64,000 bases of DNA from Bacillota bacterium (GTDB taxonomy: Bacteria; Bacillota; Clostridia; Tissierellales; Peptoniphilaceae). Positions 1-64,000 of the stretch are shown here, piece after piece (the stretch's first letter is position 1; each line of letters opens with the position of its first letter). A model generated the notes under the pieces. It was not told the origin of the DNA. It did no database searches and saw only the letters and a program-made list of their open reading frames with translations. Where the stretch lies: positions 18,979-82,978 of the forward strand of contig JAQYDN010000002.1 in assembly GCA_028724185.1 (NCBI GenBank), in the 5' to 3' direction. Both the position numbers and the translations under genes were made by a program.

Positions 1-1
1 C

Positions 2-643
2 AACATAAAGACCGCGGACGGAGACGCCAAGACGGGCGCTAAAAAGCGGGACAACGCCCGCCTCGATCAATTCGAGAGCTACTTCAAACTCGGACCCGCT
101 TCGAACCGCCTGCAACTCGCACGCCAGCGCGTCCTCGAGAAGGGCCAACAGGGCTTTCGCGGACTGCTCGGCGTCGGCGTCGTACTCAGTGCGCTCCCCG
201 TATTTTTCGCCTTCCGGCGAATCAGCGTGTTGCCGTTCATCTTTACCATCTTAAAAGTGGTGATCGACTTATGCGCTTTCTATTTTGCCAATAATGTCGC
301 GAGGAAAAATACCTACGTCGACGACGACGAGAGGTCGAGAAATATCGACAACCTTCTCCTCTGGATCTTATATTTAATTCCGACGACGATTGTTTTCTTT
401 ATCCTCCCCTCTTCGTTTGCGATGGGACGAACCGTCTTGGGTTCTGTCACCCCGCACATCTTAGTGAGCGTCGTATTGTATGTATGGGTCTTGTTCTTGG
501 CTCTTTCGACCGTCCAAGATCAATTGCCGAAGGGAAGCCGCACGGAATTTCTCGCGTGGTACGGCATCATCTTTATCAGCATTAACTTAATCGCGAAGCT
601 GTTTTGGATTATTGCCATTTTCCTTACGTCGACCTTTGCTTAA
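2..643 (+). CDS. Polytopic membrane protein, 5'-truncated by the window edge
   Basis: Frame is open from base 2 (NIKTADGDAK...) through the listed ORF 227..643; several hydrophobic segments; followed by a terminator. Confidence 0.7.
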   Translation, partial: NIKTADGDAKTGAKKRDNARLDQFESYFKLGPASNRLQLARQRVLEKGQQGFRGLLGVGVVLSALPVFFAFRRISVLPFIFTILKVVIDLCAFYFANNVARKNTYVDDDERSRNIDNLLLWILYLIPTTIVFFILPSSFAMGRTVLGSVTPHILVSVVLYVWVLFLALSTVQDQLPKGSRTEFLAWYGIIFISINLIAKLFWIIAIFLTSTFA

Positions 644-653
644 ACGAGCGATC

Positions 654-680
654 AAGAACCGTCATCGACGGTTCTTTTTT
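654..680 (+). terminator. Rho-independent terminator
   Basis: AAGAACCGTC-ATC-GACGGTTCTT stem followed by a T tract. Confidence 0.85.
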
Positions 681-710
681 GCTTTAAGGCGACATCGGGG
701 CGGAAAGCCC

Positions 711-739
711 TTGTACTCGACGAGAAAACTCATTACAAT
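711..739 (+). promoter_or_regulatory. SigA-type promoter for the aspartokinase gene
   Basis: TTGTAC-N17-TACAAT; RBS AAGGAGG precedes the ATG at 769. Confidence 0.7.
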
Positions 740-768
740 AGTGTAAGATTACGTTAAAGGAGGAAATT

Positions 769-2082
769 ATGTCCATCGTTTGTAAGTTTGGCGGCTCATC
801 CCTTGCCAGCAGTGAGCAATTTTATAAAGTCAAAGATATTATCGAAAGCAATCCCGACCGGCGATATATCATCCCCTCGGCGCCCGGAAAGACGAAAAAA
901 GGCGATCAAAAAGTCACGGATCTATTGATCCTTCTCTATAATATGACGGTTCATCACCTGTCGACCTCCGAGGTCATGGCGATGATCAGGGCGCGTTACC
1001 GCGAAATTATCGACGGCATCGGCATCGAGTTCGATTTGGACCGCGAGCTCGACAAAATCCTCGCCGACATATCCGGCGACCGAGTTAGAAAGGCCTATGT
1101 CCTCTCTCGCGGCGAATACTTAAACGGAAAAATCCTGGCGGCCTACCTCGGATTCGATTTCATCGACGCGGCCGACGTCATCGCCTTCGACGGCGACGGA
1201 CAGTGGGACGCCGAGACCAGCTACAAGGCACTCGAAGCCATGGCGAGCGAACACGAGTACGCGGTCATCCCCGGATTCTACGGCGCGACGCCCTCCGGTA
1301 AGATCGTCACCTTCAGCCGCGGCGGAAGCGACCTGTCCGGTTCGATCGTCGCCCGCGGCGTCAACGCCGAACTGTACGAAAACTGGACCGACGTCTCGGG
1401 TCTTCTCGCGGTCGACCCTGGCATCGTCGAGCACCCCAAAAAGATACGCCACATCACCTATCAGGAATTGAGAGAGCTTTCCTATAGTGGCGCAAAAGTC
1501 ATGCACGACGAGGCGATGTTCCCCGTCATCGAAAAAAACATCCCCGTCGTCATCCGGAACACCAACGCCAAGGACGACGAGGGCTCCTGCATTATGGCCG
1601 ATGCGCCCCACGACGAGGACGACGGCGATATTACGGGCATCGCGTGTCGCAAGGACTTCGACGTCATCAACATCGAAAAACTTCGAATGAACCGCGACCT
1701 CGGTTTTCACCGAAAAGTGCTCTCGGTCCTGGAGGCGAACGACATCTACTTGGAACACATGCCCTCCTCGATCGACTCGATTTCACTTGTCATCGCGAGC
1801 AAATACCTCAAAAATAAGACGGACCAGCTGATTGCGGAACTGCAGACCTTCACCAGCGCCGACCGCATCACCGTCGATCATAACATCACGCTGATCACCG
1901 TCGTCGGCCGCACGATGAAAAATAAGATCGGCATGAGCGCCCGCATCTTTACCGCACTCGCCAATGCCTCCATCAACATCCGCGTGATCATCCAGGGTGC
2001 TAGCGAAATGAACATCATCGTCGGCGTCGCGGACTCCGAAGCCGACCGCGCTATTCGCGCAATTTACGAGGCGACCTGTTGA
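769..2082 (+). CDS. lysC: Aspartate kinase with C-terminal ACT domains
   Basis: N-terminal VCKFGGSSLA, SAPGK, GE..NG, FSRGGSDLSG, WTDVSG motifs; ACT-like C-terminus. Confidence 0.92.
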   Translation: MSIVCKFGGSSLASSEQFYKVKDIIESNPDRRYIIPSAPGKTKKGDQKVTDLLILLYNMTVHHLSTSEVMAMIRARYREIIDGIGIEFDLDRELDKILADISGDRVRKAYVLSRGEYLNGKILAAYLGFDFIDAADVIAFDGDGQWDAETSYKALEAMASEHEYAVIPGFYGATPSGKIVTFSRGGSDLSGSIVARGVNAELYENWTDVSGLLAVDPGIVEHPKKIRHITYQELRELSYSGAKVMHDEAMFPVIEKNIPVVIRNTNAKDDEGSCIMADAPHDEDDGDITGIACRKDFDVINIEKLRMNRDLGFHRKVLSVLEANDIYLEHMPSSIDSISLVIASKYLKNKTDQLIAELQTFTSADRITVDHNITLITVVGRTMKNKIGMSARIFTALANASINIRVIIQGASEMNIIVGVADSEADRAIRAIYEATC

Positions 2083-2123
2083 TCATCTCGCCTTTTATAT
2101 TATAAAGTTATGGGGTATAATAT

Positions 2124-2203
2124 AGTTATATAGGGGTGCGCATTGCTGAGAGAGTCAAACTCAACCCTGTGAACTTGTACAGATAATGCTGTAAAAGGAA
2201 TAC
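2124..2203 (+). ncRNA. TPP riboswitch
   Basis: GGGGTGC..GCTGAGAG..AACCCTGTGAACTTG.ACAGATAATGCTG.AAAGGAA matches the TPP aptamer pattern; TATAAT at 2116-2121 upstream; thiamine salvage genes downstream. Confidence 0.92.
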
Positions 2204-2232
2204 GCCGATGCGCCTCTGCATCGGCTTTTTTT
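2204..2232 (+). terminator. Riboswitch expression-platform terminator
   Basis: GCCGATGC-GCCTCT-GCATCGGC followed by T7, directly after the aptamer. Confidence 0.88.
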
Positions 2233-2249
2233 GTTGAAAGGAGATTAGT

Positions 2250-2546
2250 ATGAAAGCAAGTATGGCCATCCAAGTCCTTCCCGTTACCGACGGCGGAGAT
2301 AAAGAAGTTGTTCGAATTGTCGACGAAGTAATCGCCGTCATCGCCGAGAGCGGACTGCACTACGTCGTCGCGCCGTTTGAAACGACCGTCGAAGGCGATT
2401 CCATGGACGAAATTTTAGACCTCTTAAAGAAATGCGAGGCTAAGGTCATGGAAGAAGGCGCCGATTCCGTCTACTGTTACGTTAAACTGTCCCACGGCAA
2501 AGATTCCATCTTGACGATCGATGAAAAAATCGGCAAATATCAATAA
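2250..2546 (+). CDS. Thiamine-binding protein, YkoF/MTH1187 (UPF0045) family
   Basis: 98 aa with MAIQVLP..VDEVIAVIAESGLHYVVAPFETTVEG pattern; first gene after the TPP riboswitch; RBS AAAGGAG. Confidence 0.85.
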   Translation: MKASMAIQVLPVTDGGDKEVVRIVDEVIAVIAESGLHYVVAPFETTVEGDSMDEILDLLKKCEAKVMEEGADSVYCYVKLSHGKDSILTIDEKIGKYQ

Positions 2547-3285
2547 ATTTTTTAGGGGAAGCATCTTCATCTTGATACTCTTGCTCCTATGGCAAGTGTT
2601 ATCGACCTCGGGATGGCTTCCCAATTATTTACTGCCCTCGCCGCTCGATGTCATCCACGCGTTTATCGGCGATTTCGAGCAGCTTATGATGCACTCACGC
2701 GTCACGCTCCTCGAGGCCGCGATCGGGCTCTTCTTCGGCATCGTGTCGGGCTTTTTATGCGCCTTTTTGATGGACCGAAAGCCGTTTATACGCGACGCCC
2801 TCTACCCTATCTTGGTGCTGACGCAAACGGTTCCCACCGTCGCCATCGCCCCGCTGCTCGTCCTTTGGATGGGTTACGGGATCGCGCCGAAGGTCGTCCT
2901 CATCGTCATCGTCACGTTCTTTCCCATGGCGGTCAACCTCTACCAGGGATTTGCCGCGGCCGATCGCGACGAGATTCGACTGCTTCGCGCGATGGGCGCG
3001 ACGTCTTCAGAGGTTTTCACATACGTTAAATTGCCGAACGCGCTCGAAGGCTTTTTTTCCGCACTGAAGATTTCCGCATCCTACTCGGTCGTCGGCGCCG
3101 TCATCGCCGAATGGCTCGGCGGCTTTCAAGGACTCGGCGTCTACATGACGCGCGTAAAAAACGCCTACAGCTACGACCGCATGTTTGCCGTCATCTTTTT
3201 AATATCATTTCTCAGTCTGCTCCTAATGGCCTTGGTCAACTACCTGCAACGGAAGACCATGCCGTGGAAACAGTCTGAGCGTTAG
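2521..3285 (+). CDS. thiX: HMP/thiamine ABC transporter permease (ThiX-like, SsuC/TauC family)
   Basis: LLPSP..V, QTVPTVAIAPLLVLWMGYG and EAA-like LLRAMGA motifs; TPP-regulated context. Confidence 0.85.
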   Translation: MKKSANINKFFRGSIFILILLLLWQVLSTSGWLPNYLLPSPLDVIHAFIGDFEQLMMHSRVTLLEAAIGLFFGIVSGFLCAFLMDRKPFIRDALYPILVLTQTVPTVAIAPLLVLWMGYGIAPKVVLIVIVTFFPMAVNLYQGFAAADRDEIRLLRAMGATSSEVFTYVKLPNALEGFFSALKISASYSVVGAVIAEWLGGFQGLGVYMTRVKNAYSYDRMFAVIFLISFLSLLLMALVNYLQRKTMPWKQSER

Positions 3286-3294
3286 GAGTTTACG

Positions 3295-4293
3295 ATGAAA
3301 AAAATAATACCATTTATCCTGGCATTATGTATGCTGACCATGACCGCCTGCGCAGGCTCCGGTCAATCCGCCGAAAACGGCAAAAAAGAAAAAGTGCGTC
3401 TGGTCCTGGACTGGACGCCGAACACGAATCACACCGGCTTTTACGTCGCCAAAGAAAAAGGTTACTTCGACGAGGCCGGCATCGACCTCGACATTCTTCA
3501 ACCGCCGGAGGGCGGAGCCGAAGGCCTCGTCGCCAACGGCGGCGGTGAATTCGGTGTCTCGTTCCAAGACACCATCGCCGCATCCTGGGCGAAAGACGAC
3601 CCGCTTCCCGTCACGGCCGTGGCGGCCCTTCTTCAGCACAATACATCGGGCCTGTTGAGCGCCAAAGACAAGGGCATCGACAGCATGGGCAAACTCACCG
3701 GCCACAGCTACGCGACGTGGAACTTCCCGATCGAACTCGCCATGATGAAGACCATGGTCAACGACGACGGCGGCAACTTCGATAAGGTCGAACTCATCCC
3801 CTCGAACGTCACCGACATCGTCGCCGCGCTAAAGAGCAACGTCGACGCCGTATGGGTCTACTACGGTTGGGACGGGATCGCGACCGAAGACGCGGGACTC
3901 GAGACGAACTATATTCCCTTTATCGATTCGCACCCCGAATTCGACTACTACAGTCCGATCCTGATCGCGAACAACGACTTCCTAAAAGACCACCCCGACA
4001 CGGCTAAAAAAGCTTTGGCCGCCATCGCAAAGGGCTACGAATACGCCGCCGAACACCCCGACGAAGCGGCCGAGATTTTGATCAAGTCGGCACCCGAGCT
4101 GAGCGATAAGGAAAACTTCGTCAAAAAGAGCCAAGCCTACGTCTCCAAGGAATACATCGCCGATGCCGACCGCTTCGGCGTGATCGACGCGAAACGTTGG
4201 AACACCTTCTATCAATGGCTCGCCGACAACAAGCTCGTGGAGCAAGCCATTCCCGAAGACTTCGGATTCAGCAATGACTACCTCCCCGAATAA
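3295..4293 (+). CDS. thiY: HMP/thiamine ABC substrate-binding lipoprotein (NMT1/THI5 family)
   Basis: Lipobox MTAC; LDWTPNTNHTGFYVAKEKGYF motif typical of ThiY/THI5. Confidence 0.9.
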   Translation: MKKIIPFILALCMLTMTACAGSGQSAENGKKEKVRLVLDWTPNTNHTGFYVAKEKGYFDEAGIDLDILQPPEGGAEGLVANGGGEFGVSFQDTIAASWAKDDPLPVTAVAALLQHNTSGLLSAKDKGIDSMGKLTGHSYATWNFPIELAMMKTMVNDDGGNFDKVELIPSNVTDIVAALKSNVDAVWVYYGWDGIATEDAGLETNYIPFIDSHPEFDYYSPILIANNDFLKDHPDTAKKALAAIAKGYEYAAEHPDEAAEILIKSAPELSDKENFVKKSQAYVSKEYIADADRFGVIDAKRWNTFYQWLADNKLVEQAIPEDFGFSNDYLPE

Positions 4294-5032
4294 CACCGTC
4301 TTAAAGACCTCGGGCATCTCGAGGTCTTTTGGCGGAAAGCGCATCTTGGATTCCGTCGATTTAAACGTCGAACGCTCGAAGATCGTCACGCTCCTCGGTC
4401 AAAGCGGCAGCGGCAAGACGACGCTCTTTAATATCCTCGCGGGACTCGATTGTCCCGATGCGGGCACGGTCGAGCTCTTCGGCGAAGACATTACCGGAAA
4501 ACCCGGGCACGTCGCCTATATGCTTCAAAAAGACCTCTTGCTCGCGCACTTAAAAATTATCGACAACGTCTCCCTTCCCCTGCGCTTAAACGGCAGCAGT
4601 AAAAAAGAGGCACGCGAAAAGGCCGACGGCTACTTCACGGAGTTCGGACTCGAGGGGACGCAGTTCGACTATCCTTCCGCGCTGAGCGGCGGGATGGCGC
4701 AACGCGCCGCCTTTTTAAGGACCATCCTCTTTTCGAAGGAATTGGTGCTTTTAGACGAACCCTTCTCACGGCTCGACGCCATCACCAAGCTCAATATGCA
4801 GAACTGGTATTTGGACATTAAAGAGAAGTATCGGCTGACGACCGTCTTTATTACGCACGACATCGACGAGGCACTTAGAATGTCCGACGACATCCACGTC
4901 CTCTCGCCGAAACTGAAGAGCTTTAACTACAGCTACCGCGTACCTTCGGGCGATCGCGAGGCATTTTTAGAATCCCGAGACTACCTCGAGGCGAAGAAAA
5001 ACATCCGAGCCGCGATTTTGGATTCTCAATAA
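4274..5032 (+). CDS. thiZ: ABC transporter ATP-binding protein (ThiZ-like)
   Basis: Walker A GQSGSGKTT, signature LSGGM, Walker B LLLDEPF, H-loop ITHD. Confidence 0.88.
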   Translation: MTTSPNNTVLKTSGISRSFGGKRILDSVDLNVERSKIVTLLGQSGSGKTTLFNILAGLDCPDAGTVELFGEDITGKPGHVAYMLQKDLLLAHLKIIDNVSLPLRLNGSSKKEAREKADGYFTEFGLEGTQFDYPSALSGGMAQRAAFLRTILFSKELVLLDEPFSRLDAITKLNMQNWYLDIKEKYRLTTVFITHDIDEALRMSDDIHVLSPKLKSFNYSYRVPSGDREAFLESRDYLEAKKNIRAAILDSQ

Positions 5033-5039
5033 AAACATC

Positions 5040-5076
5040 TATCCATTGGGGAATGCATCCTCAATGGATATTTTTT
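5040..5076 (+). terminator. Terminator of the thi operon
   Basis: TATCCATTGGGGA-ATGCA-TCCTCAATGGATA stem plus T6. Confidence 0.8.
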
Positions 5077-5141
5077 GCCGTAAAAAGGAGCCCGGCTTCG
5101 TACCGGACTCCCTTTAGTTTTTTAAACCTGTCCTGTCTCGC

Positions 5142-6527
5142 TTAGCTTTGCCGAGCCTTTTTCCTGTATCGCTCCATGCCGAGTCGAAAGCCGCCGGTCT
5201 TTCCCTGAATATACGAAAAGACCGCCACCATAAAAATCCCTTTCACCGCTTGAGAAATAGTCATCGCGAGCCAAATCCCCCGCAGGGCGAAGATCTTCAT
5301 CAAAACATACGCCATGGGGATCCTTAAAACATTAAAGACCGTCGAGATAAAGGCGGGATACCTCGTCAACCCCAGTCCGTTGAGCATGCCGCTATAACCG
5401 ATCTCCATGGCCATTAAAATCGTCGTCGACCCCAAGATCAAAAGGTACACTCGTCCTTCCTCGACGACTCTCGGGTCGTTCGGCGTAAACAGCTTAAACA
5501 AAAACCCACTCCCCAGACAGAGGACGGCCGTCGCGACAATTCCTATCGCGAGAATCAGCTTGGTACAAACTCTCTTGCCTTCCTCCAACCTTTCGTAGTT
5601 GCCCGCTCCGTAATTTTGTCCGAAAAAAGCCGTAAAGGCCGTCGCAAAACCTTCCGCACTCATCCACGAAATCGATTCGATCTGTGAGCCGATCGTGTAC
5701 GTCGCGATACCCACCGCCTTATACACCGCGATAAACTTATTCAGCCTCACCGAGACCAGAGAGTGGACGAGGCTTTGTCCGCAGGCCGGGAGTCCTAATT
5801 TGAGAATCTCCGAGATATTTTTTCCCCGGATCTCTCTTACATAATTTACCTCGGTGTACACCTCGCCGTGTCTATACCCTAAAAACAGATAAATACAGAC
5901 CCCGAGCGCCTGAGCCAAGACGGTCGCCAGCGCCGCGCCCTTAATCCCCATCTTGGGTATCGGCCCGAGGCCGAAGATAAAAATAGGATCCATGATTAAA
6001 TTAAATAAAAGCGCGACGATAAATGTCCTAAAAGGCGTCTCGCTATTGCCCTCTCCGTAGTAGTACGCGCTGAAATAAGGCATGAGAAAAGTAAAGATCA
6101 AACCTCCGGATATGACGGTGTGGTAATCCAGGGCCAGTTCAAAGACGGACGGTTCCAAGCGAAAGTAGCCGTAAATATCCCGCCTGAAGACGATGTAGAT
6201 ACACGACAACATCGCCCAGAGGACGAGCGTCAACTGAAGCCCCGCGATCGTGATCGCTTTGATTCGCTCAACATTCTGTTTTCCGTAGGCTTGCGCGAGT
6301 TCGACCGATACGCCCGTCTTAATAATTAAAGTGACGGCGTTGGCGATCCACATAAAAAATCCCGCCGTCCCCACGGCCGCGACCGCGTCGGTCGATAGGC
6401 GGCCTATCCACGCCAGATCGACCAAGTTATACGCCATCTGGATAAAGGCGATTCCCATAAGAGGCAGGGCCATCTTACTTATCGAATGAAATATATTCCC
6501 CTCCAATAATGTCTTCGATCGATTCAC
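5142..6527 (-). CDS. MATE family efflux transporter
   Basis: About 12 TM segments; N-terminal LLEGNI..ALP, NLVD..WIGRL, GNSETP, MGIKGAALATVLAQ, GQNYGAGNYER motifs. Confidence 0.92.
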   Translation of the reverse strand: MNRSKTLLEGNIFHSISKMALPLMGIAFIQMAYNLVDLAWIGRLSTDAVAAVGTAGFFMWIANAVTLIIKTGVSVELAQAYGKQNVERIKAITIAGLQLTLVLWAMLSCIYIVFRRDIYGYFRLEPSVFELALDYHTVISGGLIFTFLMPYFSAYYYGEGNSETPFRTFIVALLFNLIMDPIFIFGLGPIPKMGIKGAALATVLAQALGVCIYLFLGYRHGEVYTEVNYVREIRGKNISEILKLGLPACGQSLVHSLVSVRLNKFIAVYKAVGIATYTIGSQIESISWMSAEGFATAFTAFFGQNYGAGNYERLEEGKRVCTKLILAIGIVATAVLCLGSGFLFKLFTPNDPRVVEEGRVYLLILGSTTILMAMEIGYSGMLNGLGLTRYPAFISTVFNVLRIPMAYVLMKIFALRGIWLAMTISQAVKGIFMVAVFSYIQGKTGGFRLGMERYRKKARQS

Positions 6528-6622
6528 GCCTCCCCCTTTCTTGTTAACTATACGTAATTTTAACGAATCTTAATTTGTATCCTTTCCGCATTGATATTTT
6601 TCACTATTAAACACAACTTTTA

Positions 6623-8419
6623 TTAGAGTGAAAAATAGTACTCCCTAATATACTCGGACATTTTATCTCTCCTCAACTCGAGGAAACGATGATAGTCATT
6701 TATATCCATGTCGACTATTTCTTCAGGTATCGCATTTTCTCTCAAATTTGCTCGCAAGTCATCGATATCATCGATACCGCCATATATTTGTTTATCGTCG
6801 TGCATCTGATCGAGGATTTGTTGCATATAATTGTGCGGCGCTTTATCCCCTATTCGGACGTTTATCTCGGATTGCGTATAGACGTAATTTGCCACCTGAT
6901 TGTAGTCGTTTTTATTCGTTATTCCATATCTCTTCAAATAATTTTTCGGAAAGACATGGTGGATATCTCCTCTCTCTTCGACTAATGATTTGACCTCAAT
7001 TTGTTTAGATAAAAAACCTCGTGCTCCATTTTTAATTTGAGCCATAATATATACATTGAAAGAAGGATTACTTCTAACGGAATACATCAGATTTGATTGA
7101 AGAACATTTTTCCAAAAAGCTTCAGATAGTTCGCCTTCCTCTATACGTTGTAAATAGACCTCCGGATCGTATTTATCGAAACGCCGAATATCATACTCGA
7201 AGCGAGACTCGGGCGAGCCGGAGTAACGACTCGTTAAAATACACAACACGAGCCATTTTCGAACCACTTTCTCAATAATATGCGGTTCCACTTTATCCGC
7301 TCGAAGAGATAAATAGAGCGCATATGCGAAATTAAGAGCGTTTTGAGAGCGCACAAGCGATTTATCAACGACACCGGCGGAATGAAGAATCATAATAAAA
7401 CGCTTGAAATTGGTTTCATTAACGTAATCTTCAACTCCTTCTTTTAATTTTTTAAAAGACTGCTCAGCGATAGCCTGCTTATTTTCTCTCGTCTCAAAGT
7501 CTCTTCCGGATAACAAACTCACCAGATCAGAAATTTTTCCTCTCTTAAATTTGTATGTAAACGCAACTCTGAGGACGTCCGAATAACTCGGAAGATAGAT
7601 ATCTTGTTTGTCATAAATTGCCCACTTAATTTTTCGACTTTCGTCCATAACAGAAAATTCTTTATCGTTAGAAATAATCGCTTCATAGTCCATAGGCCTT
7701 TGCCAAAAATGACAAAAATACTCTATCATCTTGCGTATAATGGGTCCGCCGAACATCGAATCGGACGATATCTTCGACATTGCGAAGTCCGCACTCGACA
7801 GGACGACACCTTGTGAATTAATCCTAATAAAAATCTCGGTTACTTCCTCAATCGATAAACTGTCGGAAAGTTCGATCACACCCAAATTAATATTTTTAAT
7901 TGCATCCAATTTGCTCATTCTCTTAGCGACTTTATCTTCCTCTCCGACGAGATCATTCTTCTTACAATATTCAGAAATGAAACTCCACTCCGAATAATTT
8001 TCTGAAAAAATCTCGCTAATATCTGAAATCCATTCCGAATTTTTAACAATTGCCGCATTTGAAACTTCAAATTTTTCTTCCATCGGGTGAAACGCGATTT
8101 TAATTCTTCGCTTTTGATAATTTTTGTCAATAATAGGATGTCCCGCCAGTGCTGCTTCAATGGCGGTTATCCTCTGCTGTCCGTCGATGAGAATTTTCTT
8201 TCCCTTAGAAAGGGTGCCATCTTTCAATACGACATCGGGATTTTTCCATATGATCAAGTACCCTACCGGATAACCCTTATATAGAGAATCCACTAAATCT
8301 CTTACTTTTGTTCCCTTCCAGACAAACGGTCTTTGAATTTCAGGGATGGCAATCTCATCAGAATGGATCCACCCCATGATATTTTTAACCTGTGTATTAT
8401 ACACGTCGAATTGAGACAT
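6623..8419 (-). CDS. DUF262 (ParB/Srx-like NTPase) plus C-terminal HNH-like domain; GmrSD-type putative Type IV restriction enzyme
   Basis: IPEIQRPFVW, LIDGQQR and FIRINSQG DUF262 motifs; C-terminal DIHHVFPK..ANY..INVRIGDKAP resembles DUF1524/HNH; AT-rich relative to flanks. Confidence 0.8.
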   Translation of the reverse strand: MSQFDVYNTQVKNIMGWIHSDEIAIPEIQRPFVWKGTKVRDLVDSLYKGYPVGYLIIWKNPDVVLKDGTLSKGKKILIDGQQRITAIEAALAGHPIIDKNYQKRRIKIAFHPMEEKFEVSNAAIVKNSEWISDISEIFSENYSEWSFISEYCKKNDLVGEEDKVAKRMSKLDAIKNINLGVIELSDSLSIEEVTEIFIRINSQGVVLSSADFAMSKISSDSMFGGPIIRKMIEYFCHFWQRPMDYEAIISNDKEFSVMDESRKIKWAIYDKQDIYLPSYSDVLRVAFTYKFKRGKISDLVSLLSGRDFETRENKQAIAEQSFKKLKEGVEDYVNETNFKRFIMILHSAGVVDKSLVRSQNALNFAYALYLSLRADKVEPHIIEKVVRKWLVLCILTSRYSGSPESRFEYDIRRFDKYDPEVYLQRIEEGELSEAFWKNVLQSNLMYSVRSNPSFNVYIMAQIKNGARGFLSKQIEVKSLVEERGDIHHVFPKNYLKRYGITNKNDYNQVANYVYTQSEINVRIGDKAPHNYMQQILDQMHDDKQIYGGIDDIDDLRANLRENAIPEEIVDMDINDYHRFLELRRDKMSEYIREYYFSL

Positions 8420-8504
8420 ATCTTCACCACCTAACTGTAAATAAGCAAGTATATTATATCAAATATGTCGGTCCCTTAATTCTACACTCCTTCATATAAA
8501 CATC

Positions 8505-8540
8505 AAAAAAGGCGATCAGCTTTGCGCTAATCGCCTCTTC
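8505..8540 (-). terminator. Terminator after the CD1845-like gene
   Basis: On the minus strand GGCGATTAGC-loop-GCTGATCGCC (one mismatch) followed by T6. Confidence 0.7.
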
Positions 8541-8552
8541 TCTTGTTTTATG

Positions 8553-8834
8553 TTATATGGATCCTATCGCCCGATTGATGCCCCTTAAACACCCGACGAC
8601 GGCATCTCCCACCAACGTTATGCCGTAGGGACCGAGCAAAAATCCCACGACGGCGGCTGAAATCGCCGTCGACGGATCGTTTTTTAAAAAGAATACGACG
8701 GCGACCAATACACACAGACCCATAAACAGACGAAGAATCGCCTTACCTATATGCAAAAAGATCGACAAAACCAGCGTCAACGCGCCCAAACACACTCTTA
8801 CGGGAAAAAGGATTATTCTTAAAATCCACCTCAT
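8553..8834 (-). CDS. Small membrane protein, CD1845 family-like (normally an ICE gene)
   Basis: MRWILRIILFP start, hydrophobic core and GFLLGPYG..GINRAIGSI end resemble CD1845-family proteins as I recall them; RBS AAGGGGG. Confidence 0.65.
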   Translation of the reverse strand: MRWILRIILFPVRVCLGALTLVLSIFLHIGKAILRLFMGLCVLVAVVFFLKNDPSTAISAAVVGFLLGPYGITLVGDAVVGCLRGINRAIGSI

Positions 8835-8913
8835 CTTGTTTCCCCCTTACTCCCAACCGTTTTCGATCGCACTCGGAGCGGTTTCGCTCACCCGTCGACG
8901 TGAAGGTCGACGC

Positions 8914-9849
8914 TTATTTCGAAAAAGCGGCGAGCAATTGATAGGGACTGTATCCCACGATCACGTCGTCGTCGATGATAATCGTCGGCAATTTTTTAAA
9001 GCCTTTTGCGCGAAATTCCTCACGCGCCTCGGGATCGTTCGAAATATTTTTTTCCGTGTAGGTGGTATGCAAGCTGTCCTTCATAAAGACCTTCGCCATG
9101 TCGCAATAGTTGCAGTCGTCGATCGTGTAAATGACGACGTTTTTATCCTTGTGCACGGGCGGCGTGTAGTCACCAGCGCATGTTGTAATTTTCGCCATCT
9201 CGCTGCGCTTGATGGGGCGATGCGCCCGGAATTGTCCGTCGCTGCCGTACGGCGAGAAGATATTTGCTTCGACGAGTGCCGATACGTAGCCTGCGAGCGG
9301 CACCGGCTGATCGAGTTTGTTTCCGATCGTGCCGAGCTCGTCGGCGTCGCTAAAGTGGAGATTGCTCGTGTCTTCTCTGGGCGCGAGGCGCAGCGCGCGG
9401 GCGTAGTAAGAGGCGATTTCTCCGCGCTCGGGATAGGTCAGGTTCCCGCGATCAAAGCGCCCCGCCTTCGACGCTTCGTTCAACTGTTTCGCCGTAATGA
9501 CATTTTGTTCCAAGGCGTAGGCCGTTGCCTCGAGCGCCCAGTCGTCGACGCCCGATGCCTTGGCGATATCTCCGTAGGACAAGACGGCCTGTTTAATATC
9601 GCCTTCGGACGGATTTTTTATGCCTTGAATCAGGACGAATGTCTCGGAAAGAGAGACCGGCCGATCGGGTTTAAAGCTGCCGTCGGGAAATCCGTGGAGG
9701 ACGCCGGCGTCGGTGAGTTCCGTAATGTAACTGTAGGCCCAGTGATTTGCATCCACGTCTGAAAAAGTCTTGGCTTCGACAAATGTCGCGTGCGCGGCTA
9801 CCATCGCACACGCACACGCGATGACGCCGAATATCTTTGTTTTCTTCAT
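8914..9849 (-). CDS. Secreted SLH-domain protein fused to a C-terminal NrdH/glutaredoxin-like domain (CNYC)
   Basis: Signal peptide ending VEA; three SLH-like repeats (FSDVDANHWAY..GFPDGSFKPDRP; DGQFRAHRPIKRSEMA); C-terminal VVIYTIDDCNYC..EKNIS..KLPTIIIDDDVIVGY. Confidence 0.85.
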   Translation of the reverse strand: MKKTKIFGVIACACAMVAAHATFVEAKTFSDVDANHWAYSYITELTDAGVLHGFPDGSFKPDRPVSLSETFVLIQGIKNPSEGDIKQAVLSYGDIAKASGVDDWALEATAYALEQNVITAKQLNEASKAGRFDRGNLTYPERGEIASYYARALRLAPREDTSNLHFSDADELGTIGNKLDQPVPLAGYVSALVEANIFSPYGSDGQFRAHRPIKRSEMAKITTCAGDYTPPVHKDKNVVIYTIDDCNYCDMAKVFMKDSLHTTYTEKNISNDPEAREEFRAKGFKKLPTIIIDDDVIVGYSPYQLLAAFSK

Positions 9850-9850
9850 G

Positions 9851-10993
9851 TTAACTCCTTTCGTCTTCGACCGAAACGACGAGTTTCGGATCGACGAGAC
9901 GTCGCTGGTGTTCGAGCGTCTCTTCCAGACGCGGTCGAATCACATCGAGCCTTTCGTTCGGAATCTCGCCCGCCAAAGTGGCTCGAGCAGGGACGACCTC
10001 GTAGTGCAGCTTGTCCGTCCAATATTTATCGACATAGAGCGCTTCGGGTTCAAACGCGGCCACTCTCGTTCCCTTTTCATCTTTGACGATATCGGCGCGA
10101 ACCATTTGTCCCATCTCGACGCGGCGATCCGACATATTCTCGCGCCGTTGATTGGAGACGAAATTTCCCATCGAATAGGCAACATAGGTCGTTCCGCGGC
10201 TCCCGGGGATGTTGTCGACGCCCTGCGGGACGTGCGGATGGCTGCCTAAAATCAGCGACACGCCCTGTTCGGCGAGAAATTTCGCCTGCTCTTTTTGTGT
10301 CTCGGTCGGTTCGTTCGTGTACTCCTCACCCCAGTGCATATAGCAGACGACGATGTCGGCGCCGCGTTCGTTTAACCGCGCCATGTCGCGCTCGACGCGT
10401 TCTTTTGAAAAGACGCTTACCGCATACGGCTTGTCGCTCTCCTCGAGCAAGTGATCAAATCCGTTTAATCCGTAGGTGTAGGAGAGAAAGCCGATCTTGA
10501 TACCGTTTACGTCCTTCACGAGCGGATCGGGTTCTTTGGTTTGGGTGCCGATGACATCGAGTCCCGCTTCTTTTAAGTAGTCGTACGTTTTCTCCGTCCC
10601 CTCGCCCTGTTTGTCGTAGGCGTGGTTGTTCGCGGTAGAGATAATATCAAACCCTACCTCTTTTAAGTTGTAAGCGAGCTCCGAGGGCGACGAGAAGACG
10701 GGAAAGGTCGTATAGCCTTTTTCCCCGTCCGTCAACGTCGTCTCTAGATTAATCATAGCAATATCCGCGTCATTAATAAAGGGTTCGACGCCGTTAAAAT
10801 TATCCTTAAAGTCGTAGCCTTCTTCGGTCTGTGCCGCGTTCAACTGCGGTCTGTGAAACATCAAATCTCCGAAGGCGACGATGCGCGCCGTCTTCGGCTC
10901 GACCTGCGCGTCGCGCGCCGCCTCTTCGACGCCCGCGCCGCATCCGGTCAAGAACAAGAATAATAAACATAAGATTGCGATTGGTTTTTTCAA
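9851..10993 (-). CDS. CapA/PgsA family (PGA_cap, metallophosphatase fold) lipoprotein
   Basis: Lipobox LTGC; GDLMFH, NLET, ANNHAYD, MHWG, GSHPHV and YSMGNF motifs; TTG start with RBS GAGGAG. Confidence 0.88.
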   Translation of the reverse strand: MKKPIAILCLLFLFLTGCGAGVEEAARDAQVEPKTARIVAFGDLMFHRPQLNAAQTEEGYDFKDNFNGVEPFINDADIAMINLETTLTDGEKGYTTFPVFSSPSELAYNLKEVGFDIISTANNHAYDKQGEGTEKTYDYLKEAGLDVIGTQTKEPDPLVKDVNGIKIGFLSYTYGLNGFDHLLEESDKPYAVSVFSKERVERDMARLNERGADIVVCYMHWGEEYTNEPTETQKEQAKFLAEQGVSLILGSHPHVPQGVDNIPGSRGTTYVAYSMGNFVSNQRRENMSDRRVEMGQMVRADIVKDEKGTRVAAFEPEALYVDKYWTDKLHYEVVPARATLAGEIPNERLDVIRPRLEETLEHQRRLVDPKLVVSVEDERS

Positions 10994-11021
10994 TGGACGT
11001 CTCCTCGAATGATCTCTCTAC

Positions 11022-11047
11022 AAAAAAAGCGGAGTCTCCTCCGCTTT
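11022..11047 (-). terminator. rnpB terminator
   Basis: AAAGCGGAG-loop-CTCCGCTTT with a T7 tail on the minus strand. Confidence 0.8.
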
Positions 11048-11050
11048 CCT

Positions 11051-11376
11051 CCGACTACGTCTATAAGCCGTGTTTTGTATTCGTTAACTATCTGTCTGGT
11101 CCTTTCGTCGCCGAAAGGCTCAAGCGACCTACCTTACCGGAGGCGACGAGTCTTCGCCTTGATTCCTCTTTGGTCTTGCTTCGAATGGGGTTTACATAGC
11201 CATATAGTCGCCTATATGCTGGTGAGCTCTTACCTCGCCTTTCCACCCTTACCCGTGAAGGCGGTATCTCTCTGTTGCACTAGCCTTGGGGTCGCCCCCA
11301 CCGGACGTTATCCGGCATTCTGACTCTGTGAAGCACGGACTTTCCTCGCATATGCGCAGTTAACCGACGTACTCGG
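11051..11376 (-). ncRNA. rnpB: RNase P RNA (bacterial, type A-like)
   Basis: Minus strand carries GAGGAAAGTCC near the 5' end and ACAAAACACGGCTTAT near the 3' end; P1 pairing CCGAGTACGTC/GACGTAGTCGG; AGTGCAACAGAG and GGTAAACCCC core motifs present. Confidence 0.95.
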
Positions 11377-11382
11377 TTATTT

Positions 11383-11411
11383 ATTTTATCACACATCGCC
11401 CTATATTTCAA
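11383..11411 (-). promoter_or_regulatory. SigA promoter of rnpB
   Basis: TTGAAA-N17-TAAAAT with extended TG; predicted start falls at the P1 5' end (about 11376). Confidence 0.8.
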
Positions 11412-12156
11412 AAACAAAGGGACTGTTCATGATGACGTGGGCCGTCGCGCCGGCGATCTCCTCGACCCACTCGGCCATCGCTTCCAAGATCGCCTTTTCG
11501 CTGTGGAAGTGGCCGATGTCGATGACCATCAGACCGCGCTCGTAGGCCCTCTGGCCGTCGTGGTGCTTCACATCGCCTGTGATCAGAACGTCGGCACCCG
11601 CGCGAGCGGCGTCTTCGATGTAGTCTGCGCCCGAACCGCCGACAAATGCAATGGTTTCGACGACATCTTTTTTTCTGCCGTAACAGCGAATGCCCGTGAT
11701 CTCCTCGTCCTCAAAAATACGCTTCAGTTCATCGAGCGTCTTTGCGCTGCGGCCGATCAACCCGAGTTCGTCTTCTTCCGACAACGTGCGCACGCCGCTA
11801 AGCCCCAGTTTGTCGATCCACTGATCGTTGACGCCGCCCTTGGCCTTATCCATCGCGGTGTGAGTCGAGTACACCGAAATTCCGTGACGTATGAGCGCGC
11901 AGACCATGGCACCCTTGACGCTCGTCTCATCGACCGCCTCGAGGGGAGAAAAGAAGAACGGGTGGTGCGTCAAGATCAACTCCGCTCCCGCCTCGATCGC
12001 GAGGTCGACGACGTCCTCGGTCACGTCCATGGCGACGACGACGTTTTCGACGGTCCTATCTTCCAAGCGAAGTTGCCATCCGGTCTTATCCCACGATTCC
12101 TGCAAGCTTTCCGGCGCCCACTCGCACAATTTATCTACAATTTCTGTACTGTTCAA
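11401..12156 (-). CDS. Nif3-like dinuclear metal center protein (YqfO/YbgI)
   Basis: QESWDKTG, ILTHHPFF, HTAMD, TGDVKHH and DIGHFHSE motifs; TTG start at 12156 preferred over ORF-track 12180 because of GGAGG spacing. Confidence 0.9.
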   Translation of the reverse strand: MNSTEIVDKLCEWAPESLQESWDKTGWQLRLEDRTVENVVVAMDVTEDVVDLAIEAGAELILTHHPFFFSPLEAVDETSVKGAMVCALIRHGISVYSTHTAMDKAKGGVNDQWIDKLGLSGVRTLSEEDELGLIGRSAKTLDELKRIFEDEEITGIRCYGRKKDVVETIAFVGGSGADYIEDAARAGADVLITGDVKHHDGQRAYERGLMVIDIGHFHSEKAILEAMAEWVEEIAGATAHVIMNSPFVFEI

Positions 12157-12802
12157 GATATCCCTCCCATCGTCTGACATCTTCCCTCGCGCGATCGATC
12201 AACTCCCGTTTGCCGCTGGTTTCGACCGCTTTTTCGACCCCGCGAAGTCGCCCCAGCTCCCTTTCCGCCATCGGCAAAAAGAGATCGAAGCGCGTAAAAT
12301 GCTCCCAGTCGACCGTGCATTCCCCGCCTTTTTTCACTTTCAGCACGGGATAATACTTTCCGCGCTCTTCGACGAGATCCGAGGCGAGCAGCTGAAACGC
12401 ATGCGCGTTTAAATATTCGAATAAGTCCTCCGCCCCCTGCATCGGCTGCACGATAAGGTATTCGAGCGCGTCCAGTTTTTTGCCGGCATCTTCTAAAATC
12501 CCGGCGATCAAGTGACCGCCCATCCCGGCGATGATCGCCGCGTCGACTTCCCCCTCGGCGATCGGGGAAAATCCGTCGCCTACCCGGAGGCTGAACCGTT
12601 CGGAGTCGAAACTCTCCGAGAGCAGCGTCTTCGCCTTTTCCAAACTGGGCGCCGAGATGTCCGTCGTGATGACGCGCTCGACCCGTCCGCTCTCTAAAAG
12701 AGCATAGGAGATATAGCCGTGATCACAGCCGATATCTCCTATGCTCTTCGCCTTATCCGCCATGTTAAAGACGCTTTCCAGGCGCTTCGATGCGATTATC
12801 AT
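12131..12802 (-). CDS. trmK: tRNA (adenine22-N1)-methyltransferase
   Basis: [12 protein letters not shown] and IAGMGG motifs; canonical position after rpoD. Confidence 0.92.
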
Positions 12803-13908
12803 TCGAGGAAATCCTTTAATTTTTTGCTGCGGCTCGGATGGCGCAACTTTCTGAGTGCCTTCGCCTCGATTTGACGGATGCGCTCTCTGGTGACGTCAAA
12901 TTCCTTGCCGACTTCTTCAAGTGTTCTCGCCCGACCGTCTTCGAGTCCGAAGCGTAGGGTCAACACCTGCTTCTCCCGCTCGGTGAGCGTCGTGAGGACG
13001 TCTCCGAGCTGCTCCTTCAACAGGATAAAGGTCGCGGCCTCTTGGGGAGACTGGATGTCATCGTCGGGAATAAAATCGCCTAAATGCGAATCTTCCTCTT
13101 CGCCGATCGGCGTCTCGAGGCTGACCGGTTCCTGGGCGATCTTTTGAATCGCCCTGACTTTATCGACGGTGATGCCCATTTCCTCGGCGATCTCTTCCGG
13201 TTTGGGATCGCGCCCCAAGTCCTGGACGAGTTGTCGTTGAACCCGAACCAGTTTGTTGATCGTCTCTACCATGTGCACGGGAATGCGAATCGTCCTCGCC
13301 TGGTCGGCGATGGCGCGGGTGATGGCTTGGCGGATCCACCACGTCGCGTAGGTCGAAAACTTAAAGCCTTTTTTATAATCAAACTTATCGACGGCTTTCA
13401 TCAGTCCTAAGTTCCCCTCCTGGATCAAGTCCAGGAAACTCATGCCGCGACCTACGTAGCGCTTGGCAATGCTCACGACGAGTCTTAAGTTTGCCTCGGC
13501 GAGTTCTTGTTTGGCGAACTCATCGCCCGCCTCCATGCGCTTTGCGATGGCAACCTCTTCGTCCGGTTCGAGCAAGGGAATCTTGCCGATTTCCTTAAGA
13601 TACATGCGCACGGGATCGTCGACGTTGCCACTTCTGACGTTACTTCCTTCTTTTTTCTTTTTATTGGCCTTCGACTTTTTATCTTCGTGCTCGTCCTCTT
13701 TTAAAATATCGACATTGAGATCTTCGAACTCCGCGTAGAGATCGTCTATTTCATCGCTCGTCAGGTCGACATCTTCGAGTGCATCCACGACTTCTTTCGC
13801 AGTTAAGCTACCGTGTTTAACTCCCTTTTTAAATAATTTTTCGATAGCCGGATCTTTCTCCATGATATGCTCGTCAAATTCGTGAATGTGACCGTTGTTC
13901 GTTGCCAT
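12799..13908 (-). CDS. rpoD: Primary sigma factor SigA/RpoD
   Basis: [46 protein letters not shown] and [13 protein letters not shown]. Confidence 0.98.
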
Positions 13909-15684
13909 CTAAGCATTATCCTCCTTTTCCATCTCGTGTAATCGCGTATTTATTTCGTTAAGTTCATGTAATTTCTGATCGAGTCGGCGAGCGTCTTCGG
14001 TGGCGCTTCCCGCCGTCTTTTCTATTTCTGCAATGGCTCTAAGCAACTCTCCGCTACGACGTCTTAATCCTTCTTCGTAAATGCGGTCGATAAGCTCATT
14101 GACGATCGCTTCACCGTGTATTAGATCCATACCCTTTGTAAGATAAGAAAAACGCTCAATTAATTCCGGATATGCATCAAATAACCGTTCTTTTCTCTCC
14201 TTATTCGACACGTCCTCGCGATACAACGTCTCGAGCAGTTGAAAAACTTTTCCCTCGCTTTCACTTAAGACATATTTCCACTCGTCCCGCTTCTGAAGGA
14301 TCGCGAAAAAATCTTCATCCTCCAAGGCATATTGGAGCAACCTCATCCATAGGCTCTCTTCGCGGTTTAAATCGCGCGCTTCCCGGTCGCGAGGCGGCCG
14401 CTCCGCGGGAATATTCGTTAACTGCGCCTGAAACGATTCGGGACGAATGCCGTATTTTTCCGCATACTTCGCAGCGAAGACGTCGCGCTCCACGGGACTT
14501 TTTATCTTCGATAAGATGCCGCTCACGTCGTTTAAAAATTCCGAAAGAGACAGGGCGTCGTTTAAATCATAGTTCTTCTCGCGCGTCATCACTTCGTAGT
14601 CGATCGCCGCGAGCCCCCGGCTCAGCTTGCCTTCAAAGGCTATTTTTCCGTACTGTCGGATGTAATCGTCGGGATCGTGCCCGTCCTCCAAGACGACAAT
14701 TTTGGGCTGGATATCTTCCTGAAGCAAGATGTCGATCGCCCGCACCGTCGCCTTTTGCCCGGCGGCGTCGCCGTCATAACAAATATAGACCTGTTTTCCG
14801 TAGCGCTTCATCATCTTCGCCTGTTCGCGCGTAAGCGAGGTCCCGAGGCTCGCCACGGCATAACCGATCCCCTGCGCGTGAAGAGAGATCACATCCATAT
14901 ATCCTTCGACCAGCAGGATTTTTTCGCGGTCGGAGACCTTCATGACGCGGTTTAATCCGTAGAGCTCGCGACTTTTTTTATAGAGGAGCGTATCCGACGA
15001 ATTGAGGTATTTCGGCAGACTGTCGTCCAGGACGCGCCCCCCGAATCCGACCACCTTGGATCTCGTGTCGATGATCGGAAAGATGATGCGGTTTCGGAAG
15101 CGGTCGTAATAGTGACGCCTTTTCTCGTTATAGGACACTAAATTTGCCTCGTACATCTCCTCCGGCTCGTAGCCTTTAGAGAGCAGATGCCCGAGCAACT
15201 GATCGCCTCCGGCCGGCGCAAAGCCCAGGCCGAAGCCCAGGATCATCGAGCGATCGATTCCCCTTTTTTCCAGATAGCGAAGGGCGTAGGGATTGCGACT
15301 CAATATTCTCATATAGTACAGGGCGGACTCCCGATTCATCGCCGCCATCCGCGTCTTCTTCTGTTCCGTCTTGTCGTTACGATAAGCGGGTTTCAACTCG
15401 ATATTTAACGACTCGGCCAATTTTTCAACGGCCTCGATAAAGCCCAACCCCTCTTTTTCCATGAGAAAGTTAATGACGTCGCCACCGACGCCACAACCGA
15501 AACAGTGATAGTATCCCTTTTCCGGCTGAACCGAGAAGGAAGGGGTCTTTTCCGAGTGAAAGGGACATAGGCCCATGTAGCTCCTGCCCTTTTTTTCAAG
15601 CTTCGTGTAGCGACCGATCACCTCGACGATATCGCTCTCTCGTTTGACGCGTTCAATCACCTCATCGTCAATAATCGATGCCAT
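13909..15684 (-). CDS. dnaG: DNA primase
   Basis: CPFHSEKTPSF..CFGC zinc finger; KYLNS; TOPRIM VEGYMDV..CYDGDAAG. Confidence 0.97.
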   Translation of the reverse strand: MASIIDDEVIERVKRESDIVEVIGRYTKLEKKGRSYMGLCPFHSEKTPSFSVQPEKGYYHCFGCGVGGDVINFLMEKEGLGFIEAVEKLAESLNIELKPAYRNDKTEQKKTRMAAMNRESALYYMRILSRNPYALRYLEKRGIDRSMILGFGLGFAPAGGDQLLGHLLSKGYEPEEMYEANLVSYNEKRRHYYDRFRNRIIFPIIDTRSKVVGFGGRVLDDSLPKYLNSSDTLLYKKSRELYGLNRVMKVSDREKILLVEGYMDVISLHAQGIGYAVASLGTSLTREQAKMMKRYGKQVYICYDGDAAGQKATVRAIDILLQEDIQPKIVVLEDGHDPDDYIRQYGKIAFEGKLSRGLAAIDYEVMTREKNYDLNDALSLSEFLNDVSGILSKIKSPVERDVFAAKYAEKYGIRPESFQAQLTNIPAERPPRDREARDLNREESLWMRLLQYALEDEDFFAILQKRDEWKYVLSESEGKVFQLLETLYREDVSNKERKERLFDAYPELIERFSYLTKGMDLIHGEAIVNELIDRIYEEGLRRRSGELLRAIAEIEKTAGSATEDARRLDQKLHELNEINTRLHEMEKEDNA

Positions 15685-15698
15685 CTGCCACCCACTTT

Positions 15699-16724
15699 CT
15701 ACAGACTGTGCCAGTCCTTCGGAACGAAGAGTTGCTTCCAGATATTGATCGCAAAGCGATCCGTCATCCCCGCGATGTAATCGGTGACGATATCGTCGTC
15801 GGAGACATTATGCCGCTCGGCAAATGCCAGGTGTTCCTCGGGAATCGCATCCAAGTGCTTTTTAAAATAGGTAAATAGGTCGACGATCAACCGTCCGACC
15901 TTGCCGTCTTCGCTCTTTACCGCGGGATTATAGTACACCCGCTCGAACATAAACTCCCTGAGGGCGATCATCGCGTCGTAGACGACGGGATCCATCGCAA
16001 TGTATTCTCCTTCGCCGCTCGATTCGATGACACTTCTCACCAGGGTCGTAATGCGCTCCGAGTGACTCGCGCCCAAGGTATCGACGACGTGTTTCGGGAT
16101 ATCCTCCGGAGTCAACACGCCCGCGCGAACGGAATCGTCGATGTCGTGATTTAAATAGGCGATTCGATCGGCAAATTTGATGATCTGTCCCTCCAAGGTG
16201 TGCGCGGGGTTGTCTTTTTGCTCCTTCGAATGGTGCAAGATACCGTCGCGCACCTCCCAGGTCAAGTTCAGACCCTCCCGTCCTGGTTTCGATTCCAACA
16301 GATCGACGACGCGCAGGCTGTGTTTCGCGTGATCGAAACCGTCCGGATGGAGCTGATCGAGCACCGCCTCGCCGGAGTGCCCGAAGGGTGTGTGTCCCAA
16401 GTCATGTCCGAGGGCGATGGCCTCGACGAGGTCTTCGTTTAAACGCAGTCCGCGCGCCATCGTCCGCGCGATCTGGGCGACCTCGAGCGTATGGGTCAGG
16501 CGCGTCCGGTAGTGGTCGCCTTCGGGCGCGATAAAGACGTGCGTCTTATGTTTTAGACGGCGAAAGGCCTTGGAGTGAAGAATCCTATCCCTGTCGCGCT
16601 GATAGCACGTCCTCAAATCACACGGTGCCTCAGCTTGTCTTCGTCCCTTCGAATCGACCGAATGAGCTGCCCGATCGGAAAGAATAACCTCTTCGACCTG
16701 CTCCCAACGCTCCCGTAACAGCAT
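15699..16724 (-). CDS. dgt: Deoxyguanosinetriphosphate triphosphohydrolase (HD domain)
   Basis: RDRDRILHSKAFRRLKHKT, RTRLTHTLEV and HDLGHTPFGHSGE. Confidence 0.93.
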   Translation of the reverse strand: MLLRERWEQVEEVILSDRAAHSVDSKGRRQAEAPCDLRTCYQRDRDRILHSKAFRRLKHKTHVFIAPEGDHYRTRLTHTLEVAQIARTMARGLRLNEDLVEAIALGHDLGHTPFGHSGEAVLDQLHPDGFDHAKHSLRVVDLLESKPGREGLNLTWEVRDGILHHSKEQKDNPAHTLEGQIIKFADRIAYLNHDIDDSVRAGVLTPEDIPKHVVDTLGASHSERITTLVRSVIESSGEGEYIAMDPVVYDAMIALREFMFERVYYNPAVKSEDGKVGRLIVDLFTYFKKHLDAIPEEHLAFAERHNVSDDDIVTDYIAGMTDRFAINIWKQLFVPKDWHSL

Positions 16725-16732
16725 ACAACCTC

Positions 16733-17566
16733 CTAAAATCGCTTAATCATATAGTCGTGGATAATTTCCGCCGTTTCCTCGATGGCTTTGTTCGAGACGT
16801 CGATGATCGTGCACCCGATGTCTTTCATAATTCGGACGGAATAGTCCACCTCTTCCTCGATCCGATCGACGTTTGCATACTTTGCGGAGGAATTGAGCCC
16901 GAGCGCGCGCAAGCGCTCCTCGCGAATCGTGTAGAGTTTTTGGGTATTCGCCACGAGCCCGAACAGGCGGCGATTGTCTTTTTTGTAGACTTCTTTCGGC
17001 ACCGGCACTTCCGGGACGAGCGGCACGTTGGCGACTTTATAGAGTTTGTTGGCAAGATACATCGACAGAGGCGTCTTCGAGGTTCGACTGACGCCGACCA
17101 AGACGATATCCGCCTTGACGATTCCTCTCGGATCCTTGCCGTCGTCGTATTGCACGGCGAATTCAATCGCCTCGACTTTTTTAAAGTAGTTTTCATCCAG
17201 ACGGCGTATCAATCCGGGTTGACGCATCGGCTCGTATCCGAGGATATCTTCCAGTTGATCCATCGGAGGCCCCATGACGTCGATCATGTGGAGATTCAGT
17301 TCCTCCTCTTTTTTGTGGATATACGCGCGCGTATCGACATCGACGTTGGTGTAGACGACGAGGGCGCGCTCCTGTGTAGCCGCTTCTTCGAGAATCGGCT
17401 TAATTTGATCGACGCTGTTGGTATAAGGATACCGCTTGATGAGATAGTTTGTCGTGTCGAATTGCTTCACCGACGCCTTTGCGATCAACTCTCCGGTTTC
17501 TCCGATACTGTCGCTAATGACGTACACCATCAGCAGGCTATCTTTTTGCGATTGGTTAACGTTCAT
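16733..17566 (-). CDS. PPDK/PEPS regulatory kinase-pyrophosphorylase (DUF299, YqfL)
   Basis: ISDSIGETGE, AIEFAVQYDDG and GVSRTSKTPLS motifs. Confidence 0.92.
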   Translation of the reverse strand: MNVNQSQKDSLLMVYVISDSIGETGELIAKASVKQFDTTNYLIKRYPYTNSVDQIKPILEEAATQERALVVYTNVDVDTRAYIHKKEEELNLHMIDVMGPPMDQLEDILGYEPMRQPGLIRRLDENYFKKVEAIEFAVQYDDGKDPRGIVKADIVLVGVSRTSKTPLSMYLANKLYKVANVPLVPEVPVPKEVYKKDNRRLFGLVANTQKLYTIREERLRALGLNSSAKYANVDRIEEEVDYSVRIMKDIGCTIIDVSNKAIEETAEIIHDYMIKRF

Positions 17567-18179
17567 CCTCTCCCCCTAAATCTACCATTAATCGATTGAT
17601 ATTCGTCTTCGTTATGCGTCCGACGACTTTCAACCTGTCGTCGCCTTCCACCACCGGCAACGCGTCGATTTCACCCTTTTCAATCTTGACACAGGCCGTA
17701 TAAATCGAATCCTCCGGCCCGATCGTAATGATATTCGGCATGCGCGTCATAATCAGCGAGATCGGCGTCTTTTCCAAATCAACTTTGCCGATAGCCGAGC
17801 GCAGCAGATCTTTTCTCGAGACACATCCGACGAGATAGCCGTCTTTTGTGATAAAGATCGTGCCGATGTTTTCCAGAAAAATCGAGCAGATAACGTCGTA
17901 CACGCTCATCTTTTCATCCAAGACGACGGGAACGCTCATCACCTCTTCGACCGAAATCGACTCAAGGATGTCTCGCACGTGAATTTTTTCGGGATCGCCC
18001 TTATAGTAATAGCCCACTTTCGGGCGCGCATCCAAATAACCGAGCATGGTCAGGACGCTCAAATCATTGCGTATCGTTCCCCGCGCGAGGTCGAGTATTC
18101 CGGCGATGTCGTCTCCGCTGATAGGCCCCCTCTCCTTCACAATGTCGACAATGTATCCTTGTCGCTCCGTCAGTTTCAT
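17556..18179 (-). CDS. ccpN: HTH plus CBS-pair transcriptional regulator, CcpN-like
   Basis: N-terminal HTH with LDARPKVGYYY, paired CBS domains; position after glyS. Confidence 0.88.
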   Translation of the reverse strand: MKLTERQGYIVDIVKERGPISGDDIAGILDLARGTIRNDLSVLTMLGYLDARPKVGYYYKGDPEKIHVRDILESISVEEVMSVPVVLDEKMSVYDVICSIFLENIGTIFITKDGYLVGCVSRKDLLRSAIGKVDLEKTPISLIMTRMPNIITIGPEDSIYTACVKIEKGEIDALPVVEGDDRLKVVGRITKTNINRLMVDLGGEDER

Positions 18180-18186
18180 TTAACAC

Positions 18187-20280
18187 CTAACTTTCGACAA
18201 TTTGCTTACCGTCAAATTCCCGTTGGACCAATGCGTTAATCTTCTTGATGAGGCGCAGGCGATTGTTCTTCAGCCCCTCGTCTTCCGCCATAATCATGAC
18301 ATCGTCAAAGTATTGGTGAATATCCTCCGTCAGAGACGCTAAGAGATTCAAATACTCCTCGTCTTTTCGCTTGTTGTACGCGTACTCGAGATCTTCCTCG
18401 ATGCTCAAGACGTGGCGATAGAGCAAAAATTCCTCTTCGGTCATAATCGATTCGTCGATATCTCCCTCGACCGACTCCGCCTTCGAGGCGAGGTTTTCAA
18501 CCCGCGTAACAGCTTCCAGGAAAGCTTTGCGGTCTTCTTTGGTCAAAAACGCCTGAAGCGCATTCGCCTTCTCGAAGATGCGCAAGCTGTCCTCGCCGTC
18601 GATGTCGTTGATCGCATCGATGATGTCGTAGCGAATGCCTTCTTCGCCGAGCATCGTCGAAATACGGCCGCGGAAGAAGTCTAAAATTTGGCGGCTGACT
18701 GCTTCGACGTCGAAGACGAGTCCCATCGAGTTGACAAAGGAATAAAGGGATGCGTCGATGCATTCTCTCAACGCGAGTTCCCAACGCTTCTCGTTGATCA
18801 TTCTCAAAATACCGATCGCCTTGCGACGCAATGCGAAGGGGTCTTGACTTCCCGACGGCGTCTGACCGATCGCGAAGAGTCCGCAGATCGTATCGAATTT
18901 ATCGGCGAGCGAGACGATCGTCCCCGTCGTCGTCGTCGGAAGTTCGGCGCCACTCGAAACGGGCATGTACTGTTCGCGAATCGCACGGCAGACGACGTCT
19001 TCTTCGCCGTCCAAGTTCGCGTAGATGCTTCCCATCACGCCTTCGAGTTCGGTAAATTCCTGAACCATGTTCGTCACGAGATCCGCTTTCGATAAATAGC
19101 ACGCGCGTTTTGCCGCTTCGATCGTCTTGTCTCCGACGGCGAGGATCTCTCCGATGCGAACGACCAGACTGGACATGCGCGCGGACTTGTCCGCCATCGT
19201 CCCCAGCTGTTCCTGGAAGACGATGCCGTCGAGCTGCGAAACGTAATCCTCGAGGGAACGTTCCCTGTCGTTTTCAAAGAAGAACTTCGCGTCTTCGAGG
19301 CGCGCTTCCAAGACCTTTTCGTTCCCTTCCGAGACGATATCGGCATAGTCTTCGTTTCCGTTTCGAATGGTAATGAAATAGGGAAGGAGGTCGCCTTCGG
19401 GGCTGTAGACCGGCGTATAGCGCAAGTGCTCGCGCATGGGCGTCGTGATGACGACTTCCGGAAGCGCCAGATACTGTTCCTTGACGTTTCCGATAACCGC
19501 CGTCGGATATTCTACGATAAAGGTCAGCTCCTCGAGAAGGTCGTCGTCCTTGTGGATTTCGCCTCCGTTGGACTTCGCCATGTAACGAATTTGGTAGAGG
19601 ATGTCTTCTTTTCGCTTTTCGTGGTCTACGATGACGTAGTTTTCCTTAAGCAATTCCTCGTAGTGGCGCACGTCGTCGATCGCGATGTCGCTGCTGCCCA
19701 AAAAACGGTGGCCACGCGTCCGATTCGAGAGTTTGATTCCCTCGAGATCGAAGTCGACGACGGTGTCGTTCAACATGGAGACGAGCCAACGAATGGGTCG
19801 TGCAAATCGGATGTTTTTACCGCCCCAACGCATATTTTTGGGGAACGGAATGTGACGGATGGCGTCGGGGATGATTTCTTTCAGGATCTTATCCGCACTT
19901 TCGCCCTTCTTGTGGATGTGGGCAAAGACATATTCCTGTCCCTTGACTTCGCGCACTTCGAGGTCGTCCTCTTCGATTCCCTGACTGCGCATAAAGCCCT
20001 CGAGCGGTTTGTTCACCTCTCCCTCTTCGGTATAGGCGATTTTCTTCGCCGGTCCCTTAACCCAATCTTCGATATCTTCCTGTGCATCGGCGATGCCGTG
20101 AATCATCAATGTTAATCGGCGGGGCGTCGCGTAGCTTTGAACGGTCTCAAAACCCAACTTGTTCTCGTTTAAACCGTCTTCGACGAGCGTCTTAAACGCC
20201 TCGAGCGCGTTTCTGACGTATGAGGAAGGTAACTCTTCGACGCCGACTTCGATTAAATAAATATTGTCTTGATTACTCAT
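18187..20280 (-). CDS. glyS: Glycine-tRNA ligase beta subunit
   Basis: [36 protein letters not shown] and [10 protein letters not shown]. Confidence 0.97.
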
Positions 20281-21160
20281 GATTATCCTCCGCTTTCGTT
20301 AGGAGAGGATATCCTAACGTCTCTCTCTGTTCGATGTATTTTTGAGCGGCAAGTCTTGCCAAATTACGTACTCTGGAGATGTAAGAAGCGCGCTGCGATA
20401 CGGAAATCGCACCTCTCGCATCCAGGACATTAAAAGTATGCGAACATTTCAACACGTAGTCGTACCCCGGCAGAACCAAATCCATGTTCAGCACGCGTTC
20501 CGCCTCTTTTTCGTAGATGTTAAAAAGTTCCCGCAACATGTCGATGTCGGCAATTTCGAAGCTATATTTCGAATGCTCATATTCGGCCTTCTTAAAGATA
20601 TCGCCATATTTAATATGTTCATTCCAATCGATGTCATACACCGTATCGACATCTTGCAGATACATGGCGATTCTCTCCAACCCGTAGGTCAGCTCCGCGC
20701 TTTCCAGATCGCAGTTGATGCCGCCGACTTGTTGGAAATAAGTAAATTGCGTAATTTCCATGCCGTCGAGCCAAACTTCCCAGCCGAGGCCCCACGCACC
20801 CAGGGTCGGCGATTCCCAGTTGTCTTCGACAAAACGGATGTCGTGTTTGAGCGGATCGATCCCTAAAACTTCCAAACTCTTTAAGTAGAGTTCTTGAACG
20901 TCCTCAGGAGACGGTTTCAAAATAACTTGCAATTGGTGGTGTTGATACAAACGGTTCGGATTATCGCCATACCGTCCGTCGGCGGGGCGCCTCGACGGTT
21001 CGACGTAAACCGTTCTCCAGGGTTCCGGACCGAGCGTCCTTAAAAACGTGTGGGGGTTCATCGTACCCGCACCCTTTTCCGTATCGTAGGGCTCTAACAC
21101 CGTACAACCCTGTTTATTCCAGTATTCTTTCAACTGTTGCACCATAGCTTGAAAATGCAT
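20273..21160 (-). CDS. glyQ: Glycine-tRNA ligase alpha subunit
   Basis: [41 protein letters not shown] and ELTYGLER. Confidence 0.98.
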
Positions 21161-21173
21161 AGTTTCCTCCCTC

Positions 21174-21887
21174 CTACATTCTTAACTGTAGGGATTGAAT
21201 GGAATTTAATTCCAAATTGACCACTGTGTATTGCTTTAACAGGCGATACACCTTTTCTTTCGTCCGTGCGTCGATCTCGCGCAAATTTATCTTATCTAAT
21301 GGAGTATATAGCAAATGACGAAAAGTGTAAATATCCGCTTTATCAATGTGAATCGCATCACCGACGACCTCGCTCTTACCCGCGATGCCTCGGTCCGGTG
21401 AGAAGACATAGGATCCCTCGTCCTCGCTCGGTATCAACGGTCGATACCCCATAAAGGAGAGGTATTTAATCACAAACCCCATAAAGATGAGAATCGGCTC
21501 GTCGCTTTCGGACATCTCGTAAAGCGCCTTTCGGAGGAGCGAGAAGATCCTCGGTGTCCCTTGGCCCTCGAGGCTCGACCGATCGACGATTTCGACGATC
21601 GCCGAGGCGTAAATCAGCCGGTCGTAGGAATCGCGCATCGCGAGATTGGACTGTAAAATTTTTCCACTGTTGAGATAATAAAAAGATTTCCCCGCGCTCA
21701 ACCTGTACCGTCCGAAGGTAAAGACTTCCGTCAACGGCAGATTCCGCGAGCGCCTGGATTTCGCGCCCTTCACGAGTACGGAAAGCTTTCCCTTCCGCTC
21801 CGTGTAGAGTCTGATAATGCGGTCGCTTTCGCCGTAAGCCATGGAACTCAAGACGACCGCCTGGCACTCAATCCGTTCGGTAGCCAA
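21174..21887 (-). CDS. recO: DNA repair protein RecO
   Basis: [23 protein letters not shown]-terminal OB fold; era-recO-glyQ synteny. Confidence 0.9.
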
Positions 21888-22764
21888 AGGACTTCACCTT
21901 GTCGGCTTTTTCCCGCCAATTTTTACTGACCTTCACCCACAACTTTAAATTGACCTCGCTGCCGAGAAAGAGCTCGATCTCCCTGCGCGCCTCCGTGCCG
22001 ATGCGCTTCAGCATTTGCCCGCCTTTTCCGATGACGATGCCCTTGTGGGAGTCCTTTTCGACGTAGATCGTCGCCTGAATTTCGATCATGTCCTTTCCCT
22101 CCATCGGGCGCATGCTTTCGACGAATACGGCCAGGCCGTGCGGCACTTCTTCCTGTAGATAGTAGAGTCCCTTTTCGCGAATAATTTCGGAGATAATGAA
22201 TTTTTCGGGTTGATCGGTCACCATGTCGTCCGGAAAATACTTCGGCCCCTCCTCCAAGTAAGAGAATATCGTGTCGATCAGGTGGTCTACATTCTCGTCT
22301 TTCAGCGCCGATACCGGGACGATTTCCTCAAAGATATCCATCTCCGCAAATTTCGCGATGATGGGGAGAACTTCGTCGCGCGGCACCGTGTCCACCTTAT
22401 TGATGACGAGGATCGCGGGGACGTCTTCCGCTTGTTTCTTCACTTCGCGGAGAATCATCTTGTCCTTGCGTCCCAAGTAGTCGCTCATGTCGACGACCAT
22501 CAAAATCACGTCGACGCCTTCCATCGACGACTCGCTCGTCTCCAACATATAATCACCGAGTTTATTTCGCGGCGATTGAATGCCCGGCGTATCCAAAAAG
22601 GCGATCTGACCGCGATCGTCCGAGTAGATCATGGTGATCTTGTTTCGCGTCGTCTGTGCCTTGTTGGACGTTATCGATATCTTCTCTTTGACGATTTGAT
22701 TCAACAGCGTACTCTTGCCGACATTCGGTCTTCCGACGACGCTTACAAAACCCGACTTATACAT
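21868..22764 (-). CDS. era: GTPase Era
   Basis: GRPNVGKSTL, QTTR, DTPG, NKVD and KH domain VIGKGG. Confidence 0.98.
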   Translation of the reverse strand: MYKSGFVSVVGRPNVGKSTLLNQIVKEKISITSNKAQTTRNKITMIYSDDRGQIAFLDTPGIQSPRNKLGDYMLETSESSMEGVDVILMVVDMSDYLGRKDKMILREVKKQAEDVPAILVINKVDTVPRDEVLPIIAKFAEMDIFEEIVPVSALKDENVDHLIDTIFSYLEEGPKYFPDDMVTDQPEKFIISEIIREKGLYYLQEEVPHGLAVFVESMRPMEGKDMIEIQATIYVEKDSHKGIVIGKGGQMLKRIGTEARREIELFLGSEVNLKLWVKVSKNWREKADKVKSFGYRTD

Positions 22765-23176
22765 GCTCTCCTCCTTTTAAATTCTCCGGACCGAAACTGT
22801 GGGGCAGCAAGTCCTCCAAGTGATAGCATTCGTATTCGTCCTTATTTTTCGCGACGATGATTTCCAGTCCTTCGCTCGCGAATTCGCGCATAACCTGTCT
22901 GCACACGCCGCAGGGAAAGCCCATGTCTTCTCCCGCGACGACGGCGATCGCATCGATCGACGAGGCGTCCTCGCTCACGGCCTTAAATATGGCGACGCGT
23001 TCGGCGCACACGGTCGGCGTATAAGAGGCGTTTTCAATATTGCATCCGTCGAAAATGTCTCCGTCACTCGTCAAGACGGCGGCGCCGACGGAGTAGCCCG
23101 AATAGGGGACGTACGCTTTCTTTTGCGCCTCCTGCGCGCGAACGATCAATTTCTCTATTTTCTCTTTTTTCGTCAT
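22757..23176 (-). CDS. cdd: Cytidine deaminase
   Basis: PYSGYSVGAA, CAERVAI and PCGVCRQ; ATG at 23176 chosen (ORF track starts at 23191). Confidence 0.95.
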   Translation of the reverse strand: MTKKEKIEKLIVRAQEAQKKAYVPYSGYSVGAAVLTSDGDIFDGCNIENASYTPTVCAERVAIFKAVSEDASSIDAIAVVAGEDMGFPCGVCRQVMREFASEGLEIIVAKNKDEYECYHLEDLLPHSFGPENLKGGEHV

Positions 23177-23178
23177 AA

Positions 23179-23886
23179 TCAACCCATCCAAACAAATATA
23201 ATCACGGCGATCGCGGTACCTAGGACGGCACCGGCCACCGCTTCTATCGGCTTATGTATTTCCCCCTCGATGCGACTTTCCGCCACCAAAAATGCCAATC
23301 CGAAGGCGAGGGCGGCGATAAATCCGTTCATCGAGATAAAGGTGATCGAAGCGGCCATGCAAAAAGCGAGGGCGGAGTGTCCGCTCACGGCGCCGCCCTG
23401 AAAATAACTACCGCCGCTTTCGTGCCATTTATGGAGCTTCAAACCCACCGTGAGAATCAAGACAATGGCGATGGCGACAAGCGTCAGGTGCGGTCCCGAG
23501 TTTTTGATGCGAACCAAGACCACGTCCGAAAACGAGATAATCCGGTCGAAAAACAACAGATATCCCGTAACGGCCGCGTTGATCCCGGCAAGAAGCACCG
23601 CTCCCGCACTGACGTCCTTGGCAAGTTTCGCAAGCGGGTGATAGCCCTCCGTAATCATGTCGATCGTGCGCTCGATCGCGGTGTTAAAGAGCTCGGAGAC
23701 GATGACGAAGGTTACCGCAAAGAGAAGCGTAATGAATTCGATGCGCGACAGATTAAAAAACAGGCTGAAGGCGATGACCCCCAGCGCCGCCGCGTAGTGA
23801 AATTTCATATTGCGTTCGGAATGAATGGCACTGATAATGCCTTGAACCGCATGATTAAAGGACTTAATAAAGTTACCGCGCTTCAT
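23179..23886 (-). CDS. dgkA: Diacylglycerol/undecaprenol kinase fused to a PAP2-like domain
   Basis: ELFNTAIE..D and AKDVSAGAV motifs; C-terminal SGHSALAF..SRIEGEIH; RBS AAAGGA before ATG 23886. Confidence 0.88.
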   Translation of the reverse strand: MKRGNFIKSFNHAVQGIISAIHSERNMKFHYAAALGVIAFSLFFNLSRIEFITLLFAVTFVIVSELFNTAIERTIDMITEGYHPLAKLAKDVSAGAVLLAGINAAVTGYLLFFDRIISFSDVVLVRIKNSGPHLTLVAIAIVLILTVGLKLHKWHESGGSYFQGGAVSGHSALAFCMAASITFISMNGFIAALAFGLAFLVAESRIEGEIHKPIEAVAGAVLGTAIAVIIFVWMG

Positions 23887-24337
23887 GCTCTTTCCTTTCA
23901 AAATCGGCGAGAATCGACTCCTCGCGCGCCCGCATCTCTCGCTTGTCCGCCTCCTCCATATGATCGTAGCCGACGAGGTGCAGGAGGCTGTGAACGGTTA
24001 AATACGTCAGCTCCCGGCGATAACTGTGTCCGAACGCCTCGGCCTGTTCCTTAACTCTTTCGGTGTTGATGATCACATCGCCCAAGTTTCGATAATCCTC
24101 AAACGTCATCTCCATCGGGAAGCTCAGGACGTCGGTCACGCGATCGACGCCGCGATAATCGCGGTTGAGTTCGCGTATCTCGTCCCCGTCGACGAAGCTC
24201 ACCGACACCTCCGCCTCGTCCTCTTCGACCAACTCCCCGACCGCGAAGGTAATAAGGCGCTCGAGCAGCTCCCGATCTTCCTCGGACAAAGAAACCGCCT
24301 GTTGACGGTCGTCCATATAAATATTAATCGTTTCCAT
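23873..24337 (-). CDS. ybeY: rRNA maturation endoribonuclease YbeY
   Basis: TDVLSFP, LGDVII and HSLLHLVGYDH. Confidence 0.96.
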   Translation of the reverse strand: METINIYMDDRQQAVSLSEEDRELLERLITFAVGELVEEDEAEVSVSFVDGDEIRELNRDYRGVDRVTDVLSFPMEMTFEDYRNLGDVIINTERVKEQAEAFGHSYRRELTYLTVHSLLHLVGYDHMEEADKREMRAREESILADFERKEHEAR

Positions 24338-25367
24338 GGTCCGATCCGTCCTTATTCGATTTGTCTTCGCGGGCCTCTCTCTCTTTTTTCTTTTCTTCGC
24401 GCTCTTTTTCGAGGGCGCGGTCGTACTTGTCGTACGCCTCGATAATGCGCTGAACGAGCGGATGGCGGACGATGTCGTTTCGTCCCAATCGTACGGTCTT
24501 AATGCCCTTGACGCCCTCCAAAATTTTTAAAACGGTCTTAAGTCCCGACTGCTTGCCGCGCGGCAAGTCGATCTGCGTAATGTCCCCGGTAATGATGGCC
24601 TTCGAACCGTATCCCAAGCGCGTGAGAAACATCTTCATCTGTTCGTTTGTCGTGTTCTGCGCCTCGTCCAAGATGACGTAGGCGTTGTCGAGCGTCCGAC
24701 CACGCATATACGCGAGCGGCGCCACCTCGATCAGTCCCTTTTCCAGGTACTTTTGAAAAGCGTCCTGTCCTAAAATTTCAAATAGCGCGTCGTAAAGCGG
24801 GCGCAGATAGGGGTCGACCTTCATCTGCAAATCTCCCGGCAAAAATCCCAAACTCTCCCCGGCCTCCACGGCGGGTCGCGTCAAGATAATGCGGTTGACT
24901 TCTTTTTCCTTAAACGCCTTGACCGCATTGGCCATGGCGATGTAGGTCTTGCCCGTTCCCGCCGGACCGATGCCGAAGACGACGTCGTATTCGCGAATGG
25001 CATCCAGATAGCGCTTTTGTCCGAGTGTCTTCGGACGCAGCGGACGTCCCATCTCCGTATAGACGATCACATCGTCCAAGAGCGCGCTGAAACTGTCTTC
25101 GACGCCGGCATTCACCAAATCGATGCTGTATCGAATGTCTCGTCTGTCGATTCTCTTTTGCTTGCGAATCGCCTCGACCAAGTTCGTAATCACGATCTGC
25201 GCTTTTCTCATCGCCTCGTCGTCGCCCTGCACGCGCACGCCTTCGTCGTTTTGCGAAATCGTCACGTCAAAGGCCTGTTCGACCAATTGAATGTTTTCAT
25301 CTAAATTGCCGAATAATTCCTTTAATACGCGCGGTTCATTGATTCCTATGTCTAAATTCTCTTGCAA
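24324..25367 (-). CDS. phoH: PhoH family ATPase
   Basis: GPAGTGKT, LTRPAVEAGESLGFLPG, RGRTL and DEAQN. Confidence 0.96.
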   Translation of the reverse strand: MQENLDIGINEPRVLKELFGNLDENIQLVEQAFDVTISQNDEGVRVQGDDEAMRKAQIVITNLVEAIRKQKRIDRRDIRYSIDLVNAGVEDSFSALLDDVIVYTEMGRPLRPKTLGQKRYLDAIREYDVVFGIGPAGTGKTYIAMANAVKAFKEKEVNRIILTRPAVEAGESLGFLPGDLQMKVDPYLRPLYDALFEILGQDAFQKYLEKGLIEVAPLAYMRGRTLDNAYVILDEAQNTTNEQMKMFLTRLGYGSKAIITGDITQIDLPRGKQSGLKTVLKILEGVKGIKTVRLGRNDIVRHPLVQRIIEAYDKYDRALEKEREEKKKEREAREDKSNKDGSDHGND

Positions 25368-25378
25368 AAACGTCTCCT

Positions 25379-25873
25379 TTACTTACGTCTACTCTTCGGT
25401 TTGCCCACTATCTCCTGATAGATAAAGGGCCGATACATCGCGTCGTATGCGTCGACGACGTCGAGGGGATTTTTGCGACGTCCCGTCTCGGCGCTTTCGC
25501 GTATTCGTTTCGGGACGCGCTGTTGCGCCTCGTTCCTTTTTTCCCTGTCTCGTTTTTCCTTCATCTCACGATTCGCTCTTATCCGGTCATCGTGAAGTCC
25601 GCGAGGTTTCTTTCCCCGAGCGGCGGAGGTATCCTCCGCGCGATATCTCAACGCGTCTTTTTTCGCAGATCGCCCGAATGCCGTCGAGCGCTTCGACGCC
25701 TCGGGCGGATGCTTGCTCTCGCCGATCGCGCGCTGTACCTCGATCGGAACTCCTTGATAATCTTTTTTAAACGTCGCGTCGGATTTTTCTTCATCGTTTC
25801 GGGCTTGCACGATCTGCCTTCTCCGGTAATAGACCAATCCCCCTACGAGAAGAATCCAGAGGAGGCCTCTCAT
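25379..25873 (-). CDS. YqfB-like hypothetical membrane-anchored protein
   Basis: N-terminal TM segment, charged body, C-terminal EIVGKPKS; third gene of the nfeD-floA cluster. Confidence 0.65.
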
Positions 25874-26868
25874 TCGCTATCCCCCGAATCTTCGCGTTCC
25901 TTCGAAGGTCCCTTGGCGATGGCTTCGCGCATCGCGGTGTCGCTCTTCATGTTTTCGAGCTCGTAATAGCCTTCGACCGACAAGTGTCCCGATCTGAGCG
26001 CCTCGGCGAGTGCCTTCGGCACCTCGGACTGTGCCTCGACGACGCGTGCGCGCATCGCTTCGACTTCCGCGTGCATCTCTTGCTCTCTCGCGATCGCCAT
26101 CGATCGTCTCTCCGACGCCTTCGCTTCGGCTATTCGCTTGTCCGCTTCCGCCTGATCGGTTTGCAGCCTTGCGCCGATATTTCGCGCGACGTCCACATCC
26201 GCGATGTCGATCGAAAGAATTTCGTATGCGGTTCCCGAATCCAGACCCTTTTCCAAGACGACGCGAGAGATGTTGTCCGGATTTTCCAGTACTTCCTTGT
26301 AGCTGCTCGAGGAGCCGACGGTCGTGACGATGCCCTCACCGACTCGCGCGATGATCGTCTCTTCACCGGCGCCGCCGACTAAGCGGTCGATGTTGGCGCG
26401 CACGGTTACCTTCGCGATGACGACGACTTCTATCCCGTCCTGTGCGACGGCGGCGATATTCGGCGTCTCGATAACCTTCGGATTGACGCTTACCTGAACC
26501 GCCTCGAGCACGTCGCGACCCGCGAGGTCGATCGCAGCCGCCTCTTCAAAGTTTAACTCGATGTCGGCGCGCTGTGCGGCGATAAGCGCATCGACCACGG
26601 CGTCGACGTTTCCTCCCGCCAGATAGTGACCTTCGAGCGCGCTCGTATTTAAAGCCATCCCCGCTTTGGTCGCCTTGATCATCGGGTTGACGATTCGCCT
26701 CGGCTTGACGCGCCTTAAGCGCATGCCGATCAAGTCGCTCATCCTGATCTTGACGCCCGAAAAGAACGCCGTGACCCAAAGGCCGAGCGGAACCATTGTC
26801 AGCAAGATCAACACAAAGACGATAAGTATAAATATTAAGATTGTTCCCAATATGGATCCGAAAGTCAC
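25870..26868 (-). CDS. floA: Flotillin-like protein FloA (YqfA)
   Basis: [25 protein letters not shown] and [12 protein letters not shown]. Confidence 0.93.
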
Positions 26869-27545
26869 TGCGAAACCTCCTTTACATAGATCGAATGACC
26901 ACGTACCGCGATAACTTCCACCGATCGATTCGCATCGATAAATCCTCCTTCGGAGTAAATCGTGACGCGTCGACCGTCAAACTCTCCGGTGCCGCTCGGC
27001 CGCAAGGGACTTAACGTCTTTCCCTCCTCGCCCACCGCCAAAAGCGGAGGCTTCGGCTGCGCGACCGGTTCATCTGAAATAAATCGTTTGAGGAGGGGCA
27101 TCTCCTCGCCCTCCGTAAAAAATCTGCGCGCAATCAGGGCGATAAAAATAGCCGCGACGAGAAACGTCAAAATCACCTGAACGCCGCCCGACATGGATAG
27201 GGCTACGGAAACGACCAGCAGCAAAATTCCGCTGATCCCCGGCACGCCGAAACCCGGGACGATGACCTCGATAAAAATCAATAATCCGCCCAATAAAAAT
27301 AAGATAAATGCGAGCAGCGAGGTCAGACCCGCAGGAATGCCCAAGAGGAAATAGAGGACGATGCAACCGATCGCGAAAATCCAACTCTTCGACCGCTTGC
27401 CGGCAAACAACGCATAGGTCGCGCTCGCGATGGCCGCGACGATCAAGGCGGATCGAATAAACGGCAGGGCGGGAAACGCGGAAAACCGCGAAGCGGACGA
27501 CGACACGTCGAATATGTGATTTACCTTCAATAAGAGCGCTTTCAC
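26865..27545 (-). CDS. NfeD family membrane protein
   Basis: [15 protein letters not shown], then C-terminal OB fold LRPSG..SEGGFI; GTG start with GGAGG. Confidence 0.85.
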
Positions 27546-27626
27546 ACAAATCCCTCCTCGTGATTTTATACCCGCTTAAATCCACCTAGAATCGAAAGTA
27601 ACCCGGAGAAAGCTCCCCGGGTTATC

Positions 27627-28070
27627 TTAATTTAGAATGCGATTTACAATTGCATTGACTTTTTTGCCATCGGCGCGTCCCTGCACCTTCGGCATTATAC
27701 TTTTCATCAGAAGACCCATCTGTTTTTTCTCAGTAATGTTTTTCTCTTCCATTACGTTTCGAATCATAGACTCGAGCTCTTCGTCCGATAATTGTTCAGG
27801 CATATATTTTAAAAGAACGTCGATTTCCTCTTTCGTCGTCTCGACGAGATCGTCGCGACCCGCCTTTTCAAATTCTTCGATGCTTCCGCGCCGTTCTTTA
27901 ATCTGCTTGGAGACGATTTTGATCACTTCGTCGTCATCCAGCTCGACGCGATCATCGACTTCCTTTTGCTTAATCGCGGCTCGCACCATCGTAATGGTAT
28001 CTTTCGTTCTCTTATCCTTATTTTTCATCGCAGTCTTTAAGTCCTGCATTAAGGTTTCTTTTAAAGACAA
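27627..28070 (-). CDS. GatB/YqeY domain protein
   Basis: MSLKETLMQDLKTAMK..KQIKERRGSIEEF..MG..ADGK; follows rpsU. Confidence 0.92.
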   Translation of the reverse strand: MSLKETLMQDLKTAMKNKDKRTKDTITMVRAAIKQKEVDDRVELDDDEVIKIVSKQIKERRGSIEEFEKAGRDDLVETTKEEIDVLLKYMPEQLSDEELESMIRNVMEEKNITEKKQMGLLMKSIMPKVQGRADGKKVNAIVNRILN

Positions 28071-28089
28071 AACAACACCTTCTCAATTA

Positions 28090-28272
28090 TTAGTATCTTC
28101 TACGCTTTTTTCTGCGTGCTTCCTCCGATTTTTTCTTACGCTTTACACTGGGTTTTTCATAGTGTTCGCGCTTGCGAACCTCTTTCATAACCCCGCTGGA
28201 AGCACATTGTCTCTTAAATCGTTTAAGTGCGGATTCTAAAGACTCGTTTTCTCCTACGCGGATTTCCGACAT
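28090..28272 (-). CDS. rpsU: 30S ribosomal protein S21
   Basis: [33 protein letters not shown]; 60 aa from ATG 28272 with GGAGG RBS. Confidence 0.97.
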
Positions 28273-28329
28273 GATTTCCCTCCCCTCTTTAGAAAAGAGT
28301 GAATAGCCTAATAGACTAAATTCTTTACT

Positions 28330-28358
28330 ATTATACACGTTTAGGGAGTTAAATTCAA
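28330..28358 (-). promoter_or_regulatory. SigA promoter of rpsU
   Basis: TTGAAT-N17-TATAAT. Confidence 0.78.
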
Positions 28359-28380
28359 CAAAAGGTGTCTTATCCGAAAC

Positions 28381-28719
28381 TTAACCCGGCGGCCATTGTA
28401 GACTTCTTCCGCCCAACACGTGAAAATGCATATGTTTGACGGATTGACCTCCGTCTTCGCCTATGTTGTGCACGACGCGGTAACCGCTGTCGAGATGCTC
28501 TTTTTTGGCGAGGTCGCGGATCTTTTTAAAGATATAGCCGATCAGCTCGCTGTCCTCGTCCTGCATATCGTCGAGCGAGTCGATGTGCTTTTTCGGAATG
28601 ACCAAAAAATGCGTCGGCGCCTGGGGATCGATGTCGTTAAAAACGTAAATTTTGTCGTCTTCATACAGACAGTCCGAGGGAATTTCTCCGGCGATGATCT
28701 TGCAAAATAGACAATCCAT
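28381..28719 (-). CDS. HIT family nucleotide-binding protein
   Basis: DCLFCKII start; HMHFH histidine triad. Confidence 0.95.
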   Translation of the reverse strand: MDCLFCKIIAGEIPSDCLYEDDKIYVFNDIDPQAPTHFLVIPKKHIDSLDDMQDEDSELIGYIFKKIRDLAKKEHLDSGYRVVHNIGEDGGQSVKHMHFHVLGGRSLQWPPG

Positions 28720-28723
28720 GCTC

Positions 28724-30022
28724 CTACTCCTTTCCCATGTGACCTAAGATGATGTCATCGTTTTCTTTTACTATTGTAACATACTCAAGTGCATTCTGTA
28801 TATTTTCATCCGAGGCCACGCCGACTCTCAAGTAGTTCGGCGTGTAGCCGAAGAAGAGACCGTCTTTTTCCTCTTCGAATAAGACGGGATAGCTTTTTCC
28901 CGCGATCGTCCCGATAAATTCGCGGCGCATCGCCTTGCCGAGTTCGATCATGCGCGCGGCGCGATCCTTTTTTATCTCTCCGGGTACTTGATCCGATCGC
29001 TTCGCCGCCGGCGTATTTCTCCGCTGACTGTAGGGAAAGACGTGAAGATCGCTGAAGGCCATTTCCTCGACAAACGCGTAGCTCTCTTCAAAATCTTCCT
29101 CCGTCTCGCCCGGAAAGCCCACGATCACATCGGTCGTAATCCCCGCGTCAGGATAGACCCTCCGAATCCGCTCGACGGTCTCTCGATAATCCTCGGGCGT
29201 GTACTTTCGGTTCATAGCCCTTAACGTCTTGGCCGCGCCGCTTTGCAGGGAGAGGTGAAAGTGCGGCATAAAGTTCTCGAGTTTTTCGACTCTGCTTAAA
29301 AAGTCCTCCGTAATCGTCATCGGCTCGACCGAGGACAGGCGCACCCTCTCGATCCCCTCGACTCCGGCGATCGCCTCGATCAAATCGATCAGACCGAGAT
29401 CTCCTTCCAAATCTTTGCCGTAACTACCGATGTGAATGCCCGTAAGGACGACCTCTTTAAATCCGTTTTTCGCCAGGCGCTCCGCCTCTTGTACGGATTC
29501 CTCGAGGTCTCTTGAGCGTATAAAGCCCCGCGCGTAGGGAATGATGCAGTAGGAGCAATATTGATTGCAGCCGTCCTGTACCTTCATATACGCCCGCGTC
29601 CGCCCCTCGATCTCTTTGATCTTAAGTGTCTCAAACGCCTCGCCCGGCTCGTGACTTTCGACGTCTATGATCTGCTCCGCACCCTCAAAGAGCGACGTTA
29701 AGTGCTCGGGGATGTCGCGCCTGTTCTTCGTACCGAGGACGAGGTCTACCCCTTCGATCTTCGCGACCTCCTCCCGCGCGACTTGCGCGTAGCATCCGAA
29801 GACGACGACCTTGCAGTCGGGATTCTTCCGCTTGTGACGGCGGATGATTTGGCGGCTCTTTCGGTCGCTTTCGTTGGTGACGGTGCAGGTGTTGATGAGC
29901 ACGACGTCGGCTTCGTCGTCGGGATCTAAGATGTAGCCCTCTTTTTCGAGCAATTCCTCGACCGCCTCGGTCTCGTACTGGTTGACCTTGCAACCCAATG
30001 TATAGATTTTAAAACGCTTCAC
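28724..30022 (-). CDS. mtaB: tRNA t6A37 methylthiotransferase
   Basis: TLGCKVNQYE; radical SAM CNQYCSYC; IVGFPGET; TRAM-like end; position after rsmE. Confidence 0.93.
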   Translation of the reverse strand: MKRFKIYTLGCKVNQYETEAVEELLEKEGYILDPDDEADVVLINTCTVTNESDRKSRQIIRRHKRKNPDCKVVVFGCYAQVAREEVAKIEGVDLVLGTKNRRDIPEHLTSLFEGAEQIIDVESHEPGEAFETLKIKEIEGRTRAYMKVQDGCNQYCSYCIIPYARGFIRSRDLEESVQEAERLAKNGFKEVVLTGIHIGSYGKDLEGDLGLIDLIEAIAGVEGIERVRLSSVEPMTITEDFLSRVEKLENFMPHFHLSLQSGAAKTLRAMNRKYTPEDYRETVERIRRVYPDAGITTDVIVGFPGETEEDFEESYAFVEEMAFSDLHVFPYSQRRNTPAAKRSDQVPGEIKKDRAARMIELGKAMRREFIGTIAGKSYPVLFEEEKDGLFFGYTPNYLRVGVASDENIQNALEYVTIVKENDDIILGHMGKE

Positions 30023-30744
30023 CGCTTCCCCCTTTCCATCAACCGCGAGAGGACGTAAGATGCGACGATACCCGCCGTCTCCGTCCGCAGTATATTCGGT
30101 CCCATCGTCACAAAAATCGCACCGCTTTTTTCAAGCCGTGCGACTTCGCGTTCGGATAACCCGCCTTCCGCGCCGACGAGCACATACGCGTCGCGATCGG
30201 CCGCGAGGTCCAAATCCAAGATATCGCGCTTCACATCTCCCTCGTAACAGACGATGAGGTCGCTGTCCTCGCCGACGGCATCGATCAACCCGTCGACGGT
30301 GAGCAAATCGCCGATCGTAGGAACGCGACTTCGGTTCGACTGCTTGGCCGCCTCCTCGGCGATCTTTTCAAAGCGCGTGCGCTTCGTCGAATATTTTTTC
30401 GCCAAATTCGAGACGGAACGATCCGTCTGGACGGGAATGAAGGCGTCGATTCCGCACTCCGTTCCGTGCTTTAACACCGTCTCGGTCTTTTGATTTTTCC
30501 CGACGCCCTGCGCGAGGACGAGTCGCCCCTCGGTTCGTTCTACTTCGACCTTCTCCTCGATCGAGACGAATGCGCCGCCGTCTTCGATCTTTAGACGACC
30601 GCGAAACAATTCGCCGCCGTGAGCCACTTGGATCGGCTCTTCCTCCTCCGCGCGCAACACGCGCAGCAAATGTCTTTCGTCTTCGGGTGCGAGGCGAACA
30701 CGCGAACCGACCGCCGGTTTTTCTTCTACAAAAAATTGTCTCAC
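30019..30744 (-). CDS. rsmE: 16S rRNA m3U1498 methyltransferase
   Basis: HLLRVLR, EQSNR-like KQSNRSRVP, VGAEGG and ILRTETA; GTG start overlaps the prmA stop (GTGA). Confidence 0.93.
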   Translation of the reverse strand: MRQFFVEEKPAVGSRVRLAPEDERHLLRVLRAEEEEPIQVAHGGELFRGRLKIEDGGAFVSIEEKVEVERTEGRLVLAQGVGKNQKTETVLKHGTECGIDAFIPVQTDRSVSNLAKKYSTKRTRFEKIAEEAAKQSNRSRVPTIGDLLTVDGLIDAVGEDSDLIVCYEGDVKRDILDLDLAADRDAYVLVGAEGGLSEREVARLEKSGAIFVTMGPNILRTETAGIVASYVLSRLMERGKR

Positions 30745-31655
30745 GATACTCTCCTCGCGGCGAGCGCCGACCAATCTCCGTCGGTGCGACTGTCGAGCAA
30801 TTCAAATCCCGCGCCCTTCAGCGCCTCCTCGACATCTGTCAGCTTCTCCTTGAGAATGCCCGATGCAATGTAGATGCCCCCGGGCTTGACGTGATCTGCG
30901 ACGTCGGGGAGCATGTCGATGATGACCTCCGCAAAGATATTGCTCACGACGACCTCGCCCGATTCCGAAACGGCGCTGAACAGGTCGCCTTCGCGCACAT
31001 CGATCCGGTCGACCAGGTCGTTTTTCTGCGCATTCTCTCTCGTCGCGAGGATACACTGCGGATCCATATCGACCGCGACGACCTCGCCCGCTCCGCTCGC
31101 GGCGGCGACGAGCGACAAAATCCCGCTGCCGCAACCGATGTCGATGACGGTGTCGCTTTCGCGCACGTATTCTCTTAAATAACGCGAACAGAGGTAGCTC
31201 GTCGCGTGGTTTCCGCTTCCGAAAGCCATGCCGGGATCCAGGACGATGACCGATTCGCCTTCATCCGGCTCGTATTCTTCCCAAGACGGCACGATCGAGA
31301 GGTGCTCGTCGATGGCGATGGGATGAAAGTATTTTTTCCAGTCGTTCGCCCAATCCGCATCCGCGATGTCCTCGACGACCGCTTCAAATCCCAAGGTCCG
31401 GACGCGCCCGTAGAGATCCCGCAGGTCGCCTTCGCGCTCGCCGTCGAAGTACGCGCGCAGTTCGAATACATCGCTCGGGACGCTCAAGACGTCCTCGTCG
31501 ATCGCATCCCACACGAAGGCGCTATCGTAGATCGCATCGATCGCATCGGCGGAGACGACTTCGTAGGCGTCAATTCCCGCATCCTGTAAAAAGAGTTCGG
31601 CCTCCTCCTGACGCTCGATCGGCCCCTTGATCTTTAATGCTTTATAATGTGTCAT
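30741..31655 (-). CDS. prmA: Ribosomal protein L11 methyltransferase
   Basis: [27 protein letters not shown] and [10 protein letters not shown]. Confidence 0.95.
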
Positions 31656-32779
31656 TCAAAGAATTCCTTTAACTTTTGTAAAAATCCCTTTTCCTGTTCC
31701 GTCTTCACGTCGCTGTTTTTATGGCGCAATTCCTCGAGCAACTTTCTCTCCTCGTCGCTTACTTTTGTCGGGACGAGAATCTTCACGGTAAAGATCAGAT
31801 TGCCCGCGCCCTTTCTCCGAAGATGCGGCACGCCTTCGCCCTTGATCGTAAATTGTTCGCCGCTCTGGGTGCCCGCGGGGATATCGTAGTCGATGATCTT
31901 TTTAAGCGTCGGCACTTGAATCGTTCCGCCCAAGACGGCATCCTCGTAGCGAATGGGGATTTGAACGTGCAAGTCGTTGCCTTCCCGCGTAAAGATCTTG
32001 TCTTCTTCGATGTGAAGGTAGATATAGACCGTGCCGCTTTGGCCGCCGTTTTCTCCCGCGTGTCCCTCTCCGGACATCGTGATGACGCTGCGATCGTCGA
32101 CGCCCGCCGGAATGCGAACGTGGAGTTTTCGATTGACGGTTTCGTATCCGCTCCCCTTGCAGTGCTTACAGGGTTCTTCGATAATCGTCCCCGTCCCGCC
32201 ACAGTCTTCACACGGCACGACGCGCATAAATCGACCGAAGGCGGAGGTGGTCGACTCTCTTACCTGGCCGCTTCCGCCACAGGTCTCGCAGGTATGCACA
32301 CTCGATTCGTCCTCGGCTCCGGTACCGTGGCAGCGGGAACACTCTTCGGTCCGCCTGATCTGGATATCTTTTTCCGTTCCGAAGACAGCCTCCTTAAACG
32401 TCAAGTTGATATCATAGCGAATGTTCGCCCCGTCCCTCGGCGCCTTGGCCGAACTTCCCCCCGAAAAGTTCGCGCTGAAACCGCCGCCGAAAATATCGAA
32501 AATATCGCCGAAGATGTCCCCGAATCCGCCGCCGAATCCGCCCGAGGAGGCGTAATCGTTTTTAAGACCTTCCTCGCCGTACACGTCGTAAGTCCGCTTT
32601 TTCGTCTCGTCGGAGAGCACCTCGTAGGCGAGGTTGACCTCTTTAAATTTTTGTTCCGCCTCTTCGTCGCCGGGGTGCAGGTCGGGGTGATACTGTTTCG
32701 CCTTTTTCCGATAGGCTTTTTTGATTTCCGCCGCCGACGCCGAGCGCTCTACTTCTAATATCTCATATAAATCTCTCAT
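31652..32779 (-). CDS. dnaJ: Chaperone DnaJ
   Basis: J domain with HPD; four CxxCxGxG repeats. Confidence 0.98.
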
Positions 32780-32852
32780 ACACACCATCACTTTCTATTC
32801 GATCAAATAGTGATATCATAACCTATATTTGCTCGGGAAGGAAGACGCAAAC

Positions 32853-32880
32853 AAAAAAAGGGCACCGTGGTGCCCTTTTT
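32853..32880. terminator. Bidirectional-type terminator between dnaK and dnaJ
   Basis: AAAAAGGGCACC-GT-GGTGCCCTTTTT; possible internal dnaJ promoter TTGCGT-N17-TATAGG at 32850..32822. Confidence 0.8.
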
Positions 32881-32893
32881 CAGATTCATCAGA

Positions 32894-34735
32894 TTATTTT
32901 TCGTCGTCTTCATCTTCGTCGACAACTTCGTAATCGGCATCGACGACGTCATCGTCGTTGTCGGCATTGCCTGCCGATTGATCAGCGTTACCTTGAGCTT
33001 GGGCTTGTTTATAAAGTTCTTCCGATACGGATTGGAAGGCCGTTTGAAGCGCTTCTGTTTTGGACTTAATAGCTTCCAAGTCATCTGTGTCTTTGACGCT
33101 CTTCAAGTCTTCGATCGCATCTTCGACTTTCTTCTTGTCGTCTTCGGAGATCTTTCCGTCGACGTCTTTCAAAGCATTTTCAGACGCATAGATAACGGAA
33201 TCTGCGTTGTTTTTAATTTCGATGGATTCCTTCTTCTTCTTATCTTCTTCGGCGTGTGCTTCCGCTTCGCGAACTTTTTGATCGATCTCGTCTTCGGTCA
33301 AGTTGGTCGAGGAAGTGATGGTAATGTGTTGTTCCTTACCGGTTCCCATGTCCTTAGCCGATACGTTGACGATGCCGTTGGCGTCGATATCGAAGGTAAC
33401 TTCGATTTGGGGTACGCCGCGACGAGCCGGAGCGATACCGTCTAATTGGAAACGACCCAAGGTGACGTTGTCGCTTGCCATTTGACGTTCGCCTTGCAAG
33501 ACGTGGATGTCGACGCTCGTTTGGTTGTCGGCGGCCGTCGTAAAGGTTTGGCTCTTCTTGGTCGGGATCGTGGTATTGCGTTCGATCAAGCGCGTCGTTA
33601 CGCCGCCCATGGTTTCGATACCGAGGGAAAGCGGGGTAACGTCGAGAAGGAGCAAGTCCTTGACGTCGCCGCTCAAGACACCCGCTTGAATAGCAGCGCC
33701 CAAGGCGACACATTCGTCGGGGTTGATGTCTTTTTGCGGCTCCTTGCCGACGACGGATTTTACCAAGTTTTGAACGGCCGGAACACGCGTGGAACCGCCG
33801 ACGAGCAAGACTTTATCGACGTCGGAGGGGGAGAGACCGGCGTCTTTTAAAGCCGCTCTAACCGGTTCTTCGGTCTTCTTCACGAGGTCGGAGGTGAGTT
33901 CGTCAAACTTTGCACGCGTCAGGTCCATGTTTAAGTGCAAGGGACCGCTCGCATTGGCGGTGATAAAGGGAAGGTTGATGTTTGTGCTCATCGTCGAGGA
34001 CAATTCCTTCTTCGCCTTTTCAGCCGCTTCCTTCAAACGTTGCAAGCTCATGCGGTCGGCCTTTAAGTCGACGCCGTTTTCCTTCTTAAAGTTTTCCGCG
34101 ATCCAATCGATGATGCGTTCGTCGAAGTCGTCGCCGCCGAGCTTGTTGTTCCCACGGGTTGCCTGTACTTCGAATACGCCGTCGGAGAGTTCGAGAATCG
34201 AGACGTCGAAGGTTCCGCCGCCCAAGTCGTAAATCATGACCGTGCTGGAGTCCGAATCTTCGTCTTCGCCGTAAGCGAGTGCCGCTGCGGTCGGTTCGTT
34301 GACGATACGTTTAACGTCCAACCCGGCGATGCGTCCCGCGTCCTTCGTCGCTTGACGTTGTGCGTCGGTAAAGTAAGCGGGAACCGTGATGACGGCTTCG
34401 GTAATCGACTCGCCCAAGTAGCTTTCCGCGTCGGATTTCAATTTTTGAAGAATCATCGCGGAGATTTCTTGCGGAGAGTAATCCTTTCCGTCAATGGTCA
34501 CCTTGTAATCCGTGCCCATGTGACGTTTGATCGATGCGATCGTTCTGTCGGGATTTGTGATCGCTTGACGCTTTGCCGTCTCTCCGACGAGGCGTTCGCC
34601 GTCTTTTGTAAATGCGACGACCGACGGCGTCGTTCTGTTACCCTCGATATTCGGGATAATGGTAGATTGGCCACCTTCCATGACGGCGACGGCCGAGTTT
34701 GTCGTTCCTAAGTCAATACCAATAATTTTAGCCAT
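32894..34735 (-). CDS. dnaK: Chaperone DnaK
   Basis: [27 protein letters not shown] and VGGSTR. Confidence 0.99.
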
Positions 34736-34801
34736 ATCTCATGTCCTCCTCATTTAATACCGGTTTTAGTTGTCAGTGATTTTTGATTTTATCTATATTA
34801 A

Positions 34802-35371
34802 TTACCTCGAGACCTTGACCATCGAGGGGCGAATAACGCGATCGTTTAATTTATAACCTTTTTGAAGTACCTCGATCACGACATCCGGTTCGACGTCCTC
34901 TTTCTCTTCGAGCATGACGGCGTGGTGCAAATTAGGATCGAACGGTTGATCGAGTGCGTCAATTTCGACGATGCCGTTCTTTTTAAGCTCTTCCCGAAAT
35001 TGATCGGCGATCATTTCCATCCCTTCGTAAAACTTTTCGTCTTTGATGTCGTCCGTGCTCAGTGCGCGTTCGAAATTATCCAAGACGGGAAGAATATCCA
35101 ACGCCAAAGTTTCCATGCCCAAGGCGTGCATTCTGGACTTCTCTTCCGTGCTGCGCCGTCTAAAGTTACTGTAGTCGGCTTGAAGACGGATATAGCGATC
35201 TTCGAGTTCGGCGTAGCGCTTCTCGTCGCTCTCCTCGTCTTCTGCCTCTTTGTCTTCTACATCGTCGGAGGAAACTTCTTCCGTTTCGTCCACGACTTCT
35301 TCGGTCTCTTCGTTTTGATTATCTTCATGTTCCAAATCAAAGTCTTTTTGATCTTTATTTTCTACTACCAC
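34802..35371 (-). CDS. grpE: Nucleotide exchange factor GrpE
   Basis: ADYSNFRRR, FDPNLHHAV and KGYKLNDRVIRPSMVKV. Confidence 0.97.
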   Translation of the reverse strand: MVVENKDQKDFDLEHEDNQNEETEEVVDETEEVSSDDVEDKEAEDEESDEKRYAELEDRYIRLQADYSNFRRRSTEEKSRMHALGMETLALDILPVLDNFERALSTDDIKDEKFYEGMEMIADQFREELKKNGIVEIDALDQPFDPNLHHAVMLEEKEDVEPDVVIEVLQKGYKLNDRVIRPSMVKVSR

Positions 35372-35379
35372 ATCTCACC

Positions 35380-36405
35380 TCAACGTTCCTTCCCCAGGCG
35401 CCTCGTCAACGCGTCCGTAAACGCGACAAGCGCATTCGCCGATTTTCTATAATTCATCCTAACCGGTCCGATTAGAGCGACCTTGCCCAAATTCGACGCA
35501 CTCGTCGGATACACGCGACTCAACAGGCTGTTTTCCTGCATGACCTCCGCGTCGTTGTCGCTGCCGATCTTAAATTCCACCGGCGCCGACGTCGATACGT
35601 CCCGGAAGATATGGAGCAAGTTGTCCTTGTTCTCGACATACTTCATGAGCGACTGCATCCTCGAGACATCTTGAAATTCTTCATAGTGAAACAAATTTCC
35701 GATACCGCTGATGACGACATCGATATCTTCGACGACGTTGACGACGTCGGAGAGGAGACTCGTAATCTGCAGGATAAATGTTTCGTAACGAACCAATTGG
35801 CCGGACAAGACGAATTTTACGCCGTCGATCTCGGTAAATGAAGTACCCACAAACGCCTTCGATAAAACATCCGCGATGTATTCGAGATCGTCCTCGCGCA
35901 CCGAAAAATCGACCGGTAAAACACGCTTCACGACGACGCCGCGGTCGCCGACGACGAGCAACAGGACCAGGTTTTCCGATAAGGCAATCAAGTCCAGGTA
36001 CTTAATCGTTCGGTCGCCCTTTTTCGACATCATCATCACGGCCAAACTGTTCGTCTCCTCGGCAAGCGCCTCGATCGCGCTGCGGTAGAATTCCTCCGTT
36101 CCCAGCAGCTTCTCGGGCATCGCCTCGGTAAACAATTCGACGAGCGAATCTTGACGATGGATCTCGGGAATTAATTCGTCTACATAAAACCTATAAGCAT
36201 CTTCAGAAGGTATCCTGCCGGCGGACGTGTGGGGCTTTGTCAACAGACCCAAATCCTCCAAGTCGCTCATCTCGTTGCGAATCGTCGCCGATGAAACCGA
36301 CAAACTCGATTCCTTCGAAAGTGTGCGACTGCCGATAGGTACGGGAGATGCTATATAAGATTCTACGATGAGATTCAGAATGTCCAACTTCCTCTGATCC
36401 AACAT
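35380..36405 (-). CDS. hrcA: Heat-inducible repressor HrcA
   Basis: MLDQRKLDIL, PIGSRTL, SSATIRNEMSDLEDLG, HTSAGRIPS and IGPVRMNY; ATG 36405 with GGGG RBS. Confidence 0.95.
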   Translation of the reverse strand: MLDQRKLDILNLIVESYIASPVPIGSRTLSKESSLSVSSATIRNEMSDLEDLGLLTKPHTSAGRIPSEDAYRFYVDELIPEIHRQDSLVELFTEAMPEKLLGTEEFYRSAIEALAEETNSLAVMMMSKKGDRTIKYLDLIALSENLVLLLVVGDRGVVVKRVLPVDFSVREDDLEYIADVLSKAFVGTSFTEIDGVKFVLSGQLVRYETFILQITSLLSDVVNVVEDIDVVISGIGNLFHYEEFQDVSRMQSLMKYVENKDNLLHIFRDVSTSAPVEFKIGSDNDAEVMQENSLLSRVYPTSASNLGKVALIGPVRMNYRKSANALVAFTDALTRRLGKER

Positions 36406-36431
36406 AGCATCGACCCCCTTTTCTCGATCTG

Positions 36432-36458
36432 TTAGCACTCTATTTATCCGAGTGCTAA
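36432..36458. promoter_or_regulatory. CIRCE operator (perfect)
   Basis: TTAGCACTC-TATTTATCC-GAGTGCTAA. Confidence 0.97.
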
Positions 36459-36471
36459 TGCTTACAGTATA

Positions 36472-36500
36472 AGTATACACACCCTGTTAGCACTTGTCAA
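36472..36500 (-). promoter_or_regulatory. SigA promoter of the hrcA-dnaK operon
   Basis: TTGACA-N17-TATACT. Confidence 0.9.
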
Positions 36501-36513
36501 GAAAGATTGCTAT
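36487..36513. promoter_or_regulatory. Second, degenerate CIRCE overlapping the -35 box
   Basis: TTAGCACTT-N9-GATTGCTAT (8/9 and 7/9 matches, exact 9-bp spacer). Confidence 0.65.
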
Positions 36514-36565
36514 GTTTTTCAAATAATCCCCAGATTTATGCGGTAAATTTTTCGCGCCTTCGCCC

Positions 36566-37711
36566 TCAGGCTTCCTCGTCGGACAGCCTGAAAAAATCGA
36601 CTTCCACGCGATTCGACAGATCCCTTCCCCGCGCGGTCAGCGCGACTCGTTCGTCCCGTATCTCGAGGAGGCCGCGCTCGATATTTCGCTCGATTTCCGC
36701 CTTGTACCGATCGATAAAACGCGCGCCCGATGGAATCGGCTCGTCAAGCGGAATACCCTCGTTCAACCGAATGCCGAGCATCATGTACTCATTATCCCGG
36801 TCGAGATCGGTGAGCTTTTCGTATGCCGCGACGGGCTTAACGCCCCGCGCGATCTTCTCGCCATACTGGTGCATATCCGTCTCGTTTCGATATCGCACGC
36901 CGTTTAAATATCCGCTGCTCCCCGCGCCGAGGCCGATGTATTCGCCCAAAGTCCAGTAGTGCAGGTTGTGGCGACAGCGGTAGCCCGGCTTCGCGAAATT
37001 TGAAATCTCATACTGCGCATACGATAAGCGCTCGAGCCGCCTTTCGTAGCGGTGGACGTGGCGGCGATCCTCCTCGTCGCGTTCCGTCCCGAGGTGTCCG
37101 TACTGTTTGTAAAAGGGCGTTCCCTCTTCGACGATAAGACTGTAGACGCTCACGTGTTCGGGATCGAGCGACTCGACCAACGCGAGGCTCTTTTCGATGT
37201 CGACGTCGCTCTCCGTCGGAACCGATGATATAAAGTCCAGGTTGATATTTTCCGCGCCGCCCTCGCGCAGATGGTCGAAGGCCCTTCGAGCGGTTTCGAC
37301 GTCGTGGATACGCCCCATGACGTCGAGGAGCCGATCGCTTCCGCTCTGCACGCCCATACTGAAGCGGTTGATGCCGCCGGTTGTCAACGCACCGACATCG
37401 AGCGTCCTCACACTCTCGGGATTGCCTTCGATCGTCACCTCGGCACCCGTTTCGACAAAGGGCATCAGGGGCTCGATCGCGCGGAGGAGACGGTCGCTTC
37501 CGAGCATCGACGGCGTCCCGCCTCCTATATATATCGTCCGAATATTTCGCGCACGCAGTTCCTCTTCATAGAGCGCCGCTTCGCGCGCGAGCATCTCGAC
37601 ATAACGCTCCATCGTCTCCTCTTTCGAGGGAACAAAGGAATAGAAATCGCAATAACCGCATTTCTTTTCACAAAAAGGTATGTGAATATAAACAGATAAA
37701 TCTCGCTTCAT
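36566..37711 (-). CDS. hemW: Radical SAM heme chaperone HemW (HemN-like)
   Basis: YIHIPFCEKKCGYCDF, GGGTPS and YEISNFA..HN..YW; canonical lepA-hemW-hrcA position; ATG 37711. Confidence 0.92.
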   Translation of the reverse strand: MKRDLSVYIHIPFCEKKCGYCDFYSFVPSKEETMERYVEMLAREAALYEEELRARNIRTIYIGGGTPSMLGSDRLLRAIEPLMPFVETGAEVTIEGNPESVRTLDVGALTTGGINRFSMGVQSGSDRLLDVMGRIHDVETARRAFDHLREGGAENINLDFISSVPTESDVDIEKSLALVESLDPEHVSVYSLIVEEGTPFYKQYGHLGTERDEEDRRHVHRYERRLERLSYAQYEISNFAKPGYRCRHNLHYWTLGEYIGLGAGSSGYLNGVRYRNETDMHQYGEKIARGVKPVAAYEKLTDLDRDNEYMMLGIRLNEGIPLDEPIPSGARFIDRYKAEIERNIERGLLEIRDERVALTARGRDLSNRVEVDFFRLSDEEA

Positions 37712-37754
37712 TTTTCCTCCAAAAAAAGACGGACCCCGGGGATCCGCCTTTCCA

Positions 37755-39560
37755 CTAATCTTCATCATATTTTAACACGGCGAGAAACGCCTCTTGGGGC
37801 ACATCGACGCTTCCGATGGAGCGCATGCGCTTCTTTCCTTCTTTTTGTTTTTCCAGCAATTTGCGCTTTCTCGAAATATCGCCACCGTAGCACTTCGCGA
37901 GGACGTCTTTTCTCACGGCGCGTATCGTCTCGCGCGCGATGATCTTCGAGCCGATCGCCGCCTGAATGGGGATGGCGAATTGGTGCCTCGGGATGACGTC
38001 GGTGAGTCGCTCGCAAATTCGTCTGCCGCGTTCGTAGGCCTTGTCGCTGTGGACGATCAGGGAGAAAGCGTCGACGAGTTCGCCGTTAATCAGAATGTCC
38101 ATTTTGACGAGGTCGCCCGGCTCGTATCCGATCAACTCGTAGTCGTAGGACGCGTATCCTCGCGTCTTGGACTTAAGCGCGTCGAAAAAGTCGTAGATGA
38201 CCTCGTTTAGAGGCAATTCATAGGTGATCGTCACCCGCGTCTCCTCGAGGTAGTCCATGCTGATATAACGCCCGCGCCTATCTTGGCAAAGTTCCATGAC
38301 CGTTCCGACGTAATCGGTCGGCGTCATGATTTCCGCGCGGACGAAAGGCTCTTCCATGTAATCGATCGTCGTCGGATCGGGGAGATTCGTCGGGTTTTGA
38401 ATCTCGAGGAGTTCCCCTTCGAGCGTGTGGACGCGATAGATGACAGAAGGTGCCGTCGTAATGATGTCCAAATCGAATTCTCTCTCGAGCCGCTCCTGAA
38501 TAATCTCCATGTGAAGCAGGCCTAAAAATCCGCACCGGAATCCGAAGCCCAGGGCGACGGATGTCTCCGCCTCAAAGACGAGCGCCGCGTCGTTGACCTG
38601 CAGCTTCTCGAGTGCGTCCCTGACGTCGCCGTAGGATTCTCCCTCGGCGGGGTAAATCCCCGAATAGACCATCGGGACCACTTTTTTGTAACCCGGAAGT
38701 GCCGCATCGGGCGGGTTCTTCGGGTCGTAGATGGTATCGCCGACGCGCGCTTCTTTGACATTTTTAATGCTCGCCGTGATGTATCCGACGTCGCCCGCGC
38801 TCAATTTATCGAGCGGGATGTGGCCGTTGGCGTTTACGCCGACCTCGACGACTTCAAATTCCTTTTCGGTCGCCCACATCTTGATCACATCCCCCGCCTT
38901 GACCTCGCCGTCCACCATGCGCACATAACAGACGACGCCGCGGTAGCTGTCGTAGACGGAATCGAAGATCAACGCCTTGAGCGGAGCCTTTGCATCGCCC
39001 GACGGCGCGGGAATTTGTTCGATGATGGCGTCGAGCACCGCGTCGATGCCGATACCTTTTTTCGCGCTGATCAGCGGCGCATTCTCCGTATCGAGGGCGA
39101 GGATGTCCTCGATCTCCTTTTTTACCTCCTCGACCCTCGCCGAGGGCAAGTCGATTTTGTTGATGACCGGGACCATTTCCAAATCCTGGTCCATGGCTAA
39201 GTAGACATTCGCGAGCGTTTGCGCCTCGACCCCTTGCGTCGAATCGACGACGAGCAGCGCCCCTTCGCACGCGGCAAGCGAGCGCGAGACCTCGTAGTTA
39301 AAGTCGACGTGACCCGGGGTGTCGATTAAATTTAAAATATACTCTTCCCCGTCGCGTTCATGAATGAGTCGGACGGCCTTCAGTTTGATCGTAATGCCGC
39401 GCTCTTTTTCCAGGGACATGGAATCGAGAACTTGCGAATCCATTTCCCGTTCAGTTAACATGCCCGTCTTTTCGATCAGTCGATCGGCCAGGGTACTCTT
39501 CCCGTGGTCGATATGGGCAATGATTGAGAAATTTCGGATTTTCTGTTGACGATCGCTCAT
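37755..39560 (-). CDS. lepA: Translation elongation factor 4
   Basis: [18 protein letters not shown] and [24 protein letters not shown]. Confidence 0.98.
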
Positions 39561-39578
39561 GTTTCCTCCTTGGTTCTT

Positions 39579-40133
39579 CTAGTTATTCTCTCCGTGGTGA
39601 AATACCGTGAATTTAGAAAAGGGATAGTACCGAAGCGCCGCACGGGAACGGATATGTTCTTTCGGGACCGGCCCGAAGTAACGACTGTCGATCGACATCC
39701 CCCGATGTCGGTTGTCTCCCATGACGAAAAATTCTCCGGGAGCCAACTTCCAATCACTTTTGTTATAAATTTCCGTCTCGACGCCCCGGTGAATATAAGG
39801 CTCCTCGATTTGGACGCCGTTTACGAAGACGTCTCCGTTTTCGATGCTGATCTCATCGCCCGGGACGCCGGCGACGCGCTTGACATATTCCTTGCCCGAG
39901 CCGTCCGGCGCGTCGATGATGACGATGTCGCCTCTCTCGGGATCCGAAAAGTACTTCGGAAATACCAAGCATATCATGCGTTCATTTTGATGGAGCGTCG
40001 GTTCCATGCTCTGACCGATGACCATCGTCGTATTAAATATAAATGTTCGAATAATCACCGCCAATACCACGGCCGTGACGACGAGTTTTACCACTTCCAT
40101 CGCCGTAGTCGACGATTCTTCTTTCCGCTTCAA
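39579..40133 (-). CDS. lepB: Signal peptidase I
   Basis: GQSMEPTL (Ser), YVKRV (Lys), GDNR..SIDSRYFG; one N-terminal TM segment. Confidence 0.95.
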   Translation of the reverse strand: MKRKEESSTTAMEVVKLVVTAVVLAVIIRTFIFNTTMVIGQSMEPTLHQNERMICLVFPKYFSDPERGDIVIIDAPDGSGKEYVKRVAGVPGDEISIENGDVFVNGVQIEEPYIHRGVETEIYNKSDWKLAPGEFFVMGDNRHRGMSIDSRYFGPVPKEHIRSRAALRYYPFSKFTVFHHGENN

Positions 40134-40217
40134 ATCGTATCTCCCTTCTTAGAACTAACTATTTATTTTACCACAAAGCATTCGTTTCTACATCTCCCGC
40201 AACTTCCTCGACAAATC

Positions 40218-40246
40218 TTGCAAATTCGATGTGCCTGTGATAGAAT
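40218..40246 (+). promoter_or_regulatory. SigA promoter of rpsT
   Basis: TTGCAA-N17-TAGAAT with extended TG. Confidence 0.8.
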
Positions 40247-40296
40247 TCTACAAGTTAAGGTGTCCTACGGGATAAAATCACAGTCGGAGGTGAACT

Positions 40297-40560
40297 ATGG
40301 CAAATATTAAATCTGCAATGAAGCGTATCGACACGACCAAGAAACAAACATTGTACAATAAAAGGGTTAAAACCGGCATGAAGACGACGATTCGTAAATT
40401 TGAAGCAGCCGTCGAGCAAGGCAATGTCGACGAAGCGAGAGAACTTCTCCGTACTGTCGATAAAGACTTAAAAAAAGCGGCTTCGAAGAATGTCATTCAT
40501 AAAAACGCCGCGGCACGCAAGTTAAGCCGTTTAACGAAGAAATTAAATCACATTCAATAA
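40297..40560 (+). CDS. rpsT: 30S ribosomal protein S20
   Basis: MANIKSAMKR..IHKNAAARKLSRL. Confidence 0.98.
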   Translation: MANIKSAMKRIDTTKKQTLYNKRVKTGMKTTIRKFEAAVEQGNVDEARELLRTVDKDLKKAASKNVIHKNAAARKLSRLTKKLNHIQ

Positions 40561-40562
40561 AT

Positions 40563-40596
40563 AAAAAAACTGAAAACCTTCGTTTTCAGTTTTTTT
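40563..40596. terminator. Bidirectional terminator between rpsT and holA
   Basis: AAAAAAACTGAAAAC-CTTC-GTTTTCAGTTTTTTT. Confidence 0.88.
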
Positions 40597-41578
40597 ATTG
40601 CCCGCGCAACATCTTGAGCGTCAACGTCTCGAGCACTTCGGCATCACTCGCCGAGGTCGACTTCATCGCAAGCTCCGCCTCCAAGATCATATCGTATTGG
40701 CCTCTCAAGGCGCGCTCCGTATATAGCCCGCTCTGAGCGGCTATTTTTTTGCCCTCAAAAGGTTTCACGCCCATAAAGCGAAAGATCTCGCTATCCGCGC
40801 GTCCCGTACGCTTCATGGTCTTATAAAAGAGAAGGTTGCGCGTCTGCCGCGCGATCATATAGAGAATGCGCGGCGCGGGTTCTTCTTTGACGTCGAATTC
40901 ATTTAACAGGCGGAGGACGTCCTCCGCTCGTTTCTTCGCAATCGCATCGAGCAAATCGAAGATCGTCTCCGTCTGAAACGGATCGAGGAAGGTATCGATC
41001 GCCTCGACGCGGACCTCCTCCTTCGAAATACTCGCGATCTGATCGAGCGTCGTGACGAGCGCCTCGAGATCCCCCGAGTAGTTGCGGTCGCTATAACCCG
41101 ACAGGCGGATAAAGTGTTCGAGCGCTTCGGGCGTGATGCGACGATTCAACTTCGCCAGATAATTCGCGAGATAGCTCCGCAACGCGCGCCCCTGCAAGCG
41201 CTCCATCGCAATCAGACGGCCGGCCTTTTTAAACCGTTTATAGAGTTTTTGATTCTTCTTAATCGGCGTCTCCGTCTCCATCAAAAGCAGAATCGTCGAG
41301 TCGGGAACGGAAAACACGTCCTCTAAGAAGGTGTCCAGGTCGGCATCGGAACTCAACAACCCCGCGTCGCGCACGACGACCATGCGTTTTTCGGACATAA
41401 ACGGGAGCGTGTTCGCCTTCGCTAAAATTTCGCCGGCGTCCTCGCGCGCCACGTCATAATTGAGGTCGCGCATGGCGGGATCTATATAGCGTTTTTCGAG
41501 TTGAGCCCGCTTCTGCTCCATACCGTACTTTTCCGGTCCGTGCATGAGGTAGGCTCCACCGTAATGAACTGATTCCAT
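40595..41578 (-). CDS. holA: DNA polymerase III delta subunit
   Basis: YLMHGPEKY, ANTLPFMSEKRMVVV and TIFDLLDAI; canonical comEC-holA/rpsT arrangement; start placed at ATG 41578. Confidence 0.88.
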   Translation of the reverse strand: MESVHYGGAYLMHGPEKYGMEQKRAQLEKRYIDPAMRDLNYDVAREDAGEILAKANTLPFMSEKRMVVVRDAGLLSSDADLDTFLEDVFSVPDSTILLLMETETPIKKNQKLYKRFKKAGRLIAMERLQGRALRSYLANYLAKLNRRITPEALEHFIRLSGYSDRNYSGDLEALVTTLDQIASISKEEVRVEAIDTFLDPFQTETIFDLLDAIAKKRAEDVLRLLNEFDVKEEPAPRILYMIARQTRNLLFYKTMKRTGRADSEIFRFMGVKPFEGKKIAAQSGLYTERALRGQYDMILEAELAMKSTSASDAEVLETLTLKMLRGQ

Positions 41579-43869
41579 AGTTGTCTTCTTTCCTTTACAT
41601 AAATCGACAGCCTCCACGCCGTCGCTACTAAGAATATCACGTCGACTGTAAAAATGATACAATCCTTAATCGATAATTTATCGCCGCGATAAACCTCGAC
41701 GTCGATCTTTCCATCTTTAAATGTCAGGGAGATCGCGCCGTCTTTCGTCTCGAGATAGGGAATGCGGAGATCGCAAAGACGCTCGAGGACCTCGGGATGC
41801 GGATGGCCGTAGCGGTTGTGCTCGCCGGCGGAAATCATCGCGAGCTTCGGCTGCGCGGCGGCCAGTAAGGCCTCGGAGGTGGAGGTCTTCGACCCGTGGT
41901 GGGCGAGCTTTATGACCGTCGCATGCCCCGCGATTTCAGCGAGCTCCTCTTCTTCCCTCGCCGGAAGATCGCCCAGATAGAGCGCGCTCGCCCCGTTCGA
42001 CTCGAGCCGCATCGCCATCGACGATTCGTTACCGCTCGCCCCGAACGGCGGATAGATCGTAAGATTCCATCGATCGAGCGGAAATTTCCCGGATACCGTC
42101 TCGACCTCGCAGACTTCGCGCGACACCGCGCGGCGCATCGCGAGATCCTCGGCATCCTCCGACTTCGGGCCGAATACGCGTCTAATCTTACACGACTCGG
42201 CGACCGTAAAGATGCCCTGCATATGGTCCGCGTCGTAATGCGAGATAAATACGGCGTCCAACTTGGATATATTCTTATGTCTCAGCACGGGGAGTACGTA
42301 GTACTTCGCCGGATCGCCTCCGAACGCACTCCCGCCGGTGTCGATAAGCGCCGTCAAGTCCCTCGACTCGATCAATGCACAGTCTCCCTGCCCGACATAC
42401 AACTGCGTAATTTGCAAGTCCTCCCGCGGCATATGCCCGTATGCGAGCGCGAGTACCATCATCGAGGCCGCCTGCACCGTAAGAATCGTGCCCGCCTTCT
42501 TCGTCAAATACCGAAACGGGAAATACGACGCCAACAAGATGACCCCGTAGTAGACGAGCGCATCGGATATCGTAAAATTCGGAAGCGGAATCGACCAGGC
42601 GTGGGCCGCAAAGGCCTCGACGAGCGCGGCAAAGACGGAAAAGAGCGCATTCATTATCAGGGCGATCCCCGCGGCGATCTGCGAAAAGAGCGGGTGGAGA
42701 ATGCTGAGCGCGATTCCGCCGTAGAGCAAAAGCCCCGCCAAGGGCAAGATCACGACATTTGCCGCGACGCTCATCACGGAGACCCGACCCGAGAGGCGAC
42801 TCAAAAGCGGGACGATCATGATCGTAATCGCCGAAGAAACGCCTATACCCTTCAAAATACCCGTCGCCCGCTCGTCGAGGCGGGTCCACCTCGGATAGAT
42901 GCACAAGATCGCATAGACGGATAAAAAGCTGAACCAAAACCCCATGTGGTAGATTAAAAAGGGATTGAACAACAGAAATACACACGCACTGAACGAGAGC
43001 GCGTAAACCGGATCGACCGGTGATTTCAAGGCCTTCCCGATGTCGATAAAGACGAGCGAGAAAAAGACGCGCATCCCGCCGACGGGAAAGGATGTGAGGA
43101 ACAAGTAAAAGAGCGTGAGTGCATGGATGAGCGGTTTCGCCGCCCGAATAGGCGCCGTCGTCACGCGCGCGATCTTTTTTAAGAGTGCGACGATCAGGCC
43201 GATATGTAAACCCGAAATCGAGAGGATGTGGAGCAGGTTGAGCTCGTCGAGTTCCCCGAGTTCGCTCCAGTCGGCATCCGTCCCGTAGAGCATCGACGAG
43301 AGGATCGTCGCCTCCCGTCGAGGGAAATAACTCTTAAATACCTTCGTTCCGTAGCGCTGCCACCGCCCTCTTAGACGGTATAAGAAGGCGCGCGTCGTCT
43401 TCTCGCCGCGAACGACCTCTTCTTTTGAGGCCCGGATCGTCCCCGCGATGCGGTGCGCGAGCATATAGTGTCGTTCGTCAAATCCGCCGGGGTTTTTCGG
43501 CGCCTCGGGCGGCAAATATATCCCCGAAACCGCCACCGTCTCGCCCACCGCGGGTCTCGTAGGGGAAAGGATACGCGTCGACTTGAAAAAACCGCTCGAT
43601 ACGTCGTAATAGCCTTCTTTAGACTGCGTGACGACGCCCGCGAGGCGAACGGACTCGCCGTCGCTTAAAGGGGCTTCGAGCGCCTCCGTCGCATACAGGA
43701 CGCTCGCCGCGGCGAGAAGGACCGCGAGTCCGTAGCGTTTTTTCGTCATCCAAACAATCCCGATAAAAATCACCGTAAGGACGACCATCGAAAAGGCGAG
43801 CGGCACGCGATCCGCCAAAAAACATCCCGACGCCACCGCGGCGGCCAATATCAACCAAGGTTGCTTCAT
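41482..43869 (-). CDS. comEC: ComEC/Rec2 DNA uptake channel with metallo-beta-lactamase domain
   Basis: HILSISGLHI competence motif, GFWFSF, VGQGD, LIDTG, SHYDADH, HHGS and YGHPHPEV. Confidence 0.92.
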   Translation of the reverse strand: MKQPWLILAAAVASGCFLADRVPLAFSMVVLTVIFIGIVWMTKKRYGLAVLLAAASVLYATEALEAPLSDGESVRLAGVVTQSKEGYYDVSSGFFKSTRILSPTRPAVGETVAVSGIYLPPEAPKNPGGFDERHYMLAHRIAGTIRASKEEVVRGEKTTRAFLYRLRGRWQRYGTKVFKSYFPRREATILSSMLYGTDADWSELGELDELNLLHILSISGLHIGLIVALLKKIARVTTAPIRAAKPLIHALTLFYLFLTSFPVGGMRVFFSLVFIDIGKALKSPVDPVYALSFSACVFLLFNPFLIYHMGFWFSFLSVYAILCIYPRWTRLDERATGILKGIGVSSAITIMIVPLLSRLSGRVSVMSVAANVVILPLAGLLLYGGIALSILHPLFSQIAAGIALIMNALFSVFAALVEAFAAHAWSIPLPNFTISDALVYYGVILLASYFPFRYLTKKAGTILTVQAASMMVLALAYGHMPREDLQITQLYVGQGDCALIESRDLTALIDTGGSAFGGDPAKYYVLPVLRHKNISKLDAVFISHYDADHMQGIFTVAESCKIRRVFGPKSEDAEDLAMRRAVSREVCEVETVSGKFPLDRWNLTIYPPFGASGNESSMAMRLESNGASALYLGDLPAREEEELAEIAGHATVIKLAHHGSKTSTSEALLAAAQPKLAMISAGEHNRYGHPHPEVLERLCDLRIPYLETKDGAISLTFKDGKIDVEVYRGDKLSIKDCIIFTVDVIFLVATAWRLSIYVKERRQLWNQFITVEPTSCTDRKSTVWSRSGLNSKNAI

Positions 43870-43942
43870 TTAAGACCCACTCTCGTAACTCCTCGATATC
43901 GGATATGTGATAAAATAAGATAAACTGTCAAAGGAGGCGTTT

Positions 43943-45088
43943 ATGGCTCTATATTTATCGGACCCCTATCGAAAGACGATGGAGATCACCATTCCCGATA
44001 CCGTAAAAAGCAAAGGCTACCATTATTTCTTACTGGAAGATAGCATCGTCGCACCGCCGGTGGAACACTACACGAAGGGCGATGCCGCGTTTATAGATAA
44101 TCAACCCGTCGACTACACCGTCATCGAAGACGGACATCTTCAATGTAAGGTCGAAAACATCGAAAGCGGAGCGAAGAAAGAACTCACCATCGACTGGCCG
44201 CGCAGACTTCAACATATGCAGGACAACATCGCGCGCATCCTACTTACGGCCGCCGTCGATAAGCTCCTACACGTCGACGTCCTGGACGCATCGACCGAAG
44301 AAGAGTGCTATATCCTCGTCGACACCGAGGACATCGGGTTTGTATCCCTCGAAAAAATAGAAAACTTCGTCAACCATCTTATCGAATCCAACCTGCCGAT
44401 TCAAGAACACGCGGACTCCGTCGAGATCGCGGGAATCGACGAGTCCAAGAGCGTCGGCCCCGTCTTAAAACAGACCGGCGAACTCGCCCTGTTCGCGATA
44501 AAAAAAGTCGAAAAGATCGAACAAGGACTCAAACTGTCCTTTGCCGCCGGTCGCGCGGCGCTCGACGACTACCGAAACCACCGATACCTTACAAAAAACC
44601 TCTCGATGTACTTGCAGGCAAGTACCACAAAAGATATTTGGCGCGCCGTCAAAAAACTCCAGGGCAAAATCGACGGCCAAAAAAAGACCATCGACGAATT
44701 AGAGGCGAAGTTGGGACTCGAACAGGTCCAGGAATTCATGTCGCGACGCCGAACGATTCAAGGCGTCGGCTACATCTACTTGACCCTCGAGAACATCAAC
44801 TTTAAAAACTTTAAAAACCTCACGCAGGCCATCCAAAAGAAAGCCAAGACCGTCCAAATCTATGGCATCCCCAACGGCAACGAAGCACAAATCCACGTCA
44901 TCCGCAGCGCCGATGTCAACGTCGATTTGAAAAAAATCCTGGACTCGCTGGACGACGAGCACCTCGACGGGACGGGCAATCTCTATCGCGTACAGGCCAA
45001 TGTCCCGCGCGGCAATATGACCCGCGTCATGGAGACGTTCTTGTTCAAGATCCAACGAGAACTCGCAGACGAGAAGAAAAACGATTAG
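43943..45088 (+). CDS. AlaX-like / DHHA1 tRNA-editing homolog with degenerate Zn site
   Basis: LY.DPY start, IDWPRRLQHMQ, KQTGEL..KKVEK..FAAGRAALDDY, coiled coil and DHHA1-like tail; HxxxH and CxxxH ligands absent. Confidence 0.72.
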   Translation: MALYLSDPYRKTMEITIPDTVKSKGYHYFLLEDSIVAPPVEHYTKGDAAFIDNQPVDYTVIEDGHLQCKVENIESGAKKELTIDWPRRLQHMQDNIARILLTAAVDKLLHVDVLDASTEEECYILVDTEDIGFVSLEKIENFVNHLIESNLPIQEHADSVEIAGIDESKSVGPVLKQTGELALFAIKKVEKIEQGLKLSFAAGRAALDDYRNHRYLTKNLSMYLQASTTKDIWRAVKKLQGKIDGQKKTIDELEAKLGLEQVQEFMSRRRTIQGVGYIYLTLENINFKNFKNLTQAIQKKAKTVQIYGIPNGNEAQIHVIRSADVNVDLKKILDSLDDEHLDGTGNLYRVQANVPRGNMTRVMETFLFKIQRELADEKKND

Positions 45089-45119
45089 ACGCGCGTCCCT
45101 CGTCTATCCAAAAGATACA

Positions 45120-45176
45120 AAAAGCCCGCGTGTACAGACTTTATACGCCATAAAGTCCGTACGCGGGGCTTTTTTT
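45120..45176. terminator. Long bidirectional terminator hairpin
   Basis: AAAGCCCGCGTGTACAGACTTTAT-ACGCC-ATAAAGTCCGTACGCGGGGCTTT plus T tract, between convergent genes. Confidence 0.8.
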
Positions 45177-46041
45177 AATGCGATTCGATAATTTCCGCGC
45201 CGCGATCGGTCGTGTGCAGGATGCGAATGTCCCACTCGGCCTCGAGCGGTTCGGAAATTTTCTTCCAGCTGTCCCGGATTACTTCGAGGTCTTCCGATTT
45301 TTCGGTCACAAATAACAGCGTCGGACCGGCCCCGCTGATCACCATTTTTCCGGGGTATCGGTCTTCGATCGCCTTCATCTCTTTATAGCCGTCGATGAGT
45401 TCCGAACGATACGGCTCGTGGATGATGTCTTTAAGGCCCATAAAAATCGCTTCCGTATCGCAGGTATCCAGCCCGTGGATCAAAAGCGCCATCCGGCCGA
45501 TGTTTGCGATCGCATCTTCGTAGGACAATTGTTTGGGAAGTACGGCGCGCGCCTCCGCCGTCGACAAGTCGAAATCGGGAAACGCGGCGATCGTCGAAAT
45601 CGCGTCGATATGCTTTACTTTTCTGTAAATAATCTTGTCGTCCTCGGAGATGCTCACGACGCAGCCGCCGAGGAGCGCCGGCGCGACGTTGTCGGGGTGT
45701 CCCTCGAAATCGGACGCCATCTTTAAGATCTCCTCCTCGTTAAACGGATAGTCCAAAAGGGCGTTTGCGCCTACCATGCCGCCGACGATACAGGTCGCGC
45801 TGCTCCCGAGTCCCCTGGCGATCGGGATGTCTGCATCGACCTCGTAGGTAAAGGCATCCATCGAGCGATTCGCCTTGTCGAAGACGACCTTCGCCGCCGC
45901 ATAAATCATCGACCCGCGATCCACATCGTCCCCGTCCAAGGTAAAGGTAAACGTGTTGTATAAATCCAGTGCGGTTCCGATCACGTCGAATCCCGGCCCC
46001 ATATTCGCCGTCGTCGCCGGCACGCGTACTTTAATCATCAA
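45175..46041 (-). CDS. thrB: Homoserine kinase
   Basis: VPATTANMGPGFD, IPIARGLGSSA, EGHPDNVAPA and ISGAGPT. Confidence 0.96.
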   Translation of the reverse strand: MMIKVRVPATTANMGPGFDVIGTALDLYNTFTFTLDGDDVDRGSMIYAAAKVVFDKANRSMDAFTYEVDADIPIARGLGSSATCIVGGMVGANALLDYPFNEEEILKMASDFEGHPDNVAPALLGGCVVSISEDDKIIYRKVKHIDAISTIAAFPDFDLSTAEARAVLPKQLSYEDAIANIGRMALLIHGLDTCDTEAIFMGLKDIIHEPYRSELIDGYKEMKAIEDRYPGKMVISGAGPTLLFVTEKSEDLEVIRDSWKKISEPLEAEWDIRILHTTDRGAEIIESH

Positions 46042-47470
46042 ATCCCTCCTTGACGACGAGGGGCATCTCGTCGATTTTAATACTTTCTTTAAACCGTTCC
46101 GGTTTGCGGAACACCTCCTCGAGCGCCTTTGGGATCGGTTCGCTCGAGACCTTCTCGATTTCTCTTAGCAGCGCCTCGGTATCCTCCTCTTTCGGAAGAT
46201 TAAGCGCGTCGGCGACCGTCTCGGGAAATTTATACGGGCTCGCCGTCGCCATGAGGAGCACGTGACGCGGCGATGCGTGTTTCTTAACCCCGTCGTAGGC
46301 CACCGCCGTATGCGGATCCATCAGATAACCGTAGCGCTCAAATACGTCTTTAATACGCGCCTCGCCCTCGGCATCGGTCGTCCAGTAACCGACTAACTTC
46401 GAGCGTCGAATCAAGTCGACGGGGATATCGAAGCGCCCGCGTTCCTTCAACTCGTCCATCTTTTCTTTTACTTTTTCATCTCTTTTAAGAATTAACTGTA
46501 GATACCGCTCGATGTTGCTCGCCACCAAGATGTCCATCGACGGCGAAGTCGTCTTGTAAAAATCGCGGTGCGTATCGTACACGCCCGTGTTGATAAAATC
46601 GGTCAGCACGTGATTTTTATTCGACGCACAGATAAACTGTCCGAAGGGAAGCCCCATGCGCTTTGCATACATCGACGCCAAAATATTTCCGAAATTTCCC
46701 GTCGGAACACAGATATCGACCGTCTCGCCCATCTCGATCGTTCCCCTGCGGACGAGCTCCAGATAAGAATAAATATAGTAGACGATCTGCGGAACGAGCC
46801 TTCCTATATTAATTGAGTTCGCGGAGGAAAACTCGATTCCCGACGCCCGTCCCTCTTCTCGAAGCGCGTCGTCTTGAAACATCTCCTTCACGGTGCGCTG
46901 CGCGTCGTCGAAGTTGCCGTCGATGCCGTAGACGTGGACGTTTTCTCCCTCTTGGGTCGTCATCTGTCTCTTTTGCATCGTACTCACGCCGTTCGCCGGA
47001 TAAAAGACGAAGATATCCGTATTCTCGACGTCCTTAAATCCCGCGAGCGCCGCCTTCCCCGTGTCGCCGCTCGTGGCCGTCAAGATGCGCACCTTCCGCC
47101 CCGCGGCCGATTCCTTCATCAGATAAGGGAGCATTTGTAGGGCAAAGTCTTTAAATGCCGCCGTCGGACCGTGAAACAACTCCGCCACGGTCACGTCGCC
47201 GAGCTCGGTATAGCCGACGGCATTGTCGCGATCAAACTCTTTGTATGCCGCTTGCGCGCTTTCCTTTAAATAGCTCGCATCGAAGTCTTCGAAAAACGTT
47301 TCCAACACCGCACATGCCAATTCGCTGTAGCTCGCGTGGAGGTAATCTTCGAAAGAAAACGACGGTATATATTCGGGGACGTAAAGACCGCCGTCGTCGG
47401 CGGGACCCCTAAAGATCGCCTCTTTTGCGGGGATTGCCTTCCTGCGATCCCGCGTGGAATAATACTTCAT
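46031..47470 (-). CDS. thrC: Threonine synthase
   Basis: YYSTRD, DGGLYVP, ELFHGPTAAFKD (PLP Lys), ATSGDTG, NSINIGR and VPTGNFGN. Confidence 0.96.
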   Translation of the reverse strand: MKYYSTRDRRKAIPAKEAIFRGPADDGGLYVPEYIPSFSFEDYLHASYSELACAVLETFFEDFDASYLKESAQAAYKEFDRDNAVGYTELGDVTVAELFHGPTAAFKDFALQMLPYLMKESAAGRKVRILTATSGDTGKAALAGFKDVENTDIFVFYPANGVSTMQKRQMTTQEGENVHVYGIDGNFDDAQRTVKEMFQDDALREEGRASGIEFSSANSINIGRLVPQIVYYIYSYLELVRRGTIEMGETVDICVPTGNFGNILASMYAKRMGLPFGQFICASNKNHVLTDFINTGVYDTHRDFYKTTSPSMDILVASNIERYLQLILKRDEKVKEKMDELKERGRFDIPVDLIRRSKLVGYWTTDAEGEARIKDVFERYGYLMDPHTAVAYDGVKKHASPRHVLLMATASPYKFPETVADALNLPKEEDTEALLREIEKVSSEPIPKALEEVFRKPERFKESIKIDEMPLVVKEGFDD

Positions 47471-47524
47471 AAAACTCTCCTTATCCGTTTACTTCATTTT
47501 ATTAATGTATCACAGTTTACGCTA

Positions 47525-47553
47525 ATTATACCCCCGAATCAAGTGCTTTGAAA
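47525..47553 (-). promoter_or_regulatory. Putative thrCB promoter
   Basis: TTTCAA-N17-TATAAT. Confidence 0.55.
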
Positions 47554-47576
47554 AACGATTCTTCAACTTCAACTGG

Positions 47577-47605
47577 TGGACATTTCTTTAACAATGTATT
47601 ATAAT
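47577..47605 (+). promoter_or_regulatory. Putative nfnAB promoter
   Basis: TGGACA-N17-TATAAT; RBS GGGAGG before ATG 47636. Confidence 0.7.
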
Positions 47606-47635
47606 GATTGCACAGAGTATTGATGGGAGGTATTT

Positions 47636-48487
47636 ATGTTTAAGATTTTAGAGAAAAAAAATTTGGCACCTCACGTGTATTTAGTGCGCGTCGAGTCACC
47701 TCGCGTTGCTAAAGCCGCCAAACCCGGTCAGTTCGTCATCGTCATCGCCGACGAACACGCCGAGCGCGTGCCGTTGACGATCGCCAATTTTGACCGCGAA
47801 GAAGGATGGGTCGACCTCGTCGTCCAAGCATCCGGTCCTTCGACGACCAAGCTCGCATCCAAAGAAAAGGGAGACATGTTAAAAGACTTCGTCGGTCCCC
47901 TGGGCGTTCCCTCGGAATTCACGGAACTTTCCGATGATGAATTGAAACAAAAGAAATTTTTATTTGTCGGCGGTGGAATCGGCGCGGCACCGGTTTACCC
48001 CCAAGTACGTTACTTATCCGAACGCGGCATCACCTGCGATGTCATCATCGGCTTTAAAAACAAAGAAGCCGTCATCTACGAAGAAAACTTCAAGGAGTTA
48101 AACTGCAATCTCTACGTCTGTACCGACGACGGTTCGTACGGTTTTGACGGCATGGTAACCGCTAAGATCGAAGATCTGATCGAAAACGAAAAGAAAGAAT
48201 ACGACACCTGCGTCGCCATCGGCCCGATGATTATGATGAAGTTCGTATGTCTCACGACGAAGAAATACGATCTCCACACCATCGTCTCCTTAAACCCGAT
48301 CATGGTCGACGGAACGGGAATGTGTGGCGCATGCCGCGTCAGCATCGACGGCGAAACGAAATTCGCCTGCGTCCACGGTCCTGAATTTGACGGACATAAG
48401 GTCGACTTTGACCTCGCCATGAAACGTCAAAAACAATACATCAATGTGGAAAAAACAAAGGGTCAACAAGTTTGGAGGAATGCATAA
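47636..48487 (+). CDS. nfnA: NADH-dependent ferredoxin:NADP oxidoreductase small subunit
   Basis: AKPGQFVI, ERVPLTI, GPLG, GGGIG and DGTGMCGACRV..FAC.GPEF [2Fe-2S] motif. Confidence 0.88.
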   Translation: MFKILEKKNLAPHVYLVRVESPRVAKAAKPGQFVIVIADEHAERVPLTIANFDREEGWVDLVVQASGPSTTKLASKEKGDMLKDFVGPLGVPSEFTELSDDELKQKKFLFVGGGIGAAPVYPQVRYLSERGITCDVIIGFKNKEAVIYEENFKELNCNLYVCTDDGSYGFDGMVTAKIEDLIENEKKEYDTCVAIGPMIMMKFVCLTTKKYDLHTIVSLNPIMVDGTGMCGACRVSIDGETKFACVHGPEFDGHKVDFDLAMKRQKQYINVEKTKGQQVWRNA

Positions 48488-49869
48488 TGGATCGCCTTAC
48501 AAGAGTTCCCGTAAGAGAACAAGATCCCGATAAGAGAAATAAAAACTTTGAAGAGGTCTGCTACGGTTATAACCACGAAGAAGCGCTCGCCGAAGCAAAA
48601 CGCTGTCTCAACTGCAAGAACCCTCAATGTCGAACCGGATGTCCCGTCTCGATCGACATCCCGGCGTTTATCCACGAACTCTCGGAAGACAATCCCGAAG
48701 GCGCCGCCAAGGAACTCTCCAAATACACGGCACTTCCCGCCGTCTGCGGCAGAGTCTGCCCCCAAGAGAGCCAATGTGAAAAATACTGCGTTCTCGCCAA
48801 AAAAGGCGACGCCGTCAGCATCGGAAAATTGGAACGCTACGCGGCCGACTACGCGAGAGAACATAAGCTTCAAACCATGGAAGTCGCCGAGCCGAACGGC
48901 CACAAAGTCGCCGTCGTCGGCGCCGGACCTTCCGGCATCACCGTCGCGGGCGAACTCGTCAAGCTCGGCTACAAAGTCACCGTCTTCGAATCGCTTCAAC
49001 AGGCGGGCGGCGTACTCGTCTACGGGATTCCGCAATTCCGTCTCCCCGACGAAGTCGTCCAAAGTGAAGTGCAAAAACTGAAAGACCTGGGTGTCGAATT
49101 CGAAACCAACGCGATCGTCGGCAGAACCATGTCCCTCGAAAGCCTTCGAGACGAAGGTTACGAGGCGATCTACCTCGGTACCGGCGCCGGGCTTCCCCGA
49201 TTTATGAATATTCCCGGAGAAAACTTTAACGGCGTATTCTCCGCCAACGAATTCTTAACGCGTACCAACCTCATGCACGCCTATGAGGCCGGCTACGATA
49301 CCCCCATCATCGCGGGTAAAAAGACCGCCGTCATCGGCGGAGGCAACGTCGCCATGGACGCGGCCCGTGTTGCCAAGCGCCTGGGCTCCGATGTCACGGT
49401 CGTCTATCGACGCACCGAGAAGGAACTTCCCGCCCGTGCTGAAGAAGTTCACCACGCCAAAGAAGAGGGCATCAATTTCCACTTCCTCACCTCGCCCGTC
49501 GAAATCCACGCCGACGAAGACGGTTGGGTCAAGAGCATGACACTACGTCCCATGGAACTGGGCGAACCCGACGAATCGGGTAGACGCCGTCCCGTTCCCC
49601 TCGAAGGACAAGACTTCGAATTCGAAGCCGACACCGTCATCATGGCGCTCGGCACGAGCCCCAACCCCCTCCTCACCTCGACCAACCCGGATATCGAGAC
49701 CAACCGCAAGGAAGGTATCGTCGTCAACGAACAAGGCCAAAGTTCCGTCGAAGACGTCTTTGCAGGCGGCGACGCGGTAACCGGTGCGGCGACCGTTATC
49801 CTCGCAATGGGCGCGGGGAAACAGGCGGCCGAAGGTATCGACAACTATATCAAGAGCAAACAACAATAA
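48487..49869 (+). CDS. nfnB: NfnB large subunit (GltD-like; often annotated as glutamate synthase)
   Basis: CLNCKNPQCRTGCP, CGRVCPQESQC, GAGPSG, IGGGNVAMD and FAGGDAVTGAATV; TAATG overlap with nfnA; no gltB nearby. Confidence 0.88.
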   Translation: MDRLTRVPVREQDPDKRNKNFEEVCYGYNHEEALAEAKRCLNCKNPQCRTGCPVSIDIPAFIHELSEDNPEGAAKELSKYTALPAVCGRVCPQESQCEKYCVLAKKGDAVSIGKLERYAADYAREHKLQTMEVAEPNGHKVAVVGAGPSGITVAGELVKLGYKVTVFESLQQAGGVLVYGIPQFRLPDEVVQSEVQKLKDLGVEFETNAIVGRTMSLESLRDEGYEAIYLGTGAGLPRFMNIPGENFNGVFSANEFLTRTNLMHAYEAGYDTPIIAGKKTAVIGGGNVAMDAARVAKRLGSDVTVVYRRTEKELPARAEEVHHAKEEGINFHFLTSPVEIHADEDGWVKSMTLRPMELGEPDESGRRRPVPLEGQDFEFEADTVIMALGTSPNPLLTSTNPDIETNRKEGIVVNEQGQSSVEDVFAGGDAVTGAATVILAMGAGKQAAEGIDNYIKSKQQ

Positions 49870-49890
49870 TCATTGTAACGGATAAAACAC

Positions 49891-49916
49891 AAAATCGGAC
49901 CGCGCGGTCCGATTTT
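49891..49916. terminator. Perfect 26-bp palindrome, bidirectional terminator
   Basis: AAAATCGGACCGC/GCGGTCCGATTTT between convergent genes. Confidence 0.85.
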
Positions 49917-49996
49917 TTATATTTATTTAATTTTACGCGCCTCTCTTGGACAAATTTTACATCCGCGTGATAAACTGTCCCTGAGAAGGGACGGCA

Positions 49997-51232
49997 CTAC
50001 TCATGATGACCGTGCCCGCCTTCGCCGTGGTGACCGCAACATTCGCCATCTCCGTGGTGATGGTGGTGTCCGCCTTCGCCGTGGTGACCGCAACATTCGC
50101 CGTCTCCGTGGTGATGGCCGTGTGCGTCTTCGCCGTGGTGACCGCAACATTCGCCGTCTCCGTGGTGATGGTCGTGTGCGTCTTCGTCCGGCAAAAATTC
50201 GCCGTCGAGTTTTTCGGCGAGACGATGGATGTTGGCGTGAATATCTTCGTCGTGAAAGAGAGCGTCCAAGTTGATATAGATGTCCATGGCGAGTTCAATA
50301 TTCCCTTCTTCTTCCGCCTTTTCGGCGATTCGCTCGAGCGTCGTCGCGCGATCGGGGGGAATGGTGCCTACGATATCCCGTTCTTTCAGGTATTCTTTAA
50401 ACGTCTCCACGGGCGCCGGTTCGGCGTCGGGGAAGCGCCCTTGAATCAACATGAGATTGCCGTCCGCTTCGTCGTTCTCCTCGTCATATTCCTTCGCGAT
50501 CATGCTGCAGGAGAGCGCAAGCGACGGTCTGTTTTCCTTATATAAAAAATAACCTTCATTCGAGAAGCAGTTTGAGAAATCTGCCGCGCGATATGCCGAT
50601 TCGAACGCTTCTTGATTGTATGTTTTCGCCCGCGTCATGTCGCCTTGAAGACGATATACCTTCGATAGGCTCAGTCGATTGACCGTGGACATGGGATTGA
50701 CCTTGATCGCCTGTTCGAGATAGCGGGCCGCCTCGTCGAGCTCCTTCAGCTCCAGCGCCATGCCTCCGCGAAGACTCAGCCAAATTTCGACTTCCGGTCC
50801 TAAAATCGGCACTTTTTCCTCGACGTGTTCGACGCGATAGAGGATTTCTTCGGTCAACGACTGAAACGATCTGAACGTCTCGTCTCGATCGAGTGCATCG
50901 AGAGAGGCCCCGATAAAGGTTACCTCGTCTTTCATGCGGTTTAAGAAATCATTCGCCCCCGCGTAATCCTCGTCCAACACTTTGGCGAAGACGGCATCCA
51001 GTAAGGTGTAAAACCGCTCCATGTCGGAGCTGTCGGTCTCTATCGTCCGAAAACCTTCCTCCCCCTCGCCGCGGTGCTCGGCAATCATTTGTTGCCCGTA
51101 TTTTAACAGTTTATCGGCGAGTTCGGATTCGCCTTGCGTACTCAATCGGCGAACTTCCTCTGAAATAGCATCGAGGTCTTTGACATAGTCGCCGCTCAAT
51201 TGATTGATAAATTCTTCATATCTTTGATCCAT
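49997..51232 (-). CDS. TPR-containing protein with a His/Cys-rich repeated C-terminal tail
   Basis: TPR-like AARYLEQAIKVNP..LSKVYRLQGD; tail of three HHHGDGECCGHHGE units; ATG 51232 with GGAGG. Confidence 0.8.
   Translation of the reverse strand: MDQRYEEFINQLSGDYVKDLDAISEEVRRLSTQGESELADKLLKYGQQMIAEHRGEGEEGFRTIETDSSDMERFYTLLDAVFAKVLDEDYAGANDFLNRMKDEVTFIGASLDALDRDETFRSFQSLTEEILYRVEHVEEKVPILGPEVEIWLSLRGGMALELKELDEAARYLEQAIKVNPMSTVNRLSLSKVYRLQGDMTRAKTYNQEAFESAYRAADFSNCFSNEGYFLYKENRPSLALSCSMIAKEYDEENDEADGNLMLIQGRFPDAEPAPVETFKEYLKERDIVGTIPPDRATTLERIAEKAEEEGNIELAMDIYINLDALFHDEDIHANIHRLAEKLDGEFLPDEDAHDHHHGDGECCGHHGEDAHGHHHGDGECCGHHGEGGHHHHHGDGECCGHHGEGGHGHHE
50021..50182. repeat. Intragenic tandem repeat, 3 x 54 bp
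   Basis: Units begin TTCGCCGTGGTGACCGCAACATTCGCC at 50021, 50075 and 50129; a partial fourth begins at 50183. Confidence 0.95.
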
Positions 51233-51276
51233 CTTTACCTCCACTTACAGTATATCAAATCTTTAAAGGAGTTGTT

Positions 51277-52068
51277 ATGGCTAGCAATATTACACATTAC
51301 GTTTTCGGAAAGCGCATCGTCGACACTTTGCCGCCCGAGGCACGGGCCGTCATTCGAACATATCCGAAACACTTCTTAATCGGAAATCAGGGACCCGACC
51401 TGTTTTTCTACCACGTCACGTCGACGCGCCATCAGGTCGGTCCCTTCATCCACAAACGTCCCTTCGACGATCTGCTCTTTAGAAATCGCGCGTGGATCGC
51501 ATCGAAACCGACCGATACGCCGACGTGGACCTACTTATTGGGGCTGTTGTGCCATTTTTCCCTGGACATCGCCTTTCACCCCTATATCGATCATATCGAG
51601 CCGCGCATCTCGTTGGATCACGTGACCATCGAGCGCGAATTCGATCGCTACCTCCTAAGACAAGCGGGGATTCCCTTCGGCACGTTCTCCGAATATACGA
51701 TGATTCCCCACCCCGAGGAGGTGGCCGAGGCCATCGTCCCCGTTTACGAAACCTACTCCGGCGTAGACATCCACGACATTCGCCAAGCGCTCTATGCGTT
51801 TCGAATCGCCATGGTCTTCTTCCATGTCAATTCAAAGAGCGCGCGAAAGAGAAAACTGCGCGCACTAAGCCTCCTGGGACTCGACGATGATCTCGGCGGC
51901 ATGCTTATGTCCACGGACAAATTATTTGAATCGACCTACATCACAAACCTCGCGCTCCATCAACATATGCAACTCGCCTACCCGATCGCCGAGGAGGCGG
52001 TCCGCGCGATCTACGGAGACGAGGCCGACTATCCCCCGTTTTTCCGGTTAAATTTCAGCGGCCAATAA
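51277..52068 (+). CDS. Zinc-dependent phospholipase C family protein (Zn_dep_PLPC-like), no signal peptide
   Basis: THY near the N-terminus, GNQGPDLFFY, CHFSLDIAFHPYI and HVTIE..FD; RBS AAAGGAG. Confidence 0.8.
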   Translation: MASNITHYVFGKRIVDTLPPEARAVIRTYPKHFLIGNQGPDLFFYHVTSTRHQVGPFIHKRPFDDLLFRNRAWIASKPTDTPTWTYLLGLLCHFSLDIAFHPYIDHIEPRISLDHVTIEREFDRYLLRQAGIPFGTFSEYTMIPHPEEVAEAIVPVYETYSGVDIHDIRQALYAFRIAMVFFHVNSKSARKRKLRALSLLGLDDDLGGMLMSTDKLFESTYITNLALHQHMQLAYPIAEEAVRAIYGDEADYPPFFRLNFSGQ

Positions 52069-52129
52069 TTCGCATCCATCATGCATCGCTTTCGTTTAAA
52101 AAGCGTGATCGCCTCATATCTTTTTCATC

Positions 52130-52168
52130 AAAACAGGCTCCTCACCGTTGCGTGCAGGAGCCTGTTTT
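52130..52168. terminator. Bidirectional terminator
   Basis: AAAACAGGCTCCT...AGGAGCCTGTTTT. Confidence 0.82.
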
Positions 52169-52181
52169 ATTACATATACGA

Positions 52182-52480
52182 TTAAATCGTCGATACGTCG
52201 CTCTTTCCGCTGTTTTCGATGACGACTTCTTTTAAACCTTCGCCCTTTGCGAGAATCTCACCCTTTAAATTCATCTCCGCGACCGCGCCACCGTCGACGT
52301 GGTAGCCGACGGCGCCGTCTCCGTTAATAAATACTAAAAAAATATCCTCGCCGTCCGCGGTCAGTTTTTGACTCTCGCCCGGCGTCCATGTATCGGATGC
52401 GTGGATGGAATTGACGGGCTCTATGACTTTTCGTCGGATTGAGTGGCCTCTCGCAGTTCGATGTAATTTTTTGCTTTCAT
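52182..52480 (-). pseudogene. Small beta-rich (possibly cupin-like) gene split by a single-base frameshift
   Basis: GAGGAG-ATAT-ATG at 52480 reads MKAKNYIELREATQSDEKS-stop; adding one A to the A4 run (52428-52431) joins it to VIEPVNSIH..DVSTI, giving about 99 aa. Confidence 0.5.
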
Positions 52481-52659
52481 ATATCTCCTCTTTCCGTTTA
52501 ACCTTTTCGTTCGATACCGCCGGCCAAGATTGTTTGCATGGCAATGAATTTGATCTCTCGTTTATATCCTTTATCGGTTCAACGGTCACAGGGAATCCTA
52601 TGCGATGACGAAGACGGCCGCGTTCCTTAACATCGCATCGTCTTAAAAGAGGCGGCGAG

Positions 52660-52953
52660 CTATTTAATCGAATGCCATACGGCGTAGCCGATGATAATAA
52701 CCCCGCAAATCAATATCACGATACCCGTCGATATATCGCCGCGCTTAAAGGCGCGGTATATCGACAACACCCATTGAACGGCGTAGAGCACCACCGCTAA
52801 GATCAGCGTGATCATTCCGGCAATCAACAAAAATTCAAAAGCCGGCGAGGGATAGCTTACGCGCAGCGCGACGATCGAGATGAAGGCGATGATACTTAAA
52901 CACGTGCAAACGAGTGCCGCTCGGCCGACATATTTCATCATTTTTTCATTCAT
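52660..52953 (-). CDS. Hypothetical small membrane protein with 3 TM segments
   Basis: 97 aa with three hydrophobic segments; RBS AAAGGA. Confidence 0.7.
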   Translation of the reverse strand: MNEKMMKYVGRAALVCTCLSIIAFISIVALRVSYPSPAFEFLLIAGMITLILAVVLYAVQWVLSIYRAFKRGDISTGIVILICGVIIIGYAVWHSIK

Positions 52954-53042
52954 TCGTTCTTTCCTTTCCTACATCTCAGAATTTCCTTTCAAGTATATAC
53001 TCTTATGCGACAATTCGCCAACGGTCACGATGACCTCATCAT

Positions 53043-53070
53043 AAAAAAGCCTCCCGAAGGAGGCCTTTTT
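53043..53070 (-). terminator. Terminator after the EF-G-like gene
   Basis: GCCTCC-CGAA-GGAGGC flanked by A6 and T5. Confidence 0.8.
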
Positions 53071-53079
53071 AAAAAACAA

Positions 53080-55134
53080 TTATTCTTTTCTCGATTCGAT
53101 GATCTCTTCGGCGATTTGAGCGGGAACCTCTTCGTAACGCTCAAATTCCATCGTAAACGCGCCGCGTCCCTGGGTCATCGCGCGAAGGTCGATCGCGTAT
53201 TCGAACATTTCGGCCTGCGGAGCCTCCGCCATAATCAATTGGCCGCCGCCCGGTTGCTGATCCATCCCTAAAATCCTTCCGCGACGCTTGTTCATATCTC
53301 CCATGACATCGCCCATGTACTCGTCAGGAATACTTACTTCGACGCGCATAATCGGTTCGAGCAATACGGGGTTTGCCTCCGCGATACCTTTTTTAAAGGC
53401 GATGGATGCCGCCATCTTAAAGCTGACTTCGTTGGAGTCGACGTCGTGGTAGCTTCCGTCGTAGAGCACGGCCTTGACGCCCGTTACGGGGTAGCCTGCC
53501 AAGACACCCTTTTCCATGGATTCTTCCAAACCCTTTTCGACGGCGGGGAAATAGTTTTTCGGTACACTTCCGCCGAACACTTCTTCGTCGAAGACAAAGT
53601 CTTCATCGGTCGGCTCGAAGCGAATCCAAACGTCTCCGTATTGACCGGCGCCGCCGGATTGTTTCTTGTGTTTCCCTTGGACCGATGCCGTTCCGCGAAT
53701 CGTCTCTCTGTAGGGAATGACAAACGGCACTTTATTGACTTCGACGCCGAAGGTGTTTTTGAGTTTTTCGAGAATGACATCGAGGTGGACATTGCCCTGC
53801 CCGCCGATGGTCATTTGCTTCGTCTCCGCATTGCGGTCGATGACGATGCCCGGGTCCTCGTCCTGCAGTTTTCTGAGAGACGTCGTGAGTTTCTCTTCGT
53901 CGTTCTTCGACGCCGCCTCGATCGCATAGAAGTAAACCGGCTGCGGCATCTTCACGCGCTTATAGAGGACGGGGTGCGCCTTGTCGCATAACGTGTCTCC
54001 GGTCTTGGTCGTGGACAATTTTCCGATGGCACCGATGTCGCCTGCGTGAATCGCATCCACGGCGAGCTGTTCCTTCCCGCGAAGGACAAACGGTCCCGTA
54101 TTCTTCTCTTCTTTTTCCTGAGATGCGTTGTAGAGGACGGTATCCTTGCTCATCGATCCGCTCAAAACCTTATAGACGGAGATCTTTCCGACGTACGGGT
54201 CGGTAATGGTCTTGAAGACTACTGCGGAGAACGGTTCGTCTACGCTGATGGCGCGCTCTTCGCCCGATTCGTATCTGAACCCCGTGTGCGCCCTCTCGTC
54301 GTCCGGAGCCGGCATATAGTTGACGATCGTATTTAACAGAATGTCGATGCCGATGCCCTTTTCGGCACTGCCTACGAGGAGGGGAACGGCGTCGCCTTCG
54401 ATAAGAGCCGCCGTTACGCCGCGCAATAGTTCCTCACGCGTAAACTTTTCGCCGCTGAAGTATTTTTCCATCAACACTTCGTCGCTTTCGGCGACGACTT
54501 CGGCGATCTCTTCATACATTCTCTCGGTCGCCTTAATTTGATCGTGAGACAATTCTACTTCCGCCGGAGCGGCTTCTGTGTATTTAAATCCCTTTTGGAA
54601 GATGACGTCGGTGACGCCGACGAAATCTTCGCCCTCTCCGATCGGGACGGAGAACGGAATAACCTTTTTACCGAATAAATCTTCGATTTCTTCCATCAAG
54701 TTTCGGAAATTCACATTTTCGCCGTCGATCTTGTTGACGAAAATAATTCTCGGAAGGCCGATCTCCTCGGTGTACTTCCACATTCTCTCCGAGCCCACTT
54801 GCACGCCGGCGGTCGCATCGATGATCATCAGAGCGGCTTCCGCTGCGCGAAGGGCGCCGATGGATTCGCTGACAAAGTCCATATAACCGGGCGTGTCGAT
54901 AATATTTAACTTCATCTTCCGCCATTCGATAGGAATAATGCTCGTGCCGATCGATGTTCCGCGTTCTCTCTCTTCCTTTGTAAAGTCGGACATCGTATTT
55001 TTTTGATCCACGTGACCGATCTGTTTGGTCGCGCCGGATTGATACAGCATGGCTTCCGTAAGATTTGTTTTACCCGACCCGCTATGGCCGACTAACGCCA
55101 GGTTACGAACTTGATTGGTGTTATATACTTTCAT
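53080..55134 (-). CDS. fusA2: Elongation factor G paralog (EF-G2 / FusA2)
   Basis: GHSGSGKT, RGTSI, DTPGYMDF and NKID; domain IV KKQSGGAGQYG; C-terminal LLEPIM..LRAMTQGRG. Confidence 0.9.
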   Translation of the reverse strand: MKVYNTNQVRNLALVGHSGSGKTNLTEAMLYQSGATKQIGHVDQKNTMSDFTKEERERGTSIGTSIIPIEWRKMKLNIIDTPGYMDFVSESIGALRAAEAALMIIDATAGVQVGSERMWKYTEEIGLPRIIFVNKIDGENVNFRNLMEEIEDLFGKKVIPFSVPIGEGEDFVGVTDVIFQKGFKYTEAAPAEVELSHDQIKATERMYEEIAEVVAESDEVLMEKYFSGEKFTREELLRGVTAALIEGDAVPLLVGSAEKGIGIDILLNTIVNYMPAPDDERAHTGFRYESGEERAISVDEPFSAVVFKTITDPYVGKISVYKVLSGSMSKDTVLYNASQEKEEKNTGPFVLRGKEQLAVDAIHAGDIGAIGKLSTTKTGDTLCDKAHPVLYKRVKMPQPVYFYAIEAASKNDEEKLTTSLRKLQDEDPGIVIDRNAETKQMTIGGQGNVHLDVILEKLKNTFGVEVNKVPFVIPYRETIRGTASVQGKHKKQSGGAGQYGDVWIRFEPTDEDFVFDEEVFGGSVPKNYFPAVEKGLEESMEKGVLAGYPVTGVKAVLYDGSYHDVDSNEVSFKMAASIAFKKGIAEANPVLLEPIMRVEVSIPDEYMGDVMGDMNKRRGRILGMDQQPGGGQLIMAEAPQAEMFEYAIDLRAMTQGRGAFTMEFERYEEVPAQIAEEIIESRKE

Positions 55135-55335
55135 CTGATAAATCCTCCTATCGTGCGGTTCCCTAAGGAAACGTTTTTATAGATAGAATTATATCATAGT
55201 ACGCTCAAATTTTCATCGGATCGTCCTATTTTGTAAATATTTCAAATGCTCCGCTTCCCTCTTGAAAAGACTTTTTGAATATGCATGAAATGGCACATTT
55301 CGTCATGGACGGGGAAAAGGTTCCCTCATATTTCA

Positions 55336-55373
55336 TAAAAAAAGCTCCTAATTCATGGCGAATTAGGGCTTTT
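55336..55373 (-). terminator. Terminator of the amino-acid ABC operon
   Basis: AAAAGC(T)CCTAATTC-ATGGC-GAATTAGGGCTTTT, with a T-run on the minus strand. Confidence 0.75.
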
Positions 55374-55383
55374 CATTCCTTTT

Positions 55384-56121
55384 CTATTGATTGTTTTTCG
55401 ACAAAAATCTTTTGGTTCTGTCATGCTTCGGATGGTTAAATACATCGTCCGGAGTCCCCTCCTCTACGATGACGCCTTCGGACATAAATATAACCTGATC
55501 GGCTACATTTTTTGCAAATTTCATTTCGTGCGTCACGATGATCATCGTGATATCCAGATTTGATAAGGCCTTTATCGTGTTCAATACTTCATCCACTAAT
55601 TCCGGATCCAAGGCAGATGTCGGTTCATCAAATAAGATGACTTGAGGATTGACAGCTAGCGCTCTCGCGATTCCGGCTCTTTGCTGTTGCCCACCCGATA
55701 ACCGCGAGGGATATTCATCCTGTTTGTCTAAAAGTCCCACCAACTTTAATTTGTCCAAAGCCATTTGTTTCGCTTTATCTTTTTCCATCTTCTGCACGAC
55801 AATTAAAGCTTCTTCTACATTCTCTGAAATCGTCTTATTTGCAAAAAGATTATATTGTTGAAAAACCATGGAAGAACATTTTCTGAGTTCATGAACTTGT
55901 TTTTTGGTGATCTTTGTAAAATCTGCCTCGAAATCGCCGATTCTAATCGTTCCGCTGTCCGGTTCCTCCAGATAATTCATACATCGAAGTAAAGTCGACT
56001 TGCCGGTTCCGGAAGGACCTATAATCGCTAAGACTTCTCCTTTGTTCATACGCAAGGATATATCTTTCAAAACATCCAAATCTCCAAAACTCTTTTTCAA
56101 ATTCTTTATTTCTATCATCAT
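55384..56121 (-). CDS. Polar amino acid ABC ATP-binding protein (TcyC/GlnQ-like)
   Basis: [25 protein letters not shown] and [12 protein letters not shown]; start could be 56130, 56121 or 56118. Confidence 0.92.
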
Positions 56122-56136
56122 GTCTCCCATTCAATA

Positions 56137-56802
56137 TCAATATGCCTTATTAAATTTATTTTCTATATACTTTTGTCCTTTGCTTAAAATACCGACCACA
56201 ATCCAATATACGGCCAGAGCGGCCATATACGCTTCCATGACTCTGTAATTTCTTGCAGAGATAAGTTTTGCTTGGGACATTATTTCTATCACGCCGATAG
56301 TAAAACCCAACGACGATCCCTTTATCAGAGAGATAAAAGAATTCGATAATCCGGGAAGAGCGACCCTGAATGCTTGTGGAATAATAATTCTTCGCATAGC
56401 CTGTAACTCGGTCATTCCAACGGATAATGCCGCCTCTCTCTGCCCTTTGTCGACTGATTCTAATGCGCCTCTTAGCGTTTCCGACATGAATGCCGCTTCA
56501 TTCATGGATAAGACTAAGATGATCGAAGTCGTCGGACTTAAGTCATTTAAAAAAGGAACAAATTGCGTCAACCCGAAATAAAAGAAGAATAATTGAGATA
56601 ATATAGGCGTACTCCTAAAAAAAGACACGTACACTTTTGTTATCTGAAGTAGAACCGGTACTTTATACCTTACAATCAATGCCAACAGTATCGCCAATAA
56701 TAGCGAAAAAACTAAAGCGACGGCTGCGATAAACAGTGTCGTCTTTGTAAACGGCAACAATTCTTTAAACACATCTATCGCAATGTTTAAATCAAAATTC
56801 AT
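56137..56802 (-). CDS. Polar amino acid ABC permease (TcyB-like)
   Basis: FRSTPILSQL and EAA loop ETLRGALESVDKGQREAALSVG. Confidence 0.92.
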   Translation of the reverse strand: MNFDLNIAIDVFKELLPFTKTTLFIAAVALVFSLLLAILLALIVRYKVPVLLQITKVYVSFFRSTPILSQLFFFYFGLTQFVPFLNDLSPTTSIILVLSMNEAAFMSETLRGALESVDKGQREAALSVGMTELQAMRRIIIPQAFRVALPGLSNSFISLIKGSSLGFTIGVIEIMSQAKLISARNYRVMEAYMAALAVYWIVVGILSKGQKYIENKFNKAY

Positions 56803-56833
56803 TATGACACATCCTCACACTAAGGTTATCTGT

Positions 56834-57670
56834 TTATTTAATTTCAACCCCTTCATTGGATAAATCATAACCGAATATATCTACATACATCTTCGTGAGA
56901 GTTCCATCTTCTTTCATCGAATCCAACGCTTTATTGAATGACTCAAGCAATTCCGGATCTACATCTTTTCTAAACGGATAGGCGTTATGTTCTTCATAAA
57001 CCGTATCTCCAACCATTTTGACTTTTTTTCCGCTTTCTTCTTTCATCATATCAAAGGCCGATACCGGATATAGGAAGGCATCTCCCTTTCCTGCATTGAC
57101 TAAATCTGATCCGCCCTCTTCCACGACGACGACTTTAATTTCGTCATTGGGGTCGTTCTCCTTCTTATATGCTTGTATGTAATCGTATTCCGCACCGGCC
57201 GGACCACATACAAAAGATTTTCCCTTGAGATCTTCTATCGAATTTATATCATTTTCATCCTCTCTTACAGTTAATTTGTAAGGATTATAGGCGTAGATAT
57301 CGGAGAAGACATATTTCTTTTCTCTCTCAGGGTTCACCGTAATTTGTTGAGCCACCGTGTCAACTTTATCGGTATCTAATAATCCGAACATGCCCTCGAA
57401 GGACGCTAATTGCAATTCTAATTTATATCCACCCATTCTCTTGCATACTTCGTTCAAGATATCTATGTCGATTCCCTTGATTTCGTCGCCTTCTTGGTAA
57501 CACCAAGGTTTATGTTGTGCCGCAACTCCGACCCGTAACACTTTTCCTTCCGATTGCGCACGATCAGAGGCCGCTGCTTGGTTACTTCCTTTGGAATTCT
57601 TCGCACCGCATCCCGTAAGAACCAACGCCGCCACCGTAAGTAATAATACAATTTTCGATGTTTTCTTCAT
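56834..57670 (-). CDS. Polar amino acid ABC substrate-binding lipoprotein (TcyA-like, probably cystine)
   Basis: Lipobox LTGC; GIDIDIL, FEGMFGLLDTDKVD and ITVNPEREKKYVFS; adjacent to cysteine lyases. Confidence 0.85.
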   Translation of the reverse strand: MKKTSKIVLLLTVAALVLTGCGAKNSKGSNQAAASDRAQSEGKVLRVGVAAQHKPWCYQEGDEIKGIDIDILNEVCKRMGGYKLELQLASFEGMFGLLDTDKVDTVAQQITVNPEREKKYVFSDIYAYNPYKLTVREDENDINSIEDLKGKSFVCGPAGAEYDYIQAYKKENDPNDEIKVVVVEEGGSDLVNAGKGDAFLYPVSAFDMMKEESGKKVKMVGDTVYEEHNAYPFRKDVDPELLESFNKALDSMKEDGTLTKMYVDIFGYDLSNEGVEIK

Positions 57671-57863
57671 ATACACTATCCTTTCTCTTAACAAATATTA
57701 TCGCTAACGCTTCTTAAATGATTTTAAATAAAAAGCCAACCCCCTTTCTCAGCCTACTAGAATATATTTCTTATCCGAATTTTTATCAATAATTATCAGA
57801 AACACGAATACTCGAATTTAGATATCGATAACATCAATAATATTTATTTTCTCTTCTATATTT

Positions 57864-57910
57864 AAAAAGAGACAAACTCCGGGATCCATCTCCTCGAGTT
57901 CGTCTCTTTC
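57864..57910 (-). terminator. Terminator after the malY/patB gene
   Basis: Minus strand AAAGAGACGAACTC...GAGTTTGTCTCTTT followed by TT. Confidence 0.7.
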
Positions 57911-57976
57911 ATAAAAAGTTAATCTTTCGTATTCAGTGATAAAAAAGGATTTTTTAAACCTGACGCCGCGCGCCGC

Positions 57977-59158
57977 CTACAAGGTCTTCAGTGCCGCGTC
58001 CAAGCGCTCCAGCGCCTCTTCGATGACCTCGCTCGGCGCGGCGAGGTTGATCCGCTCGTAACCTTCTCCGTTTTTCCCGAAGTAGTATCCCTCGTCGAGA
58101 AACAACTCCGCTTTTTTCGTCATAAATGCTTCAAGTTCGTCTTTGTTCATGTTTAAACTTCGAAAATCCACCCATTGCAAGTACGTACCTTCGCTGAGAT
58201 AGGCTTTGATCGCGGGGTATTTTTCGTCGAAAAATTTCTTAACCCGTCGTTGGTTCGCATCGATCACTTGAATGCATTCGTCGAGCCAATCCTCGCATTC
58301 GTTATAGGCGATTTCGCACGCCTTGTAGCCGATCGCCGTATTCGCCGATGCGGAAACTTTCATGAGTTCGTCGGAAAAGCGCCGCCTCATCGCCTCATTT
58401 TTTATGATGACGTTGCTGATCCCCACACCCGCCAAGTTAAAGGACTTGGATGGCGCCGTAAACGTCACGGTTCTTTCCGCCAACTCCTCGTCGACGGTTT
58501 GAAACACGGTGTGGGTATATCCCGGCATGATAAGGTCGAAGTGAATTTCGTCGGAGAGCAGGATCAAGTCGTTCTTTTTGACGATCTCGGAGAGTTTTTC
58601 AAGCTCGTCCCGTTTCCACACGCGGCCGACCGGGTTGTGGGGCGAGCAGAAGAGGAGAATTTTGTTCTTATTCTCTCTCGCGAGCCGATCGAATAAGTCG
58701 TAGTCGATCGTATAATATCCGTCCGTTTCGATTAACGGACAATCCACGATGTGTCTATCCTGCCGCTTAATGGCATTGTAAAAGGGATAGTAGACCGGAC
58801 TCATCACGATGACCCCGTCGCCCTCCTCGGTAAAGGCGCGAATGGCGTTAAAAAACGCGGGGACGACGCCTCGGGTGTTTACGATCCAATCTTCTTCGAT
58901 ATGAAAATCGTGCCTTCTCTCCATCCAATCGACGACCGCCCGCCGATAGGCCTCGTTGGGGCCGGTGTAGCCGAGCACGGTGTGTCTAATGTGTTCGCAA
59001 AGCCCGTCCGTCAACTGGTCGGGATGCTTAAACTCCATGTCCGCGACCGACAGCGGCACGACGCCTTTCGACACGTCGGGATTTCTCGCATACATATCTT
59101 CCCACTTCGCCGCCCCGGCGTCGCTTCGATCAATTCTGGTATGAAAATCGTATTTCAT
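57977..59158 (-). CDS. MalY/PatB family PLP C-S lyase (cystathionine beta-lyase / cysteine desulfidase)
   Basis: KYDF..IDR, PLSVADMEF, CSPHNPVG, SDEIH and APSKSFNLAG (PLP Lys). Confidence 0.92.
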   Translation of the reverse strand: MKYDFHTRIDRSDAGAAKWEDMYARNPDVSKGVVPLSVADMEFKHPDQLTDGLCEHIRHTVLGYTGPNEAYRRAVVDWMERRHDFHIEEDWIVNTRGVVPAFFNAIRAFTEEGDGVIVMSPVYYPFYNAIKRQDRHIVDCPLIETDGYYTIDYDLFDRLARENKNKILLFCSPHNPVGRVWKRDELEKLSEIVKKNDLILLSDEIHFDLIMPGYTHTVFQTVDEELAERTVTFTAPSKSFNLAGVGISNVIIKNEAMRRRFSDELMKVSASANTAIGYKACEIAYNECEDWLDECIQVIDANQRRVKKFFDEKYPAIKAYLSEGTYLQWVDFRSLNMNKDELEAFMTKKAELFLDEGYYFGKNGEGYERINLAAPSEVIEEALERLDAALKTL

Positions 59159-59200
59159 CGTTTCCTCCTTTTCTTTATTCTATCTTACTAAATACCTACA

Positions 59201-59232
59201 AAAAAAGAAACGAGCCGAAGCTCGCTTCTTTC
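59201..59232 (-). terminator. Terminator after the dcyD-like gene
   Basis: CGAGC-TTCG-GCTCG stem extended by AGAA/TTCT and followed by a T-rich tail on the minus strand. Confidence 0.75.
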
Positions 59233-60203
59233 TACTTGCGAAGTAACATCTCTATTTGTTTTTTCGTCCATCCGAACGCGCCTCCGGAGTGAATAAACAG
59301 GATGTTTTCCTTGTCTTTCCAGTGCCCGTCCATCAATTCGGAAAACGTGCCGTACATGGCCTTGCCCGTATAGACGGGATCCAAGATGATGCCCGTTTGA
59401 GACACGAAGTCCCAAATAAACTCCATCTCTTCCGGTCTGCTCTTCGCATAACCTAAACCGACGTAGTCGTCGATGACCGTGACGTCGTAGTTTCCGACGG
59501 TTTTTCCGGAAACTTTATTCATCTCATCGACCAGGGAGGGAATGATGGTATCGACGAGTTCTTTTTCGGTGTGGAGTACGGAAATGCCGACGATGTCTTT
59601 TTTCGCTCCCGAAAGAGCGTTTCCGTAGACGAGTCCCGAAAGCATCCCTCCGGAGCCCGCGACCGCGACGACGGTGTCGAAGCGGACGCCCATCTCTTCT
59701 TCCTGTTCGAGTATTTCATCGAAACAATCGACGTATCCCAAACACCCCAAACCGTCGCTTCCGCCCATGGGGATGATCATGGTAGTTGCGCCCTCGCGGT
59801 CCAAGTTTTCCTTCCATACCCGCATCGCCTCGTCGGGATCGCCGTCGTCTTCGTCGATGATTCGAATGTCGGCGCCCGCCAAGCGATCCAGGAAGTAGTT
59901 CCCCTCTTCGTCGGCGTCGCGAGGACCTTGAAGGAGTACGTGACATTTTATTCCGAGACGCGCGCAGACCATCGCCGTCGCCCGCGTGTGATTACTCTGT
60001 ATGGCACCTCTGGTGATGACGTCGGTCGCACCGTCGTCCAATGCCTTTTGAAGCAAATATTCTAATTTCCGAATCTTATTGCCGGTCACGGCAACGCCGG
60101 TCATGTCGTCGCGTTTAACGAACAGGCGTGCCGGTAAGTCCGCATCCATCAACTGGATCTCTTCGATACGCGTCGGCGTATTCGCTAAGGATAATTTTTT
60201 CAT
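59232..60203 (-). CDS. dcyD: D-cysteine desulfhydrase family PLP enzyme
   Basis: TPTRIE, KRDD..GNKIRKLEY, GAIQSNH, GSGG and LDPVYTGKAM..FIHSGG. Thr/Ser occupy the positions that are Glu/Leu in true ACC deaminases. Confidence 0.85.
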   Translation of the reverse strand: MKKLSLANTPTRIEEIQLMDADLPARLFVKRDDMTGVAVTGNKIRKLEYLLQKALDDGATDVITRGAIQSNHTRATAMVCARLGIKCHVLLQGPRDADEEGNYFLDRLAGADIRIIDEDDGDPDEAMRVWKENLDREGATTMIIPMGGSDGLGCLGYVDCFDEILEQEEEMGVRFDTVVAVAGSGGMLSGLVYGNALSGAKKDIVGISVLHTEKELVDTIIPSLVDEMNKVSGKTVGNYDVTVIDDYVGLGYAKSRPEEMEFIWDFVSQTGIILDPVYTGKAMYGTFSELMDGHWKDKENILFIHSGGAFGWTKKQIEMLLRK

Positions 60204-60212
60204 TAGAACACC

Positions 60213-60815
60213 TCAATACGATAATCCGTCCTTTTTATCCGCTCGTCGAAGCACAAGCCACGACGCTCCGTCATACTTTGCGATGGAAAGCCCCATGTTT
60301 CTCGCCACGGGGCGATGCCAGAACTGCCTCACAGGTATCCCTTCCAGGACGTTTAAAAGGGCACGAATGCTCACGCCGTGCGCGACGATGAGGACATGTT
60401 TGTGATCGCACCGCTCCAACATCCGAATAAATTCCTCGATATGGCGGTATAGGTCGTGAAAATTTTCTTTGCCGGGGAGCTGAAATTCGTCCGGTCGCTG
60501 AAAATAGACCTCGAACAGAGGATCGTCTCGAACCTCTTTAAACAGCGCCCCTTCCCAAGAGCCTAAGGGTAATTCTCTCAGTGCCTCTATCTCTATTATG
60601 GGCAAATTTTTCGTATTTATCAAGTTCTGTGCCGTTCGTTTCGCCCTCGTCAAATCGGAGGTGTAGCAAACGTCTAAGGGAATCGAGGCGAGCGTTTGGC
60701 GCATCCGCGCGATCTCCGCGTACCCTTTTTTCGTAATCGGCGAATCCATGCGACCCTGAATGCGATCCTCGACGTTCCATTCCGTTTCCGCGTGGCGCAG
60801 AATGTAGAGGTACAT
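60213..60815 (-). CDS. Histidine phosphatase (phosphoglycerate mutase-like) family protein
   Basis: RHAETEWN, SDLTRAKRT, GSWEG and VAHG. Confidence 0.9.
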   Translation of the reverse strand: MYLYILRHAETEWNVEDRIQGRMDSPITKKGYAEIARMRQTLASIPLDVCYTSDLTRAKRTAQNLINTKNLPIIEIEALRELPLGSWEGALFKEVRDDPLFEVYFQRPDEFQLPGKENFHDLYRHIEEFIRMLERCDHKHVLIVAHGVSIRALLNVLEGIPVRQFWHRPVARNMGLSIAKYDGASWLVLRRADKKDGLSY

Positions 60816-63800
60816 TTATTTTTTCTTCAGCTCGAAGCGAATTCTCTCGCCGTTTAAGTCCTGTTCTTTCGTCTCGAGGTCTTTGAGCGTCATGCCGTCG
60901 GCCAGTGTCTCCGAACAAATTCGATCGCTCGCCGATTCGAGCGCGTCTTTGACCGCTCCGTCGCAATAGTAGTCGATGTGGATGCGGTCGGTGACGTCGT
61001 AGTCGTTCGACTTCCGTTGTTTTTGAACCTTCGAGATGAACTCCCGGACGTAGCCTTCGGCGAGGAGTTCCTCATCGAGCTCGGTATCCAGGATGACGAA
61101 GAGGTTATCTTCCATGCTGACGTTAAAGCCTTCTTTGGAGGAGATGTCGACGAGGACGTCGTCGAGCGTCACCTCGGTTTCTTCGCCGTTTAAGACCATC
61201 GTCACGGGCCCTTGCTTGAGTTCGTCGTAAAGCGCCTTGGCGTCGCTCTCGTCGAGGCATTTCTTAAAGTCTTTAATCTTCGGCCCGAATTTTTGACCCA
61301 CTTCCTTAAAGTTGGGTTTCAAGTGATAAGTCATATAGGTCGACAGGTCGTCGGAGTATTCGACTTTTTTAACGTTTAATTCCTCTTCGATGAGTCCGGT
61401 CAAGTCGCCGATGATCGGCTTAAGATCCGCATCGACCAATGCCTCGGAGAGGGGCTGGCGCACTTTGATCTTCGCGTTTTCGCGACCCGCGCGCCCCAAC
61501 GTAACGAGGGTGCGGACGATGTCCATTTTTTCCTCGAGTTTTTCGTCGATGAGCGATTCGTCGACGGCGGGATAGGATTCCAAGTGAATGCTTTCGCCGC
61601 CTACGAGCGTCATATAAAATTCTTCGGCAATAAACGGCGCGATCGGCGCGATCATCTTGCTTACGCCCAAGAGGACGTCGTAGGTCGTCTTAAAGACCGC
61701 ATCTCTCGACGGCGTGTCCTCCTCGGACCAGAAACGTCTTCTGTTTCTCCGGATGTACCAGTTGGAGAAATCTTCGGAGACGAAATCCTGGATGTCGCGG
61801 ACGACTTTCGTAATCTCGTGTACTTCCATGTTGTCGATGACCGAACGAAGCAAACTGTTGTATCTCGACAGGAGCCAATGGTCGATCTCTTCGTATGCTA
61901 CCTCGTCCATCTCCCTCGGATCGACGCCGTTGATGTTGGCGTAGAGCGTAAAGAGGTTGTGGATATTTCTGAGCGAGCGGAAGAATTTACCGTTTACTTC
62001 CCGCAGGCCGTCTTCGTCGAATTTCGTCGGCGTCCACGGCGGAGAGACATAGACCAGGTACCATCTCACGGCGTCGGCGCCGTATTGCTCAAACAGCTCT
62101 TGAGGCGAGACGGTATTTCCGCGCGACTTACTCATCTTCTTACCCTCTTTGTCCAGGATCAGGTCGTTGACGAGCACGCTCTTATAAGGTGCCTTGCCCG
62201 TCATATACGTCGAGATCGCGAGGAGCGAGTAGAACCATCCGCGCGTCTGGTCGATCCCCTCGTTGATGAAGGCGGCGGGGAAGAGTTCGTCGAAGTCCTC
62301 CTTGTGCTCGAAGGGGTAGTGCCACTGCGCAAAGGGCATCGATCCGGAGTCGAACCAACAGTCGATGACGTCGGTTTCGCGCACCATCTCGCCGCCACAT
62401 TCGCACTTGATGTGGACGTCGTCGACGCTCGGGCGGTGCAGGTCGATGTCTTCGTCGATGTCTTCGATTGAACGCTCGACGAGCTCTTTAATACTCCCGA
62501 TCGAGGTCAACTTGCCGCAATCGGGACAGCGCCAAATCGGAAACGGCGTGCCCCAGTATCTCGACCGCGAGATCGCCCAGTCGTTTAAGTTTTCGAGCCA
62601 GTTGCCGAAGCGCTTTTCGCCGACAAACGACGGATACCAGTCGACGCCCTCGTTATTTTTGATCAATTGATCTTTAAACTTCGTCACTTCGATGTACCAC
62701 GACGGGTGCGCGTAGTAAATAAGCGGAGTCTTACAACGCCAGCAGTGCGGGTAATTGTGCACGATGGTCTTCTTCGAAAAGACTTTATCCTGAGACTTCA
62801 AGTAGTCGATGATCTCTTCGTTGACATGGTGGACAAATTTTCCCTTCCACTGCGTTGCCGTAAAGTTCCCGTCGTCGTCCACCGGTTTGATAAAGGCGAG
62901 GTTGTTCCTGCGCCCGGTCTGATAGTCGTCTTCGCCGAATGCGGGCGCCGTGTGGACGATCCCGGTCCCGTCTTCGGTGGTGACGTAGTCGGCCGTGACG
63001 ACGACGAAGGCCTTGCCCCCCGTCGGCTCGATCTGATCGATGAGTTGTTCATACTCGCGACCCTCGAGCTCTTTTCCCTTCAAGGTGTCGATGACCTCGT
63101 AGTCGCCCTCCAAGACCGTATCCTTTAATTCGTCGGCCAAGTAGTAGACGTTTCCGTCTTCGTATCTTACCTTGACGTAGTCCACGTCGGGGTGTACGGC
63201 GAGCGCCACGTTCGAGGGAACCGTCCACGGCGTCGTCGTCCACGCCAAGTAATACGCGTCCTCGTCCTTCGCCTTAAACTTCATCGTGATCGTCGGCGTC
63301 TTGTCCTCCTGATAGCCCTGTGCCACCTCGTGGGATGCAAGACCTGTACCGCAGCGCGGGCAATACGGCAGAATCTTATGTCCCTCGTAGATCAACCCGT
63401 CCTTGAACATCTTATCCAAGATGTACCACACCGTCTCGATATACGAATTGTTGAGGGTGATGTAGGGATCGTCCATGTCGATCAAATAACCCATGCGCGC
63501 AGTCATCTCGCGCCACAGTCCCTCGTATTCGAAGACGGACTCGCGGCACTTTTGATTAAACTTTTCGATGCCGTAGGCCTCGATATCCTGCTTGTTGTGA
63601 AGGTTCAACTTCTTTTCCACTTCGATTTCGACGGGGAGTCCGTGGGTATCCCAGCCCGCTTTTCGTTTGACGCGATAACCCTGCATCGTCTTGTAGCGAC
63701 ACGTCAAATCCTTCAACGTTCTCGCCATGACGTGGTGAATGCCCGGCTTACCGTTTGCGGTCGGCGGGCCTTCGTAGAAAATAAAATCCTCCCGACCTTC

Positions 63801-63908
63801 GCGCGTCTCGATCGAACGCTTCAACAGGTCGATCTCTTGCCAATAATCGACGATGCGCCGTTCGCGCACGTCCGCCTTATCTTTCGACAATACTTGAAAG
63901 TTTGCCAT
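60816..63908 (-). CDS. ileS: Isoleucine-tRNA ligase, type 2 (IleRS2)
   Basis: YEGPPTANGKPGIHH, GWDTHGLPVE, WTTTPWT, DWAISRSRYWG, EGIDQTRGWF and KMSKS; 1030 aa with an IleRS2-type C-terminus and no C-terminal Zn finger. Confidence 0.96.
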   Translation of the reverse strand: MANFQVLSKDKADVRERRIVDYWQEIDLLKRSIETREGREDFIFYEGPPTANGKPGIHHVMARTLKDLTCRYKTMQGYRVKRKAGWDTHGLPVEIEVEKKLNLHNKQDIEAYGIEKFNQKCRESVFEYEGLWREMTARMGYLIDMDDPYITLNNSYIETVWYILDKMFKDGLIYEGHKILPYCPRCGTGLASHEVAQGYQEDKTPTITMKFKAKDEDAYYLAWTTTPWTVPSNVALAVHPDVDYVKVRYEDGNVYYLADELKDTVLEGDYEVIDTLKGKELEGREYEQLIDQIEPTGGKAFVVVTADYVTTEDGTGIVHTAPAFGEDDYQTGRRNNLAFIKPVDDDGNFTATQWKGKFVHHVNEEIIDYLKSQDKVFSKKTIVHNYPHCWRCKTPLIYYAHPSWYIEVTKFKDQLIKNNEGVDWYPSFVGEKRFGNWLENLNDWAISRSRYWGTPFPIWRCPDCGKLTSIGSIKELVERSIEDIDEDIDLHRPSVDDVHIKCECGGEMVRETDVIDCWFDSGSMPFAQWHYPFEHKEDFDELFPAAFINEGIDQTRGWFYSLLAISTYMTGKAPYKSVLVNDLILDKEGKKMSKSRGNTVSPQELFEQYGADAVRWYLVYVSPPWTPTKFDEDGLREVNGKFFRSLRNIHNLFTLYANINGVDPREMDEVAYEEIDHWLLSRYNSLLRSVIDNMEVHEITKVVRDIQDFVSEDFSNWYIRRNRRRFWSEEDTPSRDAVFKTTYDVLLGVSKMIAPIAPFIAEEFYMTLVGGESIHLESYPAVDESLIDEKLEEKMDIVRTLVTLGRAGRENAKIKVRQPLSEALVDADLKPIIGDLTGLIEEELNVKKVEYSDDLSTYMTYHLKPNFKEVGQKFGPKIKDFKKCLDESDAKALYDELKQGPVTMVLNGEETEVTLDDVLVDISSKEGFNVSMEDNLFVILDTELDEELLAEGYVREFISKVQKQRKSNDYDVTDRIHIDYYCDGAVKDALESASDRICSETLADGMTLKDLETKEQDLNGERIRFELKKK

Positions 63909-63928
63909 CTTTTCACTCCTTTGCTTAT

Positions 63929-63963
63929 AAAAAACGCCCCTTCGTCTTTCGACAAAGGGACGC
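63929..63963 (-). terminator. T-box terminator
   Basis: GCGTCCCTTTGTC-GAAA-GACGAAGGGGCG followed by T6. Confidence 0.88.
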
Positions 63964-64000
63964 TTCTCAACGCGGTACCACCCTAATTATAGGATCCTAT
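63929..64000 (-). ncRNA. T-box riboswitch 3' portion (antiterminator); leader truncated by the window edge
   Basis: AATTAGGGTGGTACCGCG at 63988..63971 upstream of ileS; the specifier loop lies outside the window. Confidence 0.9.

Follow-up and report, generated by a model that had tools for sequence, protein, structure and literature searches.

What would a glutaredoxin do at the surface of a strictly anaerobic gut bacterium, displayed there on an SLH anchor? The question is raised by one gene of the window, the whole 64,000-nucleotide stretch of DNA analysed here, which comes from a genome of the genus Aedoeadaptatus; this gene joins a predicted signal peptide and an SLH module to a thioredoxin-fold domain with a CxxC motif. 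The Gram-positive extracytoplasmic thiol-redox enzymes known to us are thioredoxin- or DsbA-type proteins, membrane- or lipid-anchored and wired to CcdA, DsbB or VKOR. The kind of protein, an extracytoplasmic thiol-disulfide oxidoreductase, is already known; what is new is the unusual fold, the unusual anchor, the lack of a known partner and the restriction to one genus. On balance, we favour the reading that the fusion is a Sec-exported, wall-tethered thiol-disulfide exchange enzyme, probably a reductase, in which a glutaredoxin domain is carried on an SLH anchor. The features of the locus are as follows:

8914-9849, minus strand: SLH-glutaredoxin fusion gene, 311 aa (ORF list, Pfam SLH and Glutaredoxin matches, full-length orthologues)
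9772-9849, minus strand: Sec-type signal peptide, aa 1-26, predicted cleavage between VEA and K (read from the sequence)
9643-9768, minus strand: SLH repeat 1, aa 28-69 (Pfam PF00395; aligns to the SLH of OmpM, 8bys, and Sap, 6bt4/3pyw)
9400-9567, minus strand: middle SLH-like repeat, degenerate, about aa 95-150 (placed by its location in the tripartite module and by W104 and R142)
9193-9291, minus strand: SLH repeat 3, aa 187-219 (Pfam PF00395)
9139-9165, minus strand: linker TPPVHKDKN, aa 229-237, the fusion point (end of anchor homology; AF2 pLDDT below 50 at aa 226-233)
8917-9138, minus strand: minimal Glutaredoxin/NrdH-type thioredoxin-fold domain, aa 238-311, about 75 aa (Pfam, AF2, Foldseek)
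9103-9114, minus strand: active-site CNYC (C246 and C249, both invariant in 9 orthologues)
8983-8994, minus strand: KLPT with the cis-Pro position P288 (invariant; aligns to the cis-Pro of cGrx1)
9851-10993, minus strand: CapA-like (PGA_cap) lipoprotein gene, the translationally coupled upstream neighbour (Pfam PF09587, E 1.3e-68; lipobox LTGC)
8553-8834, minus strand: gene of a small DUF5699 membrane protein, closing the unit in the window genome only (Pfam PF18956)
8505-8541, minus strand: terminator-like hairpin at the end of the capA / SLH-Grx / DUF5699 unit (16-pair stem, then a T run)

The sequence-only reading had described a single uninterrupted ORF with CNYC at 9103-9114, a KLPT motif and no internal ribosome-binding site (RBS) ahead of the redoxin part, and each of these points stands: the 311-aa ORF contains no internal stop, both motifs lie exactly where they were placed, and no in-frame ATG, GTG or TTG accompanied by an RBS is found in the sequence between M218 and the CxxC. 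As no RBS-equipped start occurs in the stretch from the last SLH repeat to the CxxC, a free cytoplasmic glutaredoxin made from an internal start is excluded. The ATG of the fusion itself lies 7 nt past an AAAGGAG RBS and 1 nt past the stop of the upstream capA-like gene.

The junction between anchor and redoxin, which could have been an artefact, is real. Independently assembled contigs from four pig-gut metagenome runs tile the fusion gene, and those spanning the junction (8900-9241 and 9100-9353) show 0 differences and no indels, with the proviso that one of the runs may be the source sample. The orthologues are the stronger evidence: full-length relatives at 47-57% identity are encoded in seven named species, among them Aedoeadaptatus nemausensis, coxii, coli, pacaensis, urinae and ‘Peptoniphilus rachelemmaiella’, as well as in MAGs. 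Metatranscriptome contigs cover 9741-9939 (across the capA/fusion boundary), 9414-9602 and 8851-9015, and are weak evidence for transcription of the fusion gene and its co-transcription with capA.

The N-terminus, MKKTK-IFGVIACACAMVAA-HATFVEA followed by K at the predicted cleavage site, is laid out in n, h and c regions like a Sec/SPase I signal, and the N-termini of all orthologues are equivalent, with an A-x-A end directly before the first SLH motif (both judged by eye). A lipoprotein reading of ‘VIAC’ at aa 9-12 was rejected, the Cys being too near the N-terminus and unconserved in the orthologues. The protein would thus be exported by the Sec pathway. Failure of export, whether through a mis-called start or a non-functional signal, would place the enzyme in the cytoplasm, and thioredoxin-fold domains can indeed fold fast and resist post-translational Sec export, as is known from E. 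coli; this is scarcely credible, however, given that SLH modules are known only outside the membrane, that the same n/h/c layout recurs in all orthologues and paralogues, that the other 12 SLH proteins of the genome mostly have a similar signal-like N-terminus, and that no alternative start keeps the CxxC without the anchor.

The anchor of this presumably exported protein is recognised by Pfam PF00395 (E 1.8e-19, 69.9 bits against a cut-off of 20.8) in two stretches, aa 28-69 and about aa 187-219, while the middle stretch (about aa 86-165), searched alone, gives no Pfam SLH match even at E 10. Of the three SLH repeats read from the sequence at first, repeats 1 and 3 are therefore borne out by Pfam, and the middle one is degenerate and escapes it; an SLH-like repeat is nonetheless inferred there from its position in the module and because W104 and R142 hardly vary across 150 homologues. 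The anchor is homologous to SLH proteins of about 650 aa from Peptoniphilaceae up to the residues SYDY (aa 228), where the homology stops, which places the fusion point at the nine-residue linker. CsaB is needed for the pyruvylated SCWP ligand of SLH modules. The window genome (1.45 Mb, 52% GC, about 96% complete) encodes this pyruvyl transferase once, at G000:C1:57046-57900 (PF04230, E 4.2e-43), which settles the earlier query as to whether csaB is present elsewhere in the genome, and it encodes about 13 SLH proteins. In their signal peptide and N-terminal tripartite SLH module, SLH surface enzymes and S-layer proteins such as Bacillus anthracis Sap and Paenibacillus alvei SpaA resemble the fusion; what they carry is an S-layer lattice, a hydrolase or the like, whereas the payload here is a redoxin.

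The payload matches Pfam Glutaredoxin (PF00462) at aa 238-297 over the full model, 1-60 (E 4.1e-11, 43.4 bits against a cut-off of 22.9). Because the AF2 model has a mean pLDDT of 57 over the whole protein and is poor in the SLH part, where the alignment is shallow, only its glutaredoxin part was interpreted; the poor SLH model counts among the points against a surface reductase. Over aa 238-310, pLDDT reaches 85-92 and the topology is beta-alpha-beta-alpha-beta-beta-alpha, a thioredoxin-type fold lacking the additional strand and helix at the N-terminus (AF2, Foldseek), with the CxxC at the N-terminus of helix 1 and the cis-Pro before strand 3, both at positions that match the AF2 model. In Foldseek, this domain is closest to Clostridium oremlandii cGrx1 (7c10; TM 0.88, rmsd 1.2 Å, 36% identity), and it also matches Bacillus cereus BC3987 (3zij, TM 0.85), E. 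coli NrdH (1h75, TM 0.81) and actinobacterial NrdH; a sequence search of the PDB agrees that the closest solved relative is of the cGrx1 type. cGrx1 has been described as a reductant of MsrA (PMC7642778).

The earlier designation of a complete Grx/NrdH fold holds in so far as both Pfam and AF2 support a complete glutaredoxin-type domain, but the NrdH label is too specific. The NCBIfam models for NrdH, YruB, Grx3 and mycoredoxin all score far below their own cut-offs on the fused domain (TIGR02194 NrdH, 47.5 against 85.75; NF007657 NrdH, 34.1 against 131; TIGR02196 YruB, 45.2 against 88.55; TIGR02181 GRX_bact, 40.2 against 90). Membership in NrdH was rejected on these scores, on CNYC and IVGYSP in place of C[VM]QC and WSGFRP, and on the neighbours, which are capA and a DUF5699 gene with no nrdHIEF. 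The glutathione-binding motifs CPYC, TVP and GG-x-dD are likewise replaced, by CNYC, KLP and VGYS. By fold comparison and by the free glutaredoxin genes of the family, YruB appears to be the nearest subfamily, and the fused domain is best described, as far as sequence and model can tell, as a minimal clostridial glutaredoxin-like domain rather than NrdH.

The same minimal fold of about 75 aa is found in the group formed by cGrx1 (7c10), YruB, NrdH and BC3987 (TM 0.81-0.92, rmsd 1.0-1.5 Å, 27-36% identity), which shares with the fused domain an N-terminal CxxC, the cis-Pro, a G-[FY]-x-P-like C-terminal motif and the lack of the glutathione GG motif. In comparison, the members of this group occur as free proteins in the cytoplasm, where they serve MsrA or RNR and are recharged through glutathione or by thioredoxin reductase, whereas the fused domain stands behind a signal peptide and an SLH anchor and has CNYC in place of CPHC/CVQC. 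A CxYC motif with Tyr or Phe at its third position is glutaredoxin-like, not DsbA-like. The fusion protein has no Pfam match of the Redoxin/AhpC-TSA or DSBA type, and the helical insertion typical of DsbA is absent from the AF2 model of its glutaredoxin domain.

How widespread is this architecture? When 1.84 billion cluster representatives were searched exhaustively with phmmer, the best 150 contained a single other full-length match (P0022), the other 148 aligning with residues 1-236 only; in an hmmsearch of these best 150 representatives with the glutaredoxin profile only P0022 scored, no such domain being found in the remaining 148. A word-indexed homologue search limited to the glutaredoxin region gave 3 matches and is uninformative on other architectures. 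When the glutaredoxin part was searched in 151 genomes from 56 genera of the same GTDB family, a long ORF was found only in the window genus, in five of six congeners, and the other 55 genera have only free glutaredoxins of about 80 aa, up to 50% identical to the fused domain; across 400 genomes of the class Clostridia, the domain occurs in ORFs of about 80-140 aa or about 800 aa, none of them like the fusion. The literature yielded only an incidental co-mention of SLH and glutaredoxin, no paper describing the architecture, and none on exported glutaredoxin-like proteins, so that the initial impression of an uncharacterised architecture has gained in substance.

Two congeners, A. acetigenes (L048) and A. 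ivorii (L050), have the capA-like gene but lack SLH-Grx. Confinement to the window genus together with these two absences points to a recent, genus-level and dispensable invention, in which a cytoplasmic glutaredoxin gene of the YruB/cGrx1 type would have been joined, within the genus, to the N-terminal SLH anchor of surface proteins of about 650 aa. The absence of the gene from them counts against a surface reductase; it also makes the two species natural ‘minus’ strains for comparison. Free relatives of the fused domain are found in the window genome itself: a cluster at G000:C1:74636-80406 encodes two free glutaredoxin-like proteins, one of 98 aa with CPFC and one of 78 aa with CPYC, together with a cytoplasmic MsrB, a small HTH regulator and a surface protein of 763 aa with an SLH anchor, and looks like a cytoplasmic redox set of the sort from which the fused domain's relatives come.

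If the domain is a recent acquisition, is it still a working redoxin? In the full-length orthologues C246, C249 and P288 are invariant, the DYTPP junction is conserved, the active site reads C[NRSPK][YF]C and the C-terminal motif G[YF][SK]P. In close orthologue pairs, dN/dS is 0.09-0.24 for the glutaredoxin part and 0.03-0.18 for the SLH part; the former evolves 2-3 times faster than the latter, yet its ratio lies well below 1, which argues for purifying selection on the redox domain. The variable x1 residue (N, R, S, P or K) and the faster evolution count against a surface reductase. They also speak for a rival in which the glutaredoxin domain is not catalytic and is displayed at the wall for binding, for sensing, as a structural element or to ligate a metal or an Fe-S cluster. 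In class I/II glutaredoxins, a CxYC without Pro can accommodate 2Fe-2S, and the x1 variants include Ser, as in the CSYC of human Grx2; the lack of any partner found and the dispensability of the gene in two congeners point the same way. We nevertheless hold such a non-catalytic role to be quite unlikely, in view of the invariance of both Cys and of the cis-Pro under a dN/dS well below 1, of one orthologue with a canonical CPYC, which disfavours cluster binding, and of the glutathione that Fe-S binding by glutaredoxins requires, these Firmicutes not being known makers of it (textbook).

Another rival takes the product of the coupled upstream gene as the client. In this explanation, the redox domain would belong to a module for envelope modification, in which it keeps the Cys of the CapA-like lipoprotein reduced or free of thiolation. 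The translational coupling is tight, the order capA/fusion is kept in 7 relatives, one RNA contig crosses the boundary between the two genes, and the species that carry the fusion share Cys217 of CapA. However, most CapA homologues have Val in place of Cys217, which is also present in the fusion-less A. acetigenes; CapA of the window has one mature Cys, and the position of a second Cys differs between sub-clades; genera that lack the fusion have capA at this locus too, and one MAG (L004) has the fusion without capA. CapA is accordingly a weak candidate as a disulfide substrate, the partnership is very unlikely, and the link of CapA to the fusion is positional. DUF5699 was rejected as a conserved partner, being absent from all orthologous loci.

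The wall-bound enzyme that we favour must also be considered in its cellular setting. Omp85 is absent from the window genome, which makes the host a monoderm; the fusion protein would thus face the outside, there being no periplasm, and a periplasmic reading modelled on diderm Firmicutes with OmpM-type SLH was rejected on this ground. That the electron donor could not be named from the sequence at first has been sharpened into a consistent absence: CcdA/DsbD (PF02683), DsbB (PF02600) and VKOR (PF07884) are missing from 7/7 genus genomes (the window genome and six congeners), and DsbD_2 (PF13386) is missing from the window genome. No exported methionine sulfoxide reductase was found as a partner, the MsrA- and MsrB-like ORFs having no signal peptide in a motif search that could miss a divergent Msr. 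The exported SLH proteins are mostly Cys-poor, which suggests few endogenous substrates; the exception is a protein of 1232 aa with 10 Cys (C10:88869-92567), and another SLH protein (C11:44799-45821) has 3 Cys in its mature part. The lack of a recognised donor or acceptor, the Cys-poor exported proteins and the signal-less MsrA/MsrB all speak against a surface reductase.

Some of these observations lend some force to a DsbA- or PDI-like oxidase or isomerase acting on the few Cys-containing exported proteins, such as the 1232-aa SLH protein, and reoxidised by cystine or traces of O2. Without CcdA, a reductase lacks a known supply; both SLH proteins just mentioned could be clients; and a non-Pro residue at x1 occurs in PDI-like motifs (textbook). 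Such an activity is unlikely all the same: it would have neither DsbB nor VKOR for its reoxidation, it would operate in the pig gut, a strongly reducing habitat, and the domain descends from a cytoplasmic, reductant-type glutaredoxin and has no DsbA-type helical insertion. For a reductase, it is this descent, the glutaredoxin-like CxYC and the strongly reducing habitat that argue in its favour.

For the surface reductase, the following course of events may be envisaged. Once exported, the protein would bind non-covalently, through its SLH module, to the pyruvylated secondary cell-wall polymer of this monoderm Aedoeadaptatus anaerobe; the short Pro-containing linker would present the minimal dithiol glutaredoxin domain, with its CxYC and cis-Pro, at the wall surface, where it would catalyse thiol-disulfide exchange. 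The likeliest reactions would be the reduction of disulfides or mixed disulfides of surface or environmental proteins and of small disulfides such as cystine. The host being an amino-acid-fermenting gut bacterium, it could benefit from the unfolding and digestion of disulfide-rich proteins so opened, or from surface thiols kept reduced. The wall-bound redoxin enzyme proposed by the sequence-only reading has in this way gained the architecture, conserved motifs under purifying selection, CsaB with 13 SLH proteins and a monoderm host; its activity at the wall is what we infer from them.

As the canonical conduits are absent, the domain would have to be recharged by thiols or sulfide of its gut surroundings or else by a membrane system of another type, and both routes are hypotheses. 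For the second, the window genome offers one candidate. A NapH-like membrane polyferredoxin, with two Fer4_5 domains, CX3CP motifs and a C-terminal 2x[4Fe-4S] (Fer4) domain, is encoded directly upstream of a TlpA/Redoxin-type lipoprotein with a CTAC motif (G000:C1:121124-122707 for the pair, L038; 121124-121705 for the lipoprotein), which is the sole other exported CxxC candidate in the genome. The pair is kept in 7/7 genus genomes (L038-L044), all of which lack CcdA/DsbD, DsbB and VKOR, and in 77 of 80 loci fetched from distant anaerobes (L125-L204), at 61-68% identity, in taxa that include Oscillospiraceae, Lachnospiraceae, Atopobium/Lancefieldella, Treponemataceae, Flexilinea and others; such identity in very different anaerobes hints at horizontal spread. 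Thioredoxin partners are not mentioned in a paper on a ‘4Fe-4S binding protein’ of C. difficile (PMC13260099), which was left aside.

The pair is a candidate for a CcdA-independent route of reducing power to the outside. The NapH-like protein, which has its 2x[4Fe-4S] domain on the cytoplasmic side, would carry electrons of low potential through the membrane to the adjacent TlpA-like lipoprotein and from there to the wall-tethered glutaredoxin, making SLH-Grx the wall end of a ferredoxin-driven surface disulfide reductase. We regard this complete pathway as distinctly unlikely. Were it true, the NapH-like/TlpA-like pair alone would be a widespread, undescribed alternative to CcdA/DsbD. As a side observation, the occurrence of the pair in anaerobes that lack CcdA may matter more widely than the fusion itself.

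Whichever way it is recharged, the proposed wall-tethered reductase can be set against extracytoplasmic redox systems of other bacteria. Etrx1 and Etrx2 of Streptococcus pneumoniae and the MsrAB pathway of S. gordonii rely on surface thioredoxin-fold lipoproteins (PMC3914529, PMC7034828); like the fusion, they expose an extracytoplasmic CxxC tethered to the surface of a monoderm, with a proposed role in protection from, or repair of, oxidation outside the membrane. The Etrx proteins are, however, TlpA/ResA-type thioredoxins with a lipid anchor that are supplied by CcdA and work with an exported MsrAB, whereas the fusion has a glutaredoxin-type fold and an SLH anchor in a cell without CcdA, whose MsrA and MsrB are apparently cytoplasmic. 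The DsbA, BdbD and MdbA oxidases are likewise exported CxxC proteins of the thioredoxin superfamily that act on secreted proteins; they work with DsbB, BdbC or VKOR partners, whereas the fusion has neither a DSBA-family match nor a helical insertion and occurs in genomes without DsbB or VKOR. HBP35 of Porphyromonas gingivalis is a thioredoxin-motif surface protein (PMC2907840) and, like the fusion, combines such a domain with a cell-surface attachment domain in a host-associated obligate anaerobe; it differs in its diderm host, its T9SS C-terminal domain anchor, its thioredoxin rather than glutaredoxin fold and its haem-binding role.

If active, the fusion would represent a cytoplasmic redoxin fold redeployed to the surface of a strict anaerobe, and the supply of reducing power to the wall would call for an explanation, either in ambient gut thiols or in a new conduit across the membrane. 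There is a possible bearing on how asaccharolytic, protein-fermenting cocci of the gut and urogenital tract deal with disulfide-rich host proteins and with oxidative stress. As the fusion is recent and confined to a single genus, some species of which are culturable, the question is experimentally accessible.

Some minor observations concern the relatives of the domain and the surroundings of the gene. Several free glutaredoxin ORFs in related genomes of the family and class contain one in-frame TGA, for example G003:C24:15970-16176 and G077:C2:13716-13934. Selenocysteine-containing clostridial glutaredoxins are known, and these ORFs are consistent with them. At the locus itself, the fusion gene of the relatives lies between the CapA-like lipoprotein gene and an SLH-bearing gene of 445 aa, which in A. 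acetigenes follows capA directly; the window genome has no orthologue of this 445-aa gene, its SLH parts alone matching elsewhere, and a 598-aa GmrSD_N-type (DUF262) protein stands in its place (window 6623-8419, minus strand; Pfam E 6.6e-32), so that the locus has been remodelled. Upstream, the RNase P RNA gene (window 11048-11375, minus strand; Rfam RF00010, 259 bits) lies between a Nif3-like gene and capA. With a good promoter-like site for rnpB at 11411-11383 and no minus-strand terminator detected between rnpB and capA, the capA / SLH-Grx / DUF5699 unit may be transcribed by read-through from rnpB.
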